Part shown: piece by piece, positions 1 to 64,000 of the stretch | Position numbering within the stretch: position 1 is the first letter of the stretch | Layout: each line of letters begins with the position of its first letter | Origin: Eutreptiella sp. 'Long Island Sound 2002' | Taxonomy: Eukaryota > Protista > Euglenida | Length of the DNA: 64,000 nt | Reading direction: 5' to 3' | NCBI GenBank assembly: GCA_964036045.1 | Contig: OZ038378.1 | Span: 175,832,001 to 175,896,000 of the forward strand | The notes under the pieces: model-generated | What the model saw: only the letters and a program-made list of their open reading frames with translations | What the model was told of the DNA's origin: nothing | The model's database searches: none | Position numbers and translations under genes: made by a program

Positions 1-927
1 AATTTATCTATCCGCACAGACAAAAGACACAGGCACAGGCAATGGCAAATGCAGCCACATCTCATGTCCAAATTGAGACAGTGACTAGGTGATGCCAGGT
101 GACTGGGTGATGCTCTCCAGACCAAGTGCAGAAAGCCGTGAGTGTTGTTCATCGTGCTGGGTAGAGAGGCGTTCTACACGCATATGAAATGGTGAGTGTG
201 TACCTGCTGCAATCAAGGGCCTTCCGAGTGTGGGGATAGTACTCTGGTCAGTGAGTACATTGAGGTTCCTGGTGGTGTTGTGCAGTCCTTTTGTGCCTTT
301 CTATGGCTCACAGCTGCAGTTACGTTGTTGGTGTTTTTACACACCGTGCGAAAGCTGCGGCCACGGGGTGTAAGAACCTTATTGCTTTGGGACCTAGGTG
401 TAGTTTGGCGAAAAATAAATAAAGCGATAAATAAAGCAACGATGGTCGCCACCCTCCGGAATCACTCCGGGAACCATATATGGCAAGAAGTCGCCCCCCC
501 GTACCTCCGAGGTACGGGGCGTGTACGGGGGGGGGGGGGGTACGGGGCCATGAGGCAACGGATACTGGGCTCGCATACGCCCCCGTGTCACAGGCGCATG
601 GTCTTCACCACATAGTTCAGTGTTTTGCATTGCTGCACTGCAGCGCAGACCAGTTCTGTACCACTCCAGGTGGCTGCTGATTGTGCTTTGGCCTTGGCCA
701 TCTGTACATTTGGGTCAGCTCGCACCCACTCTCCCACAGTGCCGGTTAGTCTCTAACCCTTGCTCTGCGGGTCTGCTGCGACCTCTTGCTCTCTGGCACG
801 TAAAGACGTGTCATGTTCGATCTCTGGGGGCGCAAAGGCGTCCCAATGTTTCACCATCAAACTATTCAGTTCAATGCTGCAATAGGAGGTACGGGGGGAG
901 GGGGGGGGGTAACGGGAGGGAGGTACG

Positions 928-1715
928 GGGGGGTTTGGCAGTTCACACACAAGGCGATGCACACAGAGGGCGGTGCATACACAAGGCGGTGCACACAAAA
1001 GGCGGTCTGTAGCCACCGCAAGAGTCTTGTTATGTAAGCAGGGGTGCGGGGTTTGGCCCCCGCGTCGAGCGAAGCGAGCTGAGGCAAGGGAAGGTTTGGC
1101 GGTGCACACACCAGGCGGTGCACACACAAGGCGGTGCACACAACAAGCGGTCTGTAGCCACCGCGGGAGTCTTGGGGGAAGTTCTTGCACTGCGTGGGCA
1201 CTGCGTGGGCACTGCGTGGGCACTGCGTGCATACTGCGCATGCAGAGACTGGGATACTCACCCAAGTAATACGGTTGGTGGTGACCATATTATTTCCTCG
1301 GAATCCATTTCAGAAAAAAAGAACAATCCAAAAATATTTGACTATTTATGGAAGCACTTTTCCTTTATAGGAAACCAAGGGCACAAAATCAATGTTTTAC
1401 CACCAAAAGGTAGCTAGGGTGCGAGTATTTGCCGACATCCAAAACTTCGCATTGCGTGCACACTGCGTGCATGGCATTCCCTTGTTATTTAAGCGGGTGC
1501 GGGGGCTGGCCCCCGCGTCGAGCGAAGCGAGCCGAGGCAAGGGAAGGTTTTGCGGTTCACACACAAGGCGGTGCACACACAAGGCAGTGCACACACAAGG
1601 CAGTGCATACACAAGGCGGTGCACACAAAAGGCGGTCTGTGGCCACCGCAGGAGTCTTGTTATTTAAGGGGGGGTGCGGGGGCTGGCCCCCGCGTCGAGC
1701 GAAGCGAGCTGAGGT
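928..1715. repeat. Three tandem copies of a ~160-bp unit; the middle copy is interrupted by a MITE
   Basis: Each unit has CACACACAAGGCGGTG sub-repeats, then GGTCTGT(A/G)GCCACCGC, AGTCTTGTTAT(G/T)TAAG, a GC hairpin and GTCGAGCGAAGCGAG. Units start near 928, 1090 and 1543. Confidence 0.85.
1175..1481. mobile_element. PIF/Harbinger-like MITE, copy 1
   Basis: Ends GGGGAA...TTCCC with 3-bp TSD TTG (1172-1174, 1482-1484). Removing it restores the AGTCTTGTTATTTAAG seen in the neighbouring repeat units. A near-identical copy lies at 10171-10454. Confidence 0.85.
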
Positions 1716-2910
1716 ACAGTTACGGGGGGGATACGGGGGCGAGGCACGGGTGGGGGGCGCAATCATCATTCAAACTGCAACAGTTCTTGTGTTCGAGAGG
1801 ATATGCTAAGGACAATCTAGATGAAGCACAACGTATTCATCCGTCATAAAACTGCATCCATATCTACAATCAAACTGCAACTATCGTGCGTGTTCACCTG
1901 ATGACTTATATATTGGCATGTGCTGCCTTCATGCTACATACTGTGTGTCTTACCTCCCACTGCTACCGTGATCAAGCACTCCTTCGGCTCTCAGTTGCTG
2001 TGGTAGTCCTATGGTGTGTTCTGCCGTGTGTCTGTGTGTTCCATTGCTGTTGCTGTCTCATGGTGCTGTGGTCAGTGCATATGGCTGTAGTGCGTAGTTG
2101 GTGCGAGGGGGCCGGAGGCCCAGCCTCTGGTTTTAAATTTCTGCTTGGACGCTTCGTTCCTGTGTATTGTGGTGCAACAGCAGGGTTTTGCGAGGCACGG
2201 GTGGGGGGGGGGGGTATGGGGGGAGGGGGTACGGGGGGGCAACTTCGTGCAGACTATCCGGGAACATTCATAGGTGTAGCTTCGGCAAGGGAGGCAGGGA
2301 GTACGAATTGCGAACCTGAATTTTCTGGGGTGGTCCGCCAAAGCATACTCTTTGGTACAGCACAGGATTCCGCCAGTGGTACCATCTAGAAAGCTGGATC
2401 ATATTAAGCACACCTCATCAAGCACTAGGCCTATTCCGCTTGCCCAACCCTGGATTCTCCCATCCTGAGCAGATCGCCCAAACGGTAGATTTTTCAATGA
2501 CAGCCTGCTCCCAAATTTGACTGGTCTCAAGCATTTTGCCGCAGTGTTCAGCACACTCGACTTGCTGTCGCCATGGGACAGAATTGTTAAAGCACAACAG
2601 CAACGGACTCAAGAACGTCAAATTGCAACTAGCCATCACAAACAACCAATTCAACACAGCTGCTGCAGTGGGCTCATGAGTTGTGTGCGTGCACATGCAC
2701 ATTTCAGGCTTGGGTGCAAAGGTGCATGTTCTGCATGCGTGCATGCTGTCCTGCACCATGCATACATAGATCTTGTCTCACCAATCAGATTAGATTGGAA
2801 GATAGGGTCCAGGGTGCATAAAACCATGCAGATTGGGATTTGAGGGAACACCACCATGAAACTGTCGCTTTGGCATGCTTGCATTTGACCCTCGAAAAAA
2901 CTCCGCATAC

Positions 2911-3130
2911 CTTGAGCAGTAAGAGACCAAATCGCAGCGAGGGCATGGCTCCACAGTCGGCCCCTCTCTCAAGCATGTCTGACATACACGCCCACCATAA
3001 GGCGCACTCAATGTGTGGGCGAAAGGACTCTCAGTAATGAGTAAATCGCCTGGATCCACGCGCTGTCTGCACACCAAATGCCGCCCCCGCACAGCGTCCT
3101 GTTGGAGAGCTACACATGTGGAGAGGATGG
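2911..3130 (-). CDS. Internal exon of a SET+MYND (SMYD-like) lysine methyltransferase gene; other exons not resolved
   Basis: Translates as ILSTCVALQQDAVRGRHLVCRQRVDPGDLLITESPFA (SET N-terminal motif GRxLV...GDLL.E.P) followed by CQTC...CPRCDLVSYCS (MYND finger). Bounded by CTACAG| and AG|GTATGC. Confidence 0.75.
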
Positions 3131-4604
3131 CTGTAGCCATCAAGAAGGCATTTATGCCACGTCCTTGAAAACAATGCAGAGTGGTAGCCCTGGACAGTGC
3201 AGCCTAGAGACGGCAAACTTCACTAGCGAAAACTACACTACCATGACCCCCCCCCCTATGGTGCGTCCTTTGGCCTCGGTATTGTATCCTGCCCATAAAA
3301 ATGAGCATGGCTGAGAATGCACAGCTTCCACCCCCACTCAGTGGCGCTGAATCAGTACATTCCCTTACTGTAGATCCCGATGACAGTACCCTAGAAATCG
3401 GGTCGCCTGGGTTCCACTTTGATGGTACGAAATGTAGCCTCAACCGCAATCCACTCCAGTTCACGGCATGTTTGTTGTATGCGCCGTAGCATTCCCCCCT
3501 CCGTCCCGATGATGCATTTTTGTTCTCCTCAGCGGTACAGTTCAAATAGTCCAAATTGCAAGCAGATTGTCCACTCCCACACTCTCTCACGCTCTTTCCG
3601 ACCCTGCTACGGTGCAAGCTTAATAGCTTGTTTGACCCCGCGTAGTTCAGCTCCTCACTGGTTCCATACCAAACTGGAGGTCCCATAGTTGTATGCCCAC
3701 ATCCGCACCCCATAATCCTTCCGACCATATAAGGTGATACTGTGCTCTGCCACATCCACAAAGCAATCAATGTCCTTTCTCCACGTACCACTCTAGCCAC
3801 CCCATGCCGAGTGTATAGGGAAGTTGAGTGGACCGCCCGGGAGAGAAAACAATGCCCCAAACCAGTGGACCCACGGTCCGGCTTATGAAGGGACTGGAAA
3901 CAACATGCTAGATGCCGCCTCGAAGCTGGGATGGTATCATTTGGTGTTGGTCATATCTTGTGGTAGCCAGCCTAAGCCATAGGTTTAGTGTGCCCCCCAC
4001 GTATGATGCCCATGACTCGATTCTCCACATGTCCCCATGTAGGATCTTGCCCATCTACATTGCATGTTGTGACTTTATGCTCATGATCCAAACATGCGTC
4101 CTGGGTATCTCTGCCAGCAGGCCATGGCCTGTTCCACATCCGCGCAGTGCTCAAAACCAGTATGTTACCGATTATTGTGGCAGTATTCTTGCAGTGTGTG
4201 CACATTGTCACAGTGTGTGGGCATTATATGCATATTTGGTAAAAGTCACGAGATACGAAACCCTGTAAAACCACCCAACACCTCTGTGTAGCAAGGAAAG
4301 GTAAGCAACATGATCATGTTTAAAAATCTGCCATCTCCAAATGCAAAACAAGGTTCTCCATCCGTGCATGATCTATTGATAGATATTTGGTCCACATCAG
4401 TCCTGTCCGAGCATTGTATTCAACCCACCAACCAGACTTTAATTTTTATGTATGACTGCAGGGCCGTTGGCGTCATGTGATTCTCCATTCTCATCATAGG
4501 ACAACAAGGGTTGGAGGTGGGTGCAAAGAGGGTGGATCAGGGGTGAACCAGGGGGAAAAGAGTGAACAAAAAGTGGGCAGAGTGCCCCATGCGCCCCTAA
4601 AGTA

Positions 4605-4708
4605 CCCCCCCCCCCCTGTCCTAGCTACGCAAAAGTCCCAAATTAACACGGTCCCTACGCCTACTGTAGCTTGGACAAGGGCATAGCTAGGACAAAGGGG
4701 GGGGGGGG
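4605..4708. mobile_element. 104-bp MITE with poly(C)/poly(G) termini and TA TSD
   Basis: TA-C12-TGTCCTAGCTACGC ... GCATAGCTAGGACAAA-G12-TA. The internal GGTCCCTACGCCTACTGTAGCTTGGACAAGGGC is shared with 8428-8788. Confidence 0.75.
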
Positions 4709-6334
4709 TAGCTACGTAACAATTGCGCATCCACTGTGTCCGCCAAAACCCTCCACAACCACCAAACACCCTTTCGAAAGCCCCCTCCCATACATGGATG
4801 CCATCAATAGAATTAGACCCACTTTCCACCCAAAAACCCCGGTAAATTGTGGAAAACACCCAAAACTAGGCGCGGTGCACACCGTGTGAACAACATTCCT
4901 TGTACCACATCCACGCCCTATAGAACTACCTTGCAGTCAATCAGGCCACAAGCTAGACGGCCATTACGGGGCTGTGTGCCATCCAAAGCGAAGGCTGCGG
5001 AATCCAAACACTCCGTGGTCCAACTCCACCTTTCTTTTTGTAATGTGGCCAATGTATAGATGTACATATTGAGATCAAGGCAGTCTAGCGCTCCCAACGA
5101 CAGCACGTGCCGAGTGGAAGCAACAGTGAAACACATCAACATAGACAGACAAATGCAAAAATGTATGCCCCCCATTCAAAGCTTTGCAAGGGGTTACCAC
5201 ACGTGAGAGTCATTGCGTATTGCACAGGCAGTGAATCCCTAATACAATTGGCAAAATGCTGGAACATGTTGTGTACCACTAATGGGTAACACCTAGTGAT
5301 CTGGAACCCTCTGCCCTATGTTACGTTTCCCGCATGAGTGGTGGTGAGCACCCTCCAAACTCCACCGTCTTGGGAAAAACTTTGTGTGGAGCTCGCTAGT
5401 GACACCAAGGGGCAGAAGCAGCACTTGTGAGCAGCAAGTGTCCCACATTCTTCTAGAAAAATCCATTTGTCCCCCAGCACCTCCTTACCTCACACACTCT
5501 GGGTGTTTCTCTTACCTAGGCCCTGCTATGGGGCCTAGGCAGTGATTCGCAATGGGGATGTGTCCCAGCAAGGCCCCTGCTCCATGTGCTGCTACCACCA
5601 ACGTCAAGCCCCCCCCCCCCCCGCTCTTGGGGGGTGGTCCATCTATTCCTTGAAGTACCACCGTGTACTCCCAACACCACATCTGCTGCCGCTAATCCCG
5701 TTAGCACGGTCCCCATGTGAGCTCTATGTTCCTCCTGTTCCTCCATACCTGGCAATTGCACAATGCACCAATGGAGGAAACGGCCTTTCTTGATAGGTGC
5801 GGGACCTCATAGCCCTAGTGTGGCGTGTCTAACGATCGCCATCACCTTGTGGCTTTTGCTGGCCCCAAACATCAATTCCATGCTATGGTTGCCAATTGAG
5901 TCCAATCATGCCATATATACAAACATCCATATGTACAAACAGCCGTTGATCCAACCACGCAACCCAACCTTCTCCCTCGGCCTTACCCCTGCTTACAGAC
6001 TTTGGCTCCGCACCATAAGGTCCACTGAGTCCAATGGTCCAATGGTGTGTGACAACACTCCAAGTCCTAGCCGAGCGCCTGCCTTTGTTCTTTCTATGCA
6101 TAGTGTAGTTCTCCATGACGTGACCTCAACACAATTTGAGAGATTCTTGTTTTTTTTCATCAAATAGGCCAAATGTTAAAGTGCTGGGGCCTCAAGGGCA
6201 AGTTCGTGTTGGGCATAATACAGATTTCAGCAGTGCTAGGGTTTGCACACAAATCGCCGCTCTTGCTTGGACCCCCATAGGTTCCCGTAGGTGGCTTCCT
6301 GCAGGGTCATGGTGTTGCTGCTGGATCACACATA

Positions 6335-7088
6335 GGGGGCGTTGTCGCACGGTGCGCGCACGGTGCGTGCACGGTGCGCGCACGGTTCAATGTTTTTGGG
6401 ATGGTTGCCCAACTTGTACCCCGTTGAATGGCCCCCATAGAAACACACCCAGGGTCCTGATTTTTGCACCTTGCAGTCCATACTGGCATACCAAGATTCT
6501 TCAATTTTTAGTCTGATGCTTGGCACAGGTTCCAGGGTCCTATTTTCTGCACCCTGCAGCCCCTATTGGCGTACCGGGAACTTTCTTTTTGAATCTGATG
6601 CTTGTCACAGGTTCCAGGCTCCCAATTTCTGCACCTTGCACGCACCTCCGTAACAAACCATGCACAGGCGACAACACAGGCGGGGGGCTTCTAGCTCATG
6701 ATCATCAATTCTAGGGGCTTCAGCTTCCACTTCAAGTAATTGGGGCTCCAGCAAAGCGTCCATCGGCGCCTCATGGTGCACAGGTTGGGGGGAATCGGGG
6801 CTCTCAGCAGTCACAATTGCAAACTCCAACCGCTCCTCGGGTGCATGCTCGTACAAGAACTCTTCACCACCCAATTCGTACCGAATAGAGACGCAACACC
6901 CACCTCTTGGAGAAGGGCCAACGGCAGTGGCCGACACCCTATCCTTGTTGGAGCGGTGGTAGTACACAAGCAGTCCGGCGACAAGCCAGGGCAGCTCAGA
7001 TTCAGGCATTGTGGATCTGGTGGACACAGAATACGCAAAAGGACGCACGGTGCGTGCACGGTGCGCGCACGGTTCAGGCAACACCCCC
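6335..7088. mobile_element. PIF/Harbinger-like non-autonomous element (754 bp)
   Basis: GGGGGCGTTGTC ... GGCAACACCCCC with TSD ATA (6332-6334, 7089-7091). GCACGGTGCG(C/T) repeats sit at both ends. Confidence 0.8.
6605..7009 (-). CDS. Element-borne 134-aa ORF: SH3/Tudor-like N-terminus, acidic linker, Cys-rich tail
   Basis: MPESELPWLVAGLLVYYHRSNKDRVSATAVG...ERLEFAI aligns by eye with the ORF at 7370-7690. It lies wholly inside element 6335-7088. Confidence 0.5.
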   Translation of the reverse strand: MPESELPWLVAGLLVYYHRSNKDRVSATAVGPSPRGGCCVSIRYELGGEEFLYEHAPEERLEFAIVTAESPDSPQPVHHEAPMDALLEPQLLEVEAEAPRIDDHELEAPRLCCRLCMVCYGGACKVQKLGAWNL

Positions 7089-7261
7089 ATATGGGGGCGT
7101 TTTCGCACAGCGCGCGCACAGCACCAATTATTACGTTGTGTATCCCGGGAGCACCCCTGAAAACCACCCACCTACAGGAGTGTGCATGATCCATTCAAAA
7201 CAGCATTGGGGGTGCACAATTCAATTCAGGACCGTGGGACCCGTGGCAAGCACTAGACTAA

Positions 7262-8004
7262 GGGGGAGTCCTTGCACTGCGCGCGCACTGCGCGCACAAT
7301 GCGCGCTACTTTTAGACTATGTTCCCCCCAAAGAGCCCCTGGGCACGCCCCTTGGAAACACCCTTAGAATTAGGCGACCCAAACTGGATTGGAGGGGACC
7401 TTGAGGGGGGTCTTCCCCGTTCTTGTGGCATGGTGAAGGACTCGGGGCCTTTGGGGGGAAACTTGACTATGTGTTGGCAGCGGAGATGGAGGGCAGTCAG
7501 GTGGCGAGTCTGAACTTGGGATGGCAAAGGAGATGGACTCCATCTTGCATTGCAGATTCACCACTCTCAACCCATCTTGGTAGCATTCCAAGTGGAGGAG
7601 TCCGTCTTCAACCGTCCCAACCACCGTGGTAGGAGGTCGCAGGCCATTGGAGCGGGTGTAGAACACCTTATCCTCAATACTGAGACCCATGGAGAAAATG
7701 GGCCTGAGAAATGAGGAGGGAAGTATGATGTCCTTTAGCAGGCACCCTCATAGGGTATCACCATATCAATCAACCAAGAAAAAGAGTAGATTTGGTGGAA
7801 ATGGGCAAAAAATGTGTGGAAAAAAGTAGAAATGTGTGAAACAAGGTGAACATCCAAAAATGCCAGATCCCCAATGCATCAAAACCTACTACCAAACAAA
7901 AATGATGCCCAAAGTACCACAAAGTATGGGCCTCTACTACGGCCAAACGCCCAAATAGTTGCATTGCGCGCGCACTGCACGCGCACTGCGCTTAAGGCGC
8001 CCCC
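7262..8004. mobile_element. Nested PIF/Harbinger-like element (743 bp)
   Basis: GGGGGAGTCCTTGCACTGCG ... AAGGCGCCCCC with the canonical Harbinger TSD TAA (7259-7261, 8005-8007). Confidence 0.8.
7370..7690 (-). CDS. Element-borne 106-aa ORF with SH3/Tudor-like N-terminus
   Basis: MGLSIEDKVFYTRSNGLRPPTTVVG...ESISFAIPSSDSP is homologous by eye to the 6605-7009 ORF. Confidence 0.5.
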   Translation of the reverse strand: MGLSIEDKVFYTRSNGLRPPTTVVGTVEDGLLHLECYQDGLRVVNLQCKMESISFAIPSSDSPPDCPPSPLPTHSQVSPQRPRVLHHATRTGKTPLKVPSNPVWVA

Positions 8005-8427
8005 TAAAACAAAAAATGGTGTACCAGCAGGGGCTGTAGGGTGCAGAATTGAGGACCCTGGAACCCGTGGCTACCGGTGGTGAAAAACAGCTGACTTTTC
8101 GCATAGCGCGGGCACAGCACGGGCACAGCACACGGTGTGCCCCCTATGTGATGTGTTGGGTGAGGTCTATGTTGGTGGCCTAGTCTGGTCCAGTCTGGTC
8201 CAGTCGTGTCTTGTATGACGAAGACGCTCTATGTCCTAGTCTATGGAGCGGGATTTCCCACTCCGTTGGGTCCTAGTTATGTTGTGTTGTTTGGGTAGTG
8301 GATGTAATGGAATGTCCCACAAAGTGGGGTCCCACATTTCCCTAGGTCGTTTCCGTTGTAAGCACTGTTGCTGTCACATTGGTCGCGTGTTTGTGTCGTT
8401 TAGGTCGTGTAGTGCCCGGTACGCATA

Positions 8428-8788
8428 CCCCCCCCCCTTGTATCAGCTACGCCAATGTACACAATTATTACAGTCCCTACACCTACTGTAGCTTGGGCAA
8501 GGGCGTGGCTTGCGCGTAATACATACAACTGCCGACACACACGTGCGCAGGCTACATGTGCTGAAATTGGCAACTCAGGACCTATGGGATGTATAAGACT
8601 AGAAAAAAAAAATCCTAGTGCACCAGCAGGGGGCCACATGTGCTGAAATTGGCAAATGTGACGACACACCCATGTCTTATGTGGCCACACTACATTTCGT
8701 ACGCAATCAAATTACGTACAAAATTATTACGGTCCCTACGCCTACTGTAGCTTGGACAAGGGCGTAGCTTATACAAGGGGGGGGGGGG
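8428..8788. mobile_element. Poly(C)/poly(G)-ended MITE (361 bp)
   Basis: TA-C10-TTGTATCAGCTACGCC ... GGCGTAGCTTATACAA-G12. The right flank is CT, so the TSD is imperfect. An internal ~45-bp direct repeat occurs at about 8463 and 8721. Confidence 0.7.
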
Positions 8789-9368
8789 CTCTTCCAGCAA
8801 CAGGCGGTCGGACTAGGCCTCTTGCTGGTGGTACAACAATAGTAGGTGGCGCTTGTGCGTTGTTCCATGCGCTTGCAGGTATTGCAGGTGGGTAGTGTAT
8901 CGGCAGGCGAGGTGTATCGCAGCTACACCATCTGCATACAGTGGTGCACCCGTTGCTTGTTTCATTGTTGTGTAGGTGTCCATGGTGACTGCGCGCTACC
9001 GTGCGTACCGGCACTAGTTTTAGTGGGTTGATCAGGACCTGTAGCTGTGAGGTGAGCAGTGTGTGGTAAGTCCGTTTTGCCCCAATGGCTTTGTCGTATA
9101 AATCCCTAAGGTGTCTCAAGTGCCCCATGGCGTGCTCATATGTGGCGGTGTACTAATAGACCTTGGTGACCGCACGTAGGTGTCTCATCGTGAGGTCCTC
9201 CATGTTGGTGAGGTGTGGGGTGAGCCGCGCGCCGAGCTCATAACGGGAATGTTTGTTACACATTGCTGGTAGGGAGACTGGCGTAGACTAGTTTATGTAA
9301 CCATTGTATGGTGTCGTCATTTTTGGCTTGGCATGACTCCTAGAGCCACGTGTCAACGTCTATGACCG

Positions 9369-9424
9369 GTGGATCGTCGTTGACGTCTTGGTTTCGTGGA
9401 TCGTCGTTGACGTCTTGGTTTCGT
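9369..9424. repeat. 27-bp tandem duplication
   Basis: GTGGATCGTCGTTGACGTCTTGGTTTC occurs twice in tandem. Confidence 0.9.
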
Positions 9425-10170
9425 TTTCATTGTGCTCTTGATGGTCACGTAGGTTCTGTAGGGTTTCTCGTGGTGTGGCCTGTAAATTGAGTGATCCACG
9501 GGGGCGGGTGGTGGCGGAGGTGATGGGGGCAGGTCCGGTGTAGGGTCCACCAATGTTCGGCGGAGTCCTCGTACCCCCTACAGGGCCCGGAACTAGAAAA
9601 GGCCGACCACGGCGCGGAACTTGTAACGTTCCTATTGCAAAAAAGTCTCAACCAGTGATAACGGGATGAGGAGACGTGTGCAGAGCCACTTCTCGTGGTG
9701 TGTTGCTGTCTGCAACTAGGTTTGAGCTTGGTAGGTCCAATCATTCCACCATTCCCAGTCAACCAGAAAATAGACCATGAGGCACAGTGGGCCAAAGCAT
9801 AGGCAACAATCCGTTGTGGCGTGATCCGTAGAGCCGTAGTGTGGTGGAATGTGCGCCCATGGTGCCCCGTGACCCCACCAGTGTACCAAGGTGCTAGTAT
9901 GCATGATACATTGTGGCGTGATCAGCATGTGACCCGAAAACTGTTCTATAAATAACCCTAACCTAGACTATAAAGCGTTGCCTTGTGTCCTATCCAAACT
10001 CTGCAGGGTTGTTCTTGCACTTGCCTGTCAATTTCTAGCGCCACCCCTTGTCCTCTTTTCGCGCTTTAAAGACAATGTCTACCTGGTGTGTGAACATTCC
10101 CCGTGACATTATGTCTTTGCTACATGACGGACTCATGCATCTGTTGCGCCTCATGTACGGGTTGAACCTA

Positions 10171-10454
10171 GGGGAAATTCTTGCACTGCGTGGGCACTGC
10201 GTGCGTACTGCGCATGCAGAGGCTAGGATACTCACCCAAGTAATACGGTTGGTGGTGACCATATTATTTCCTCGGAATCCATTTCACAAAAAAGAACAAT
10301 CCAAAAATATTTGACTATTTATGGAAGCACTTTTCCTTTATGGGAAACCAATGGCACAAAATCAATGTTTTACCACCAAAAGGTAGCTCGGGTGCGAGTA
10401 TTTGCCGACATCCAAAACTTCGCATTGTGTGCACACTGCGTGCATGGCATTCCC
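10171..10454. mobile_element. PIF/Harbinger-like MITE, copy 2 (same family as 1175-1481)
   Basis: GGGGAAATTCTTGCACTGCG ... GGCATTCCC with TSD CTA (10168-10170, 10455-10457). The body is nearly identical to 1175-1481. Confidence 0.85.
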
Positions 10455-10591
10455 CTAAAGTGGGAAACCCATGGTGACCTGCATGCACACTGCGTGCATG
10501 GCATTCCCCTGAAGTGGGAAACCCATGGTGAACTGGTGACCTGAGGGGAGGGCAAGCTGGGGACAACACTTGATGGTGGTGTGATTCTGTT

Positions 10592-10820
10592 GCGCAAATC
10601 TTGTACCCTATCTTTGGATGTTGGGGTATTGCAGTGAGAATGGGGAACATGGGTGGATAAGGGCAGGATGCACAGCAAGTTGGTGTGGCAATTGCATTTT
10701 GCTGGAGCGCAAATCTTGTACCCTATCTTTGGATGTTGGGGTATTGCAGTATGAATGGGGAACATGGGTGGATAAGGGCAGGATGGAGAGCAAGTTGGTG
10801 TGGCAATTGCACTTTGCAGG
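10592..10820. repeat. 115-bp tandem duplication
   Basis: GCGCAAATCTTGTACCCTATCTTTGGATGTTGGGG... starts at 10592 and again at 10707. Confidence 0.85.
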
Positions 10821-13800
10821 ATTGTTACACAAGTGCCTGTGGTATGCCCTGGATGTTCCCTCCCTATCTGCCAATGTTAGGTCTGTCATGTGGGGAATTG
10901 GTTACAAGATGTATCCTGGACGGTGGTGGCAAGGGGTACTTCGTCGATTCTGGCACAAAAATTCTTTGGAGTCACTACTACCCCTCAAAGGGGTACTTCT
11001 GTGGGTGCGGGCTGGTGCCCTGCATGGAGCCCGTGGTTGATGACTGGCCACACATCCTAGCGTGGGGGAGGGGGCGGAGGGGGCCGTGGGGGAACGGCGG
11101 GTGCCCTTCCCCCATGGGCCTAGCAGATGGTGTGCATGACCATGACAGCCCGTGTTGTTGCTTACTTGTGGTGAAGGTAAGAATTATCGAAACACACTGA
11201 ATTTTGTAATTTGCATGCACTTAGAGGCCCTTGATACAAAGGTGGGGGGAGGGGGGGGCACAGCCCAGGTCTTCAATATTCCAGCAGGGCTTGGCAAACA
11301 CAACAACAGTGCGTGTGTTGCAAGTGAGAGATGGCTTTGCCAGTAGCTACTGCTCGCAACTCGCGCAACAAATTAGGCAAATGCACAATGCATCTTCAAA
11401 CAAAGGCATGGGTAGATATGTGGCCATAATAGATCAAGTGTGCCATTTGTGCAATGCAACGGCACCTAAATTTAAGCACCATTCAACACACCCGAGGCAT
11501 CCAGACTGGGTCAAGGAGGGGCGTAAAATAGACTGTGCTCCAACAGATTGACCACCACTCAATATGGGATTCAGACATCCACACAGATTGCCGAATCTTG
11601 TGGCCCCCCGTCTCAGCATATGAGGTCGATCCATTCATCTCTGTGAATAACTTGGCAGGGAATGGCACAGGGCTTGCCAAACCCTGGATAGTATCAGACA
11701 AAGTGAAGTGGCACAGAGATTTGTGCAACCAGCTGCAATCCATCACTTCTAGTAAAAAAAGCCCCTATCCCAGGTTCCCTTCAGATGAGAGCATGTGGGC
11801 TCCATCCTGCACCAGGGTGAGTGTGCAGTGGTGTGACCGTCGGCTCTCACAATAAGTCTTGGAGGACCACCAGTACGCACCTGCTGTGGGAGCAATGGCC
11901 AAACTGGTTTTGAAGAGACAACCCTAGCGCATGCTGGACAGGCAGGCGCGCGCACGCGCGCGCACACACACACATGAAGCGGACAAACAGGCAACCAAGC
12001 GTTGTCTGAGTGTATCTTGCCTCGTGAGGACGCAAACACACACGCGCGCACACACACACACGCACACACACACAATATACAGGTTGAGAGTCTTGAAAAT
12101 CTACACTCCCTCCGCCTGACCGATGGCCGAAGTCAGGAAAAATGACGATCAGACGGGGATCCCGTGCCTCAACAGGCTGTGCTAACGCGCAACCAAGGAA
12201 ACCGGTTCTTGGGAGCTTTGAGCTGACCCTGCCTAACTGCTGTTTTTCTGATTGCAGTTTCCTTTTTCTTTTTGTCTTGTTATGTTTGTGAGCTTTTGTG
12301 AACGAAGAGTTGCTCCCATAACAACTTTCTGCTTGAGGCTGCAAACCATCTCTGTTTGTTTTGACATATTTTTCAGCCAATATTGCAGCACTGCTTAGAG
12401 CAGGCTTGCGCAAGGGGTGGGGAGGTTGATGATGACCTGTGTCCACACGTGCAGTGATCAGGACATTGATTGCACAGATTAGTGCCCAATTGGACACCGT
12501 GAGTGCTTGCTGCCCGTTGCCGTTGGCATTTAAAATCGACATATCTTCGGTTGCCTGTGCCTTTTCGGTGTGTGGCGTCGACATGACCATTCCTGTTACC
12601 TGACGAAGAGCTACTCGCTCATCCCTTGTTGTGTGCGCTTTGTTGGCTATGCGTGTGTCTGTGTGGATGCGCATGCATGCCGTGTGCATGTGTCTGGTCA
12701 TGGTTAGGAACTCGGAAGCCTCTCGCAATGGAGCGGGTTGAACTTGGGTTTCTGCGTTTGGGTCATGTAGGGGGGGTGCCACACGCATGCACGCATGCAG
12801 GCATGTGCCACCCTCGACACACACGTATGCTCGCCCCCTCCCCGCACCACAAGCCCCGCACAAACACACTCGCAGGGGCGAGCTTGTGGAAATACGAAAC
12901 CTCAGTCATGGTATGATTTACACATGGCCAAATTGGGTTTCGCTCGCTCGAAAAAAAAACCTGGTGGCACGGATCAACATTGAGCCCCCCCCCCCCCCCC
13001 CGCAACGCAACGCAAAGCAACCAACGCAACGCAACCATGTGACGAAAGGAGGATCGAGCGCATCCCTCTCTTGAAATTTGGGTGGGGGCACTCTGTAGGG
13101 GCCCTGGAAAAAAGCGGTCAAAGGGGTCTGAATATCCACAAAGAAATAAGAACCTTGTTCCCATTTGCGAGCAAAGCCACTCATCACCAACATCATCATG
13201 GCTTGTCTCTTCTTGGACACCCGTCGCCTCACTCCTTTACCAACTAAACATCTCGGTTTTGTTGAAAAAATCCGGAACACAACCAACGCAATGCAAAGAA
13301 GCACAAAGTGTTTCTCATACAACCCGGTTGAGCTAGGAGCCCCATAGGGGAAGCCCATTGGGGAAGCATGTTAGGTAAAGCAGCACAATAATGAGGGGTG
13401 GGGGATGGGTAGCACGCGGCACTAATATCGGCATAATAGGCATCCGGTTGCGGATTAGGTGGAGGGATCAAGTTTCGGCAGTTTTGGTCAATTCAAGCCT
13501 TGGAAATGTCCGAGGAAAGGTGTTGTCATCAAGCTAAAGGGTAGTATTCGAAAGAGGGTTGCATGATAGTTGAGACATGCTATTGTACACCGGCGTCGTG
13601 TGTGCATGGCTCTCCAAGGCTATTGTTTTCAAGTGCCAACTTTGAAACGCGTGAAAGTAGGAATGCCCTAGCATAAATTAGCGGGCCACACACCATGTGC
13701 ACGGCAAGGGAAAGGAAATGCAAATGGCCAAATTGACCTTGCAAGGTTACGCAATGCGAAGTTGACGACAAACGGGAAGCAACCCAATTCAACTACCAAA

Positions 13801-14476
13801 ACGAAATCGGACCAAGGGCACGAAGAAAGCAAGAAAAACTGCTCATGACAGCACCAAAGGCCACGAAAGAAGAGTATAATGAATCGTCGTAGCCCCCGAG
13901 CCACAACAACCCCCCTATATTCGACATAGAGGCCACATAGCAACACAACCAACACAATGTGTGGTTGCACAGCAAAGATGTGGATGGATGCGGCCAAATA
14001 TGAAGCCCGATGCATGGGCAAGCCGCATCAGAGGTGGCTAGCTAAAGCTAAAGCTGTGTTTGTTAGCAAGATGCGGTCATGCCGATTGTGTTTCTTCGAT
14101 TCCGCATCACCTGGGACGAGGATGGTTGAGACCAACTCGACGTTGGTGCACAAAAAGAAACCATCGGCATAAATATCCACGCAATAGCTTCCCAGATACT
14201 TATGCTTCTTTGAACCGAAAAATAGAATGTGACTCCGAAGTTCCAGCCATGTCGTAGTCGTTGTGTATCCGCTATCGTTGCACGAGTGACACCAACCCAT
14301 GCACAAGGCCGGTATCCTTCGTGTGGTGGACCGTGTGGGGCGGCATAGGTTATGGGCAAAGGTAGGTTAGAGTATTTTGGTTTGCGGTCGCCAACATGGC
14401 AACACAACGCGCGGCACGTTCCTTGGGACACACAACTTGGGTAACTCTTGGGGTTTCCACGGAGGATGATGCGTGA

Positions 14477-14944
14477 TTATGCTGACCTCTTCGAGTTTAT
14501 GGAATTAAAGATACTGCCAACGGTATTATGGAGCTTGCCGCCGCTCCCGGTTCCGGTTCGAGGGGCCGGGGTATTCAAGCCGCCGTTCTTGAATTGCGGA
14601 GTTATAATTACGTGCAAGTCCCCATGTTTGGCGTTTTGTAGATGGAGCCATTGATCATTTGGCTCTCCTTGAACCAAGCTGTGCAGAGTCATACGATAGG
14701 TTCCGAGGAGATCGGAACCGAGGAAGTCTTTGTCCCGGCACTCGAAGTATAGCTCCGCCATGTGGGGATCTGAGACCTTGAAAATGAACCGCTGTTGCCA
14801 GACTGGATCCAACGTCTTCTTCATCACCACCGTCTTGTGTTGAGTTCCCTCACATTCCAGGACAACAAAGGGGTCACTTTTCCCATTCCAATCTTTCGCC
14901 ATCAGATTGCGAGCCTCGACGACAACAACTTCCAGCGAACCCAT
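14477..14944 (-). CDS. Intronless single-C2-domain (Ca2+/phospholipid-binding) protein, 155 aa
   Basis: MGSLEVVVVEARNLMAKDWNGKSDPFVVL...KTVVMKKTLDPVW...FECRDKDFLGSDLLG is the classical C2 pattern with the Ca-binding Asp residues. Confidence 0.92.
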   Translation of the reverse strand: MGSLEVVVVEARNLMAKDWNGKSDPFVVLECEGTQHKTVVMKKTLDPVWQQRFIFKVSDPHMAELYFECRDKDFLGSDLLGTYRMTLHSLVQGEPNDQWLHLQNAKHGDLHVIITPQFKNGGLNTPAPRTGTGSGGKLHNTVGSIFNSINSKRSA

Positions 14945-14957
14945 TATAAGCAAGCGT

Positions 14958-14980
14958 CTGTATCGAAAAAGCAGAAGGTG
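14958..14980 (-). promoter_or_regulatory. Pyrimidine tract + AG acceptor 13 nt upstream of the C2 ATG (trans-splice or 5'-UTR intron acceptor)
   Basis: The minus strand reads CCTTCTGCTTTTTCGATACAG|ACGCTTGCTTATAATG. Confidence 0.5.
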
Positions 14981-15157
14981 TCCGCATTTCTACAATGTAA
15001 GAAATACTTATACTTGAACCGTATATTACGTGGATACATACATTACCAAAGTGACAAGCATTACATCACGTACATTTTCCAATGACGAAGCCTCACAATT
15101 TGCAACTTGCAAATTTCAACACTCAGGGCAAGGAGTTCACTATGGTAGGGGAAAATC

Positions 15158-15295
15158 CATGGGAGGGAAGCTTGGACTACCTTATCATGGTAGGGAAGGC
15201 TGGGCAGACTACGTCATGATGGTGGGGAAGGTTGGGGAGACTACTTCATCATGGTTAGGGAAGGTTGGGGAGACAACTTCATCATGGTGGGACTG
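15158..15295. repeat. Degenerate ~32-33-bp minisatellite (about 4 units)
   Basis: CATGGT(A/G)GGGAAGG(T/C)TGGG(G/C)AGAC(T/A)AC(T/G)TCAT units at about 15186, 15218, 15250 and 15283. Confidence 0.7.
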
Positions 15296-15384
15296 GTCCG
15301 GGGGCTTAAGTACTTTGTCATTGGACAGAGACAAAAGCAAAGCACAATGAGATGCAAAAATACAATAAACCACATGGCATGTGT

Positions 15385-15565
15385 GACAAGTGTGACATGT
15401 GCCCAAGCAGGACACTGCCCGTACCGAGGTGGCTAGCGTGGCAGTCTCTCAAAAATTCTGGAAACCTAAGCAAAATTAGATGCAAACATACACAACCGCA
15501 TGTCAAGCGTGACCTGTGCCCAAGCAGGACACTGTCCGTACCGAGGTGGCTGGCTTGGCAGTCAC
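15385..15565. repeat. ~60-bp direct repeat, two copies
   Basis: GTGAC(A/C)TGTGCCCAAGCAGGACACTG(C/T)CCGTACCGAGGTGGCT occurs near 15391 and 15508. Confidence 0.75.
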
Positions 15566-16732
15566 CCAAATAATCGTGGAAACCTCGCACCACACGTACT
15601 ATGGAGGCCCCACGTTGCCCAAATGGCAAAAGGAGAAGGAGGAATAGGGGCAAGTATATTCCAAGCATCTCAAGAGGAAAGAACAAGAAGGATTTGCATG
15701 GTTGGCTCATTAGTCACTTGTAATGTAACCTCAATTGTGTTGGAACATTGCTTGATGACAATTCACTGCCACACTTCTTAGGAGAAAACTGGCAAGCGCA
15801 CAGTGTTTGGTGACACAAGGGAGTTTCTCTCTTTGCGATTGCACAGTACGGATTCACACCACCATCCTGTTGCTCCCTCTTGCTTAGCAAACACAGGAAG
15901 AACCAGAATTCCATGGGTCTCAAGCTGCACGTGGGAATGCTTGGTTCAACTTGGATCATCATCCGTGGAGTGCGTCATTCCATCCGTCTCAACCTGCACT
16001 TGGGAAGGCGTTTGGTCCCAACCATCACTTCTGAACTCGTCGTTCAACTGTAGTTCGCTTCCTCTTAGCGTCCTCTTCAACAAACAATCATTGATAAAGG
16101 AAGTCGTCTCACCCTGCTCGTCCCTCTGACCTTCCACAAAAGTACACAACTGTTGCTGAAGAACTCTTGAGGTTGAAAAATGACGACATTGTTTATTACC
16201 ACAAATTGCGAAACCTCTGAAAGTTCCTGTACTGCTTTTGGAATGTGTCGATACTGTCAACAATTTTATTACGGATCTGAGGCACAAAGAATTTGTTCTT
16301 AATTCAACACTATTGGAGGTCGCTGAATGGATCATGGGTTGTTCATTTGCAGATAGGGGCCCCATGGGCACATTCGTGTACAAGCACTTACTGACACACC
16401 ATAAAGGACCAACCCCCGCAAAATTAAACGAAATTAAAAGCACTTCCACAGCAGCGACAGCACGTGCGATAGACCTGGGGCGTGGCGCACACGCGCAACA
16501 GCGCAACGCGGTGACGGTATGCAGACTGCGGCCCTAGCAGACTGCGAAATGCACGAACGCACGAACAGGCGACACGCGCATTTACGACGGCCGAAAAAAC
16601 GACTGCAACTGATCTACTGCAACTGATCTTCTGCTAAAAGGCGACAAGGATGTTTTGAACCGTTCTGCAGCCCAAATTTATAAAATAATTGCATTATTTT
16701 ATCGCCAGATAAGGCAACGATACCTTGCTGGT

Positions 16733-19700
16733 AAATCCACTCCCTCCTACTCATTTTCAACTCCCTCCTACTCATTTTCAACTCCCCCCTGCTCATTTTC
16801 AACTCCCTCCAAGTGAAAATCCACTCCCTCCTACTCATTTTCAACTCCCCCCTGCTCATTTTCAACTCCCTCCAAGTCAAAATCCACTCCCTCCTACTCA
16901 TTTTCAACTCCCTCCTACTCATTTTCAACTCCCTCCAAGTGAAAATCCACTCCCTCCTACTCATTTTCAACTCCCCCCTGCTCATTTTCAACCCCCTCCA
17001 AGTCAAAATCCACTCCCTCCTACTCATTTTCAACTCCCCCCTGCTCATTTTCAACTCCCTCCAAGTGAAAATCCACTCCCTCCTACTCATTTTCAACTCC
17101 CCCCTGCTCATTTTCAACTCCCTCCAAGTGAAAATCCACTCCCTCCTACTCATTTTCAACTCCCTCCTACTTATTTTCAACTCCCCCCTGCTCATTTTCA
17201 ACTCCCTCCAAGTGAAAATCCACTCCCTCCTACTCATTTTCAACTCCCTCCTGCTCATTTTCAACTCCCTCCAAGTGAAAATCCACTCCCTCCTACTCAT
17301 TTTCAACCCCCCCCTGCTCATTTTCAACTCCCTCCAAGTCAAAATCCACTCCCTCCTACTCATTTTCAACTCCCTCCTACTCATTTTCAACCCCCCCCTG
17401 CTCATTTTCAACTCCCTCCAAGTGAAAATCCACTCCCTCCTACTCATTTTCAACTCCCTCCTACTCATTTTCAACTCTCCCCTGCTCATTTTCAACTCCC
17501 TCCAAGTCAAAATCCACTCCCCCCTACTCATTTTCAACTCCCCCCTGCTCATTTTCAACTCCCTGCAAGTGAAAATCCACTCTCTCCTACTCATTTTCAA
17601 CTCCCTCCTACTCATTTTCAACTCCCCCCTGCTCATTTTCAACTCCCTCCAAGTGAAAATCCACTCCCTCCTACTCATTTTCAACTCCCTCCTACTCATT
17701 TTCAACTCCCCCCTGCTCATTTTCAACTCCCTCCAAATGAAAATCCACTCCCTCCTACTCATTTTCAACTCCCCCCTGCTCATTTTCAACCCCCTCCAAG
17801 TCAAAATCCACTCCCTGCTACTCATTTTCAACTCCCTCCTACTCATTTTCAACTTCCCCCTGCTCATTTTCAACTCCCTCCAAGTCAAAATCCACTCCCT
17901 CCTACTCATTTTCAACTCCCCCCTGCTCATTTTCAACTCCCTCCAAGTGAAAATCCACTCCCTCCTACTCATTTTCAACTCCCCCCTGCTCATTTTCAAT
18001 TCCCTCCAAGTCAAAATCCACTCCCTCCTACTCATTTTCAACTCCCTCCTACTCATTTTCAACTCCCCCCTGCTCATTTTCAACTCCCTCCAAGTGAAAA
18101 TCCACTCCCCCCTACTCATTTTCAACTCCCTCCTACTCATTTTCAACTCCCCCCTGCTCATTTTCAACTCCCTCCAAGTCAAAATCCACTCCCTCCTACT
18201 CATTTTCAACTCCCCCCTGCTCATTTTCAACTCCCTCCAAGTGAAAATCCACTCCCTCCTACTCATTTTCAACTCCCTGCTGCTCATTTTCAACTCCCCC
18301 CTGCTCATTTTCAACCCCCTCCAAGTGAAAATCCACTCCCCTCTGCTCATTTTCAACTCCCCCCTGCTCATTTTCAACTCCCTCCAAGTGAAAATCCACT
18401 CCCTCCTACTCATTTTCAACTCTCCCCTGCTCATTTTCAACTCCCTCCAAGTCAAAATCCACTCCCCCCTACTCATTTTCAACTCCCTGCTGCTCATTTT
18501 CAACCCCCTCCAAGTGAAAATCCACTCCCTCCTACTCATTTTCAACTCCCCCCTGCTCATTTTCAACTCCCTCCAAGTGAAAATCCACTCCCTCCTACTC
18601 ATTTTCAACTCTCCCCTGCTCATTTTCAACTCCCTCCAAGTCAAAATCCACTCCCTCCTACTCATTTTCAACTCCCCCCTGCTCATTTTCAACTCCCTCC
18701 AAGTGAAAATCCACTCTCTCCTACTCATTTTCAACTCCCTGCTGCTCATTTTCAACTCCCCCCTGCTCATTTTCAACTCCCTCCAAGTGAAAATCCACTC
18801 CCTCCTACTCATTTTCAACTCCCTCCTACTCATTTTCAACTCCCCCCTGCTCATTTTCAACTCCCTCCAAGTGAAAATCCACTCCCTCCTACTCATTTTC
18901 AACTCCCCCCTGCTCATTTTTAATCCTCTCGAAGTCAAAATCCACTCCCTCCTACTCATTTTCAACTCCCTCCTACTCATTTTCAACTCTCCCCTGCTCA
19001 TTTTCAACTCCCTCCAAGTCAAAATCCAAAACCTCCTACTCATTTTCAACTCCCCCCTGCTCATTTTCAACTCCCTCCAAGTGAAAATCCACTCCCTCCT
19101 ACTCATTTTCAACTCCTCCCTGCTCATTTTCAACTCCCTCCAAGTCAAAATCCACTCCCTCCTACTCATTTTCAACTCCCTCCTACTCATTTTCAACTCC
19201 CCCCTGCTCATTTTCAACTCCCTCCAAGTGAAAATCCACTCCCTCCTACTCATTTTCAACTCCCTCCTACTCATTTTCAACTCCCCCCTGCTCATTTTCA
19301 ACTCCCTCCAAGTCAAAATCCACTCCCTCCTACTCATTTTCAACTCCCCCCTGCTCATTTTCAACTCCCTCCAAGTGAAAATCCACTCCCTCCTACTCAT
19401 TTTCAACTCCCTGCTGCTCATTTTCAACTCCCCCCTGCTCATTTTCAACCCCCTCCAAGTGAAAATCCACTCCCCCCTGCTCATTTTCAACTCCCTACTG
19501 CTCATTTTCAACTCCCTCCAAGTGAAAATCCACTCCCTCCTACTCATTTTCAACTCCCTGCTGCTCATTTTCAACTCCCCCCTGCTCATTTTCAACCCCC
19601 TCCAAGTCAAAATCCACTCCCTCCTACTCATTTTCAACTCTCCCCTGCTCATTTTCAACTCCCTCCAAGTGAAAATCCACTCCCTCCTACTCATTTTCAA

Positions 19701-20386
19701 CTCCCTGCTGCTCATTTTCAACTCCCTCCAAGTCAAAATCCACTCCCTCCTACTCATTTTCAACTCCCTCCTACTAATTTTCAACTCCCCCCTGCTCATT
19801 TTCAACTCCCTCCAAGTGAAAATCCACTCCCTCCTACTCATTTTCAACTCCCTCCTACTCATTTTCAACTCCCTCCTGCTCATTTTCAACTCCCTCCAAG
19901 TCAAAATCCACTCCCTCCTACTCATTTTCAACTCCCTCCTGCTCATTTTCAACTCCCTCCAAGTGAAAATCCACTCCCTCCTACTCATTTTCAACTCCCT
20001 GCTGCTCATTTTCAACTCCCCCCTGCTCATTTTCAACCCCCTCCAAGTGAAAATCCACTTCCCCTCGCTCATTTTCAACTCCCCCCTGCTCATTTTCAAC
20101 TCCCTCCAAGTGAAAATCCACTCCCTCCTACTCATTTTCAACTCCCTGCTGCTCATTTTCAACTCTCCCCTGCTCATTTTCAACCCCCTCTAAGTGAAAA
20201 TCCACTCCCCCCTGCTCATTTTCAACTCCCTACTGCTCATTTTCAACTCCCTCCAAGTGAAAATCCACTCCCCCCTGCTCATTTTCATCTCCCTGCTGCT
20301 CATTTTCAACTCCCCCCTGCTCATTTTCAACTCCCTCCAAGTGAAAATCCACTCCCTCCTACTCATTTTCAACTCCCTCCTACTCA
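16733..20386. repeat. 21-bp satellite, about 174 units, three main variants
   Basis: A=CCCTCCTACTCATTTTCAACT, B=CCCCCCTGCTCATTTTCAACT, C=CCCTCCAAGTGAAAATCCACT, arranged mostly as C-A-B or C-A-A-B. Confidence 0.97.
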
Positions 20387-20454
20387 CACACAAGTGTCCC
20401 CCCACCGATCCAACCATCGACTTGCACACTATTGTTGTCATTGGAAATTCCGTC

Positions 20455-20503
20455 CCTATATATATCTACATACATACATACATACATACATCTACATATA
20501 TAT

Positions 20504-20559
<56 letters not shown>

Positions 20560-20585
20560 AAATATGTATATATGTATACATATGT

Positions 20586-20657
<72 letters not shown>

Positions 20658-20687
20658 GTGTGTGTGTGGATGTGTGTGTATGTATGC

Positions 20688-20725
<38 letters not shown>

Positions 20726-20800
20726 ACATATCTACATCTATATATATATATATATATATAGATGTACATACATGTATTTGTATATATATATATGTATATA
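20455..20800. repeat. (TA)n/(TACA)n/(TG)n microsatellite block inside the Foldback-like element
   Basis: Long TATATA runs are directly visible. Confidence 0.95.
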
Positions 20801-20875
20801 TTTCACTTGGAGGGAGTAGAAATTGAGTAGAAGGGAGTGGATATTCACTTGGGAGTTGAAATTGAGGGGGAGGGA
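20800..20875 (-). repeat. Short inverted, degenerate copy of the 21-bp satellite (right arm)
   Basis: TTTCACTTGGGAGGGAGTAG...GGAGTGGATATTCACTTGGGAGTTGAAATTGAGGGGGAGGGA is the reverse complement of C/A/B-like units. Confidence 0.8.
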
Positions 20876-22164
20876 GACGATTTGCGCACAGCGCTAAACG
20901 CGTTCAAAACAGCGAAGTAAAGGGCAACGCTCGCCAATCACACATCTGTCAGTAATTAATAATAAGTGACAGAGTGATCAGAAGGTGAAATTCGAACTAA
21001 TTAGAACAACAACATAAAATTCATACCTTTCTGTCAGTTGCGCTGGTTTTTTCAGTTACGCGTGTCGCCTGTTCGTGCGCAGTCTTTCGCAGTCTGCTAG
21101 GGCCGCAGTCTGCATACCGTCACCGAGCGCAACGGCTCAATCTCTGTCCAGCCGGCGTCAGCTGCCAGCCGGCCCTTAGAAGGGCCAGCACACTGGCAAG
21201 TAAATTAACGCCATACTCACAGTTCTAACACTAACAGTTCACTGGCCCCGGAATGTGAACCGCGCGAAATATCTGCGGTCCATATTTACCTGCCCTGCCG
21301 AGCAACACTTTGCACACGCGTGTCATAGTCACTGTTCAGTGTTCCTTACACTTATGACGCCATTTGAAGTGATTGCGCAAGTGTGCCATCGGTGGATTTG
21401 CCACTTCCCAGCGACAAAGGGATTAGAATCAGCCCTTCCTCCATGTGCATCGGAGAGAATTCCATCCCATGCAAGTTGGTGACAAACGAGGCAATCCTCC
21501 CCCTTGCGCGGGAGATGCTAGCCCGTCCTCCAACCCATGGTCCCGGAGAGACGCGGCCCATCTACCACCTCAGAGGGCGTTAGGGGACAAATGATGTCAA
21601 ATGTCCGGATTAGTAGTGTACACGAAGTCTTGAGTCAACACCCCGGCCGAGTGCTTGCGCACTGTACTTGAAATCATATCGGAAGCTGAGTGTCCACGTT
21701 ACTTTGTGGAAGCATTAGCTGCAAGATTACCGTGGTGAACGCCACAATATGTGAGTGGCAAAATGCTTTGATTGCTGTAAAGGCTTCGGGTGGAAACATG
21801 CGTTTAAGAGTGAGTTTAAGGGCGAGAGACTCGAAGCCCCACCTTGTCCCGGGATCTCTGGTGCTCCCGTGCTTTTAATCTTTTGGTGTGTAATACGCCC
21901 GCTCGGTATGAGTGTCCATCGCCCCTCGTGGAACTAGCGCACGGAATACGGGGCGGGTTCGAGGGGTGTTGAACGTCGCTTGTGCATAAGTGTTTGGTTG
22001 CGCTTCCGTTGTGAAGTGCTTTTCGTTCCGCGGAAGCGCAAGCGTCTCCTTGAAGTATTCGTGGCACGCGAAGCACGAAGCACCCGTGAAACGCAAGGGC
22101 AGAAGTTGCGAATCACCACGTGTTCATTTCTTTGTAGCAATCTTGCCTTTGGGATGGCAACGGT

Positions 22165-25100
22165 ATGGATTTAGGGGGACCACACCGGCGGTTTAGTATT
22201 ATTCGGCCAAAAAGGGATCATGGATGGAAAGTTGTTGACCTTTTCGCAAACGAAGCTAAACCAGACGGCAATTATTTCAAATTTAACCGATATGGCATGC
22301 TGTTGCGTCAATCGTGGGAGACATATCAATCTAGCGCCTCCGATGAGGCCTTCGATGAATTGAGGGCGGTCTATTTGAAAGTGCACTCCAATGCCCCTAC
22401 CAACTCGAATGGTAAGGATGTAGAGTTGCCGATCAATTTGCTACATGCTTTCGTTGAGAGGCTCAAACGCTTTGCGGATGCTATTGACGATGGTTCCACC
22501 CGCGATGTGGTGATGAACAACGAATCATTTTTGCAAATGAAGAGCACCGTCCATGCACTTGAGATCATGGCTCGATGTCCATTCAACCGCCGTATTTTGT
22601 GTGTATGTGGAGCATTGGAGTGCGTTGTGAATCTTCTCGAAACGCTATCCGCCGTCCTTTCTGTCCTGGCGGTAAGCTTGACGGTACAACGCATAGCCAC
22701 TAATGCCGGTTCCTCCGATGAGCATTGTCAAGGTTCTGTCATAGCGGTGAGCTTTCGACTTCAAGTCGTGGAGCAATGTGTGGCATTCCTTTGCCGGTTT
22801 GTGGAAGTTGGTGATGCTTCACGGGGCGAGAATTTAAAGGTGCGGGCACCGATGACGACCTTGGATGTCATTGAGGCATTTTACCGTGTGGCTTTGACGG
22901 AAGGAGATCAACCACCGATGCACTCTAATGTGGTGCGTGCAATCGTTTCAACCTTGAAGTTTTTGAAAGCTTGTGAAAAGGAGAGCCTGGAATTCGACCA
23001 AATGTTTACTATTCAAACGTCGTTGCTCACCATTGCCGGTTTCATCATTGAAAATGTCCCGGACGAGATTTGGTGGAACGCGTATGGTGGGTTTGAAGTG
23101 ATGTTGTCATACCTAGGGTTTCCGGACGAATGCCGAAACGAGTTGGAGGAAGTTCCGAGGGAGCTAGGTAGGGAACCCATTCAAGAACAGGATTGCGATG
23201 ACGGCGCCCGGCAATTCCATGGTCCTAACCTCTCGCCACTCGAAAAAGAACCGTGTGAATGTGCCGCCTTTGAGGACAAGCGATGCCGTAAGGGAGGTAA
23301 CCTTTGTGAGCTCGACATTCCTACCCTTGATACCATAGCCTCGGCACGCCCGACCTCAGAGGCCAACCCGTTTGCCTGCAACTATAGATGCTGTTGCCAA
23401 GTGTCGTTTCCCGAAGTTCCCAAAGTGCGTTTGAATCGCTACTTCAACATTCAAATCAAGGTTTTGGCTGTGCTCGGTGCGTCAATTCAGCGGCACCCAA
23501 GAAGCATGCTTTTATTAAGTAGCTTGGGGCTGTGGGACAAGATTGGGGAGATGGGCCTCTTCATAGGGACGTATTTTTCGTCTTTCCACACGGGAAATGT
23601 TGTGCAAGCCTCATGCACATGTGGTGTTGGCCAACGCGAGGTCCCGTCCCCATCCAACGCAAACGTCGAAGGGGCGGAACTCAACTCGAAAGTCGTGTAT
23701 CGTAAGTTGCCCGAGGAACCACAACTTGGACCCCATGCTATCTTGAACGATGCCTCAAGTAACAATGTGCAAATCGGGGCTTTCATCTCGGAGCTCGGCG
23801 CATTTTCTGAACGGGCCGAGGCAGTTTTGGAGTATGCCAACCTTAAAGAGCAAGAGTGCTTGGCATCTATCACAGAGGCAAAGAGGACGGGGGGTCGTAG
23901 GTTCTCGACGAGGCGCCGAACTTCGTGCACGGCAAATTTCGACCCGCTTGTCGCCGACTTGGAGCAGCTACGGGCGCTTGCAGGCCGCCTACGATCGATT
24001 TTGCTCCACACCTTCCAACATCGCGCCGTTTCTGAGTCGCTTCTTTTGCACATCGCTCGCCACAACCTAAGGCACGTGGGGGAGATCCAGATTTCGTGTC
24101 TCGACACATGGATCCAAATGTTATGGGCCGCAGCGGACGACACCGTTGTGTTGCGGAAGTCCTCAGCCGCGACAGTCACTGCCATAGCCGGCCGCCCCTC
24201 GCAGGCCGTTGAGCCCGAGATGCCCATGTCGGTGCGGCGGGGCTCGAAGCTTGTGTCCTCCGCATTGTATGGGGTGTTGTTCGGCGACTACTTTTATTTC
24301 CTTGCCCCGATTCATGTTGCAACCGACCCTGACATGACCCGTAAACTCTCCGGCATCCGCTCCATGGTCCGGGAGGGCGTCCTCTACATCCTCAAGTTCA
24401 TGGCAACACGATTGCATGCCAACTACAACCTTCCCGAGCTTGCCTGCTTATTGGGCGTCTTGGCGGGCCACAGCCGGGAGACAGACGTCTGCACAGATCT
24501 GTGCACCGTGCTCTCATACATCATTCAGCACAACCGCCGCGCCAGTCTCCCGCTCATCATGGAGCTGCAAGGTTTGGAGGTCCTATGCCAGTGCCTCGAG
24601 GCGCAGAATCGCGCATTGGAGGAGCTATTGATGCGGCCGCCGGTGGACCTCGCCACACTTTCGGCGTCCGTTTCGGCGCAGAACAGCGTGCTCACTGTGC
24701 TGGACGAGCTGTTGACGACCGATGAGGCGAAGGCACTGGCCATCGAGGATCCACGAGTCCCGCTCGCGGGGTTGCTGGTGAAGTGTCTCCCACAGCAGGC
24801 CCTGCGCAAGTTTTGCGTGCGGCACCTGCGGGCGCTATTGACGCTGCATAATCCACGACCGTGGAACTCGCCCAACAACTTGGAGCCTCTGGTTGCACAC
24901 CTGTTCGGGATGCTTGTAAAGTGCCGCCGGGGAGAGATCGGTGGCTACCCGCTCCTGTGGGAGATCATGGATACTGTCCAGGCGGTATTGTCCATTTTGC
25001 TGCAGCGAGAGAGTTCCGCACTACTGCATGGGAACGGCACTGGACCGCACCAGAATTTGAAAGCCACCCAGCGCCTCTTCCACAAACACGGGGACTGCTT

Positions 25101-27831
25101 CAACGGTTTGATGGAGATGCTGCGCTCACCGCCGCAGTCTCCGGCGGATTGGGCTGAAGTCTGCACGGAGGAAATGCCGTCGCGCCTCTGTTGCCAGGTG
25201 CTGAAAACTCTCACATTGCTGCTGAAGCGCAACACCAAAATGAAGGCGGAGTTCGAGCGGCTGGTGGGCCCCCACAAGCTGGCCCAGGGGATTCGCGCCT
25301 GTGTGCCGGGGTTAGGCTGCCCCGAAGTCTACGACAGCCTATTCCAGATGCTGGTGGAGGATGAGTCGACGGAGGAGACCGGCATTCACGCGGAGGCGAC
25401 CCGTACGATCCAAAACCCGTTCGTACTCTTGGCGATACTGGAGCTCCTGCTGTGCACTGACTTCGACACTCTGTTGGGCTGCGGGGTACTTAAGCGCATG
25501 GCGGACGTCATTCAGGCCTCTGTTCTGAACCTCGCGACGGCAGGCCAAGCCCCACTGATGGAGCCCCTGCTCCGCATGCTGGTAGGTTGCACCCTACCTG
25601 AGGTCCGCCAGCAGGTGGAGCGCTGCGTCCAGCTCGTGGGCCGCAACCACATCCGCGTGGCCCAGTTCAAGTCCCTTGTGACCAGCCTCAAGGATGCGCC
25701 TCCGAGTGCGAAACCGGAGCTGTTGCCGAGCGTTATCCGTATCCTTCACAACATGGCGCGTCCGACAGTCGCTGACGAGCCCGAAATCCCGCATCAGGTG
25801 CATCCATGTGGGTTCTTTGCGATGGACGGCACGTTCTCGGGGCTGCGGCTGCCCGCCATCCGCGGGTGGCCCACCACACGCGGCTACACCTTCGCGACGT
25901 GGCTGCGGCTGGAGCGGCTGGAGCCATTCTTCGTGCGCCGGAAGGGGCTGCCGCCGGAGAACGTGCCGTTCACCCCCGGGGGGTCCGGCGCGCCAGTTCG
26001 CTACACCCCGTGCCTCTACAGCTTCATGAACCCTCGCGGGCGCGGCTTCGAGACTGTGTTTAACGAGAAGTCCCTCGTATTCCGTGTGCACACCAGCAAG
26101 GGGGTGTCCGAGGCCACGTTGCCCCACCCCTTTCAGCCCCTGCGGTGGTATCACATCGTTGTTACTCACAGCTGTCCGATCGACATGCGTCTCATGAAGG
26201 GCGAGTGCAAGCTTTTTGTGGACGGGACGCTGTACTCCAAGACCACCCTGTCGTACCCGCGGACACCGTCCAACGGGCTTGACCTCAACTTCATCGGCAC
26301 GGACCAGCGGGGCTGGCGCAAGCAAACGTCGTCCACCAGCATCTGCGGGCAGATGACCGCGGTCTACCTTCTAGACGACGCCCTCACGACGCAGCACGCG
26401 CAGGCCCTGTACGCCCTCGGCCCCGACCACATGTCTGCCTTCTCCCCAATGGACTGCCCCATGGGCTGCAAGCCCGAAACGGCCGTGCTCTTCGACGGGG
26501 TCTTCTGCGGACGGATCACGATGGCGTTCAGCCCCATGGCCCAGGACGGACGCCGGCTGTGGAACTTGGCGCGGTCGCAGACCTCGTCGCGCGAGGCCAC
26601 GACGGCGGCGGCAGGATGCGTGGCGGCGATGCTCAAGAGTACCGTCGTGTGCTCCAATCTCCACAACAATCTGCACATGGTCGATGTGCTGGACTGCATC
26701 GGGGGGGCTCGAATGCTGCTGCCCCTCTTTACGATGCTGCTGGACCCCAACAACAGCCTTGATGCCCGGCGCTTCGCAACGCAGGCGCCCCCGGCCCAGG
26801 AGATGGTAAGCCCTGCTTGCATCCCGCAGATGCTGGACCACCTTCTGGCGTTGCTCGCTAGCGTTCTGGGGCAGCAGCGGGCGAGGCGGGTGGAGTTCGT
26901 GGAGTGTGGCGGATTCCAGATCGTGGGCATGCTGATCAGCCGCTTGGGGCAGTTCCTTACACCTTCGTGCGTTGAGCATCTGTACACTCTGCTGGTTCAG
27001 GACATGACAGACCCGAGCGAGTTCTTTGCCTGCCTCCGGTTCCTCTTTCTTGAGGGCGATCTGTGGGTCAGGGCGGCTGCTGATGTGCAGCAGAAGGTGC
27101 CGGAGTTGCTGCTGACGGCATGTTCGAGCTCCTCCCACACCGTCCCGGCGGTGCGGCAGCCCAAGGCGCTGGAGGCCATATTCAACAACCTGCGGTGGTA
27201 CTACCGTTGCTCCGCCGGAGAAGAAGGCAGTGCGGCAGCCCCGGCGCTCAACAACGCTCTGATCTGCGAAATCCGCGCGAAGTACCTGCAAGTTGTCCGC
27301 ATGGTGTTGACAAACGGTGCCCCCATGTCTGTTGCCGAGACCGCGCTCATCCTTCAAAACGTGTTGCACAGCCCTGAGCCGCATCAGGCAGGAGATCTGC
27401 TGTTGCTCCTGCTGCAGTTGCAGTGCGAGCCTCGGACCGGGGTCATGGAGCACCTCTGTGCCCTCGGGGCCTTGGAGGCGCTCACGTCGCTGCTGACATG
27501 CGACAACATCATCGCGCGCTGCGCCTGCATCGCCATCATCGGGAAGCTGGCGCTTGCTGTGCCTGGGCAGACTGGCATCGACGTCCGCGCCCCGTGGGGC
27601 TTCTGCTGCCTCGTGCAGAACCTCTCGATGTACCCCTTCTGCCTCACGACATACGGGGCCCTGCGGGGGGTGCTACTGGGGGCGGTCACCCCCCAGACCC
27701 CCTTGCCCGCCGCCTTCTGTCCGCTGCCGCGAGGCCAGCGCGTGGCATTTGCGGTGCCATGCGCGCTACCCGCCATGCTCGCGCTCACGCGGCGGCGGGC
27801 ATCACCGGAAGTCGCACGGATCGTGCTCCAG
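22165..27831 (+). CDS. BEACH/WD40 (neurobeachin/LRBA/NBEAL-like) gene, exon 1 of 8; whole gene 22165-43575, about 3620 aa
   Basis: 5667-nt open frame with ARM-like helices and the ConA-like domain motif GFFAMDG...GYTFATWLRLE. Donor CAG|GTTCCT at 27832. An in-frame AG acceptor at 22136-22137 could add upstream sequence. Confidence 0.88.
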
Positions 27832-28285
27832 GTTCCTGTGCCCTCCGCTGCACCTGTTCTGCCGTCGCTGCCGCCTCCTGTTCCTCCTGTTCCTGTGCCG
27901 TCTGCCTTCTTGCATCGCTCTTATTGTCTCTTTTTGCCCCCTCCCTTCTTCTTTTCCTCGTCCTTTTCCGCCTCCATTCGCCCGGCCGTCTAAATTCCTG
28001 GTTGTCAGTCTGCCATCATCTTTTGCAGTGCCATGGCCGATTCTCATTCTATTCGTCTCCCCATGCGGCCACGCTGCCGCCGTCTTCTTTGTGCCTCTTT
28101 TGTTGCCACTCTTCAACCTTCTCTTCCACATCTTCCACACATCCGCGCTGTAGAAGGGGCACAGCAGGGGAGCGGGTGCAGGACTGCTGCACGGGGCGGT
28201 GGTGCAGGAGATGGGGATGGGCAGGGGAGCCGGCGGTATAGGGGGGGGGGAGGGTCCTTCGCTTTCTCTTTTCGTCGTGCCCCAG

Positions 28286-28663
28286 GATCTGTGCCAGTGC
28301 GCCACCACCGCCGAGGTGCTGCCGACATTGCCGGGGTGGCAGGAGATGGTGCTGAAGGTTTTGTCGCGAGAGGACGGGGACGCACCGGGGCTGGCAGAGC
28401 TGGTGACGGAGCTTCTCGGCACGGCGCTGTTCCACGGGCTTCTCAGTGGCAGTTCAGGTTGCAACCAGCTGCAGGACACGGTGGTTTTACTGCAGGGCGA
28501 GCATCTCCCGAACAGCGCAGCGCTTTGGAACCGCATCTCCCGCCGGCTCTTGGATGGCTACCTCCACAGAATGGAGGCGGGGGCCCTCTCCCCTCACGTT
28601 ACTCTCAGCCCAGGCGCCCTCATCAGCAACCTCACTTTCGTGCTGATGCTTGTGGAGGAGCAG
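28286..28663 (+). CDS. BEACH gene exon 2
   Basis: CCCCAG|GATCTG ... GAGCAG|GTGTGG; phase 0 join (RIVLQ|DLCQC). Confidence 0.8.
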
Positions 28664-28873
28664 GTGTGGAAGCAGGAACTAGTCCAAACGACGTGTCACG
28701 TGTCAACCGGACCCCCCCCCCCCCCCTCACCCCAACCCCATGCGCCTCGGCAGTGCCAACCTCCCCGCCCCTGCGCCTCGTGCACGCCGACGGTCCAGAC
28801 CCCCCATCCCGGCGTTTCTAGTGAAACGAAGCGCACGGCTGTGGCAGAAGTATGAAACCCGCAGCCCCGTTTT

Positions 28874-30190
28874 GCTGAAGGTAACATGACTCCCCCCTCC
28901 CTCCATGCTGGTGGTGCCATGAACCCCCCCCCCCGGTGCTGAAGGTGACATGGAACCACCCCCCACCCCCCACCCTTGCCGAAGGGCGCTGAAGGGGAGT
29001 AGGAGGTCAGGGTGAGAACCCATCGGCAGGCGGAGCATGGTGCATAGTGTGTTTTGCATGTACCAGGGTTGTGCTTGCTGTTTGGCCTACAGGACGAGGG
29101 GCTGGGCAAGTGGGTGGGTGAATATGAGGGCAAAAAGAAAGGCTGTGTATGTAGAATGGGCCTCTCATTTTGGGCTCTCTGTTCCAAATTTCATTTTTCC
29201 GTCGAGGAAAATTGTTTTGGTTTTGGGTGGGTGGGTGGGTGGGTGGTCTGGCCTGGGTGGCTAGGTCCGCGCCCGAGAACACGTGCCGACCGGCGAACAC
29301 CATGCCCTTTGCGGTGGTAAAGTAAGGTGCGCAACTTGAAGTTTCAACGTGATGAGCGACCCTCCTTGCTGAAGGTGACATAACCTCCCACCCCCTTGCT
29401 GAAGGCGGCATGCAGACCCCCCACTCGTTGCTGAAGGTCACACCTGTACCCTCCTCGCTGAAATTTAAGAAATTTGATTAACGAGGGAAATAGCCCGGGT
29501 CCCGACCCCTCGGCTGCCGTGGGCAGTACGGCAAGGTATACAACCGCTGATGCTGCCAAGATATGAACTTTCCTGGCACATGCTGGCGCCAGAAGCAATT
29601 AGACAAAATCCTACCACCACACTTTCAAAATGTAGTAATTTTTCCAATTTTTTTATTTCAGTTTTACCACATTCCCGTTGGTTGGTATTGTAAAGTAGGT
29701 AATTTTTTTTCTACAAAGTAAAAAACTTAGTAGAAAAATGTTGTTGCACTAAGTTACGGTTGTTATGTTCCCCTCTGGGGGAGGTGACCCCGCAGGTGGA
29801 CACCCCAGGGCCCAACAGCCGCTGTTGGAGAGGGTTGCTCCGTCACTGGCAGGGGATGTCTGCTGGACGCACCTGGCCAATGGTGAGGGCTGTTGCCCTC
29901 CTCCTGCGTGGACCCAAAACAGGGAAAGTCCAGGGTCTGTTTTGGCGCAGCTGACCACAGTCGGGGAAGGGAGTGTAGTGAAGGAGGGAAAGGGAGTATC
30001 AGCAGAGCAAGGGCATTAGGTGGTGAGAGGCCAGTGGGTACGACAGCCTACCAAGAGGACTCATGGAAAGGACAAGGGTTAGTGGTGTGAGGCCAATAGG
30101 CACCGTCAGCTTCAGTCATCATCCCATACCCCCGCCCCTGCTGAAGTTGGAACAGCCCCCTATCTCTCCATGCAGAAGGTGACATGGAAC
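28874..30190. repeat. Dispersed clusters of a GCTGAAGG(T)GACAT-like motif in BEACH intron 2
   Basis: Copies at about 28874, 28938, 28988, 29368, 29398, 29430, 29457, 30140 and 30172. Confidence 0.6.
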
Positions 30191-30813
30191 ATCCCCGGGT
30201 TGCCGAATGAAACAAGAGCAAGGCATTCACTCTCATTCATAAAACTGCAGCCCCCCTCCGTCGCCACGCCCCCCCTGGAGTCTGTGAGCCAGTTGTAGTG
30301 GGAAAGAGCGGCTGGAAAGAGCGGCTGGTTCATGCCTGTGAAGTTTTTTTTGTGCTCGTAACAATTTTATGGTCGACACTGCCACCCACTTCTCTTCGTT
30401 GTGATGTGATTTTCAGTAAACGTTGCTGTAAACCGCCCCCCCTCCCCCTCGGAATGTTCAGATGTCAGATGATCCAACTGATGCCCTTGCGGAGCTTAGA
30501 ACGCTCGCGGTGGGTCAGAATGATCGGGCGGCTCAGGAAACGGATGCCTTGGCACGGAGCCTGTGGACCGTCGTTTTCCCTGCCTTGGGCTGTGCGTGCA
30601 GGGGTGGCATGTCCCAAGATGCAGAAACATGCGCTTTTGGATCAATTGGTCGGTTTGGTGACAAGCTGCCGCAAGGCCTCCCTGTGACTTGCCACTGACC
30701 ACCGTAAAGCCGACGCTACAGACACAGAGACGCACGATCGGACGCCACGCAATCTGTCCGATGGACAGGCTGACAGCCCCACCACCACGTCCCTGACGCC
30801 CGGTGCTCTGCAG

Positions 30814-32028
30814 GTGTGCTGCCACCGCATCGTCTCCAAGGCGCTGCAGACGTGCACGGCGTCCCTGGGGCTGCCTCCCACTCCGGGCCGGGCCCTTCTG
30901 CATGCCCACGACGCCCCCCCGGCACCGCAGACCCCCGTGCGGGTGGTGTTGCCCGAGCCCTTTCCACCCGATTCGCCCGGGGACGGCCCGCACCGGGACA
31001 CGTCGCACGCGTCCACGTCCAGCGACACGGACGATGAAGAGGCGATGCAGTGGAGCATCGGCGACTTCACGCTGTTTGGGAGCGCGCAGGTGCGGGACAC
31101 GGGCGCGCCGGAGGCCCCGGGGGAGGGACGCGGGTCCTTCGCGGCCGCGCCTGCGGGCATCCCCAGCCCCCTTTGTGAGCCCATCCTGGTCCCGGTGCTG
31201 TCGCTGACTCAGTCGGACGCCGACGGGTCCGAGGGGCTCAGCGAGACCCCCCCAGTTACCACCGCAACGGCCGTTTCGGACGGGCTGCGCAGCCCCCGTG
31301 CCCCCCACGCCACGACCGATGTGACCAACCTGCCGTACGACGAGGCCCGCGAGCTGCAATACAGTGCGGAAGGGCATTGGCTTCACATGGGGCTGATAGA
31401 GCGGACCGCGCGGCTCATGCTGGGGCTGGCCTTGCACGCTGGGGCGGACGGCCTCTCGCCCCCAGGCCCCGGGGGCGTCACGCAGGGGTTGGTGCTGCCG
31501 CGCAGCAAGCTCGCCCGGCTCGCACTGCGGGTGGCCCGGCTGGGGCTGATGCACATCGGGCCGCACCACAGCACCGCGGCATGCAGCCGCGATCCTTCTG
31601 CGCAACCGCCGGCAACCGTCTCCGGTGGACCTTCGCCGGACGCGACCCGCGCGGTTCTTGACATATATTTGACGCTCCTGAAAGACACCGTCGTGCAGGA
31701 CAAAACCCGCGAGCGCAGCTGCACTGAGCGGGTGCCTGCGCTGTCGTCCGCTGTAGGGGAGGCGCGCATGCGCACGCTCTTCGTGATCCACGTCCTGGTA
31801 ACCGCCGTGTCCGTCTCGGACGAGTACTGGCAGCACTTCCCTGATTACTGTCAGAAGATCTTTGAGGTGCTGGAGTGGGTGTGTCACACACGGCGCGAGT
31901 TTCTGATTCCGGCGTGGAAGCCCTGGATGTCCGCACGTTCCATTGTCACTGCGATGTTCGACCAGGCGTTGGACAGCTACAGCTTTGTCACCTTCCGCAC
32001 TCTGCTGGACTCCTCGGACTGGCGGCAG
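30814..32028 (+). CDS. BEACH gene exon 3
   Basis: CTGCAG|GTGTGC ... CGGCAG|GTCCGC; GC3-rich coding sequence, phase 0. Confidence 0.8.
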
Positions 32029-34769
32029 GTCCGCCCACCTCCCCTGCTGCCTCTCTCGTTTGCTCAGTCACTGACGTCCTCCCCTCTAGTCCTCCCCTCC
32101 TCCCTCCTTCTGATCGATTTTAGTAAGTCACGCATGACGTGGGACCAAGTTGCAGTCAGCCACACATTGCTAGGACTGGGTTCTTCGTCAGTCACACACA
32201 ACAATGCGCCCTGAAGCCCCCTGAAGCCGAGGATGCAGGTGTGCAGGCGGTTTTGGGGCTATGTCAGCCCATTTGTCGATGAAGGCAACACTAGGCCCAC
32301 TTTGTGGCTCATTGCTTAAGGGCGGTTCTCTGCAATGTGGAATTGCCGAAGGCAAAGAGAAGGTTGTGCCAACAAAAAGTCCAGCATTGTCCACTCGTGG
32401 AGTGTGTTGCCGAGGCAGGATTTCACGTCTGAAATACAATTGGGCAGGTCTACATCCCCAAAGGAATGCCATCCCGGTCAAGTCCCATGGTACCATGTGC
32501 CTCCAGCACAACAATCCACGGACATGTCGTGTTGTGCATGCGTGATTTGTGTGTGTCTGAGTATTTGAAGTAATTTATCGTACCTTCATCAGGGGATTTT
32601 GTATGTGCTGCGATTGCCACGAGTGATGAGACCACGCCCAGCCCAAGGTCGCCGAGGCGTCATCTGGGGTTGCCCAGAAAGTGCAAGTTTTCAGCGAACC
32701 CATGCTGGCATGAAAAGGGCCAAGTCCTTACCAGGCGGCTCCCCATAAGTGGGCTGATGCGGGGTACCTGGGGGTAGGTAGGGCCTCGGACCCCCACTAT
32801 TTGTCATGGTCCAAATTTCAGAAACAAGCGTACGGGGACAGCCCTTTTAGGGGGATTCGATTGGTGCCGCACGGCTTTCCATGGGTTTGTATGGGCTTAT
32901 GGCCACCAAATGATGACGCAAGCCTAGCCCGATGCCCGTGGAGGGGTTTTGGGGGCTCTCCCGAAAACGGCGAAGTCTGACAAATGGGCCCCAGAGGGAC
33001 GCCGATTGGGGGTAAACCCCTGCCCCAAACAAGAACATGCGCGGGTTCTTACGGTGCCACCCCTGGAGACCCCCCTACCATTGAGTTGGGCAACAAAAAG
33101 CACCATTTGTGAGCTTTCAGAGAAAGGATAACCCACTGGTCATGTCCATTTTGCTCAAACTGCCTGCAAATGAAGAGAATTTGCGTGCGTGTTGTTATGG
33201 TGATGGGTGTTCGTGTTTTTTTGGGGGGAGGATGGCCTGGAAAAAGGACCTGGAACCCCCGCCATTGATTGACCCCTGAACATGACCCGAATTCGGATCG
33301 ACGCATAGTGTGTGTGATAAGCCAACCAAAGTTTTGGCTCCCCACCCCCTAAAAATGTATTTTTGAGGGGTCTAGGGTGTCCCAACCAAAAGCTTGTTCT
33401 AGGCTGCTTTTTTGGGCAAGGGTTTGCAGGGTGCTAAACCCATGAACTCAACACAAAGGGGGGGGGGGGTAATCCCAAAGATGCGGGTACGCCTAGGTTT
33501 GATCTCACAATCTCTGCAACGTGAAATCACCTCGATTTTCCCATCCCAATGTGATTAAGTGCACTGCCAAATAGAGAGCCCACTGATCCCCAGCCCGCGG
33601 ATGTCCGATGTGCCCAACGCCCTTTGACGGGATGCATGTGGGCCAGGGGCTCCCTGCAGCATGACGGCAGCAGAGGATACATTGGGGGGTGACTGCCCCT
33701 GTCTCAAAGTGTTTTAACGGTTCACTTAGCTGCTGTGGGACTGCCACGTGCACACATCCCGCAAAATCAGTGACACACTGATCATTTTTCGATACCGTCC
33801 CTCCTTCTCACACGTTTTCGAAGTTGTTTTTCTTTGAGTGGGTACAGTCCAAGAGCTCGTGGGGAGCTCCTTTGTACCCCCCCACCCCCACCTCCCTCCG
33901 CCGCAGGTTGCCCTGCCCCTAAGTAGCCCCCCAAACCGCCAACCCCCACTGCAGTAGTAGTAGCACCCAACCAGCCCCCCACTGCACCACCCACAGTTGG
34001 TGGGTGGGTCGCAGCGACCTATCTGACTGGCCCAACCCGGGGTCAGGTCCTTGGGTGGGGCTTGGTTTGCAACACAACGGCTCGTCCATCTCTTGTCTCT
34101 TGCGGTGGAATCGGGCCAATACGCCCCCCTCCTTCCCCGCCGCCCCATCCCCCTCCCTCGCTCCAGGAGATCCGGCTTTTGGGACTAGGGCATGGCTCAC
34201 ACAAAGGACACAAGATGCCCAGAGGTCTTCAGGTTAGGTTAGGTGGCTGCCAGGGCTGCTCGACACATGCAATGGCCTGCTGTCACAGCCCTTTGGGCGA
34301 CATCAAAGGCTGCGGCATTCTCGAAGCCGACAACCTCCGTTGAAGGACCAGCGGTCCACAAAACGGTGTCGTCCGACCTCCGACCTCCGGCAGACACCTC
34401 TGCCTCTCGCGAAGGCATCGGTTCAATGGAATAAGCACGACCGGCGTGCGCGACCTCCCTCGCCACAGACCAGTACTCGGGGACCCGTGATTCGGATTGC
34501 ATGTCGTTATCCGTCCCTGAAGGCATCCGAGTGTAGGGCAGGGTGGCGCAGACGTCTGGGCGCCTTCAAGCGGCAGAGCATGTGGTCCTATTCCCACCAA
34601 GCAGAGCCTCCGATCCTCTCCCTGTCTCTCCCGCCCCTCGCCCCTCCCTCCCTCCTTCACTTCCTCCCCCCCCCCCCCCGCTCAGTCCTCCTCCCTCGCT
34701 TCTGACTCCCGCCTCGCCCCCCAGTCATCGCTCTCCTCCTGCCTGCCGCCCTCCTTGCTCCCCTTCCAG

Positions 34770-35474
34770 GTGTGGCAGGCCTCCGTAGTGCCCGCCACTG
34801 AGGCGTGGCAGCGCCCGGAGAGCGACGCATGGAAGGACGTGTTCTACCGATGTCAGCTGGCGATGGGAGCGCTGCAGGTGGCGCTGCAGAACAACCGTAC
34901 GGAGCAGCGGCGGTACGAGGCGCGCTGGAAGGCGGTGGTGGACCGGTCTGGGGCTGCGGACCACCGCCGGCTGCTTGTGATGCCCCCCATGTCTGTCACC
35001 GCTCATACCCGTGAGTCCTCCAAGCACGTCGAGCTGGCAATGCACCGCGTGCTGCGCATCATCACGAGTGACCGCAGCCTGTGGGCCCCGCGCGTCGTGT
35101 CCACAGGCAAGGTCGCGCTGGACATGCGGGAGCAGCAGGGTCGTGTTCGGATCAAGACGCTCAGCGACCCGTCGCTGCCTGAGCACCGCAGCCTGGAGCA
35201 CTGCAAGGCGGACGATGGGTCAGAGAAGACGCTGGAGCGGACAAAGAGCATCTTGCGCAGATCATCTCGCAGACTGAGTGTGCTGGAGCAGTTGGAGGGG
35301 TTTGCGGAGGCGAAGGAGGACCCGGAGTCGCCGGAACGTGTCAGTCAGGAGGACGGTAGCCAGGAAGAACGCAGGCTGATGGTGGTGGAGAACCTCATCC
35401 TGATCACACCGATGCAGACGTACTCGGGGCGGTTGGAGATCACGAGCAAGACCGTGTGCTGCGTCCTGGATGAG
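34770..35474 (+). CDS. BEACH gene exon 4 (DUF1088-like region and start of PH_BEACH)
   Basis: TTCCAG|GTGTGG ... GATGAG|GTACAT; encodes DMREQQGRVRIK and LITPMQTYSGRLEIT. Confidence 0.85.
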
Positions 35475-36008
35475 GTACATGGCTCCATCAGCTGATCACG
35501 TGCAGTGACGACACAGCAAGTTGCCAAATTACTGCCTATGACCATACTTTGCCTAGGCGCCAAAGACTGCCTGCGACACAGCACCCATTTACTGCCTCAT
35601 ACTGCACTCAAGCACTATTCGTGCACTCTCCCATGTGGATACGCCATACACGGCCACTACACCACGCTGTCCCTAGCGGATGTGCTTTTAATTTCCCACT
35701 AAGGATAGCCGAAGGAGACGTACAGCAGTTGCCACCGATGCTGGTTGATGTTCAGCTGGCGGCGGTTGGCAAGCAGTAGGTATGATGTAGCTTGATAGGT
35801 CACCACACCAACAATGCATGTCTGTTACCACACTCATGAAGTGCACTACCCAAGCCGGTGCGCCATGCACTGCCGTTGCACTGCACACACACACACACAC
35901 ACACAGGCCGCAGGAAGCAGAAGACCAAACATTGCTGCAGTGCGGACATTGCTGTTGAGAGGTGCTGTATGATAGCGAACGCTTTGAGATTTCTGAAATG
36001 ATTGGGCG

Positions 36009-36009
<1 letters not shown>

Positions 36010-36091
<82 letters not shown>

Positions 36092-36121
36092 CACACGCAC
36101 ACGCACACGCACACACACACG
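36010..36121. repeat. (CA)n microsatellite in BEACH intron 4
   Basis: Directly visible. Confidence 0.97.
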
Positions 36122-36889
36122 CAGGTGAATATCTTCCTACCATCTAGCGCCTGGCGCTCCCAACCGGGAGTGGAGGTTTTTCTTTTCTTTGGCGCCATTT
36201 TCTGAGTTCTGCCACCCCCCTCCCCCCGAGTTTCCAGGGATGCATGGGGCTGGGATGTGGGGAGCGGTAGGGCACACGAGCATGCAACCCGTGTCTTGTT
36301 GTCGTGCGGATGGTTCTGAGGGCAGGAGCCATGATGTGTTGGCCGCATATGTACTTATGGTTCTTCATGCCCGCTGGGCAGCCCCGCCTGCAGGGCAAAA
36401 CAATCGAACTCATGGTTTGCAGCAGTGATAGGACCTTAGGATTGTTGAACCTCGCAGTTGGAGCAGATTCGAATGGATTCCTTGGCACACACACACACAC
36501 ACAGGGGAGTGTGCAATGGCTCAATCGCAGAAAGTGGGCAAGGTCCCTGGCAATCAAAGGCTGGCAGAGGGTTAGAGGCTGATCTTCCCCAAGTGCAGCG
36601 GAGACCCTGCGGGAGGGTTTGGGTAAGGTGCCTGATTTTTTCTGGAAAGTTGATGCCCCGCAGCTTGGACCCCCCCACCCCTTCTTCCAGGGTAGGTAAG
36701 CGCTGTAGGTAAGCGCTGCCTAGGTTGGAACTTGCCGGCACCAAAAGAAAAGTCTTCTTTCTATCCTTTGCGTTCGGTAGTCGGTGAGCGATTGCAGCAA
36801 CGCCATGCTGCCCACTCCGGATGCGCCTGCTTGGGACGCAGCCTCCTCCGGACACCCCCGAATGCTTCCCAGTTGTTGTTGTGCTACAG

Positions 36890-37612
36890 GTCAACAAGTG
36901 CAGGCCACAGGACAGCGCCAACGCGGCCACCCAGGTTCTCATGAAGCGCATGCACCCCGGCAACAGCACGTGGCCCCTGGATACCATCGTGGAGGTATGG
37001 CCGCGCCGGTACCGCCTGCAGCGGTGCGCGCTGGAGCTGATGTTCCGGGACGGCCACAGCGCCATGTTCAGCCTGATCTCGCGGGCGGTGTGCGACGAGG
37101 CCCTGAAGGTCCTCCAGAAGCACGCCCGGAACCTGCGGGCGAAGCACAGCCCCCACCCCGAAATGGATCTGAAGTCCAGTGGCCTGACGGAGAAGTGGCA
37201 ACGGCGCGAGATCAGCAACTTCGAGTACCTGATGCATCTGAACACGTACGCGGGCCGGACGTACAACGACCTGAGCCAGTACCCGGTGTTCCCCTGGGTG
37301 CTCCGGGACTACACAAGCGACACGCTGGACCTGGGCGATGAGCGGGTGTACCGGGATCTGCGGCAGCCCATCGGGGTGCTGGGGCCGGCGGAGCGGCAGA
37401 CGCACGTGGTGGACCGGTACGAGACGCTGCGGCAGGCCGACATGGAGCCGTTCCATTTCGGGTCGCACTACAGCAGCCTGGGCGTCGTGCTGTACTACCT
37501 CATCCGGCTGGAGCCCTTCACGAGCCTTGCCGTGCTGCTGCAGGGCGGCAAATTCGACCACGCCGACCGGCTGTTCGATGGCCTGGAGCACTGCTGGACC
37601 GGTTGTTTGGAG
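36890..37612 (+). CDS. BEACH gene exon 5 (PH_BEACH and BEACH N-half)
   Basis: Encodes RRYRLQRCALELMF and TEKWQRREISNFEYLMHLNTYAGRTYNDLSQYPVFPWVL...HFGSHYSS...GGKFDHADRLF, the BEACH hallmark motifs. Confidence 0.95.
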
Positions 37613-39547
37613 GTTGCTCACTGCTGCTCTCCCTCAGTGTTGCTCCCTGAGGCTTTTGGGAGGGAAGGGGTGGCCAGCGGGAATCCATGTCCCCGACCCC
37701 TCCCCGTTTCCCACAGGATGGCTTCGGAGGATCCCCTGGAAGCGAGGTTGTTAGCTCAGGCGCTGCGGGCGGCCCCTCTTTTTTGGGGTCATTCGCGTAG
37801 CATACCTCAAGGCATGATATCCGACCCCTTGTAAAATCATTATTTTGGGAGACAGAATTATCCCGCAACGAATTTTTCGATTTTGACCCCTCTATCCCCC
37901 CATACCTGGTTAGGGGTGGGGTTGGGGGTGGGGTGGGGGGCCAAAATTTGGTTGGCCTATAGCCGCCACTGTGGGTCGATTCGGACCCAGGTGCCATTCC
38001 AGTTTTTTCTTCTACATGGACCCCCTAACCGATGATGGGGGCCCCGGGGGCTATCTCCATCGTTCCAAGATCGGCCCCCATATGGGGCCCCACCGGCGAG
38101 TGCTTGGCGTTTTCAGGCCGGCCGTGTTCGCACTGCAATGGGCGGAACTTCGTCGGCCTTTCGTTTACCACTTCCCCCACAACGTCGCTCGTCTCTCTTC
38201 AAGGTGCCGTGCCGAAGGCAATAGAATGTACTGCAGCAGTGGGATCCCGCGCCTCTTTCCTCCCATTGAATGATGGCTGATGATACCCATGTTTGGGCGA
38301 CTGGAAATCATCTCCCCAAAGGGGGCCAGGAACGGAGGCCCCGAAGAGGCGGGGGCGGTTGGCGAACTGCGCCTCCGCGTCGGACTTTCTTGGGAACCAG
38401 CGATGGCTTGACAGCGCGGGGCAGATGGAAAATCTTGGAACGAGCCCCCCCCCCACCCTCCCCCCGTGATACATACCTCAAAATGATTAGTGCGTCGCGG
38501 GTATCATGTCGGGTAACCCCTGACCCCCTGCCGGTCCCTGTTGGTGGCTGGGCAGGTTCCGGCAGGGCCGCCAAGGGGGGGGCGTATTCAGGAAATGGCC
38601 ATGGGCACCCTGGACCTTGTGTTAGACCCCAACAAAACGATGTGCCACCCTCATGTGCCTTCAAGCGAACCGTTTCCTGAAGCATTTGGTGGACGGTTTT
38701 GTTGAACAACGTCGGAGGTTGCACGGCGGACAGCTGTTTGTCTCGCAGCCGGACACGTCTCACCCGACTTGAAAACGTGCTGGTGTGTCAGGGACACGGG
38801 GTTTCCCGAAGAGGGCCGGGAAGTATGAGGTCGAATATGGGGTCAGGCTTTCCTCGTCGGCAATCCATTTACCCACCACCATTAGGGAGTGGGAGGGGGG
38901 CGCAGGGGCTCCACAATGGCGTAAGGAGTGGCGGGTGTCCACCGACGAGGCACCCGTGGCACACCCGAATGCCGGCCCACAAGACCCTGTCAGAACAAGA
39001 TCCAAGGAAAATCAACGCAGCTTACAGCGCATGCACAGCGATCAGCCCGCACTGGATCCAACGAGACCTGCCCAACAAATGCCTGACCAAATGCTGGGGG
39101 GGCTCTCAATCATCCACAGCCCGACTGGTGCCCTTTCCCGATCAGTTGTCACACCGCTTCATTGCCTGCTGGACCGCTCTCGATTGCCCCCAAGGCTCGT
39201 GGATTTGCTCATGCATCACCTTCCCAGAGTCCACATAGCCTCGGGAAGCCACATCCCACAGAGAGGCCAAACGAGGCAAGGGGGGGCAACACGAGAGGAC
39301 TAGAACCAAAACCGAGGGGAGGCAACACGAGGCAAGGGGGGTCGGGTGCGCTGGGGTGCCAACACAAGAGCCTGTTAGAAAAGCAAAGGCAAAGTGAAGC
39401 AACGGATGGCGACATGAGAGGACATGGGTAATGCTACGGCGCGCGCGCTCCACAAGAAGAACGACTCCACAATGTGGACATCGACAGGGGAGTATCGCGC
39501 TCCCCGGCTCCTATTTCCTGCTCTTTGACGATTTCTTGCTGCCACAG

Positions 39548-41008
39548 GGCACGTGCAACGTGAAGGAGCTCATCCCGGAATTCTACTACCTGCCCGAGGT
39601 CTTCCTCAACAACAACCGGGTGCGGTTCGGTGAGCGGCAGGACGGCCGGCGGCTGGACGACGTCGTGCTGCCGCCCTGGGCCCGCGGGGACCCCGTCGAG
39701 TTCGTGCGTCGCATGCGCGAGGCCCTCGAGAGCGAGTACGTCTCGCAGCATTTGAACGAGTGGGTGGATCTGATCTTTGGTTACAAGCAGCAGGGCCCTG
39801 CCGCGGAGGCCGCGGTGAATGTGTTCCACCCGCTCACGTACGAGGGGAATGTGGATTTCGATGAACTGCAGGACGAAGTGGAGCGCGAGTCGGTGATCTC
39901 GCAGATCGACAACTTCGGGCAGACCCCAATCCAGTTGTTCAGTAGGAAACACCCCCCGCGGGACAAGGGAGGTGACAAGCTGCGGTTCAACCCCTTCCTG
40001 CACCAGCCGACTCTGCTTCGGCCGTGCATGCCTTGCACCATGGTCGCCAGGGGCACCGCGATCGTCACCCTGCAGGTTGTGGCGGGATGTGACAGGCTGG
40101 TCACTGTGACGGCCACAGGCATGGTGCTGATGCACAAGCTGTCCATGTCACCTGCCTGCACGATTGCGTCGGTCAGGGCTGCGGGCAAGCTCCAAGCACC
40201 GCTGCCGGACCACCCACCTCCCCAATCAACGCTGCTCCCAGAACAGGACAAGCCGCAACGGCCGCAACAGCAGCCGCTTCCGTACCTCCCCACGCAGCCA
40301 CCGACCTTGTTGCCGCGGTCAGAGAGGGATTCGTACCACTCAGAGGCCCTGTCAAAGTGTTCTCTCTCGTTCTCGTTCACGGACGACACCCTCCCCTCCG
40401 AAAGATGTGTCTCCCCCAGCACCGCCTCCCGCATGTCGAGCGCTTGGCTGAGCACCGATGGCTCTCTACCCCCGAGCCGCGGGCCGTCCTCCTTCCCGTC
40501 GAGTGCCCGGCCCAGCACCGACTCTGCCCTGCCCCTGAGCCGGGGGGCGTCCTCCGCCCTGCCGCCCGCGGGCCCAGACCAACCCCTGCCCTGGAGCAGA
40601 GGGGCGAGCCGCATGGACTCGCTGTCCCTCGGCACCGACGGGACCCGCCTCTGCACTGACTGGTCGTCCCCGCCCAGCGGGAGCTCTGAGTTCCGGTTCC
40701 CCACACTGTCGGAGAGATACCTCCTGGAGTCGGAGGCCCTCACATCCCCCGTCGGCAGCGATGACGGCTCGGCGTTCGAGGCGACCCCCTCAACCCTCGA
40801 CAACCCCCGCACCCCCGCGTCCCCGCCCCTGGTCGGGGCCGCGAACTCTGCGAGGCACCTCAAGACGTCCCCGGCGCACCCCTGGCCCTTCGTGTTCGCG
40901 GCGGCCGACATCGAGGACAGCGCCGGGGGCGCAATGCCCATCCGGGCGACCCCGTACACGTTTGCCACCGCCTTTATCGAGAAGGAGCTGTACGTGTTTG
41001 TCGCCGGG
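39548..41008 (+). CDS. BEACH gene exon 6 (BEACH C-half, start of WD40, Ser/Pro-rich insert)
   Basis: Encodes [14 protein letters not shown]...[25 protein letters not shown]...[10 protein letters not shown]...FGQTPIQLF. Donor GGG|GTTCTT. Confidence 0.92.
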
Positions 41009-41910
41009 GTTCTTTGCTTCCCTTCTTCACTGCCACTTTCGCTGGCCTACCCTGTCATCCTCTCCTTCTGTCCTTGCCTGCTACTTCGCCATGCCTTCTT
41101 CCCCCGTGCAATTCTCATGGGCCTTATGGGCCCCATTGAGCTCAGTGTGCTGAATGTGTGTCCAGGAACCACGGGTTCAATTCCTGGGGAAGGACAGATT
41201 GTACCACGGCGGGTTCGTGATAAAACGCGTCGAAGTGCCGAGATCGAGCCCCGGCATAGGGAACAGGGAGCAAACAAGTTACTCTTTGCTATGTGCAGCC
41301 TGTCACCGCCCACCACCACCACCACCACCACCACCCTCAACTCTCCTCCCCATCCATTATTCTGTCCCTGCCATATGCTTCACCTCCCCTTCTTCCTCAT
41401 TCCGTTCCCCCCCGAGCTTGCTGCCCGTCTCAGGCGCGTGTCTGGTGCCTGTCGGGCGCGGGTGCCTGTCGGGTGTCCAGTTTGCAAGTGCAGTTCTGGT
41501 CGGAGACGACGCCGTGTCGTCACGTCGCACAACACCTCACTTCGCTCAATGTCTATCTCTCCCACTACCTCAACCCCTTCAGCACCGTTTCCTGCCCATT
41601 TTCAGCTCTGCAGCCCTTAATGGGTTCATCTGATCCCTCCGATTGTGCGAATCGTGTCACTCTGTGTCTTGCCATTCGTGTTGCTTGTCATGCGGCAAAC
41701 GTCTCCACGTTTAGGCTGGATGAAAAATGTGTATATTTGCTGTGGTTTGCTGCAAATTTTGGTGCCTTTGCGGATGTTTGCACAGGGGGGCGTAAGGGTA
41801 TCCTTGCCTTCCTGTCTACTTGCCCCTCTCCAGCCCTACTCAGTCCCCTCCGTTTTCCTTGTCCGTAACCCCTCCGTAACCTTAATTCCGCTCCCGGTGC
41901 ACTATCACAG

Positions 41911-42323
41911 GTGTGGGATGACAGCTGCCAGATCCGGCATGTGACAGGCAGCCAGGTCACGGTGATCCAGTCCCTCCGGGAGCACAAGGAGCTTGTCTCG
42001 TGCGTGGCCGTCAGCGCAGATGGTTCGGTGCTTGTGACCGGTAGTTGCGACACGACGAGCATTATCTGGGCGCTGCGGGGCTCGCGAACTGGCCTTGTCG
42101 CCCACTATTGCCACACTCTCTATGGCCACGACGCAGCAGTGACGTGCCTTGCCGTGTGTCCGGGGTTGGACCTGGTCGCTAGTGGCTCAAAGGATGGCAG
42201 TGTTCTCCTCCACTCCATCTCCAATGGGGCGTACGAGCGCTGCCTATGGCACCCGGACCGCCACCCTGTGGACCTCGTGGCGGTTGCGGCGGCGTCAGGA
42301 ACGCTGGTCTTCTGCTCCAACAG
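41911..42323 (+). CDS. BEACH gene exon 7 (WD40 repeats)
   Basis: VWDDSCQI...HKELVSCVAVSADGSVLVTGSCDTTSIIW...GHDAAVTCLAV...SGSKDGSVLLH; phase-2 donor AG|GTGATG. Confidence 0.9.
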
Positions 42324-43274
42324 GTGATGCCTCCCTTCCGAACTCCGGACTACGGCACTGACCGGATTTCAGACCCTCCCGGACGGTGCACCATCGATGG
42401 TGGGCGCGCGTGCTTGCGGACCCTGCGGGACCTCTCGCCCCGCGTCCTCCCTCGTTCCCCCCCCTGCCCTGCACGACGAAGCGTCTGACAGCCAATTCGT
42501 TGCAGGGCCACAGCTGTCAGGCGCTTTCATTGGAAAGTTCCTCCAGCTGTTGTTTTGGCCCTGCCATTTGTGCTTCCCCATGGCGTGGGCTGTGTTGAGT
42601 CTTACAACCGTCATTGACATGGCTGACCTGAACATCCTCCCTGGACGTCGCCGTTTGTTGTGGACGCTTTGAAGGAACTATAATTAATGGTGCTTGGCCT
42701 AGTGTAGCGCAAGCGTGCGTAACCGTGCGGCCATCACATGCGCAAGCGTCTGTTTGGCACCCAACTCAAGATTATGAGGCTTTCAGTTTCATGCGCATCC
42801 TCCAATTTTTTTGTTTTGTAACTCCTCTGCATCCCAGAGGACAACATGTAACCAAATGACTGATGCAAACGCCTGTGATGATGCCTGTGCAACGACGCCA
42901 CCCTGGGAATCTGGGACCATTAAGACGTGCAAACAGTGCCGAGATGCTGACGCTACTTTGGAACCCGCGGCTGGAGGCACAGACAGTGCCAAATAGACGA
43001 CCTGCAGCCCCGAACCGACCGCTTTCCAGGGTGCAGGCGTGTGTCTCTGTGGTGGTATGGGCGCTTGTGATTGTTTGTGGTCTAAAAAGGGTTCCCGCAA
43101 CTGCCTCCATCCCCTGTACGCCTGTGTGCGCATGCCGCTCTTTGAGGTTGTGTGTGACTGCATGTGTGAAATCTTCGACTCCATGTGACCGCAACACAAA
43201 ATGCAGACCCAAGCGCGCACAGACCCGCATTGACCGGAAACGAATGCTGCATCGCATCACGTCATCTGTGTCAG

Positions 43275-43575
43275 GGACCAGCGCATCTACTCCTGCAGCG
43301 TCAATGGCCTGCCGCTCGCGGTGGTGAGCGCCGGCAGTCGGCTCAGCACCATCCTCGTGTCCCCTGACTCCCAGTTCCTGGTGACGGGCGGGGCGCCAGG
43401 GGCGGCCGACGACCACCCGCTTGTGGTGCGGCGGATGGCGGACCTGGAGGTGGTCACGCGGTACGCCGGGCCGCACTGCGGCGTGTGCAGCCTGGCGATG
43501 CATCCGGACGGGCAGCTCCTGATCTTGGGGCTGGAGGATGGCTCCGTGATGTTTTTCAGCGTCTTACTGTCCTGA
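43275..43575 (+). CDS. BEACH gene exon 8 (last WD40 repeats and stop)
   Basis: GTCAG|G GAC CAG CGC ATC TAC completes the phase-2 Arg codon. Encodes IYSCSVNG...QLLILGLEDGSVMFF, with TGA ending at 43575. Confidence 0.88.
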
Positions 43576-45302
43576 GCCGTGTGTTGATGCCCATTTGTCC
43601 GCGTTGCAGGCCTGCCGTTCTTTCTGAGATCTGGTTTCAGTGAGGGCCGCGGTCGACCGATGGTGAAGGGACGACGGGCAAGGGATGGGGATTGGTGGGT
43701 CGCCAACGGCGGTTGGGGGCCAACCGGCAGCAGATGATGGTCGACGGAGGGTTGCTGGCGGTCATCGGACCGCGCTTCATGTTCAGGGGAGGTCCCGAGG
43801 GTCCTTTGTTTCTGTTTTTCGGTTTGTTGCCGATCGTCCGGTGAGTACTGATTCGACGGCCGCCGGCGGTCCAGTGACGGCGCTTGGCAGCGGATCCGCG
43901 GTGGTGGGCGGTTGCATTGTGGGCCACCAGTGCAACAGGTGCTGGTCACTGCACGCCTGGCGTGACGGAGCGTGGCTGCTGCTGTTTTTTCCTTCTGTCA
44001 TTCATCCTTCCCGGATGGCCCAGGGCCGAGGGTCCCCAGCATCGCAGTCCGGTGTGGCAGCAAACGGGGAGCACAGCCCGGCCCGACCCTTGCGGGGGCG
44101 CTGGACTCGGGGACGCGCTGAACCTTGAGAAGGTGTCGGTCGACCACAACTCGACGCAGTAGAGGACCGACGTGGAAGAAGGGAGTGCAGAGGTCGGGTA
44201 GTGATAATGATCGGAGAGTGTGGCGCATCGGGAGGGCAGAGGGGAGACGGAGGTGAGGGGCATGGGGTTTGGCAGGGATGGGGGGCACCTGCCGCCCGTC
44301 TCTTGTCTTTCGGCATCAGCGCCATCGGCAGCATGCCGCCGTGCGGAGACACGTTGGCCAGGCTGCCGGTACTGCCCAGGCCTACCCCAGGCAATCCACG
44401 GTAGCTGCCCGTCGGTCGCTGGGGCATTCCTGCAGGAGGAGCCTTGTGCTTCTGCCTGCGTGTGGTGGGCTTCCGCCGGCCCTGCCGCAAGGGCATGTAA
44501 GAGAGCAGCCTCATGCAACAGATGTGGTCTGACACGGTCAGTGCTTGGCCATCCCGTCCCAATGCGCTCGATAAGGACCACAACTGCCACTGACGAAACC
44601 TTGTCCCCTTCACGTGAACCTCTTTGACCTTGATGTTTGCAGCCCAGCCCACTGCCAGGCTTGCACACAAGCTCAGTGTTGGGCCACTGGACGCCTGGTG
44701 CGTGGTGCCCGGCGCATCACCAGACCGATGGCACAGCGTCCTAGGACTCCCAACAACCCTCCGTTGCTTCAGCACCTCAATGGTCAGAAGCTTGATGCGG
44801 GGTTTCGACCTTCTACACAACACACCGCACCAAATCACCCTGTGGCCAGCACGTACCATTGGCGGCGGTACTGCTCTATCACCAGCTGATCAACTGTCAC
44901 CCCTCAACAGTCCTCAACAACCCTCTCCACCCTCAACAATCTTCGGAATGCCTCAACCACCCTCGAAGCCCGTCAGCAACCCTTTAAATCCATCAGCAAC
45001 CTCCCACATCTTTTACCAACCCTCAACTGCCGAAGGCAATTTGTTGCTGAGAGGACAGGGAGGTCACTCAGTGGCATATGCAAAGGGGACTTGCTCCTGT
45101 GCACGGGAGCCCAGATTCTGCCAAAAAAAAGATGGAAAGTTTTGTAAAGAAAACGTCCGTTGCGCCCCCCTCCTGCCAAAAACCGTCCCGATGCCACCTC
45201 AATTTTCCTGCAAAGAATGTATTTGATGGCCATCCCTCCCTCCCTCACTCTTGGACCCCTGGGGGCTTACATGTCGCCCCCCCCCCCCCCCCTCCATCCC
45301 CT

Positions 45303-46462
45303 AGGTAATACAGTATAGGTAGCTGTACTACACGTAACTGTATTTTGCCTGCTAGTATTACCTACCTGCCTACCAGTGCAATAGTGTATATTGTATTGCC
45401 AGTACTGTATCTCCGTGACCCCTCCCCTCCTACCCCCGCTGCACATCTGCAGGTACTTCCACTCACAGAACCAGGGGAGCGGGAGCCCCGACGGTGCCCC
45501 GCACAGGTGGACCTCCCTCCCCCCTGCCCCTGCCCCTGCCCCTACCCCCAGGCTCGACAGCTAGCAGTCTGGCGGAGCCCTCACTCACCCCGGGCTAGGC
45601 AGCCAGCGATCTGGCGGGGCCCTCACTCACCCCCCTGAACCAAGGGACTACTGACTTTTTATTATTTGCCTGCTAGTATTACCTACCTGTCTACCTGCAC
45701 AATGGTGTGTATTGCATAGCCAGTACTGTATCCCCGTGTCCCCTCCCCTCCCACCGTCTGCTGCACGTCTGCAGGTGCGTCACCTCACGTAACAAGAGGA
45801 GCGGGAACCCTAAAGGTGCCCCGCACAGGTGGTCCTCCCCCCTGCCCCCTGCCCCCCTGCCCCTGCCCCTCACACACCTCCCTTCCTTGGCAGCGCCAGT
45901 GGGCCGTCCCACGGCTGCCCTCCTACCCTCCACCCTCCCCCGGGAGCGCCAGTGGGCGATCCCACGGCTGCGCTCCACCTTCCCCCCTCACCTGTGCGGG
46001 GCACCGTCGGGGCTCCCGCTCCCCTGGTTCTGTGAGTTGAAGCACCTGCAGATGTGCTGCGGGGGGCAGGAGGGGAGGGGTCACGAAGATACAGTACTGG
46101 CCATACAGTATACATTATTGCACTGGTAGGTAGGTAGGTAGGCAACACTAGCAGGCAAATACAGTTACGTGTAGTACGGCTACCTATACTGTATTTCCTG
46201 TGTGTGGCTGTGCCTGGGGGTAGGGGCAGGGGCAGGGGCAGGGGCAAGGGAGGTCCACCTGTGCGGGGCACCGTCGGGGCTCCCGCTCCCCTGGTTCTGT
46301 GAGTGGAAGTACCTGCAGATGTGCAGCGGGGGTAGGAGGGGAGGGGTCACGGTGATACAGTACTGGCAATACAATATACACTTTTGCACTGGTTGGTAGG
46401 TAGGTAATACTAGCAGGCAAAATACAGTTGCGTGTAGTACAGCTACCTATACTGTATTACCT
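45303..46462. repeat. Nested palindrome built from four copies of a ~250-bp unit (two forward, two inverted)
   Basis: AGGTAATACAGTATAGGTAGCTGTACTACACG...GCACAGGTGGACCTCCC...GCCCCTACCCCCAGGC at 45303-45552, a degenerate direct copy near 45660-45870, and inverted copies near 45985-46200 and 46200-46462. Confidence 0.85.
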
Positions 46463-46480
46463 GTGTTGGGGGCACGAGGG

Positions 46481-46557
46481 AAAGGAAGGGATTTGAACCC
46501 GCGACTGCCACTCAGCAGCTCATGGGGTTGACCGCTCGACCACTCGGCCAGCGGTGT
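46481..46557 (-). pseudogene. tRNA-derived sequence (SINE head or tRNA pseudogene)
   Basis: The minus strand has A-box TGGCCGAGTGGTC, a CAT-centred loop, a long variable-arm hairpin CTGC-TGAGTG-GCAG and B-box GGGTTCAAATCCC. The acceptor and anticodon stems do not pair. Confidence 0.65.
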
Positions 46558-47773
46558 AATGGGGCGGGTTGGGGGGGGAACGGGGGGATTGCAGCCGTGG
46601 GATCGCCCACCGGCGCTGCAGGGGAAGAGAGGGGGAAGGAGTGCAGCCGTGGGATCGCCCACAGGCGCCGCAGGAGGACCTCCCTCCCCCCTACCCCTGC
46701 CCCAGTACAGATCCCTCCCGAGCCCCCTGAACGTTCTAACCTCCACCCCCAGCGTGCTCGCCGTGCTCCAGCTGGTGGCGAGGGACATGGCTACACTAGC
46801 CGTGCGAGACCAAGTACTGCTGTGGGACGCTGCGGTCGTCCACACACTACCACGACAGGACCGCTTTACATGACAACTTCCTACAGCCGTGCAGTGCGCG
46901 TTGCCTGTGTTCTCTTCGGTTCCTGTCACCACAACAGCACAACGCGAACACGCCAGGGATACGATATGCACGTGCAACAATACTAGAGGAGGAGGCGTGT
47001 GCCCCGCCCGCTGGCTGCATGGCCAAAGGGTGAGTGTGGTGCGCCGGAGCCGAGCTTCCCCAATGCGGCACTCCGTGGGCCCCTAAGGCCCTCTTCGGAT
47101 TCGGGAAGGTAAGCCCAAAGCCCAAAGCCCCCCTCCATCCCCAGGACCCCCAACTCACGCCAACAGTGGACAATGGGGAACAACCACCTGGAGCACCAAT
47201 GGTGCCCGGAAATTTTTTGAGCCTTTGGGGACAGGGGCAGAATTTTTTTCACACAATGTACTTATACCCAAAATGCTCAGATTCGAATGGTGAATTCAAA
47301 TGTGGCTAATGGTGATTCCTCTCCACTTTGGGGACCCCGAGAAGGTTACCCAGCCATTACACTTCTCTCCATGTTGGAGTTCCCTGCGACAGTAGGGTGT
47401 GCAAACAGGAGAAGGTCCTATTCAATTGACAAGTGCTCGCTGGAATGCCGTAATATTTTCCTTTTGTGGTGAATGTTACAAGAAGCCTTTACCCCACATG
47501 TGTAAATTCAAAATGCTCAGAATGAAACAGGGCATTCAAAAATGCCCCCAAAATCGAGGAAGACTTTTGACAGCCCCCTCTGGACCCGCTTGCCCACTCC
47601 ACGGGGTAGGGGCTCAGAACTGAATTGACCCCCACCCCCTCACCACCTGCTTCACGCACTCACTCCCCGACCCTCATCCTTACCCATCCCCACCCCCAAA
47701 CCCCCTTCCTCCCACACTCCTTCCATCCCAGACTCCCGCCCTTGCTCGCTCTCCCTTGCTCGCTCTCAAGTAC

Positions 47774-47863
47774 CTCAGATGGCTGTTGAATAGTGGTTGT
47801 TTCTTGTTCTTGTAGGTTTTGGTGTTTTTGGGTGGTAAGAGCATTATTCTCGGCCTGTAGCAC
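47774..47863 (-). CDS. Candidate 90-nt exon of an unresolved minus-strand gene
   Basis: CTGCAG|GTG CTA CAG ... TCT GAG|GTACTT; encodes VLQAENNALTTQKHQNLQEQETTTIQQPSE. Splice signals only, no homology. Confidence 0.35.
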
Positions 47864-49287
47864 CTGCAGCGCGTCCGCAGCCACACATTTATATATGGCG
47901 CTTACTGTCCGCTGTACGCCCATGGGGGAAGCGTTGTTGTGCCCGTGGTGTCGGTCTCTGACAATTCAGCAACAGCATGGTTGATTCCAACATGTGTTTC
48001 ATCGTAGATGTACTTTGTGCATGATATATCATGCGTGAAGGCAACGTTGCATGATTGACTCCAACGTGCGTGTCATCGTGAATATATTTTGTGTATGGTG
48101 CACCATGCTGACGCTCAGAATTTGTACCGAGTTCCCCCCCGCCACCCACCTTGGACATCGGAAGTATCAACCCTTTATGCCCCTCTTTGGCGAAAGGAGT
48201 TGCAGCGCTCGCACAGCGTAGCATGAATGCTCCCTCCTTCATGAACCCCAGACACACAATGCAAATGCGCAAAAGACTGGTCAGAACAAGTCTCCGAAAC
48301 ACCTGCAAGTCCACCGGTGTAAAGTAGAGTCGGAATCTGAATGCTGCATGGGGATATGCTCAAAAACTCCGAGGACAGCAACGTGGCACCCTGCTTCAGC
48401 CCCCCCTTCCCCCCTTTCCAGTATTGATATCCTCCCGCGAGTTATGCCCCACCACAGCCCCACTGAGCACTTCGACAGATGTCTACTCCCGGGAAGGGCT
48501 TCAGGGACCGAGGATTCTGGCATTCTTTTTCTGGGTGCACTCCCTTGGTGATATCTGTGTCCCTCGACACTGTTCACGGCCGCATCACAGTCCTTGCTCC
48601 ATGTGACTTCAACTGCATAAGCGGTCATGGCCGTTTTCTCTCACATCCGCTACTCGCTGCACGACCGCTGCAACGTGCCATTGCATGCATACTTCGGGAG
48701 AATACGGAGAAGGCATTGCCTTCCCGCAGCCGCCTGCCCCACCACTATCACTTTCGCACGTGGTGAGCACATTATATTGCACGACCAACCCCATCCCCGA
48801 AGGCGCCTCAAGTGATTGGGAGTGTCTTCGGTGTTACAGGGATCACAACAGAACACAAAGAGGGCTCTTTCAGCGCGCTGGATACACATCTCTGCCCCTA
48901 CCCCTTGTGCAACGACCATGCCGTGTGAGGGGGGCCGGACGCAAAATGTATCAAAGCGCCGCCCGATCACTTGGTGGAAAAGCAGACAACTCCGCGTCTG
49001 ATTGAAATTGCGCAGACGCGACACCGAGCGACGGGGAGTCGCCACAGGGAAACGGGCTCAGGAGGGCTTTGTCGGGGTAGACGAACTACTTAGAAAGGCG
49101 GTTACTGTTATGTGTTGAAACAATAAACCGGCAGCAGACGGTTCTGGCGGTCAGGCGATTATAAACGCGGTTCTGCTAAGGTAATTTGTCCTGCTTGTCG
49201 CTTTCATGTCGCAACCCTCGGCTCGATTTTGTTGATGTTAATCATCTCAAGGGACAAGATGCAATCAGCCGAATGCAATTAGCCTTC

Positions 49288-50173
49288 GGGGGACTACTTG
49301 CACCGCACGCACACCGCGCGCACCGTGCGCACCGTGCGCGCACCGCGTAACGTGTTGGAACAAGCTATGGGTTAATTGGTTACTCAATGCTCACGCACTG
49401 CCCACACTCGGAGGCGGAGACGACGGTGGCAGGCACCCTATCACCATTCGATCGGGCGCAGGTGACAGTGATGCCCGCAGGAAGCCATGAAAGAGACCAC
49501 GGGGGGGCGACTACAACCGGTCCTGATGCGACGGCCCCCCCAGCTATCTGTTAAAATCGGGAGGGGGCTGGTGGGCTGTTGGGGGGGGGTCGGCTGGAGG
49601 GTGTGGGGGGGTTCGCCCGTTGGGGGGGGGGGGTCCCAAGGTGGGGGGGCCTACACGCGACCCACTACTACCACATGCATACCTCCAGGGGGGATGTGTG
49701 TCTGAGGTGGGTTTGGGGAAGCTGCTGGTGGCTGTTGTGAAGCAGGGGCTGCAGATGGGTAGGTGTGTCCACAGGTTGTGGTGATCTTTCACTTTGCAAC
49801 AAACGACATTTGTTGAGCGCCTCGTCTTGCTAATTTGGCGCTCAAAACATGGATGGTTTGATGAAAGGGAAGCATGCACAAAAAAACTTCGGCGCCGTTG
49901 GCGCCATGGCCCCAACACCACTATCTCTCAAAACCCGAGGGGGGGGGGGGGGTGGCGGGGGGTGTCGCGTACAAGGACCGGGCCCGGCCGCCCCCCCCCC
50001 CCGTGAAAGAGACATGGGTAAAACTGTAAAGGGTGCACAGTGCAGTATGTGCAATGTTAACCTTTTACAGCTTGAAAACACATGCACTTGACTATCGAAT
50101 AGGTGGATCCACGCACCGCCACCACGCGCGCACCGTGTGTGCACTGCACGCGCACCGCGTATAGTACTCCCTC
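49288..50173. mobile_element. PIF/Harbinger-like non-autonomous element (886 bp)
   Basis: GGGGGACTACTTGCACCGC ... ATAGTACTCCCTC (one terminal mismatch) with TSD TTC (49285-49287, 50174-50176). GCACCG(T/C)GCG repeats at both ends. Confidence 0.7.
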
Positions 50174-50559
50174 TTCATGTCAGAACACCTTCATCTGTGG
50201 CGACACCATTGCAAAGGGGCACAAGCACAACCCTGCACTGCGTTCACATTTATTGCCGGAACCCATCTTGTAGACCCATGAACACCATGACCTCCCAAGA
50301 GCATGAAAAATTGCACCAAAATACAATTCATTATCGTCATATCCTTCTCCAGAGGCATCCTCATTTGCCCATAACCCATGATGCCGGGAGAGACCCAGAG
50401 TAGAGGGGGGCTTGAAATAGGACCCCGGCACTTCCAGTGGGACAAAAACTTTGGACTGCGTGCAAAGGCATCCCGTAGGAGGCCAGGGGAAGATAGAAGA
50501 TGGCTGTTGAAAGGAGCCGGTTGGCAGATGCGTGTGAAGTGCCTCGGTGTAATGCGGAC

Positions 50560-50830
50560 ACTTAATTGGAGGACGGAAAAGAAGCAACCATGCGCCAATG
50601 AAAACAGATTCCGCTCGTTAAGTAGCCCGTTGCGGGACGAAGGGCAACGATTGCTGGTAGCTCACCTGCATTTTCGACAGGGCCAACGCTACGGGCAGCC
50701 GCTGTGTGTACTTGTGCAAAGAAGTAGTGGGGCATATCGGCGTGATGAGGGGGGAGACCAGCATGCGTCAGCGGGTCAGGGGCATGGCCGGGTCACCGAT
50801 CCTCTCTGGGCCAGGCCCAATGGGCCCCCG
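50560..50830 (-). pseudogene. Possible degraded non-LTR RT fragment
   Basis: One minus frame reads LTHAGLPPHHADMPHYFFAQVHT..., loosely resembling the L..xGxP RT motif region. Weak. Confidence 0.25.
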
Positions 50831-52235
50831 ACAGATCGCGATCCCTGGCCCCTGCGCCCTCGCGTTGGGTACAACCTCCTGATTAAGGAGTTCAGGTGAC
50901 GACTTCTGTTGCTGCCGTCCGTGCCTTCCGCGTGCAGGCGGCCGGTCTACACGCCGGCGTTTACCGATGTTGTGCGCTGCCCCTGGCGCCAGCGGGTTGT
51001 CCTGGTGCATTGCATGCTGCGCACCGTCACACGGCTTCATCAGACCGGGAGGTTGCGACACCCGCGTGCCTTGTTTCATGAAATGACCTGTTTCTGGCCC
51101 GAGGCAACAGTGGCACCAGGCTGGGGTGTGGACCACTGCCTGGTTTTCACCTCAAGCGACGAAGGTGCTCTCTGATTGCATCATGGCCCTCCCTTCAGCG
51201 GCCAATGGCCCATCAATTCTTCAATATTTTTTTTGGGGCAGGGGGGCTGACATGCGCTTAGGCAGAGTGTTATTGCCCACCCATTGGAACTGAGTTGGGG
51301 TACCCAAAGCAGTTCCATCCCACTTCGCAATTGGAGGTCGTAAGTGTTGTTGTCGGCCATGGAATGCAGCAGTGGCCACTCCGAAGTCAAGAAAGACAGC
51401 AGACAGATGATCACAATAACCAAAAGAACAGGCCACTTCCACCGAACAACGGGGGGCTGGGCACAATTCAGTATTCCAAGGGGGGGCTCATTGGTTCGGA
51501 GTGCCCATCGGCCCAGTGGAAGATTAGGTTGTTCAACAAAGCTGCCTACCAAGAGTTACCACTGAAAAGCACATGACTTCAAAATGGAGCGGGATGGGGA
51601 GGGGTTACCCCCGTGGAGTGAGCACCCATTGGGACGCACTTGTTCAAGTTGTGCGGAGGGAGCCCTCAATGTCGTTTGCAGGATGCTGAGCGGTGCAGCA
51701 TGCGGGCTGCCGCTGTACATCAGCTGATTTCCTCTGGGTCTTGACCAAATGTGTGACAGAAGTGTTGCCCGGCTGCCTCGCGTGCACAACAGAGCGGCCC
51801 CATATAACCCAAAGCTCATATCGTATGATTCGCACCCAATCGCCAACAGTCGTCAGTCAGTCAACAGCCCAGAATTAGGAGACAAAACCTGATATTGACC
51901 AAGAATAGCCACGCATCTCAGAACAGCAGCACACCCAACACCTCTTTAAACCACCAGGAATAGGAGCGAATTCAGTACTGATTTGCTTTGAATCACCATT
52001 CGTGTCTTGTCTACTGGCTGGAAGTGTCTTAGTGGGGACATTCGGCCGATCACAACGAACCATTCAGCCCCATTCACACCGGGAATTCTGTGATCCTTTG
52101 CTGCCAGGGTTTGTTCTCGGTGGCTCTGAGGGTTGAATAGGGGCTATTATTTGTTGTGGTTTCTCTTTTTGCAACATTGTCCTTAAAGGGGGAACGTTAG
52201 CGTGCCGGGCGCGCGCCGGGCATCTTTTGTGACCC

Positions 52236-52530
52236 GTGCCCCACCGGTGGACTGGTGCCGTTGATGTGTTGGGCAACATTATATGGATTTGCCCCTTGGC
52301 CCCCGGGACATCAGCAGATGTTCTGATTTGGGATGGGTATGGACCTTCTCGTACCCAAGGTGATTTCGAAGTTGGGGGCCATGATGGTGTTTTTAAAGGC
52401 CGAATTCATGTCATTGTGCCATACATTGGAAGAAAGAATGGCACTTTGACAGCCCACCAACAATGTTACAATGACGTGCACGGGTGGTATAAGGCACGCA
52501 TTGAGCAGCTGTTTGCTTGGTTGTGGCACA
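52236..52530 (+). pseudogene. DDE_Tnp_4 (PIF/Harbinger-type) transposase fragment
   Basis: PGTSADVLIWD...GGHDGVFKG...IVPY...LTAHQQCYNDVHGWYKARIEQLFAWL matches the D..GY/P/YN..H...R..IE..F pattern. Truncated on both sides. Confidence 0.75.
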
Positions 52531-52533
52531 CAA

Positions 52534-52674
52534 GATGAGGCAGAGGATGAGGCAGAAGTGTGTGTGTTGTGTTGCCAGAAGCGCTCCACCGTTGCAGTTT
52601 GTGATGAGTGTAAGGAGCACTATTGTACTGAATGTATTGACACCCACACTTGTGGGACCAATGTTGTTTGTTAA
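52534..52674 (+). pseudogene. B-box-like zinc-finger remnant downstream of the DDE fragment (different frame)
   Basis: DEAEDEAEVCVLCCQKRSTVAVCDECKEHYCTECIDTHTC. Confidence 0.5.
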
Positions 52675-53170
52675 GTACAATACAGATGACAGTTGGAGTT
52701 GCTGAATTCACAGATATTGCTTTATTATGCAACGTGCTTTGTAGGGAAGGTGTGCAGTGCAACGTGGTCTACTTGGGGGGCTTCTCCATGAGAGGGTAAA
52801 TCTGGGGCTCAAGTCGGGATAGTTAATAGAAAAGTAGCGCGCCGGGCGCGCGCCGGGCAAACATTCCCCCAAAATGCCACACTGCCTTCCTTTGCCTGCC
52901 CTAATGTTGGCACTTTAAAAAATTGTCCAACACTGAGGCTTTTTTCTGATGCGGATGCCAACTATTGCGTTTCACAAGCAAAACCTCGCCTCCTCCCAAT
53001 TGCCCTGCTGGGACTGGCAGTTTGTGCTGTCTGTTGTGGTGCTAAACATGCTCAATGGAGTAGGATACTGCATAATAATCACACATCGAGTCCTCCCCCC
53101 CACTCCCCCTTCAACCAGCCTTTATGGAACAATCAACCCTGTGTGCACATTGCACTGCAGCTGCACGTAC

Positions 53171-53300
53171 TTTGTACAGACGTGAACGTGAGCTGCTCCA
53201 GCAGGGTATCTATCACGTGCTCAGGGCAACTTACATTGATGGCTGCCACCAGCTCACTGGCTGCACAGGCTGCGGTGATTAGGTGACATAAACACCACAC
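53171..53300 (-). CDS. Candidate exon of an unresolved minus-strand gene
   Basis: The acceptor CCCCCTTCCAG|GTGTGG matches BEACH intron 3. Encodes VWCLCHLITAACAASELVAAIN. Possible donors are AAT|GTAAGT (53235) or CAAA|GTACGT (53171). Confidence 0.4.
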
Positions 53301-56138
53301 CTGGAAGGGGGCCTCAAACCAAATGTGACGGAGGGATAGAGAGGGTGGCCGATCTGCACACTGGCTCTGCTGTGTCCTGGCTACCACCCGAATTCCGGTG
53401 GACACATCTTGAACCCCCCCCCCCCCCCCCTCCCCGGGAACAGTCACCTCCTAGTTCAAACAAACGCATCAGTTCCGCGTGTTCTGCATCCTTGTCTGCT
53501 ATGTTGCTGTGAACCGTGAGGAATTGTTGTCATTTTGCTCTTCCTATATAAGAGTACTCCAAGGACTCTACCGCAAGTGCAAGCATTTCATTTTGCCGCA
53601 TGGTTTCTATCACCTGGTGTACAGTATGCGATCTAACCGGCAGGAGCCACGTGAACGCACGGGGCATGGCCAGGCAATCACTGAGCAAACATGGCCTAGG
53701 TCAGCCATGGAGCCTCTTGTTCTGTCGGCACCCAAGGCCCCCTTCCACCCGACCCTGAGGGATGCAAGGGTGGGGCTTAGTGCCCTCAAGCCTAAGGCCA
53801 ATGCTCCGAAATATGCACTCTCTCTCTTTTGTATCTATCACCTGGTCACCTTAGACCATGCATCTCACAGTGGCCCTATGCCGATGCCCATTGACCATGC
53901 CCCTTGCCTGGTCGGAATATAATGTTTTTGAAGGGATGGACGCAGGATAAGATTCCCAGCAATGCACAGTGTTGCCCTAGTTCCCAGCTTAGAAATGGGT
54001 CCCTCTAGCTCACTGATTTTTTGTATACATAAGTGCTTTGGACCTTGACAGGGTTGAAGCCTTTTCCATGCAACAACCCCCCTTTGTTTGCACGCTGGAT
54101 CTTGGGCTTCACCACCGGACTCTGAATGGCCGGTGATCACATTCGAGCACTGACCCCGCTGACCCATGCTGGTGTCCCTCCCTAATACGGTGTTCCCCTT
54201 CGTTTACACGCACTGAGCTGGACTTCACAGACAGACAGACAGATAGACAGACAGACACATACGCTCATACCCACACACACCCTCTTGGAGACCCTGCTGC
54301 CCGCTATTGACCACACTGGTGTCCCTCCTTAAAACGAGTTATGACCTGAAAAGGCGCTTGCCCTCCTTAAAATGAGTCGACAGACTCTTACTCCTGGCTG
54401 CTGGCCTTCCCTAGCGCACTAGCGTCTGGACCTTGTAAGGTCTGTGCCCTCCTTAAAATGAACACCCCCCCCCCCCCCAAACACTGAGACGGAGAGGCGC
54501 AGACAAGACATGCAACACGAGTCCAAGTGTCCCCACCGCCAGGGGGCCCCATCTCCTGGGGAAGCTGTCACTGAGTGGGGCAGCAGTGCCACTGTTGTAC
54601 CCAGTGCTACACATTTGGAGCTGTGGTGAGTGTGATAACCTCTGGCAAGCCTCCGGACCTACCAAGCACGTCCTGTCCAGGGTTTGGTCTGCTGGTCTGG
54701 CCCTGGCCTCATGATGTGGCATCATGTCTCAGACTGTGCCCCACTGCCCATGTGACTCTGGCCAGACAAGCACAGCTGGTGTGGCTGCATCTGCATTTTC
54801 CTATCAAGCACAGCTGGTGTGGCTGCATCTGCATTTTCCTATGAACAATCATTCTGAGACATGAATATTGTGGTTTCCTTCCCATTTTGAAGGTACGAGG
54901 CTGGCTGTTTCTGTGTGTGTTGAGGTGTCAATCATCTAGATTTTGTGGCCACTGCATGAGGAAACCTGGTTGCTTTTTTCTTTTTTTGCTGTTGGGTTAC
55001 ATGTGGAACAGTTGAAGGGATGGCCCACTGCTGTTGAGTTTCCTACATCCCCAATATGAGGTGTCCTCATTATCTCCAGGGTCGGCAAAAGTTGAATGAC
55101 CATGCCCTAGTGCACCGAGGAGAATGACACCCGGCGAACATCCCATGGCCCGGTAAAGTTGCCCGCACTGCATGTAGGGGCTTTGATGACCTATGTGTAC
55201 CAATGGCTGTTTCACCTTTTCCGTTTCCTGTCACCGAGGAGTGTGAAAACATGTGCTGAAATGCACGTGCCTGCATGTGCACGCCTAATGTTTTGCCTTT
55301 ATCGTGCCATCTTCAAAGGATTTGCAGTACTGGACTTTGTATGTTTTCCTCAGTGCCTCCCAACCCCTCCCATCCAAAGTTAGGCTCCACTTAGGGGAGA
55401 GCATCCATGTGGTGGGCGTTCGTGGTGCGGCTATTTGGCAGCATCTATGGGAAAGGTGATTTGTGCTCTTGTGCCGGGCACCGATGCGGATGTACTTCTT
55501 TAGCACCGTGAAGGGCCGCACCAGACCAAGGGCCATTTCCAGGTTTCCAGGTTTCAACATTTGAGGTGGGCGCCAATCGTGTTGTGCTCCTTGGCCATCG
55601 GTGACACAACCACACAAAAATGGGCTAGAAGAAGAAAGTAAGTAAGAGGGAGTTGCATGCACCCCGCCACCATGCACTTTACCATAACGCCTTGCCATTG
55701 GGCCTGAAATGCGGGAAAAAAGAGTGCCCATGTCAACCATCATACAAAAAGTTGGATGGTAGGTGCACGGTGCACGCAACACCCTCTCATAGAAATCCAA
55801 CCATACAAACCAAATCATAAAATTTCACGTCTGGATATTTGTGCATAGAGGGTGTTTCTGCACAGCGTGCGCACAGTGCCAAATCGTAATTCAACATTCC
55901 TGTGACCACCTTGAAATCCACCCACCTTTGGGAAAGCGCATGTGCACAGGGCACAAACGGCAAAAATCCTCATGGGACCTGAGCCAAATGTCACACACAA
56001 CTCTCCAAGACCAAAGGGGCAAACAAATGTTCCATGCGTGCTCTATAATGCCCATGAATATCATTATAGGTCTTTTGCAGGTGATGCAGCGTGCTCTTCT
56101 TGTACTTGCCCATCCATCTCAAGAACATCCTCATGTAC

Positions 56139-56228
56139 CTCCATAGGAATCACGGCCAAATCTTTGGTTGCAGCTTCTAGGCTCTCTTGTAGATCCTCCT
56201 GGTTATAGAGGATGTCGTCATGCTTGAA
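56139..56228 (-). CDS. Candidate 90-nt exon of an unresolved minus-strand gene
   Basis: GCCCAG|TTC AAG ... ATG GAG|GTACAT, with the same donor as BEACH intron 4. Encodes FKHDDILYNQEDLQESLEAATKDLAVIPME. Confidence 0.4.
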
Positions 56229-57336
56229 CTGGGCGTAGCCAACCTCAGCCCAGCCTCCGAACAGTCAATGTCTTGCGGCCAATTAAAAGGGCGTAGGAAT
56301 GCAATGGTCCCTTATATGCACCATCATGTATACCCACTCAAACTCCATGAAACATGCTTTGGTGCGTTCCCTTTTCTTACACCAGCACGTCTGTGCGTGA
56401 AAGGAAGGGAGGGGAAGGGAGGGAAGGGAGGAGGACGCCTTGCAATTGTCGCAGACAAATGTTCATCTGTGTTGTGCAACAAAAAATGCCCCGTGATGTA
56501 TGCGTGGCAGTCAGATTTGCAAACTATGTCTCCTAGCACTTTGGGCACTAGAAGGTAGCTGTACTGAGCATTTGATGCGAACCAGCTATGTTAGAGTGTA
56601 GACACGATGCTACAAGCCATACATACGTGGTGGTCGCGGATGGCCTTCGGCAAAAGTACGGGGTCATGTGGTCACAAGATTACATCCCCCCCCCCCTTCT
56701 AGATGGCTCCTTGCGACACTGTCCAACGGCACATTCTGACTGAGCGACATGGATGCGCATTTGTGTGAGCTCGCTGCTCCAGTGGACCGCCCCCCACAAT
56801 TGGAAGCCTCCTCCTCTCGCTGCATCACCGTGTATCAACCAAAAGAGGTAGAAACAACCAAGATACCCCTAACCCAATTACTAACCCACCCCACCCCCTA
56901 TACACATGGAAGTAGAACTCAGGGAATACCCGGACCCCCTGCCCCCATCGCCCAATGCAATTCATCTCTTGCCGAGAATTGTCACAGTTTTTGGGCGAGG
57001 CATTATATGCGGCATGTGATGGAGCACGTGTGTACGTATTGAAGAGTCGTGTTTTGTCTTGCGAGGGAGGACATGGGGAAATTACAGCCCTCCTTCCTAT
57101 GTCGGCAATGGGTCTATCCCTACCTTCCTTGTGCGTCACGGACACAAGCAGAAACTTCCATTCAAAAATTGTTCCAATTTGGCATTCTAAAAGTGCCCAA
57201 AGACTAGCCGTTTTTAAAATGCCCTGCCCTGCCTGCAGAACATACGGCGAATGGCTTAGTTTAGGCTTCGGTTTCAGGGCCCACGTGTTTGCATTTTCTT
57301 CTGTGTGCAAGGCATCCTGGCCACTGCCGTTTGGTA

Positions 57337-58095
57337 CCCCCCCCCCCCCCTTGCGCTAACACGGGCTTGTCCAAACACGGAGACCCCGTGTTTCCGCACT
57401 TTTGGTCCTTTTTTTGAACCGTCGTTTTTGCGGTTCTGATCCAATAGAGAACGTGGTTTATAGCTTTGTGCAGGATGCAGGAAGGGTCAATATGGGTGAC
57501 AAAGTGTTGCTACAGCTATAATTCCATGTGCTCTTGTACTCTGGGGTGTATGCTGGTCTGTTGGACACTCTTTCATAGTCATGAACGATTCTCTTTTCGC
57601 TGCTGGACAGCCTGTCACATACCAGCGTTACACAAACAACGAGTTTGTGCCTGCTCGAGGTCTGGGGCATGTCTTTGAGGGCAAGCTGTACTTTACAAAG
57701 GACATCGTGGATGACAGTTTTGTTCCCAAGGGTACGAAACTCAAGGCTGTGCCTGAGCCAGCCGCGAAGCCTGCTCCCAAGGCAGCCCCGAAGCCAGCCC
57801 CAAAAGGCAAGCATGTCCAGCTCTTCAAGATGAAGCGGAAGGTTGGCAAGGGGTTCTATTCAGTGCCTGTCAATCAGAATGAAAGTGACTGAGTGACACC
57901 TGAGTTGTGTAGCTAAAGAAAAATGACTTGTGCTATCATGTTGGGAGGGTTAAGGTTGGGCTATGCCTACAACTTGTGTTCCGCAGTACGTGCCGCGCGC
58001 TAACACAGGCTTGTCCAAACACGGGGACCCCGTGTCTCCGCACTTTTGGTCCTGGAACCAGAACCTGGCCTGTGTTTGCGCAAAGGGGGGGGGGG
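57337..58095. mobile_element. Poly(C)/poly(G)-ended element (759 bp) with TA TSD, carrying an ORF
   Basis: TA-C14-TTGCGC ... GCGCAAA-G11-TA. An internal ~57-bp direct repeat, GCGCTAACAC...CCGCACTTTTGGTCC, occurs near 57354 and 57996. Confidence 0.8.
57581..57892 (+). CDS. Element-borne 103-aa ORF (SH3/Tudor-like start, then PAPK Lys-rich tail)
   Basis: MNDSLFAAGQPVTYQRYTNNEFVPARGLG...PAAKPAPKAAPKPAPK; coding-like composition. Confidence 0.5.
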   Translation: MNDSLFAAGQPVTYQRYTNNEFVPARGLGHVFEGKLYFTKDIVDDSFVPKGTKLKAVPEPAAKPAPKAAPKPAPKGKHVQLFKMKRKVGKGFYSVPVNQNESD

Positions 58096-58339
58096 TAACA
58101 GCGCCTTCGGCACACCACACCACACCGCACTGTGTAGCTGAGGGCTGGCGAGTACTGCAGCCCGAGGAAAAAGCCACCTGGTGGGGGTTTGCAAGAGGAA
58201 GAGAGAAAAATGTCAAAAAAAAGTCGGACTGAAACTCGCACAGACGGATTGATGCGAATGTGTGGCAGCAAGAGACAGCGTTTGAAGCTGTGGTGTGTTG
58301 AATAAAAGCCATGTCTCCCTGCTGCTGCCTCATATGTTA

Positions 58340-58840
58340 CGCAACGGAAATGCCTTTTGAAGATTCCTAGCGGGGCCCTTGGCCATTCTCTAGCGTTGTC
58401 GATGGTGCAGGCGGCGGTTGGTGGTCGAAGTTGTTGCGGGATATATAGTCTGCCAACTCACTTTTTATACGAGGAATATGGTGGACACCCAGGTGGGACT
58501 GGCTGAGGTCAGTCCACCATCTTTTAGTTTCGCCTTCTCCGGTAGTGGACCCTTTTGAAAGGTCATCACAGGAAAGGTATGTTAGAATGGACACGTTTGC
58601 CTCTACACTTGACTGCAAGTATGCACTGCGTGGTGCTGTACACAGCATGGGGAGCAGGCAGCTTTGTTGCAAAGGGGTTGCCCGAGTCTAAGCACTCAAA
58701 CATCCAACCCTGTTGCCTGGCTATGTGACCTGGAAGCGGATTATTCACCATGAATACCATTTCCTCCTGCCCTTCAATGTTTTCCTGCTGATGCGTCTCC
58801 ACGCAACTCATGTGCTGTTGATTTAGGAGGCATGCCACGA
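58340..58840 (-). pseudogene. Decayed Ty3/Gypsy-like RNase H fragment
   Basis: KRWWTDLSQSHLGVHHIPRIKSELADYISRN matches RW..L......H.PG..N..AD.LSR. The upstream frame has YSTT...ILA. Frameshifted. Confidence 0.6.
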
Positions 58841-58936
58841 GCCTGATGCTCTTTGTACGGATCTTGACTGACTGAAGCAGAGGGTGCTGATTTTTTTTTT
58901 CTGTCTAATTGCCGTTGCTATGTGTGGTCAGCTGCC

Positions 58937-59080
58937 ATGAAACCAGCTCCGCCCACGTACGTAGCCTCGAAGCTGCAGGTCCCCGACATCCCGGAGGCAG
59001 TGCTGAAGAAGTCATGGCTGTCTCTGGATTTCGACAATGACGGTTGGCTGCCGATGGACGAGTTGTGGCTACTGCTGCAG
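58937..59080 (+). CDS. EF-hand protein, first detected exon
   Basis: MKPAPP...LSLDFDNDGWLPMDELWLLLQ contains the DxDxDGxLxxxE loop. An AG acceptor lies 5 nt upstream of the ATG; donor CAG|GTCTGT. Confidence 0.7.
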
Positions 59081-59532
59081 GTCTGTTCCATTCTTCTCCG
59101 ACCCTATTCCAATTTATCCGTCCCAGCCCTCTTCCAACCCGTTTCGTCCTCCCATTCTTTCCTCTCCATTCTCTCGATAGCGGTTGCCACCACTCTCCTT
59201 CTCCACCCCTCTTCATGCCTTCTCCTTCAGCCCTTTTCCCAGCCATAGCAATTGTATCTTCTCTGAGCTGATTGTGCACAGCTGATAGCCTGGGAGTGGT
59301 GGCATCAAGTAGTCAAGTTTTCCGACTATGCGTGCCGTATCAAATTCTCCCAAACCTTGCAGTTCTTTCCAGCCCTCTCCTTCTTCAGCCATCTGCAGCC
59401 CTCTCCTTCTGCAGCCCTCTCCCCAACCCTCTCACAGCCTTTGCAAAATTTGCAACCATCTTCCACCGCCGATGGTCATTGAGATATCTCCCAACGACCT
59501 CCCAACCTTCTCACATCCTCTCCAACTCTCAG

Positions 59533-59903
59533 GAGTGCAGCCTCGAAACGGACATGCATCTGTACCCCGAGGCCATCCGCCAGGAACTGCAGCTCAAGGG
59601 CAACATTGACATATTCACATGGGAAGGCTTTAAGGAGGTGATGGCGAAGCCAGTCTCCTTTGCTTCGCCTCAAAACTCCATCCATGCCTCATCGGTCAGC
59701 GTTCCTCAGACCTTCGAGGCACCGCTCCATTGTATTGTCTCCATGGACGACGCCACGGTAACCACCCGAAGCAGCGTCTCGGCGCACACGAACGAATCCA
59801 TCACTCCGCTGATGTCGAGCCCGCTTCCGGAAGTGACACTCACTGAGGCCCCACTGCCAGATACTCCGAATGAGTGGAACAATCCCGTCACGTTGCTGGC
59901 TAG
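59533..59903 (+). CDS. EF-hand protein, second exon; the gene probably continues downstream
   Basis: CTCAG|GAG TGC..., phase 0. Encodes ...IDIFTWEGFKEVM (degenerate EF-hand exit helix), then Ser/Thr/Pro-rich sequence. Donor GCTAG|GTGCAC. Confidence 0.65.
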
Positions 59904-60289
59904 GTGCACAGGGAGAGGGTCGGCAGAGTGTGGGGAGAGCACTGGGAGAGAGGGTTGAGCAGTCGGATAGGGTTGGAAGAGGGCCAGCAGGGGCTTGGAA
60001 AGGGGTTGGGAAACAGTCTGAACAAGGCCCGGCGAGGGTCAGACGAGGATAGAGACAGTGGGGAGAGGGATGGAAAACGGTTGGGCAATTTGGGTTTCTG
60101 TTGGACATCAGGAGCAATGCCTGTCATTTGGTCATTCTGCTCGTCGACCCTGGTCCGGACACCTGTTCGGATTCCACGACTGTCTTCGGGCCATGAGCTT
60201 ACTAGCTCCTGGTGTGCGGCCATGGCTTGTGGAAAACAAAAGTTACAGCACAGCAGAGTTCTTCTTGCTCCCTCTGAAGTGAGGGTGGG

Positions 60290-61975
60290 GCTTAGGATTA
60301 GGGCCGGAGAGGGTCTGGGACTCTAAATGGTGCATGCCAGTGAACGTGCCAACACGTGGCGTGCCTGCGGGAGCACGTGGTTGCTGAGGAAAACGGGCCT
60401 GGCCCTGAGCTGTGACGGCCTTACCATAAACACGGTTACCCCCATCCCCTATGCCCCCTTCACAGTAGAACGAGGGCGTGGTACTGACGACATGCTCATG
60501 CATGCCACGCTATGCCCTACGAAAACCACGAGGTCACGGCCCCGCACACCAAATTGCTCTCCAAAATCCTGAGTGCCTTGTGATCACTTCGCCCAGTGAT
60601 CCGCTGGGTGCGCAGGGCAAGAACGTAAACAGAAGGCACTGCAGAGCTCCATTACGTTGGGACCCATGCCACAACAAGTCAGACACGACTGGGACACGGC
60701 GTGCCGCCGCCTGCAAGATAGGGCGGCTGGTCCGTAACGATCTGTCTCTCCAGGATTTGCAGCGCTTGGCCCCTGACCCGCATCCGCCGGTGCCACGTAG
60801 ACCCCCCCCCCCCCCTTGAGGGACATCATGGCCCTGCATGACTAACTGCAGTCAACGGACGGAGCACGCGGACACACTTGAGTTGGAATGCCTATATCAG
60901 TGGTGCCTGTCCATGGGAAAAGCATGGCTCGATTGTCCCAAGGACATATATAAGTGGATGAAGAATGATTATCAGGCGCCCCCTGGTCATGCTAAAGGAC
61001 CCAGAGACCAGCGGGCCCACAACCAATGTGGACTGCATGGATGAAATTCTGCATTAATCCTGGGACAAGGTCATGCGTAAATACACACACTCACCCGAGC
61101 CAGATCTAGATGTTTTTGTGCAGAAATACCGGAATTTCATTGAAAGCAACACAGACATGGCCGCCACCCCCCTCGTAGGCGCTAGACTGCGCAAGCGCGT
61201 CCGCAAAATGGGGATACACACAGCCATAGGGTTGGACGGTCGAGGCCTGCCAAATGCACTGCTTGACATGCTGGCACAGCTACTGACACGTATTGAATCC
61301 ACAGGGCTGTGGCCCCGGCTGTTAGCCCGCGGCTTCATTTCTTTAATTCCAAAAGGGGAGGGCATGCCTCCTATGTAGCAGCGGCCACTCTCGGTTCTAT
61401 CACAACTATACCGCGTGTGGGCCGGAGTAAGACTAAGAGGATTGCATGGTGTGGCAAGAAAGTGGGTACACCCCCACACCTATGGTTTCCGGGAAAAGCG
61501 AGGAGCCACGGACGCATCAGCACTCATTGCTCTGCTTATTGAGTTGCACACCGTCATGCATGCTGTGCTCACTGGTTTCGGGTTAGACGACGTTAAGTGC
61601 TTTGATTTAATACCCCCAAAGGTGGTGCTCCGCGTCGCCCTCGAGCAGGGCATGCACCCGGGCACCCACAGAGCGTTGTCTGGAATGTATACGCAATTGA
61701 CCCGTTGTTTCAAAATAATGAGACGTCTATACTCTTTTTTCGCCGCAACCAATGGCATCCTACAAGGATGCCCACTGAGTGTCATCCTGATTAATCTCAT
61801 GACAAGCATTTGGAAGAAAATCCCGGATGCACAGTCACATTCACAGGCCATCCGTATATCCTCTTTACGGCTACCGCCAGGGGGAAAACCCAGGGAAGCA
61901 TTAGATTTCATTCTTACCGCGCTCGGCTATGCCGACGACACATACGGCGTAGCCGCAGGACAACACACTGTCTAG
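60290..61975 (+). pseudogene. Non-LTR retrotransposon (LINE) reverse transcriptase pseudogene
   Basis: AIGLDG, WP..L..GFISLIPKG, RPLSVLSQLYRVWAGVR, YGFR, LDDVKCFD, NGILQGCPLS and GYADD motifs. In-frame TAG at 61376-61378 and truncation after YADD. The 5' boundary is approximate. Confidence 0.88.
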
Positions 61976-62529
61976 CCCGCCGTGTATCCGATCTAGTAGA
62001 GCGGATGCTTTGCCAATACATTTTAAGAATGAGGGGGCTAGAGGCCACGTTGTCTGTGGTGCGCATGGTACAGACCGATCTCCTGTTTGTGTGGTAGTGC
62101 ATGTCCGCAAACTGTCACGGCCGCCTAGCTATTAGCCGTGTGATTTGCTGCGCATGCAATTGTTCCCTGATGTTATGCTTGACCAGTTTGAAATCCCCAG
62201 TCAGCTAGAGGGCGTCCGTTGTGCCTGGTATCTGTCACTCCCACCACCCCGAAAGCAAGGAAGAGCTAAGTGGGTACGGAGTCGGGTGTGTTACAAAAAA
62301 ACGCGTTTTTTCCCCCCCGCTTTTTTGGCCGTTTTTGGCCGCGGGTTGGTGTTTTTTCATGTTTTTTGGTGTTTTTTTTGTTTTTTCATGGTGGTATTAG
62401 GTACAAACGCATCTTGTGGTACCAAGGAAGCATTGTTTTTTTGAATATTTTTGGCATTTGTTGTTTCTCCGACGTCTTCTGGTAGAGTGTTTTTTTATTT
62501 TTTTCCCTCATGCATGACGTACCAAGTAG

Positions 62530-62900
62530 TTCTACAATGGGGGACACACATATATGGGAGATGTGGGATGTGGGATGTTGGGTCCGTATGTCATGGCATG
62601 AACATGTGCAAATGTGAATGCAAATCTATGATGACATGGCAAATAGAGTTGCAATGGGGGCCACACATATATTGCAAATCTATGATGACATGGCAAATAG
62701 AGTTGCAATGGGGGCCACACATATATAGGAGATGTGGGATTTGGGATGTTACGTCCATATGTCATGGCATGTATACGTGCAATCTGTGATCTCATAGCAG
62801 ATAGAGGTGCTATGGAGGTCACAAAAAGAAAGTAGATGGGATGTGGGATCTGGGATGTCTGGTATGGGATGTGGGACGTAGGATGTGGGATGTGCATTGC
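62530..62900. repeat. Subterminal repeats upstream of the hAT ORF (54-bp duplication and GATGTGG runs)
   Basis: GCAAATCTATGATGACATGGCAAATAGAGTTGCAATGGGGGCCACACATATA occurs twice, with multiple GGGATGTG copies. Confidence 0.7.
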
Positions 62901-62945
62901 AAATACGTAGGGCATGTTCGCTTCTTGCTAGCGTATTTTGTGTTG

Positions 62946-64000
62946 ATGCCTGGCGTCTGGGTGAAGAAGGACGTCGAGGGCGCCAAGTGGTCCTTTCATA
63001 AATCCGCCTCGGCTGCCGCTCGTTACCTGGGAGAGCAGGGCGTCAAGTTGCATGACGCCCAAGTCAGCCGGGAGGCCAAGCGCAATGGTGCCCGCGACGG
63101 TTGGCGTTTCACTCCCGACTTGAACGCGGTAGCCCCCCGTAATGCCACCGTTACCGCAAAACCTCGCGCAGCACCATCCATCCCCAACGGTTTTGCCAGT
63201 GCCAGCCGCGTTTGCGGTGCTTGCGATAGTGAGTTTGGAGGGCACCTTAGGAAATGCGTTTCCTGTGGCAAGCAGACCCATGAACTATGTGGTACTGTTG
63301 TTGTACAACACAAGTTCCATTGCTACATGTGCGTGTGCCTAGTCTGTCACTGTCCTTTGACAGGCCCTGTGGTAAAGTGTGCCCAATGCACGCGCACCGC
63401 TCATGGACATTGCACAACCGCGGTTGGTGACACAGTTCATTGCAAGGCTTGCGCCTCTCCACCACCACCACCACCAAACCGAGGCCAGCGGTGCCTGTTT
63501 CGCCAGCAGTGGCAAAAGGGGCGGCCGTGGTTGAAATACATCAACGACCTCATGCACTGCGCTGCTTGTCGGATGTACCCCCAGCCTGGTGGCTCCCCTG
63601 AATGGGCCCAGGGTACCAACAACTTCCGCGCCTCAGCCGTGAAGAAGCATGAGCGCTCCGGTCCGCACCATGTTGCACTGGCAATGTGGGTATCCAATGG
63701 TCAGAAGTCCTCTGCCTTAGGGACCTTGCCGCCGCACGTACGCGATGGGGTCTTGACGGCGTTCCGAGCGGTGTACCAAGGGGAGAAGAGCGGGGGTTCC
63801 TTGCGGGTCTTTCCTGGGGATGTGTCTATGATCGAGCTCTCTAGTGGCAATGTCCTTCCGGGCTACCGCTCCCGGTTCTCTGCCCGTGGCATTCTTGCAG
63901 CCATAGCAGTGCCTTTCCGCAACACCCAAGGCACCATCATCCAGAGCGCCGAGTACTTGGCTCTTGCTTCGAATTCAGCCACGGACAGGGCCGCCCACAA
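62946..64000 (+). CDS. hAT-superfamily transposase (ZNF862/TTF type), 5' part, running off the window; N-terminal NUMOD1-like HTH plus two PHD fingers
   Basis: Manual translation gives 351 stop-free codons from ATG 62946. TTF-type finger FRQQWQKGRPWLKY...MHCAAC...WAQG...F...AVKKHERSGPH, two C4HC3 fingers, and YLALASNSATDRA at the first-catalytic-Asp motif. Confidence 0.8.
   Translation, partial: MPGVWVKKDVEGAKWSFHKSASAAARYLGEQGVKLHDAQVSREAKRNGARDGWRFTPDLNAVAPRNATVTAKPRAAPSIPNGFASASRVCGACDSEFGGHLRKCVSCGKQTHELCGTVVVQHKFHCYMCVCLVCHCPLTGPVVKCAQCTRTAHGHCTTAVGDTVHCKACASPPPPPPNRGQRCLFRQQWQKGRPWLKYINDLMHCAACRMYPQPGGSPEWAQGTNNFRASAVKKHERSGPHHVALAMWVSNGQKSSALGTLPPHVRDGVLTAFRAVYQGEKSGGSLRVFPGDVSMIELSSGNVLPGYRSRFSARGILAAIAVPFRNTQGTIIQSAEYLALASNSATDRAAH

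Follow-up and report, generated by a model that had tools for sequence, protein, structure and literature searches.

A repeat-rich element between two divergent Eutreptiella genes is probably an internally deleted Mutator-type transposon with an expanded subterminal array

A 64,000-nt stretch of the genome of Eutreptiella sp. 'Long Island Sound 2002' (the window) contains, between two divergent genes, a 4,617-bp element at positions 16509-21125 that includes a long array of a 21-bp tandem repeat. The first-pass annotation took this for a Foldback-like element in which one arm had become satellite DNA that the element could then seed elsewhere. This raises the question of whether the repeat is a satellite carried and spread by the element, or a regular part of the transposon itself. 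The features of the locus, in window coordinates, are as follows.

16500-16508, no strand: left TSD, AGCGCAACG; the same 9-mer recurs at the right flank
16509-16549, forward strand: left (A-end) TIR, 41 bp, perfect, from the alignment of both element ends
16550-16732, forward strand: A-end subterminal unique region with a 14-bp repeat in 2.4 copies, ACTGCAACTGATCT, recognised by identity to other A ends
16733-20386, forward strand: subterminal tandem array, 174 units of 21 bp sharing the conserved core ACTCCCTCC, from TRF and unit parsing
20387-20457, forward strand: 71-bp internal remnant between the array-distal junction and the left breakpoint of the deletion, collinear with the long family copy E111M
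20458-20801, no strand: (TA)n-rich tract (TRF), forming the B arm's outermost (TA)n block and including the right deletion breakpoint
20802-20882, reverse strand: inverted 21-bp repeat of the B arm, about 3.5 units, read from the sequence; the block is present in all copies
20883-21125, reverse strand: B-end subterminal region and right TIR, from identity to other B ends and the TIR alignment
21126-21134, no strand: right TSD, AGCGCAACG, matching the left 9-mer
14477-14953, reverse strand: divergent flanking C2-domain ORF (Pfam C2, 89 bits)
22165-27993, forward strand: flanking ORF with N-terminal domains of the neurobeachin/BEACH family (Pfam DUF4704 120 bits, Laminin_G_3 36 bits, Neurobeachin 27 bits)

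The perfect 9-bp TSD that had been proposed is found at both flanks of the element. The left TIR pairs with positions 21085-21125 with no mismatch over 41 bp, and in the end alignment the likeness goes on block-wise to about 105-130 bp, in agreement with the earlier description of a 41-bp perfect and roughly 100-bp imperfect TIR. A 22-nt core of the TIR occurs exactly twice in the window, against zero occurrences expected from shuffles, and the motif CAGACTGCG is present in two copies per arm, with a partial third in the right arm. The two ends carry different unique sequences. The left one holds the 3.65-kb satellite arm that had been described, as an array of 174 in-register units, and the right one the short inverted arm (about 75 bp in the first-pass annotation), as about 3.5 units. 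Together with the (TA)n tract, the TSD, TIR, left array and right units confirm the original observation in every detail. The presence of 9-bp TSDs supports assignment of the element to the cut-and-paste transposons of the Mutator (MULE) superfamily.

The insertion site is a 2.6-kb spacer between the C2-domain gene and the BEACH-family gene, which the element entered by cut-and-paste transposition with a 9-bp duplication. The ATG of the BEACH-family ORF (1,942 codons) at 22165 lies 1,031 bp past the right TSD, and the start of the C2-domain ORF lies 1,547 bp from the left TSD, close to the distances of about 1 kb and 1.6 kb given before. A genome search found no empty-site allele and no paralogue of the site, the flank being single-copy. 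A protein search with the neighbouring BEACH-type protein returned the window's own protein as the sole match.

A genome search with the terminus, which the first-pass annotation had suggested as a check, found it about 615-690 times: a TIR 20-mer has 615 exact matches, and a 38-nt TIR core has 690 matches at up to three mismatches (339 forward and 351 reverse), compared with none for the reversed control. For both probes the matches are distributed about equally between the strands. The family is young and comprises about 300 copies in the 2.3-Gb genome. Its members share a TIR of 41 bp or more and two distinguishable ends, A and B, both with inward-facing arrays of a 21-bp unit that has ACTCCCTCC as its conserved core; these arrays are long at A and form short blocks interleaved with (TA)n at B. 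Against the corresponding ends of other copies, the window element shows 87.7-96% identity over its A end (16509-16735) and 94.5-99.2%, mostly 97-99%, over its B end (20883-21125). Perfect 9-bp TSDs, for which there is no sequence consensus, flank 15 of 17 other paired copies, so the absence of such duplications at other copies, which had been named as grounds for rejecting the proposal, is not what is seen.

Long family copies, which measure 17-18 kb, code for a transposase of the MULE DDE type. The strongest Pfam match, to the full-length MULE domain PF10551 (62.3 bits, E 6e-17), lies at L032:4763-5746 inside the copy E82M, which has the same ends as the rest of the family; E111M (36 bits) and L045 give weaker, split matches. 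The top neighbours of the transposase in a protein atlas are all MULE clusters. The suspected Mutator relationship is thus borne out by the 9-bp TSDs and by a MULE transposase in copies with the same ends, the latter having been listed as something to look for. None of the three long copies examined has an intact single-ORF transposase, each carrying frameshifts. A search for a SWIM-type zinc finger after the DDE domain gave a weak match (9.8 bits, E 0.78), and Pfam scans of the long-copy ORFs gave no FLYWCH match. Apart from a borderline SET domain, neither the 819-codon upstream ORF nor the other minus-strand ORFs of a long copy have a Pfam match above the curated cut-off. In short copies, the N-terminal part of the 819-codon ORF is fused to the C-terminal part of the MULE ORF. 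A homologue search with the MULE ORF yielded only near-identical copies (79-97%), all of one source, and found no named relative at a greater distance.

Comparison with the long copies also accounts for the right half of the window element. Collinearity with E111M extends from the left to ...GGAAATTCCGTCCCT and is then lost, marking the left breakpoint; positions 3992-4617 of the element align to E111M 17234-17858. The breakpoints are thus joined at 20457/20458 in the window copy, which lacks about 16.2 kb of the interior and with it the entire coding sequence. The window copy derives by internal deletion from an autonomous element of 17-18 kb, and its (TA)n tract is a remnant of the B arm. 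In all copies examined such a tract adjoins the B end, and longer copies have two further inverted 21-bp blocks in this arm. The (TA)n "core" of the first-pass annotation is therefore real as a tract, at 20458-20801, but is better described as this remnant than as the core of the element. Since the transposase-coding interior has been lost, the window copy is not autonomous and could be mobile only if a full-length copy supplies transposase. The deletion may have arisen by abortive gap repair, a typical route to derivatives of the Ds or Mu1 type; like the derivatives of maize MuDR/Mu1 and Ac/Ds, the window copy is non-autonomous by internal deletion and keeps both ends.

The same collinearity bears on whether the element could be a one-off chimera, in which unrelated ends or nested elements happen to flank a tandem array that was there before. 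Irregular relatives without matching TSDs do occur: one copy, L049, has A at either end, and E188M is a B...B pair. The window copy, by contrast, has an A end and a B end, both of this family and in canonical order, a perfect 9-bp TSD, and collinearity with full-length copies on either side of a single deletion. We consider a chimera scarcely credible; the TSD and the collinearity refute it. Instead, the window element very probably belongs to a young MULE family of several hundred members, as a non-autonomous copy that has undergone internal deletion and in which the canonical A-end array has expanded.

In all copies examined, the array sits at one fixed subterminal position, within the A end, which in long copies is found downstream of the transposase gene. 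In the window copy it is 3,654 bp long, its 174 units of 21 bp following one another without a single indel in register (TRF and unit parsing), and it shows higher-order periods of 63, 84 and 147 bp. Each unit combines the invariant 9-nt core with a free 12-nt spacer and spans two helical turns. The array-distal junction is widespread, a 41-mer across it having 115 genome matches at up to three mismatches.

The arms of different copies were compared, as the first-pass annotation had advised, and arrays range from 457 bp to about 3.65 kb, the window's being the longest. In 34 other copies the A-arm array measures 457-2,366 bp (median 1,045 bp), and in L048 it reaches 2.75 kb; at 3,652 bp in this comparison, about 3.5 times the usual length, the window array is the longest of about 36 measured. 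Its 174 units, compared with a family median of about 50, agree with the proposal that one arm had been amplified. The junction variant of the window element is also carried by two sampled copies, C4 and C14, whose arrays are of normal size, at about 0.8 kb and about 1.24 kb respectively. The window array contains exact internal repeats of 231 bp at a lag of 1,134 bp and of 130 bp at a lag of 2,058 bp, and such kilobase-scale internal duplications in the longest array fit unequal exchange at the locus. We suggest that the array was lengthened by replication slippage or by out-of-register (unequal) recombination, either at the present locus or in the copy's immediate lineage. The unit variant TTTTCAACTCTCCCCTGCTCA, considered as a sequence private to the window copy and hence as proof of in-situ amplification, was rejected, as it has 132 genome matches in many copies; the argument for in-situ growth therefore draws only on the comparison with siblings and on the internal duplications.

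The element might also be real and its 3.65-kb array an artefact of assembly, through over-expansion or through collapse and merging of reads. Tandem arrays are error-prone in assemblies, this array is the single longest of those measured, and its length is known from one assembly. However, the 21-bp register is held perfectly over 174 units, the first and last units are those that are conserved between copies, the unit variants follow one another in a diverse, non-periodic order with no stutter of one block, and other copies attain 2.4-2.75 kb. We therefore regard an artefact as quite unlikely and continue to favour genuine expansion of the family's own array, with the proviso that the length of the window array is that of a single assembly.

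If the 21-bp repeat were a satellite that the element carries and disperses, it would be expected to occur apart from the family's ends, and the first-pass annotation had accepted that its proposal would fail if arrays mostly lacked the TIR. In a sample comprising the 21 array loci of C1:0-104 Mb, 20 adjoin correctly oriented terminal or subterminal sequence of the family. Nine of these loci have no perfect TIR nearby, and eight of the nine were assigned by position from pattern searches; the locus at C1:1417169 is the only one of the 21 without an assignable family terminus. The search used the consensus A-end/array junction rather than the window's exact one, which is found in only six copies and defines a small subfamily. 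Genome-wide there are 1,160 exact repeat dimers, equivalent, at a mean of 6.6 per sampled element, to about 176 elements, which is no excess over about 300 elements, although the count is assembly-based and satellites may be collapsed in it.

These results weigh against a Foldback-type carrier in which one arm has turned into satellite and transposition seeds independent arrays, as proposed for Tetris in Drosophila virilis. Such a carrier would be consistent with the roughly 8-fold variation in array length among copies and the 174 units of the window copy, and the array travels with the element by construction; there is also a published precedent for repeats internal to transposable elements becoming satellite DNA (PMC4079207). 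However, family ends lie beside 20 of the 21 array loci checked, the dimer count does not exceed what the elements account for, and the biggest arrays are 2.4-3.65 kb, with none of tens of kilobases seen. Siblings have arrays of normal length, and the expanded state has therefore not been passed on. In Tetris, moreover, the repeats occur alone, in kilobase-sized arrays, in 39 of 69 contigs (PMC4079207). We judge a satellite carrier very unlikely: there is no sign, among the 21 sampled loci or in the genome-wide dimer count, that the window element seeds free satellite DNA. The seeding role proposed earlier thus falls away, as the 21-mer is the canonical subterminal repeat, present in every copy examined and almost never found away from a family end. 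We conclude that the 21-bp array belongs to the standard subterminal make-up of the family and is not an independent satellite. This corrects a more exciting reading of the locus, in which the transposon was spreading a satellite rather than bearing a repeat of its own.

The description of the element as Foldback-like holds for its arms, which are inward-facing tandem arrays of variable length, but not for a symmetric foldback around a (TA)n core, since the two ends, A and B, are distinct. In classical Drosophila Foldback (FB) elements, most of the length is taken up by the arms, a pair of long inverted repeats that are nearly symmetric. FB resembles the window family in its 9-bp TSD, its arms of variable tandem subrepeats and the prevalence of non-coding copies, and the window family likewise has inward-facing 21-bp subrepeats at both ends, in numbers that differ between copies. 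Near-symmetric long inverted arms, however, are not present: in the window copy 3.65 kb faces about 80 bp, 41 bp is perfect and about 65 bp more imperfect, so that, unlike in FB, the sequence able to pair is limited to about 105 bp and, in the repeats, 80 bp at most, and the ends can be told apart. On the similarity of its transposase, FB has been placed with Mutator (cited in PMC3169594).

The closest published parallels share some features of the family. Tetris, a foldback element with repeats of about 220 bp in both long TIRs, has non-coding copies, composite ends, variable internal tandem repeats in its arms and TSDs of 8-10 bp, and changes in its repeat number have been put down to unequal crossing-over (PMC4079207), as we propose here for the window element. 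The window family differs in its 21-bp unit, in its very unequal arms, in arrays that stay inside elements, and in having MULE-encoding partners with the same ends, whereas no autonomous partner was found for Tetris (PMC4079207). Tm1, a Mutator/Foldback family of root-knot nematodes, has elements of 1-2.6 kb and a 496-aa Phantom-type transposase with FLYWCH and MULE domains (PMC3169594). Like the window family, it has 9-bp TSDs, asymmetric terminal motifs, and MITE-like derivatives alongside copies with a MULE-domain transposase; its TIRs consist mostly of tandem motifs of about 14 bp in variable number, and their length differs between ends and copies, again as in the window family (PMC3169594). 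FARE of Arabidopsis, as far as it is cited in the same paper, can be likened to the window family alongside Tm1. Unlike Tm1, full-length window-family elements measure 17-18 kb and have a much larger coding region that includes the borderline SET-domain ORF, and FLYWCH was not detected in them. A full-text literature search found no paper joining Euglena with "Mutator-like" and transposase. The family described here is a clean, well-delimited MULE family with Foldback-like composite ends and both autonomous and deleted members, in a protist lineage.

Judging by their position and orientation, and by analogy with other transposons, the 21-bp arrays most likely serve as subterminal sites, two helical turns apart, at which the element's own protein docks. 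In Ac, En/Spm, Herves and Galileo, transposase binding sites are few, scattered, inverted subterminal repeats (PMC3688188, PMC3143072); the candidate binding sites of the window family differ in that 20 to 170 units follow one another in strict 21-bp phase. The arrays could in addition be a docking platform of evolvable copy number, and the window copy the first step of a transition from transposon to satellite. The array would then have outgrown its function in a dead element and evolve by unequal exchange alone, beside the upstream regions of two genes. This is a tentative reading, and we think it unlikely. With arrays of 22 to 174 units, the family offers a natural length series for asking whether the number of subterminal repeats tunes transposition.

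Two further observations concern the family at large and the annotation of the window. Besides the regular copies with one end of each type there are irregular ones, a palindromic A...A copy (L049) and a B...B pair (E188M), neither with matching TSDs. The long ORFs of the window copy are read-throughs of the stop-free repeat, whose frames stay open for more than 1,000 codons; such spurious ORFs should not be annotated as genes.

We identify the element in the window as a MULE that is non-autonomous and whose composite ends resemble those of Foldback elements. It spans 4,617 bp (window 16509-21125; positions within the element count from 16509) and has one A end (left, with a long 21-bp array) and one B end (right, with (TA)n and inverted units). 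Its features and neighbours in the window are:

14953: start of a divergent C2-domain ORF
16500-16508 and 21126-21134: target-site duplication (TSD) AGCGCAACG, an identical 9-mer on both sides
16733-20386: 21-bp tandem array of the A arm (TRF), with higher-order periods of 63, 147 and 294 bp
20458-20801: (TA)n-rich tract, right side
20802-20882: ~3.5 inverted 21-bp units, right side
22165: start of an ORF of 1,942 codons with Neurobeachin, ConA-like and DUF4704 domains

End alignment gave a perfect inverted match over the first 41 bp, beyond which the ends resemble each other block-wise (CACGAACAGGCGACACGCG, GAAAAAAC, GCAACTGA) until ~105-130 bp. The 22-nt terminus core occurs exactly twice in the window, compared with 0 occurrences in 100 shuffles. 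Cut at 21-bp steps, the array consists of 174 units of 29 variants with no indel, most of them with the core ACTCCCTCC, either intact or changed at one base. The first-pass annotation had described a perfect 9-bp TSD, a 41-bp terminal inverted repeat (TIR) with imperfect similarity further in, a long left array facing a short inverted right one (3.65 kb vs ~75 bp), and divergent BEACH-type and C2 neighbours; this description is real and accurate. Because the array is stop-free, both strands show spurious open frames 631-1,191 codons long (window 16617-20823), which are read-through of the repeat and not genes. Between the element and the C2-domain ORF is a tandem repeat with a 32-bp unit (3.7 copies, 85% matches; window 15175-15292), and GC content is 58-64% across the BEACH-family gene region (window 24000-46000) vs 44-52% around the element.

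We searched the 2.28-Gb assembly, in which the window corresponds to C1:175,832,001-175,896,000, with the TIR and the 21-mer and compared arm lengths, as the first-pass annotation had proposed. The 38-nt terminus, with up to 3 mismatches, gave 339 forward and 351 reverse matches (690 termini), with none for a reversed control; the 20-nt terminus core has 615 exact matches. These counts correspond to roughly 300-350 elements. When plus/minus pairs were rebuilt from fetched DNA, 15 of 17 had perfect 9-bp TSDs of unrelated sequence, and the other two were irregular A...A and B...B arrangements. The family's two ends differ, the A end running on into CATTTACGACAACCGAAAAAACGACTGCAACTGATCT and the B end into GTAACTGAAAAAACCACCGCAACTGACAGAAAGG. 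Identity to other sampled copies is 94.5-99.2% at the window B end (mostly 97-99%) and 87.7-96% at its A end (95-96% for most), with A-end differences falling mostly in one short block. We conclude that the family is young. The assembly contains no empty insertion site elsewhere.

Some copies are rearranged or nested. L049 (C2:33876917-33882048) is a palindromic A-end...A-end copy whose 162-bp termini are duplicated in tandem, and L035+L036 (C1:188591413-188608333; C1 is contig OZ038378.1) pairs two B ends; a matching TSD is absent from both. At L007/L008 (C1:9809108-9831492), one family copy sits in the TIR of another, its 9-bp TSD GTCTGCTAG and flanks being TIR sequence. An A end with an identical 20-bp flank recurs 3-4 times within 8 kb at L013-L015 (C1:27.877-27.885 Mb), which looks like local segmental or tandem duplication including the element end. 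A Gypsy-type LTR retrotransposon with RT, RNase H and integrase domains is nested in a 9.5-kb family copy (L046:2401-6819).

Two full-length copies of 17.7-17.9 kb have MULE-domain reading frames on the B-to-A strand:

C1:82578579-82596234: E82M (L031+L032)
C1:111136415-111154272: E111M (L033+L034)

The Pfam MULE transposase domain in E82M scores 62.3 bits (E 6e-17, whole profile covered), bearing out the proposed MULE relationship; in E111M it scores 36 bits and is split by a frameshift. All ten nearest protein-atlas clusters are MULE families. The long copies also contain a borderline SET-domain ORF (22.8 bits, Pfam), an ORF of 819 codons without a Pfam match, a 53-bp repeat in two inverted arrays, and a 42-bp repeat. 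Copies of 2.4-9.5 kb form a deletion series, in which the first 100-435 codons of the upstream 819-codon ORF are fused to the last 200-640 of the MULE ORF. The window copy is the most extreme member of this series: it tracks the long copy for 71 bp past the array (...GGAAATTCCGTCCCT, ending at 20457) and then jumps to the B arm, into its outermost (TA)n tract, with element positions 3992-4617 aligning to E111M 17234-17858. Hence, the (TA)n tract reported between the arms is present, but it is a B-arm remnant rather than a "core". Relative to a long copy, the window copy has lost ~16.2 kb, including all coding sequence. We conclude that the window copy inserted by cut-and-paste with a 9-bp duplication, lost its interior, and depends on MULE copies acting in trans. 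The interior may have been deleted through interrupted gap repair.

Structurally, the family groups with the "Mutator/Foldback" elements Tm1 and FARE, which have 9-bp TSDs, MITE-like derivatives, MULE transposases and ends assembled from short tandem motifs that vary in number (PMC3169594). Since such ends arose repeatedly in evolution, "Foldback" denotes a shape, not a lineage (PMC3169594). Classical FB elements have long, near-symmetric arms, whereas the window copy does not. Our literature search found no paper combining Euglena and Mutator-like transposases.

In every copy examined, the 21-bp array begins ~225 bp from the A terminus, and the B end has inverted blocks of the 21-bp unit with (TA)n tracts between them. 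Unit-by-unit coding showed that arrays of different copies start (ac[b]ea...) and end (...ijbdac) similarly but differ in the middle. We conclude that the 21-bp "satellite" is a standard component of the element. The inward-facing, 21-bp-phased arrays at both ends could be binding sites for an element protein, as suggested by the analogous subterminal repeats of Ac, En/Spm, Herves and Galileo (PMC3143072, PMC3688188).

The first-pass annotation had also suggested that the element could seed and disperse satellite arrays. A search for exact dimers of the unit gave 1,160 genome matches; the first 100 define a sample of 21 loci (C1:0-104 Mb), which we cross-checked by position against the terminus, two A-end subterminal words and the distal junction. 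At 20 of the 21, the array adjoins family ends in the expected orientation; the remaining locus (C1:1417169) is a single dimer match with no assigned family end. Sampled elements average 6.6 dimers each, so 1,160 dimers represent ~176 elements' worth, with no excess over family copy number. The two outcomes that the first-pass annotation named as refuting, 21-mer arrays mostly lacking the TIR and other TIR copies lacking 9-bp TSDs, were not observed, but the seeding proposal is not supported either. In Tetris the situation is reversed, with most repeat-containing contigs carrying only repeats (PMC4079207).

Pairing terminus positions with the conserved array-distal junction (115 genome matches) gave array lengths of 457-2,366 bp (median 1,045 bp) in 34 further copies; the array of one fetched copy, whose junction is a variant, is 2.75 kb long. 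By the same measure the window array, as assembled in a single assembly, is 3,652 bp, the longest seen and ~3.5 times the median, in agreement with the proposed amplification of one arm. This expansion, the greatest in the family's subterminal arrays, is the one mildly notable feature of the window copy. Its A-end junction variant is common to only six copies; in the two where the distal junction could be located, arrays are ~0.8 kb (C4) and ~1.24 kb (C14), so the expansion is not a subfamily trait. We considered one unit variant as private to the window copy, but it is widespread (132 genome matches), and we dropped the in-situ argument based on it. Within the array, a 231-bp stretch recurs exactly at a distance of 1,134 bp, and 130 bp from the array start recur without change 2,058 bp further in. 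Such kilobase-scale, in-register internal duplications are what unequal exchange between misaligned arrays would be expected to produce, and the array-length variation is centred on the window locus.

Follow-up and report, generated by a model that had tools for sequence, protein, structure and literature searches.

A decayed hAT element in a euglenid genome with a predicted homing-endonuclease-type HTH and a PHD-like finger pair ahead of its TTF-type finger

The stretch of Eutreptiella DNA analysed here (64,000 nucleotides of the forward strand, referred to as the window) ends inside an open frame that was originally predicted to encode a hAT transposase with a NUMOD1-like HTH and tandem PHD fingers ahead of a TTF-type zinc finger. 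The locus raises two questions: (i) whether this is an element, a dead copy of one or a domesticated gene; and (ii) whether the N-terminal modules belong to the transposase, and what they might do for it. The stop-free frame and every motif named in it were located where the original prediction had placed them. The features of the locus, all on the forward strand, are as follows.

62248..62255, +, 5' copy of the target-site duplication (TSD), CCCGAAAG; the 3' copy lies past the window end, at window-equivalent 65064-65071
62256..62275, +, 5' TIR, CAAGGAAGAGCTAAGTGGGT; agrees at 15 of 20 positions with the 3' end read as its reverse complement
62276..62945, +, 5' leader and subterminal region, holding GGTGT within T runs near the end as candidate transposase-binding sites, a ~75-bp duplication and, immediately before the ATG, GGGATGTGGGAT repeats
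62946..64000, +, first 351 codons of the transposase ORF, by translation; the frame runs on to 64478
62955..63113, +, HTH module, residues 4-56, predicted I-HmuI/I-TevI DNA-binding-domain fold (model, structure matches, conservation in four families)
63213..63332, +, Cys-rich unit 1, C90-C129, C4HC3 and PHD-like, C-x2-C-x10-C-x2-C-x4-H-x2-C-x10-C-x2-C
63336..63452, +, Cys-rich unit 2, C131-C169, C4HC3, C-x2-C-x10-C-x2-C-x4-H-x2-C-x9-C-x2-C
63456..63473, +, poly-proline hinge, P171-P176; the linker is Pro-rich or basic in sister families too
63525..63692, +, zf-C17orf113 finger, residues 194-249 (PF25431, E 8.6e-10)
63693..64000, +, opening part of the hAT RNase-H-like core, as far as the first-Asp block, by homology to ZNF862-like hAT transposases
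63972..63974, +, AAT (Asn343) in LASNSATD, where the hAT core has a nearly invariant first Asp (D112 in P0004); a private G-to-A change

A decayed and internally deleted hAT copy

The element is a 2,808-bp hAT that runs from window position 62256 to about 65063, and the window holds its 5' part. The predicted hAT identity was borne out by the TIRs, the 8-bp TSD, the hAT blocks and a match to Hermes. Alignment of the 5' and 3' ends of 11 copies revealed imperfect TIRs of ~20 bp, the 3' TIR of the window copy being positions 5044-5063 of the extended locus L011, outside the window. The two 8-bp TSD copies on either side of the window element are identical, and a perfect 8-bp TSD was present in all 11 copies looked at. 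A YARNG-type terminus is the rule for hAT TIRs, and the termini here, CAAGC/CAAGG...CCTTG, are of that type. The outermost 200+200 bp contain GGTGT or ACACC, a motif picked by eye, 6-8 times, compared with about 0.9 times in shuffles. No target-site consensus was evident in the 11 TSDs and their flanks, a tiny sample.

We scored at least 40 copies of the family at 90-94% identity, from 141 candidates. The copies have their ends in common and vary in their internal deletions, with lengths of 2,067-5,261 bp, and a 31-bp minisatellite array precedes the 3' TIR in the window copy's family. None of the copies seen is fully intact; the longest, L018, carries one frameshift and one stop and lacks ~80 aa of the insertion domain relative to P0013. 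The full-length architecture was thus assembled from several copies, not read from one molecule. Sister copies with open frames of 829-863 aa exist in the same genome and, judged by those frames, may still be active. The host is a euglenid with a 2.28-Gb genome, and the element sits in its nuclear DNA.

The frame is stop-free from ATG 62946 to the window end (351 codons) and continues to a stop at window-equivalent 64478, which makes a 510-codon open frame in all. Similarity to the longer copies stops at about 64301, which marks an internal deletion breakpoint. About 2.6 kb is absent after residue ~452. The window copy has thereby lost its RW block, insertion domain and dimerisation/catalytic-Glu region, and the last 58 codons of the frame are minisatellite read out of context, past the deletion. 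An upstream in-frame ATG at 62841 was rejected as the start, as it lies inside the GGGATGTGGGAT repeats and the sister families begin at the equivalent of MPGVWV.

The TTF-type finger predicted after the poly-proline hinge is a significant match to zf-C17orf113 (38.8 bits against a gathering cut-off of 29.5), which was the only Pfam domain found on the whole ORF and on the longer copies; no PHD, NUMOD1 or hAT domain was matched there. An exhaustive HMMER search returned 1,100 relatives, of which the long ones carry zf-C17orf113, DUF4371 and Dimer_Tnp_hAT and are named ZNF862-like. A 24-protein hAT alignment shows hardly any variation in the D-x-[ST]-T-D block, and at least 90% of proteins have Asp in the first-Asp column; the nearly invariant columns are D112 (P0004 numbering), D116, D181, H214, H218, R280 and W281. 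A profile of these 24 sequences matched Hermes transposase (E 5.6e-8) through the S..ER.FS block, which holds the Glu of VERGW, whereas phmmer with a single core sequence found no match among PDB sequences. The hAT dimerisation family PF05699 had no direct Pfam match on P0004/L018, the only copy that keeps the C-terminus, but relatives at 24-32% identity pass, and the C-terminal region of the family profile aligns to Hermes, at the E-value just given, over the same region as PF05699.

The closest comparison is with ZNF862-like animal hATs (for example XP_006822890.1 from Saccoglossus and XP_078666292.1 from Branchiostoma), which have the same PF25431 finger ahead of the core and the blocks D-x-S-T-D, D-G-A, CxxH, RW and S..ER.FS in common with the element, at a core identity of 24-32% (E 1e-25 to 1e-14). 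The named ZNF862-like hATs are animal, whereas this element is in a euglenid. None of 10 sampled relatives has a PHD or HTH upstream of the finger, where the euglenid clade adds about 190 residues made up of the HTH, the two C4HC3 fingers and the Pro hinge. Hermes (PDB 2bw3, 4d1q, 6dww, 8edg) belongs to the same superfamily, and both generate 8-bp TSDs. Hermes transposase carries an N-terminal BED finger, a role that here presumably falls to zf-C17orf113 plus the HTH. As pieced together from the sequences, intact ancestors were at least 5.3 kb long, with a single-ORF transposase that made 8-bp target duplications on transposition. Its core contained, besides the CxxH and RW blocks, an insertion domain of alpha-helical type and, at the C-terminus, a dimerisation region with the catalytic Glu.

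The hAT DDE blocks are thus present at the family level. The window copy has Asn for the first Asp and Gln for the His of the otherwise invariant CxxH block, and its RW block and Glu are deleted. Of the features expected downstream, the hAT core is borne out for the family by its blocks and a dimerisation domain is suggested by the Hermes match; the window copy has lost the dimerisation region to its deletion. The first-Asp codon is GAT in all 14 other copies, so the Asp-to-Asn change is not a family feature but is private to the window copy, as is the His-to-Gln change. Given the ~2.6-kb deletion past the CxxH block and these two private substitutions, the window copy is dead and no active enzyme is possible; Asn343 is not the main cause of its inactivity. 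The copy retains both ends, so its mobilisation by a transposase acting in trans is in principle still possible.

The original prediction left a choice between an inactive and a domesticated copy, and only the first part stands. Under domestication, the window copy would be an exapted transposase gene in which Asn marks a new non-catalytic host role, as the open 510-codon frame and the loss of the first catalytic Asp might suggest. However, a domesticated gene is a single-copy locus under purifying selection that lacks TIRs and a TSD, and the window copy is none of these: TIRs and a perfect TSD surround it, at least 40 similar copies exist, ~2.6 kb is deleted internally, and the terminal 58 codons are out-of-context minisatellite. 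Asn343 and the Gln in CxxH are both private to it, and singleton substitutions in the family are near-neutral. We regard domestication as extremely unlikely. The window most probably contains the 5' portion of a non-autonomous ZNF862-like hAT copy that has decayed and suffered an internal deletion; the intact transposase of its family had the order HTH, PHD-like pair, hinge, TTF finger and core.

Fold and conservation of the N-terminal modules

We modelled the HTH and the fingers separately, on shallow alignments of 9-10 sequences. The HTH model (pLDDT 81-88 over residues 1-60) has two short strands, two helices and a final strand (E4-8, E16-18, H21-30, H37-45, E53-56). Its top match among 48,161 chains was I-HmuI residues 120-174 (1u3e_M; Z 6.0, 53 aa, 2.4 Å, 23% identity), followed at rank 2 by sCTP-23166 (8b6e_B; Z 5.7), with I-TevI (1t2t_A; Z 4.1) at rank 14; Z values of 4-6 are modest and expected at 45-60 residues, and a Z below 8 can mean a common arrangement. 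The alignments to these three proteins cover 43-53 residues at 2.2-2.4 Å. I-HmuI, I-TevI and sCTP-23166 are reported to have one DNA-binding fold in common that is nearly unique to them (PMC10319021). The euglenid module has their identical beta1-beta2-alpha1-alpha2-beta3 topology, and a Trp in the last strand (GW.F) likewise occurs in sCTP. We confidently predict an I-HmuI/I-TevI-type HTH fold for residues 1-60.

NUMOD1 is the Pfam name for the homing-endonuclease module, and the NUMOD1-like label is retained for the fold and not for the sequence family: the isolated 60-residue module of four families matched no Pfam family at E <= 10, and the whole ORF matched neither NUMOD1 nor any other Pfam HTH. 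Homing endonucleases combine such a module with an HNH or GIY-YIG nuclease, whereas here it is joined to a eukaryotic DDE transposase. The HTH may recognise the element's own subterminal repeats sequence-specifically, with the GGTGT motifs that lie in T runs at either end as candidate sites.

Both Cys-rich units satisfy the ligand set and spacing of a C4HC3 PHD finger, and they abut directly through a C-x2-C-x-C-x2-C junction. The ligand Cys residues are invariant across families; the His becomes Asp in two sister families (unit 1) and Cys in one (unit 2), in each case another metal ligand. An AF2 model of residues 90-169 reached pLDDT 84, and its top 50 structure matches were nearly all PHD or FYVE, at Z 3-5.6. 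Unit 1 matched the PHD fingers of ARID5, Pygo, MLL1 and BPTF (Z 3.7-4.8) and unit 2 matched FYVE/Rab-effector fingers (Z 5.0-5.6), while the two together matched the Ehd3 tandem PHD (9vno) over 87 of 88 residues (Z 5.6). Foldseek matched double PHD fingers with a probability of 0.98-1.00 and TM 0.59, although the best E was only 4e-3, and a PHD cluster in the ESM Atlas matched the model at TM 0.60. A LIM-type reading of the Cys residues was rejected, as LIM (sequential) matches had an rmsd of 10-16 Å and low probability, and the x4 gap ahead of the His resembles that of PHD fingers.

Pfam PHD (PF00628) scored 11.8 bits (E 0.26) on the isolated window segment, against a cut-off of 24. It was nonetheless the Pfam family matched by most members, 6 of 9, all below threshold, with a best E of 2.5e-4. 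The euglenid pair resembles known tandem and double PHD fingers (Ehd3, DPF3b 5i3l, MOZ/MORF DPF, NSD2/3 PHD-C5HCH) in having two abutting fingers of C4HC3 spacing, here predicted to be cross-brace, but it has much shorter loops, no aromatic cage, no H3K4me0-type Asp and a sub-threshold PHD score, and its unit 2 resembles FYVE/Rab-effector fingers as much as PHD fingers. Residues 90-169 model as two cross-brace fingers, best likened to tandem PHD fingers. The PHD assignment of the original prediction survives in its C4HC3 spacing and modelled cross-brace fold, but not at the Pfam PHD threshold.

The module order, with the ligand Cys residues invariant, is not a chance pattern: it was found again in at least 40 copies of the genome and also in four divergent sister families (L027, L028, P0157 and P0061/P0067/P0138), where the N-terminal modules are at 30-39% identity. 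The expectation that other copies would carry these modules was thus confirmed. We counted substitutions against the per-column majority of 15 copies. For substitutions common to at least two copies, omega was 0.17 in the HTH, 0.57 in the Cys units and 0.22 in the core, while for singletons it was 0.5-1.0. An alternative is that the HTH and finger region is a host fragment captured by transduplication and carried along without a role in transposition. Such capture is common among DNA transposons, and the fusion was seen in no relative outside this genome. Yet this region reads in frame with the transposase from a start codon that is conserved, at least four families keep it, with invariant zinc ligands, at the identity given above, and purifying selection on the HTH matches that on the core. 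We consider host capture very unlikely. Judged from these comparisons, the HTH and fingers are integral parts of the transposase, and the architecture is genuine and has been kept by at least four families.

Possible roles of the finger pair

The original prediction proposed that tandem PHD fingers read histone H3 tails, tether the transposase to chromatin states and so target its insertions. The best full-length structural matches do read histones (the Ehd3 tandem PHD bound to H3K4me1, and the DPF3b, MOZ and MORF double PHD fingers), and the Atlas PHD cluster and the C4HC3 spacing point the same way. Chromatin readers on integrases or recombinases also have precedent in chromoviral chromodomains and the RAG2 PHD. 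The residues known to bind H3K4 are, however, missing. A Trp two positions before the ligand His forms the H3K4me3 cage of BPTF, ING2 and TAF3, and an Asp between ligands 3 and 4 characterises AIRE/BHC80-type H3K4me0 readers. No unit of any family has an aromatic residue at the first position, which is Q (unit 1) and T (unit 2) in the window copy and D/K/A/V and R/L/R/R in the sister families, and no unit has the Asp. The loops are also short for a PHD finger, with 5-10 residues between ligands 6 and 7, unit 2 is at least as FYVE/Rab-effector-like as PHD-like, and the 11 TSDs and flanks, few as they are, have no obvious target pattern. Histone H3 reading in this form seems unlikely to us.

Another possibility is that the pair binds the transposon's own ends sequence-specifically, or oligomerises, and has no chromatin-reading role. 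The piggyBac CRD sets a precedent, being a cross-brace finger of PHD/RING/FYVE type that binds TGCGT motifs at both ends and is needed for transposition, and PHF6 and BRPF2 PHD2 also bind DNA (PMC5861402). Unit 2 is basic throughout, with a charge of +2 in the window copy and +3 to +5 in the sister families, and short repeated motifs are present at both ends of the element. Against this, the HTH and zf-C17orf113 already give the element two further putative DNA-binding modules, no motif has been linked to the fingers, and non-ligand residues are less constrained than the HTH, contrary to what a surface that reads bases would lead one to expect. We entertain end binding or oligomerisation as a real but tentative option, a little short of an even chance.

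The PHD-like pair could act as a second tether to nucleic acid or chromatin. Contact with DNA or nucleosomes in general would be more likely than contact with methylated lysine, given the basic character of unit 2 and the lack of an aromatic cage in both units. Chromatin reading by the fingers is still speculation, since the Pfam PHD and NUMOD1 thresholds were missed and the H3K4-binding residues are absent. The most specific version, in which a double PHD finger would tether the transposase to a particular euglenozoan chromatin state and define a euglenid-specific, chromatin-guided hAT clade with a three-part targeting head, we judge distinctly unlikely.

Novelty and context of the architecture

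The architecture had been flagged as unrecognised among described hATs, and our searches agree. We found no description of a hAT with an HTH and tandem fingers in the literature on hATs with PHD fingers or on Euglena hAT elements, coverage of which was incomplete and is not proof of absence, and we found no relative carrying the architecture outside this genome. Word-based homolog searches returned copies solely from the ENA assembly of the same species (ERZ25074135), a metagenome scan with the N-terminal alignment gave 160 pattern matches with 0 confirmed, and an ESM Atlas feature search gave no usable match. The hATs rank with the best-studied cut-and-paste transposons of eukaryotes, and as a rule their DNA-binding heads are BED or TTF-type fingers. 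A whole clade in one euglenid genome, comprising at least four families, has added an HTH fold and a tandem PHD-like pair under purifying selection, and that HTH fold is otherwise known from little besides the homing endonucleases of phages and the chromatophore-targeted proteins of Paulinella. Recognition of the element ends by the HTH would make this a clean exchange of a module between selfish nucleases of two kinds. Should the fingers bind nucleosomes, the protein would be a natural chromatin-tethered DDE transposase, with a bearing on target-site selection and on the design of transposon tools.

The window copy itself is of interest only as a fossil; the element family adds to the record of euglenid DNA transposons, which are very thinly described. 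PHD-type fingers have been acquired by other transposase superfamilies, namely in the piggyBac CRD, in the MULE-related Rehavkus and in Ginger1-9_HM (PMC6446971, PMC2836005). The fingers in those unrelated superfamilies are single and C-terminal, whereas here they are tandem, N-terminal, on a hAT and joined with a homing-endonuclease-type HTH. Rehavkus also has a minisatellite before its 3' TIR, the same place at which the euglenid family has its 31-bp array.

A deletion derivative of a hAT element

We translated the frame that opens at ATG 62946 and runs to the window end (62946-64000, 351 sense codons), numbering residues from that ATG, and located the following features:

63213-63332, + strand: unit 1, a Cys-rich C4HC3 finger, C90-C129
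63336-63452, + strand: unit 2, a second C4HC3 finger, C131-C169
Directly after unit 2, + strand: Pro6 stretch
Residues 194-249: zf-C17orf113 finger (PF25431; Pfam E 8.6e-10, above the curated cut-off)
63972-63974, + strand: Asn343 (AAT), within LASNSATD

The coordinates given in the original prediction for the fingers and the Asn codon were all exact on translation, and the TTF-type finger it placed after the poly-Pro proved to be zf-C17orf113. This was the sole significant Pfam match on the whole window ORF, with none to PHD, NUMOD1 or hAT domains. The ORF stops at 64478, its last 58 codons being read-through of a 31-bp minisatellite. An upstream ATG at 62841 was ruled out as the start, because the start is conserved across families (MPGVWV / MCPVWV / ...LPVWL). 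That spurious in-frame ATG is created by GGGATGTGGGAT repeats flanking a ~75-bp unit (tgcaaatctatgatgacatggcaaatagagttgcaatggggg(c)cacacatata) that occurs as a tandem pair in the window copy's 5' leader (62621-62770).

The 1,055-bp ORF stretch recurs on many chromosomes of the 2.28-Gb assembly, in which the window is C1:175832001-175896000; at least 40 matches were scored (141 candidates), at 90-94% identity. We compared the window locus, including its downstream sequence (locus position = window position minus 60000), with 14 other copies. All begin at one 5' end, about 690 bp before the ATG, and finish at the same 3' end, and their internal deletions differ in size (element length, 2,067-5,261 bp). 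The termini are imperfect ~20-bp inverted repeats (TIRs; CAAGCCTGAGCTAAGTGGGT... / ...ACCCGTTTACCTCATCCTTG), and the 8-bp target-site duplication (TSD) is perfect in 11 of 11 copies checked. The window copy extends from 62256 to about 65063 (2,808 bp, TSD CCCGAAAG) and, relative to the longest copy, L018, is missing ~2.6 kb after residue ~452.

Single-sequence searches of Pfam with longer copies and of the PDB with the core gave no hAT match, and word searches for relatives returned same-species copies only. We gathered relatives by an exhaustive HMMER search with the database protein P0004, which yielded 1,100 proteins at E <=1e-3 and 271 at E <=1e-10. The long matches (24-32% identity) contain zf-C17orf113, DUF4371 and Dimer_Tnp_hAT; those with names are 'zinc finger protein 862-like' (Saccoglossus, Branchiostoma, a pipefish) and share the finger and the hAT core blocks with the present family. 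In a 24-protein alignment, the near-invariant columns (numbered on P0004) are D112, D116 (D-x-S-T-D), D181 (D-G-A), H214/H218 (CxxH) and R280-W281, which are the classical hAT blocks. The family profile matched Hermes transposase (E 5.6e-8) through a C-terminal S..ER.FS block common to both, which contains the catalytic Glu. Given the core blocks, the Hermes match, the TIRs and the 8-bp TSDs, the predicted membership of the hAT superfamily is secure.

The alignment partner of Asn343 is D112. At least 90% of the 24 proteins have Asp in this column, which we take, from what is established for hAT transposases, to be the first catalytic Asp. We infer that Asn343 occupies that catalytic position, HMMER having made no direct alignment of the D112 block to Hermes. 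Since the codon is GAT in 14/14 other copies and the residue is Asp in 5/5 database copies, Asn343 is a G-to-A change private to the window copy. A second private change replaces the invariant CxxH histidine with Gln (CAA at window-equivalent 64290-64292, locus positions 4290-4292; CAC/CAT in seven other copies). Both are secondary to the deletion, in which the RW block, insertion domain and dimerisation/Glu region were lost. The original prediction was thus right in calling the copy inactive and wrong in offering domestication: what lies at the window locus is a hAT deletion derivative, dead and of an ordinary kind. Decay extends to the whole of its family. Frameshifts or stops interrupt most copies, and the C-terminal part is kept by L018 alone (84 candidates scored); even L018 contains a frameshift and a stop, and it is without ~80 insertion-domain residues found in P0013, a metagenomic protein with a complete C-terminal half.

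Tandem repeats are present within the element's 3' half (220 bp x4.5, 208 bp x1.8 and, immediately within the 3' end, the 31-bp minisatellite), at 5211-6190, 6170-6545 and 6998-7147 in L018 and at locus positions ~4303-4650 in the window copy. A minisatellite before the 3' TIR has likewise been described in Rehavkus, PHD-bearing relatives of MULEs (PMC6446971).

Predicted folds of the N-terminal modules

We modelled residues 1-60 with AlphaFold2 from a 10-sequence alignment and obtained a beta-beta-alpha-alpha-beta fold (pLDDT 81-88), which we compared with 48,161 PDB representatives. The topology is that of the HTH fold (beta1-beta2-alpha1-alpha2-beta3) described in the paper solving 8b6e (PMC10319021).

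Structural matches to the model of residues 1-60
Rank 1: C-terminal HTH DNA-binding domain of I-HmuI, an HNH homing endonuclease (1u3e residues 120-174); Z 6.0, 53 aligned, rmsd 2.4 A, 23% identity
Rank 2: Paulinella DNA-binding protein sCTP-23166 (8b6e); Z 5.7, 50 aligned, rmsd 2.2 A, 14% identity
Rank 14: I-TevI DNA-binding domain (1t2t); Z 4.1, 43 aligned, rmsd 2.2 A, 14% identity

The I-HmuI match is independent of the sequence pattern from which a NUMOD1-like HTH had been predicted. NUMOD1 itself gave no Pfam match with either the whole ORF or the isolated module, and a fair statement is that residues 1-60 are predicted to have a homing-endonuclease HTH fold, with NUMOD1 membership not claimed.

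The tandem Cys region, modelled alone from nine sequences, reached a mean pLDDT of 84 and a pTM of 0.65. Foldseek returned no match at E <=1e-3; its top rows were double or tandem PHD fingers, namely DPF3b (E 4e-3, prob 0.98), the MOZ and MORF DPF and the Ehd3 tandem PHD (prob 1.00, TM 0.59). Ehd3 also ranked first in VIA-align (Z 5.6, 87/88 residues). Unit 1 aligned with many single PHD fingers, such as those of ARID5, Pygo, MLL1, BPTF and ING2 (Z 3.5-4.8), and unit 2 with FYVE/Rab-effector fingers (Z 5.0-5.6, rmsd 1.6-2.3 A); FYVE/Rab-effector and PHD fingers belong to one cross-brace superfamily. The best structural match in the ESM Atlas was a plant cluster, 100% PF00628 PHD (TM 0.60 over 84 residues). 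A LIM reading was rejected, as Foldseek LIM rows had rmsd 10-16 A. Isolated finger segments matched Pfam PHD in 6/9 members (best E 2.5e-4; window copy, E 0.26), always under the gathering score. The predicted tandem PHD fingers therefore hold as a fold class, the models giving good support for two abutting PHD-like cross-brace fingers at residues 86-173, but formal Pfam membership does not. At the fold level, the domain-level reading was largely right.

These modules recur beyond the window copy. In L027, a sister-family locus (~48% identical, 621-codon open frame), an HTH-like module precedes two C4HC3 units, which are followed by a Pro-rich linker, the finger and the core, and this order is found also in L028/P0074 and P0157 and partly in P0061, P0067 and P0138 (30-39% identity to the window copy). 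Eight Cys are invariant across the families aligned. The only residues that stand in for the His ligand are metal ligands too: P0061 and P0157 have Asp in unit 1, and P0138 and P0157 have Cys in unit 2. We estimated selection from substitutions common to at least two copies of the window copy's family. Omega, from small counts, was 0.17 for the HTH module, 0.57 for the Cys units, 0.38 for the zf-C17orf113 region and 0.22 for the catalytic core; singletons gave 0.5-1.0. Shared substitutions are those fixed during replication of master copies, and the contrast, small counts notwithstanding, is the one expected of a working protein that was first under purifying selection and then decayed neutrally. 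Alignment and conservation show that the N-terminal modules genuinely belong to the transposase. The family is a hAT variant with an added tandem finger pair and a homing-endonuclease-type HTH.

Histone reading and other roles of the fingers

In BPTF, ING2 and TAF3, the Trp of the H3K4me3 cage lies two positions before the ligand His; in H3K4me0 readers of the AIRE/BHC80 type, an Asp separates ligands 3 and 4. No unit of any family aligned has an aromatic residue at the first position or an Asp at the second, so the alignment argues against the two best-known histone-reading modes, and the predicted chromatin-targeted insertion is somewhat disfavoured. Unit 2 is basic in all families aligned. 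A non-histone role would have precedent: piggyBac cannot transpose without its C-terminal cross-brace finger, which recognises a specific motif present in both transposon ends, and PHF6 PHD and BRPF2 PHD2 bind DNA (PMC5861402). GGTGT/ACACC motifs, embedded in T or A runs, occur at both element ends (6-8 in the terminal 200+200 bp versus about 0.9 in shuffles, a statistic inflated because the motif was picked by eye); these and the GGGATGTGGGAT repeats in the leader are candidate binding sites only. A PHD on a transposase is not new in itself, as PHD fingers have been reported in Rehavkus and Ginger1 transposases (PMC6446971, PMC2836005). In the literature searched, we found no description of a hAT combining a tandem finger pair with a homing-endonuclease-type HTH.

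Distribution and genomic surroundings

The extra modules occurred in 0/10 sampled ZNF862-like relatives. No case beyond this species came from scanning metagenomes with the N-terminal alignment, from searching the ESM Atlas by features or from a word search confined to the N-terminus. Given the limited reach of these methods, its restriction to euglenids is provisional. Near relatives in protein databases all come from one ENA assembly, ERZ25074135, which represents the same species, since its protein P0004 is identical to the L018 ORF.

Sister copies at 43-50% identity are numerous in the genome assembly, and in some of them the frame stays open for 829-863 aa:

C4:24124477-24125397, + strand, 863 aa
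C2:50531890-50532810, - strand, 831 aa
C4:151006182-151007222, - strand, 829 aa

These three are candidate autonomous elements of full architecture, and may be intact and possibly active. In a sister hAT family of ~50% identity, about 30 loci have identical scores and a 561-aa open frame; they lie in one 6-Mb region of chromosome C2 (6.6-12.2 Mb) and on unplaced contigs C735, C1044, C1132, C1159, C1168 and C1953. This looks like a hAT inside a large segmental/tandem repeat, or a very recent local burst.

RT-like ORFs (YADD motif) lie directly upstream of hAT copies (window 61415-61975, locus positions 1415-1975; L018 808-2415), and a 535-aa RT ORF has the L018 element inserted at its extreme end; the copies are thus nested in LINE-rich DNA. 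Elsewhere in the window, 16001-20000 has extreme GC skew (-0.56, -0.82) at ~47% GC, which points to a strongly strand-asymmetric repeat block. The 24-nt Euglena-type spliced-leader (SL) sequence, used as an independent test of the euglenid assignment, has ~7,480 exact matches dispersed on both strands of the assembly (reversed control, 0), far above the number expected of an SL-RNA gene array alone; retroposed SL-bearing sequences could account for them.
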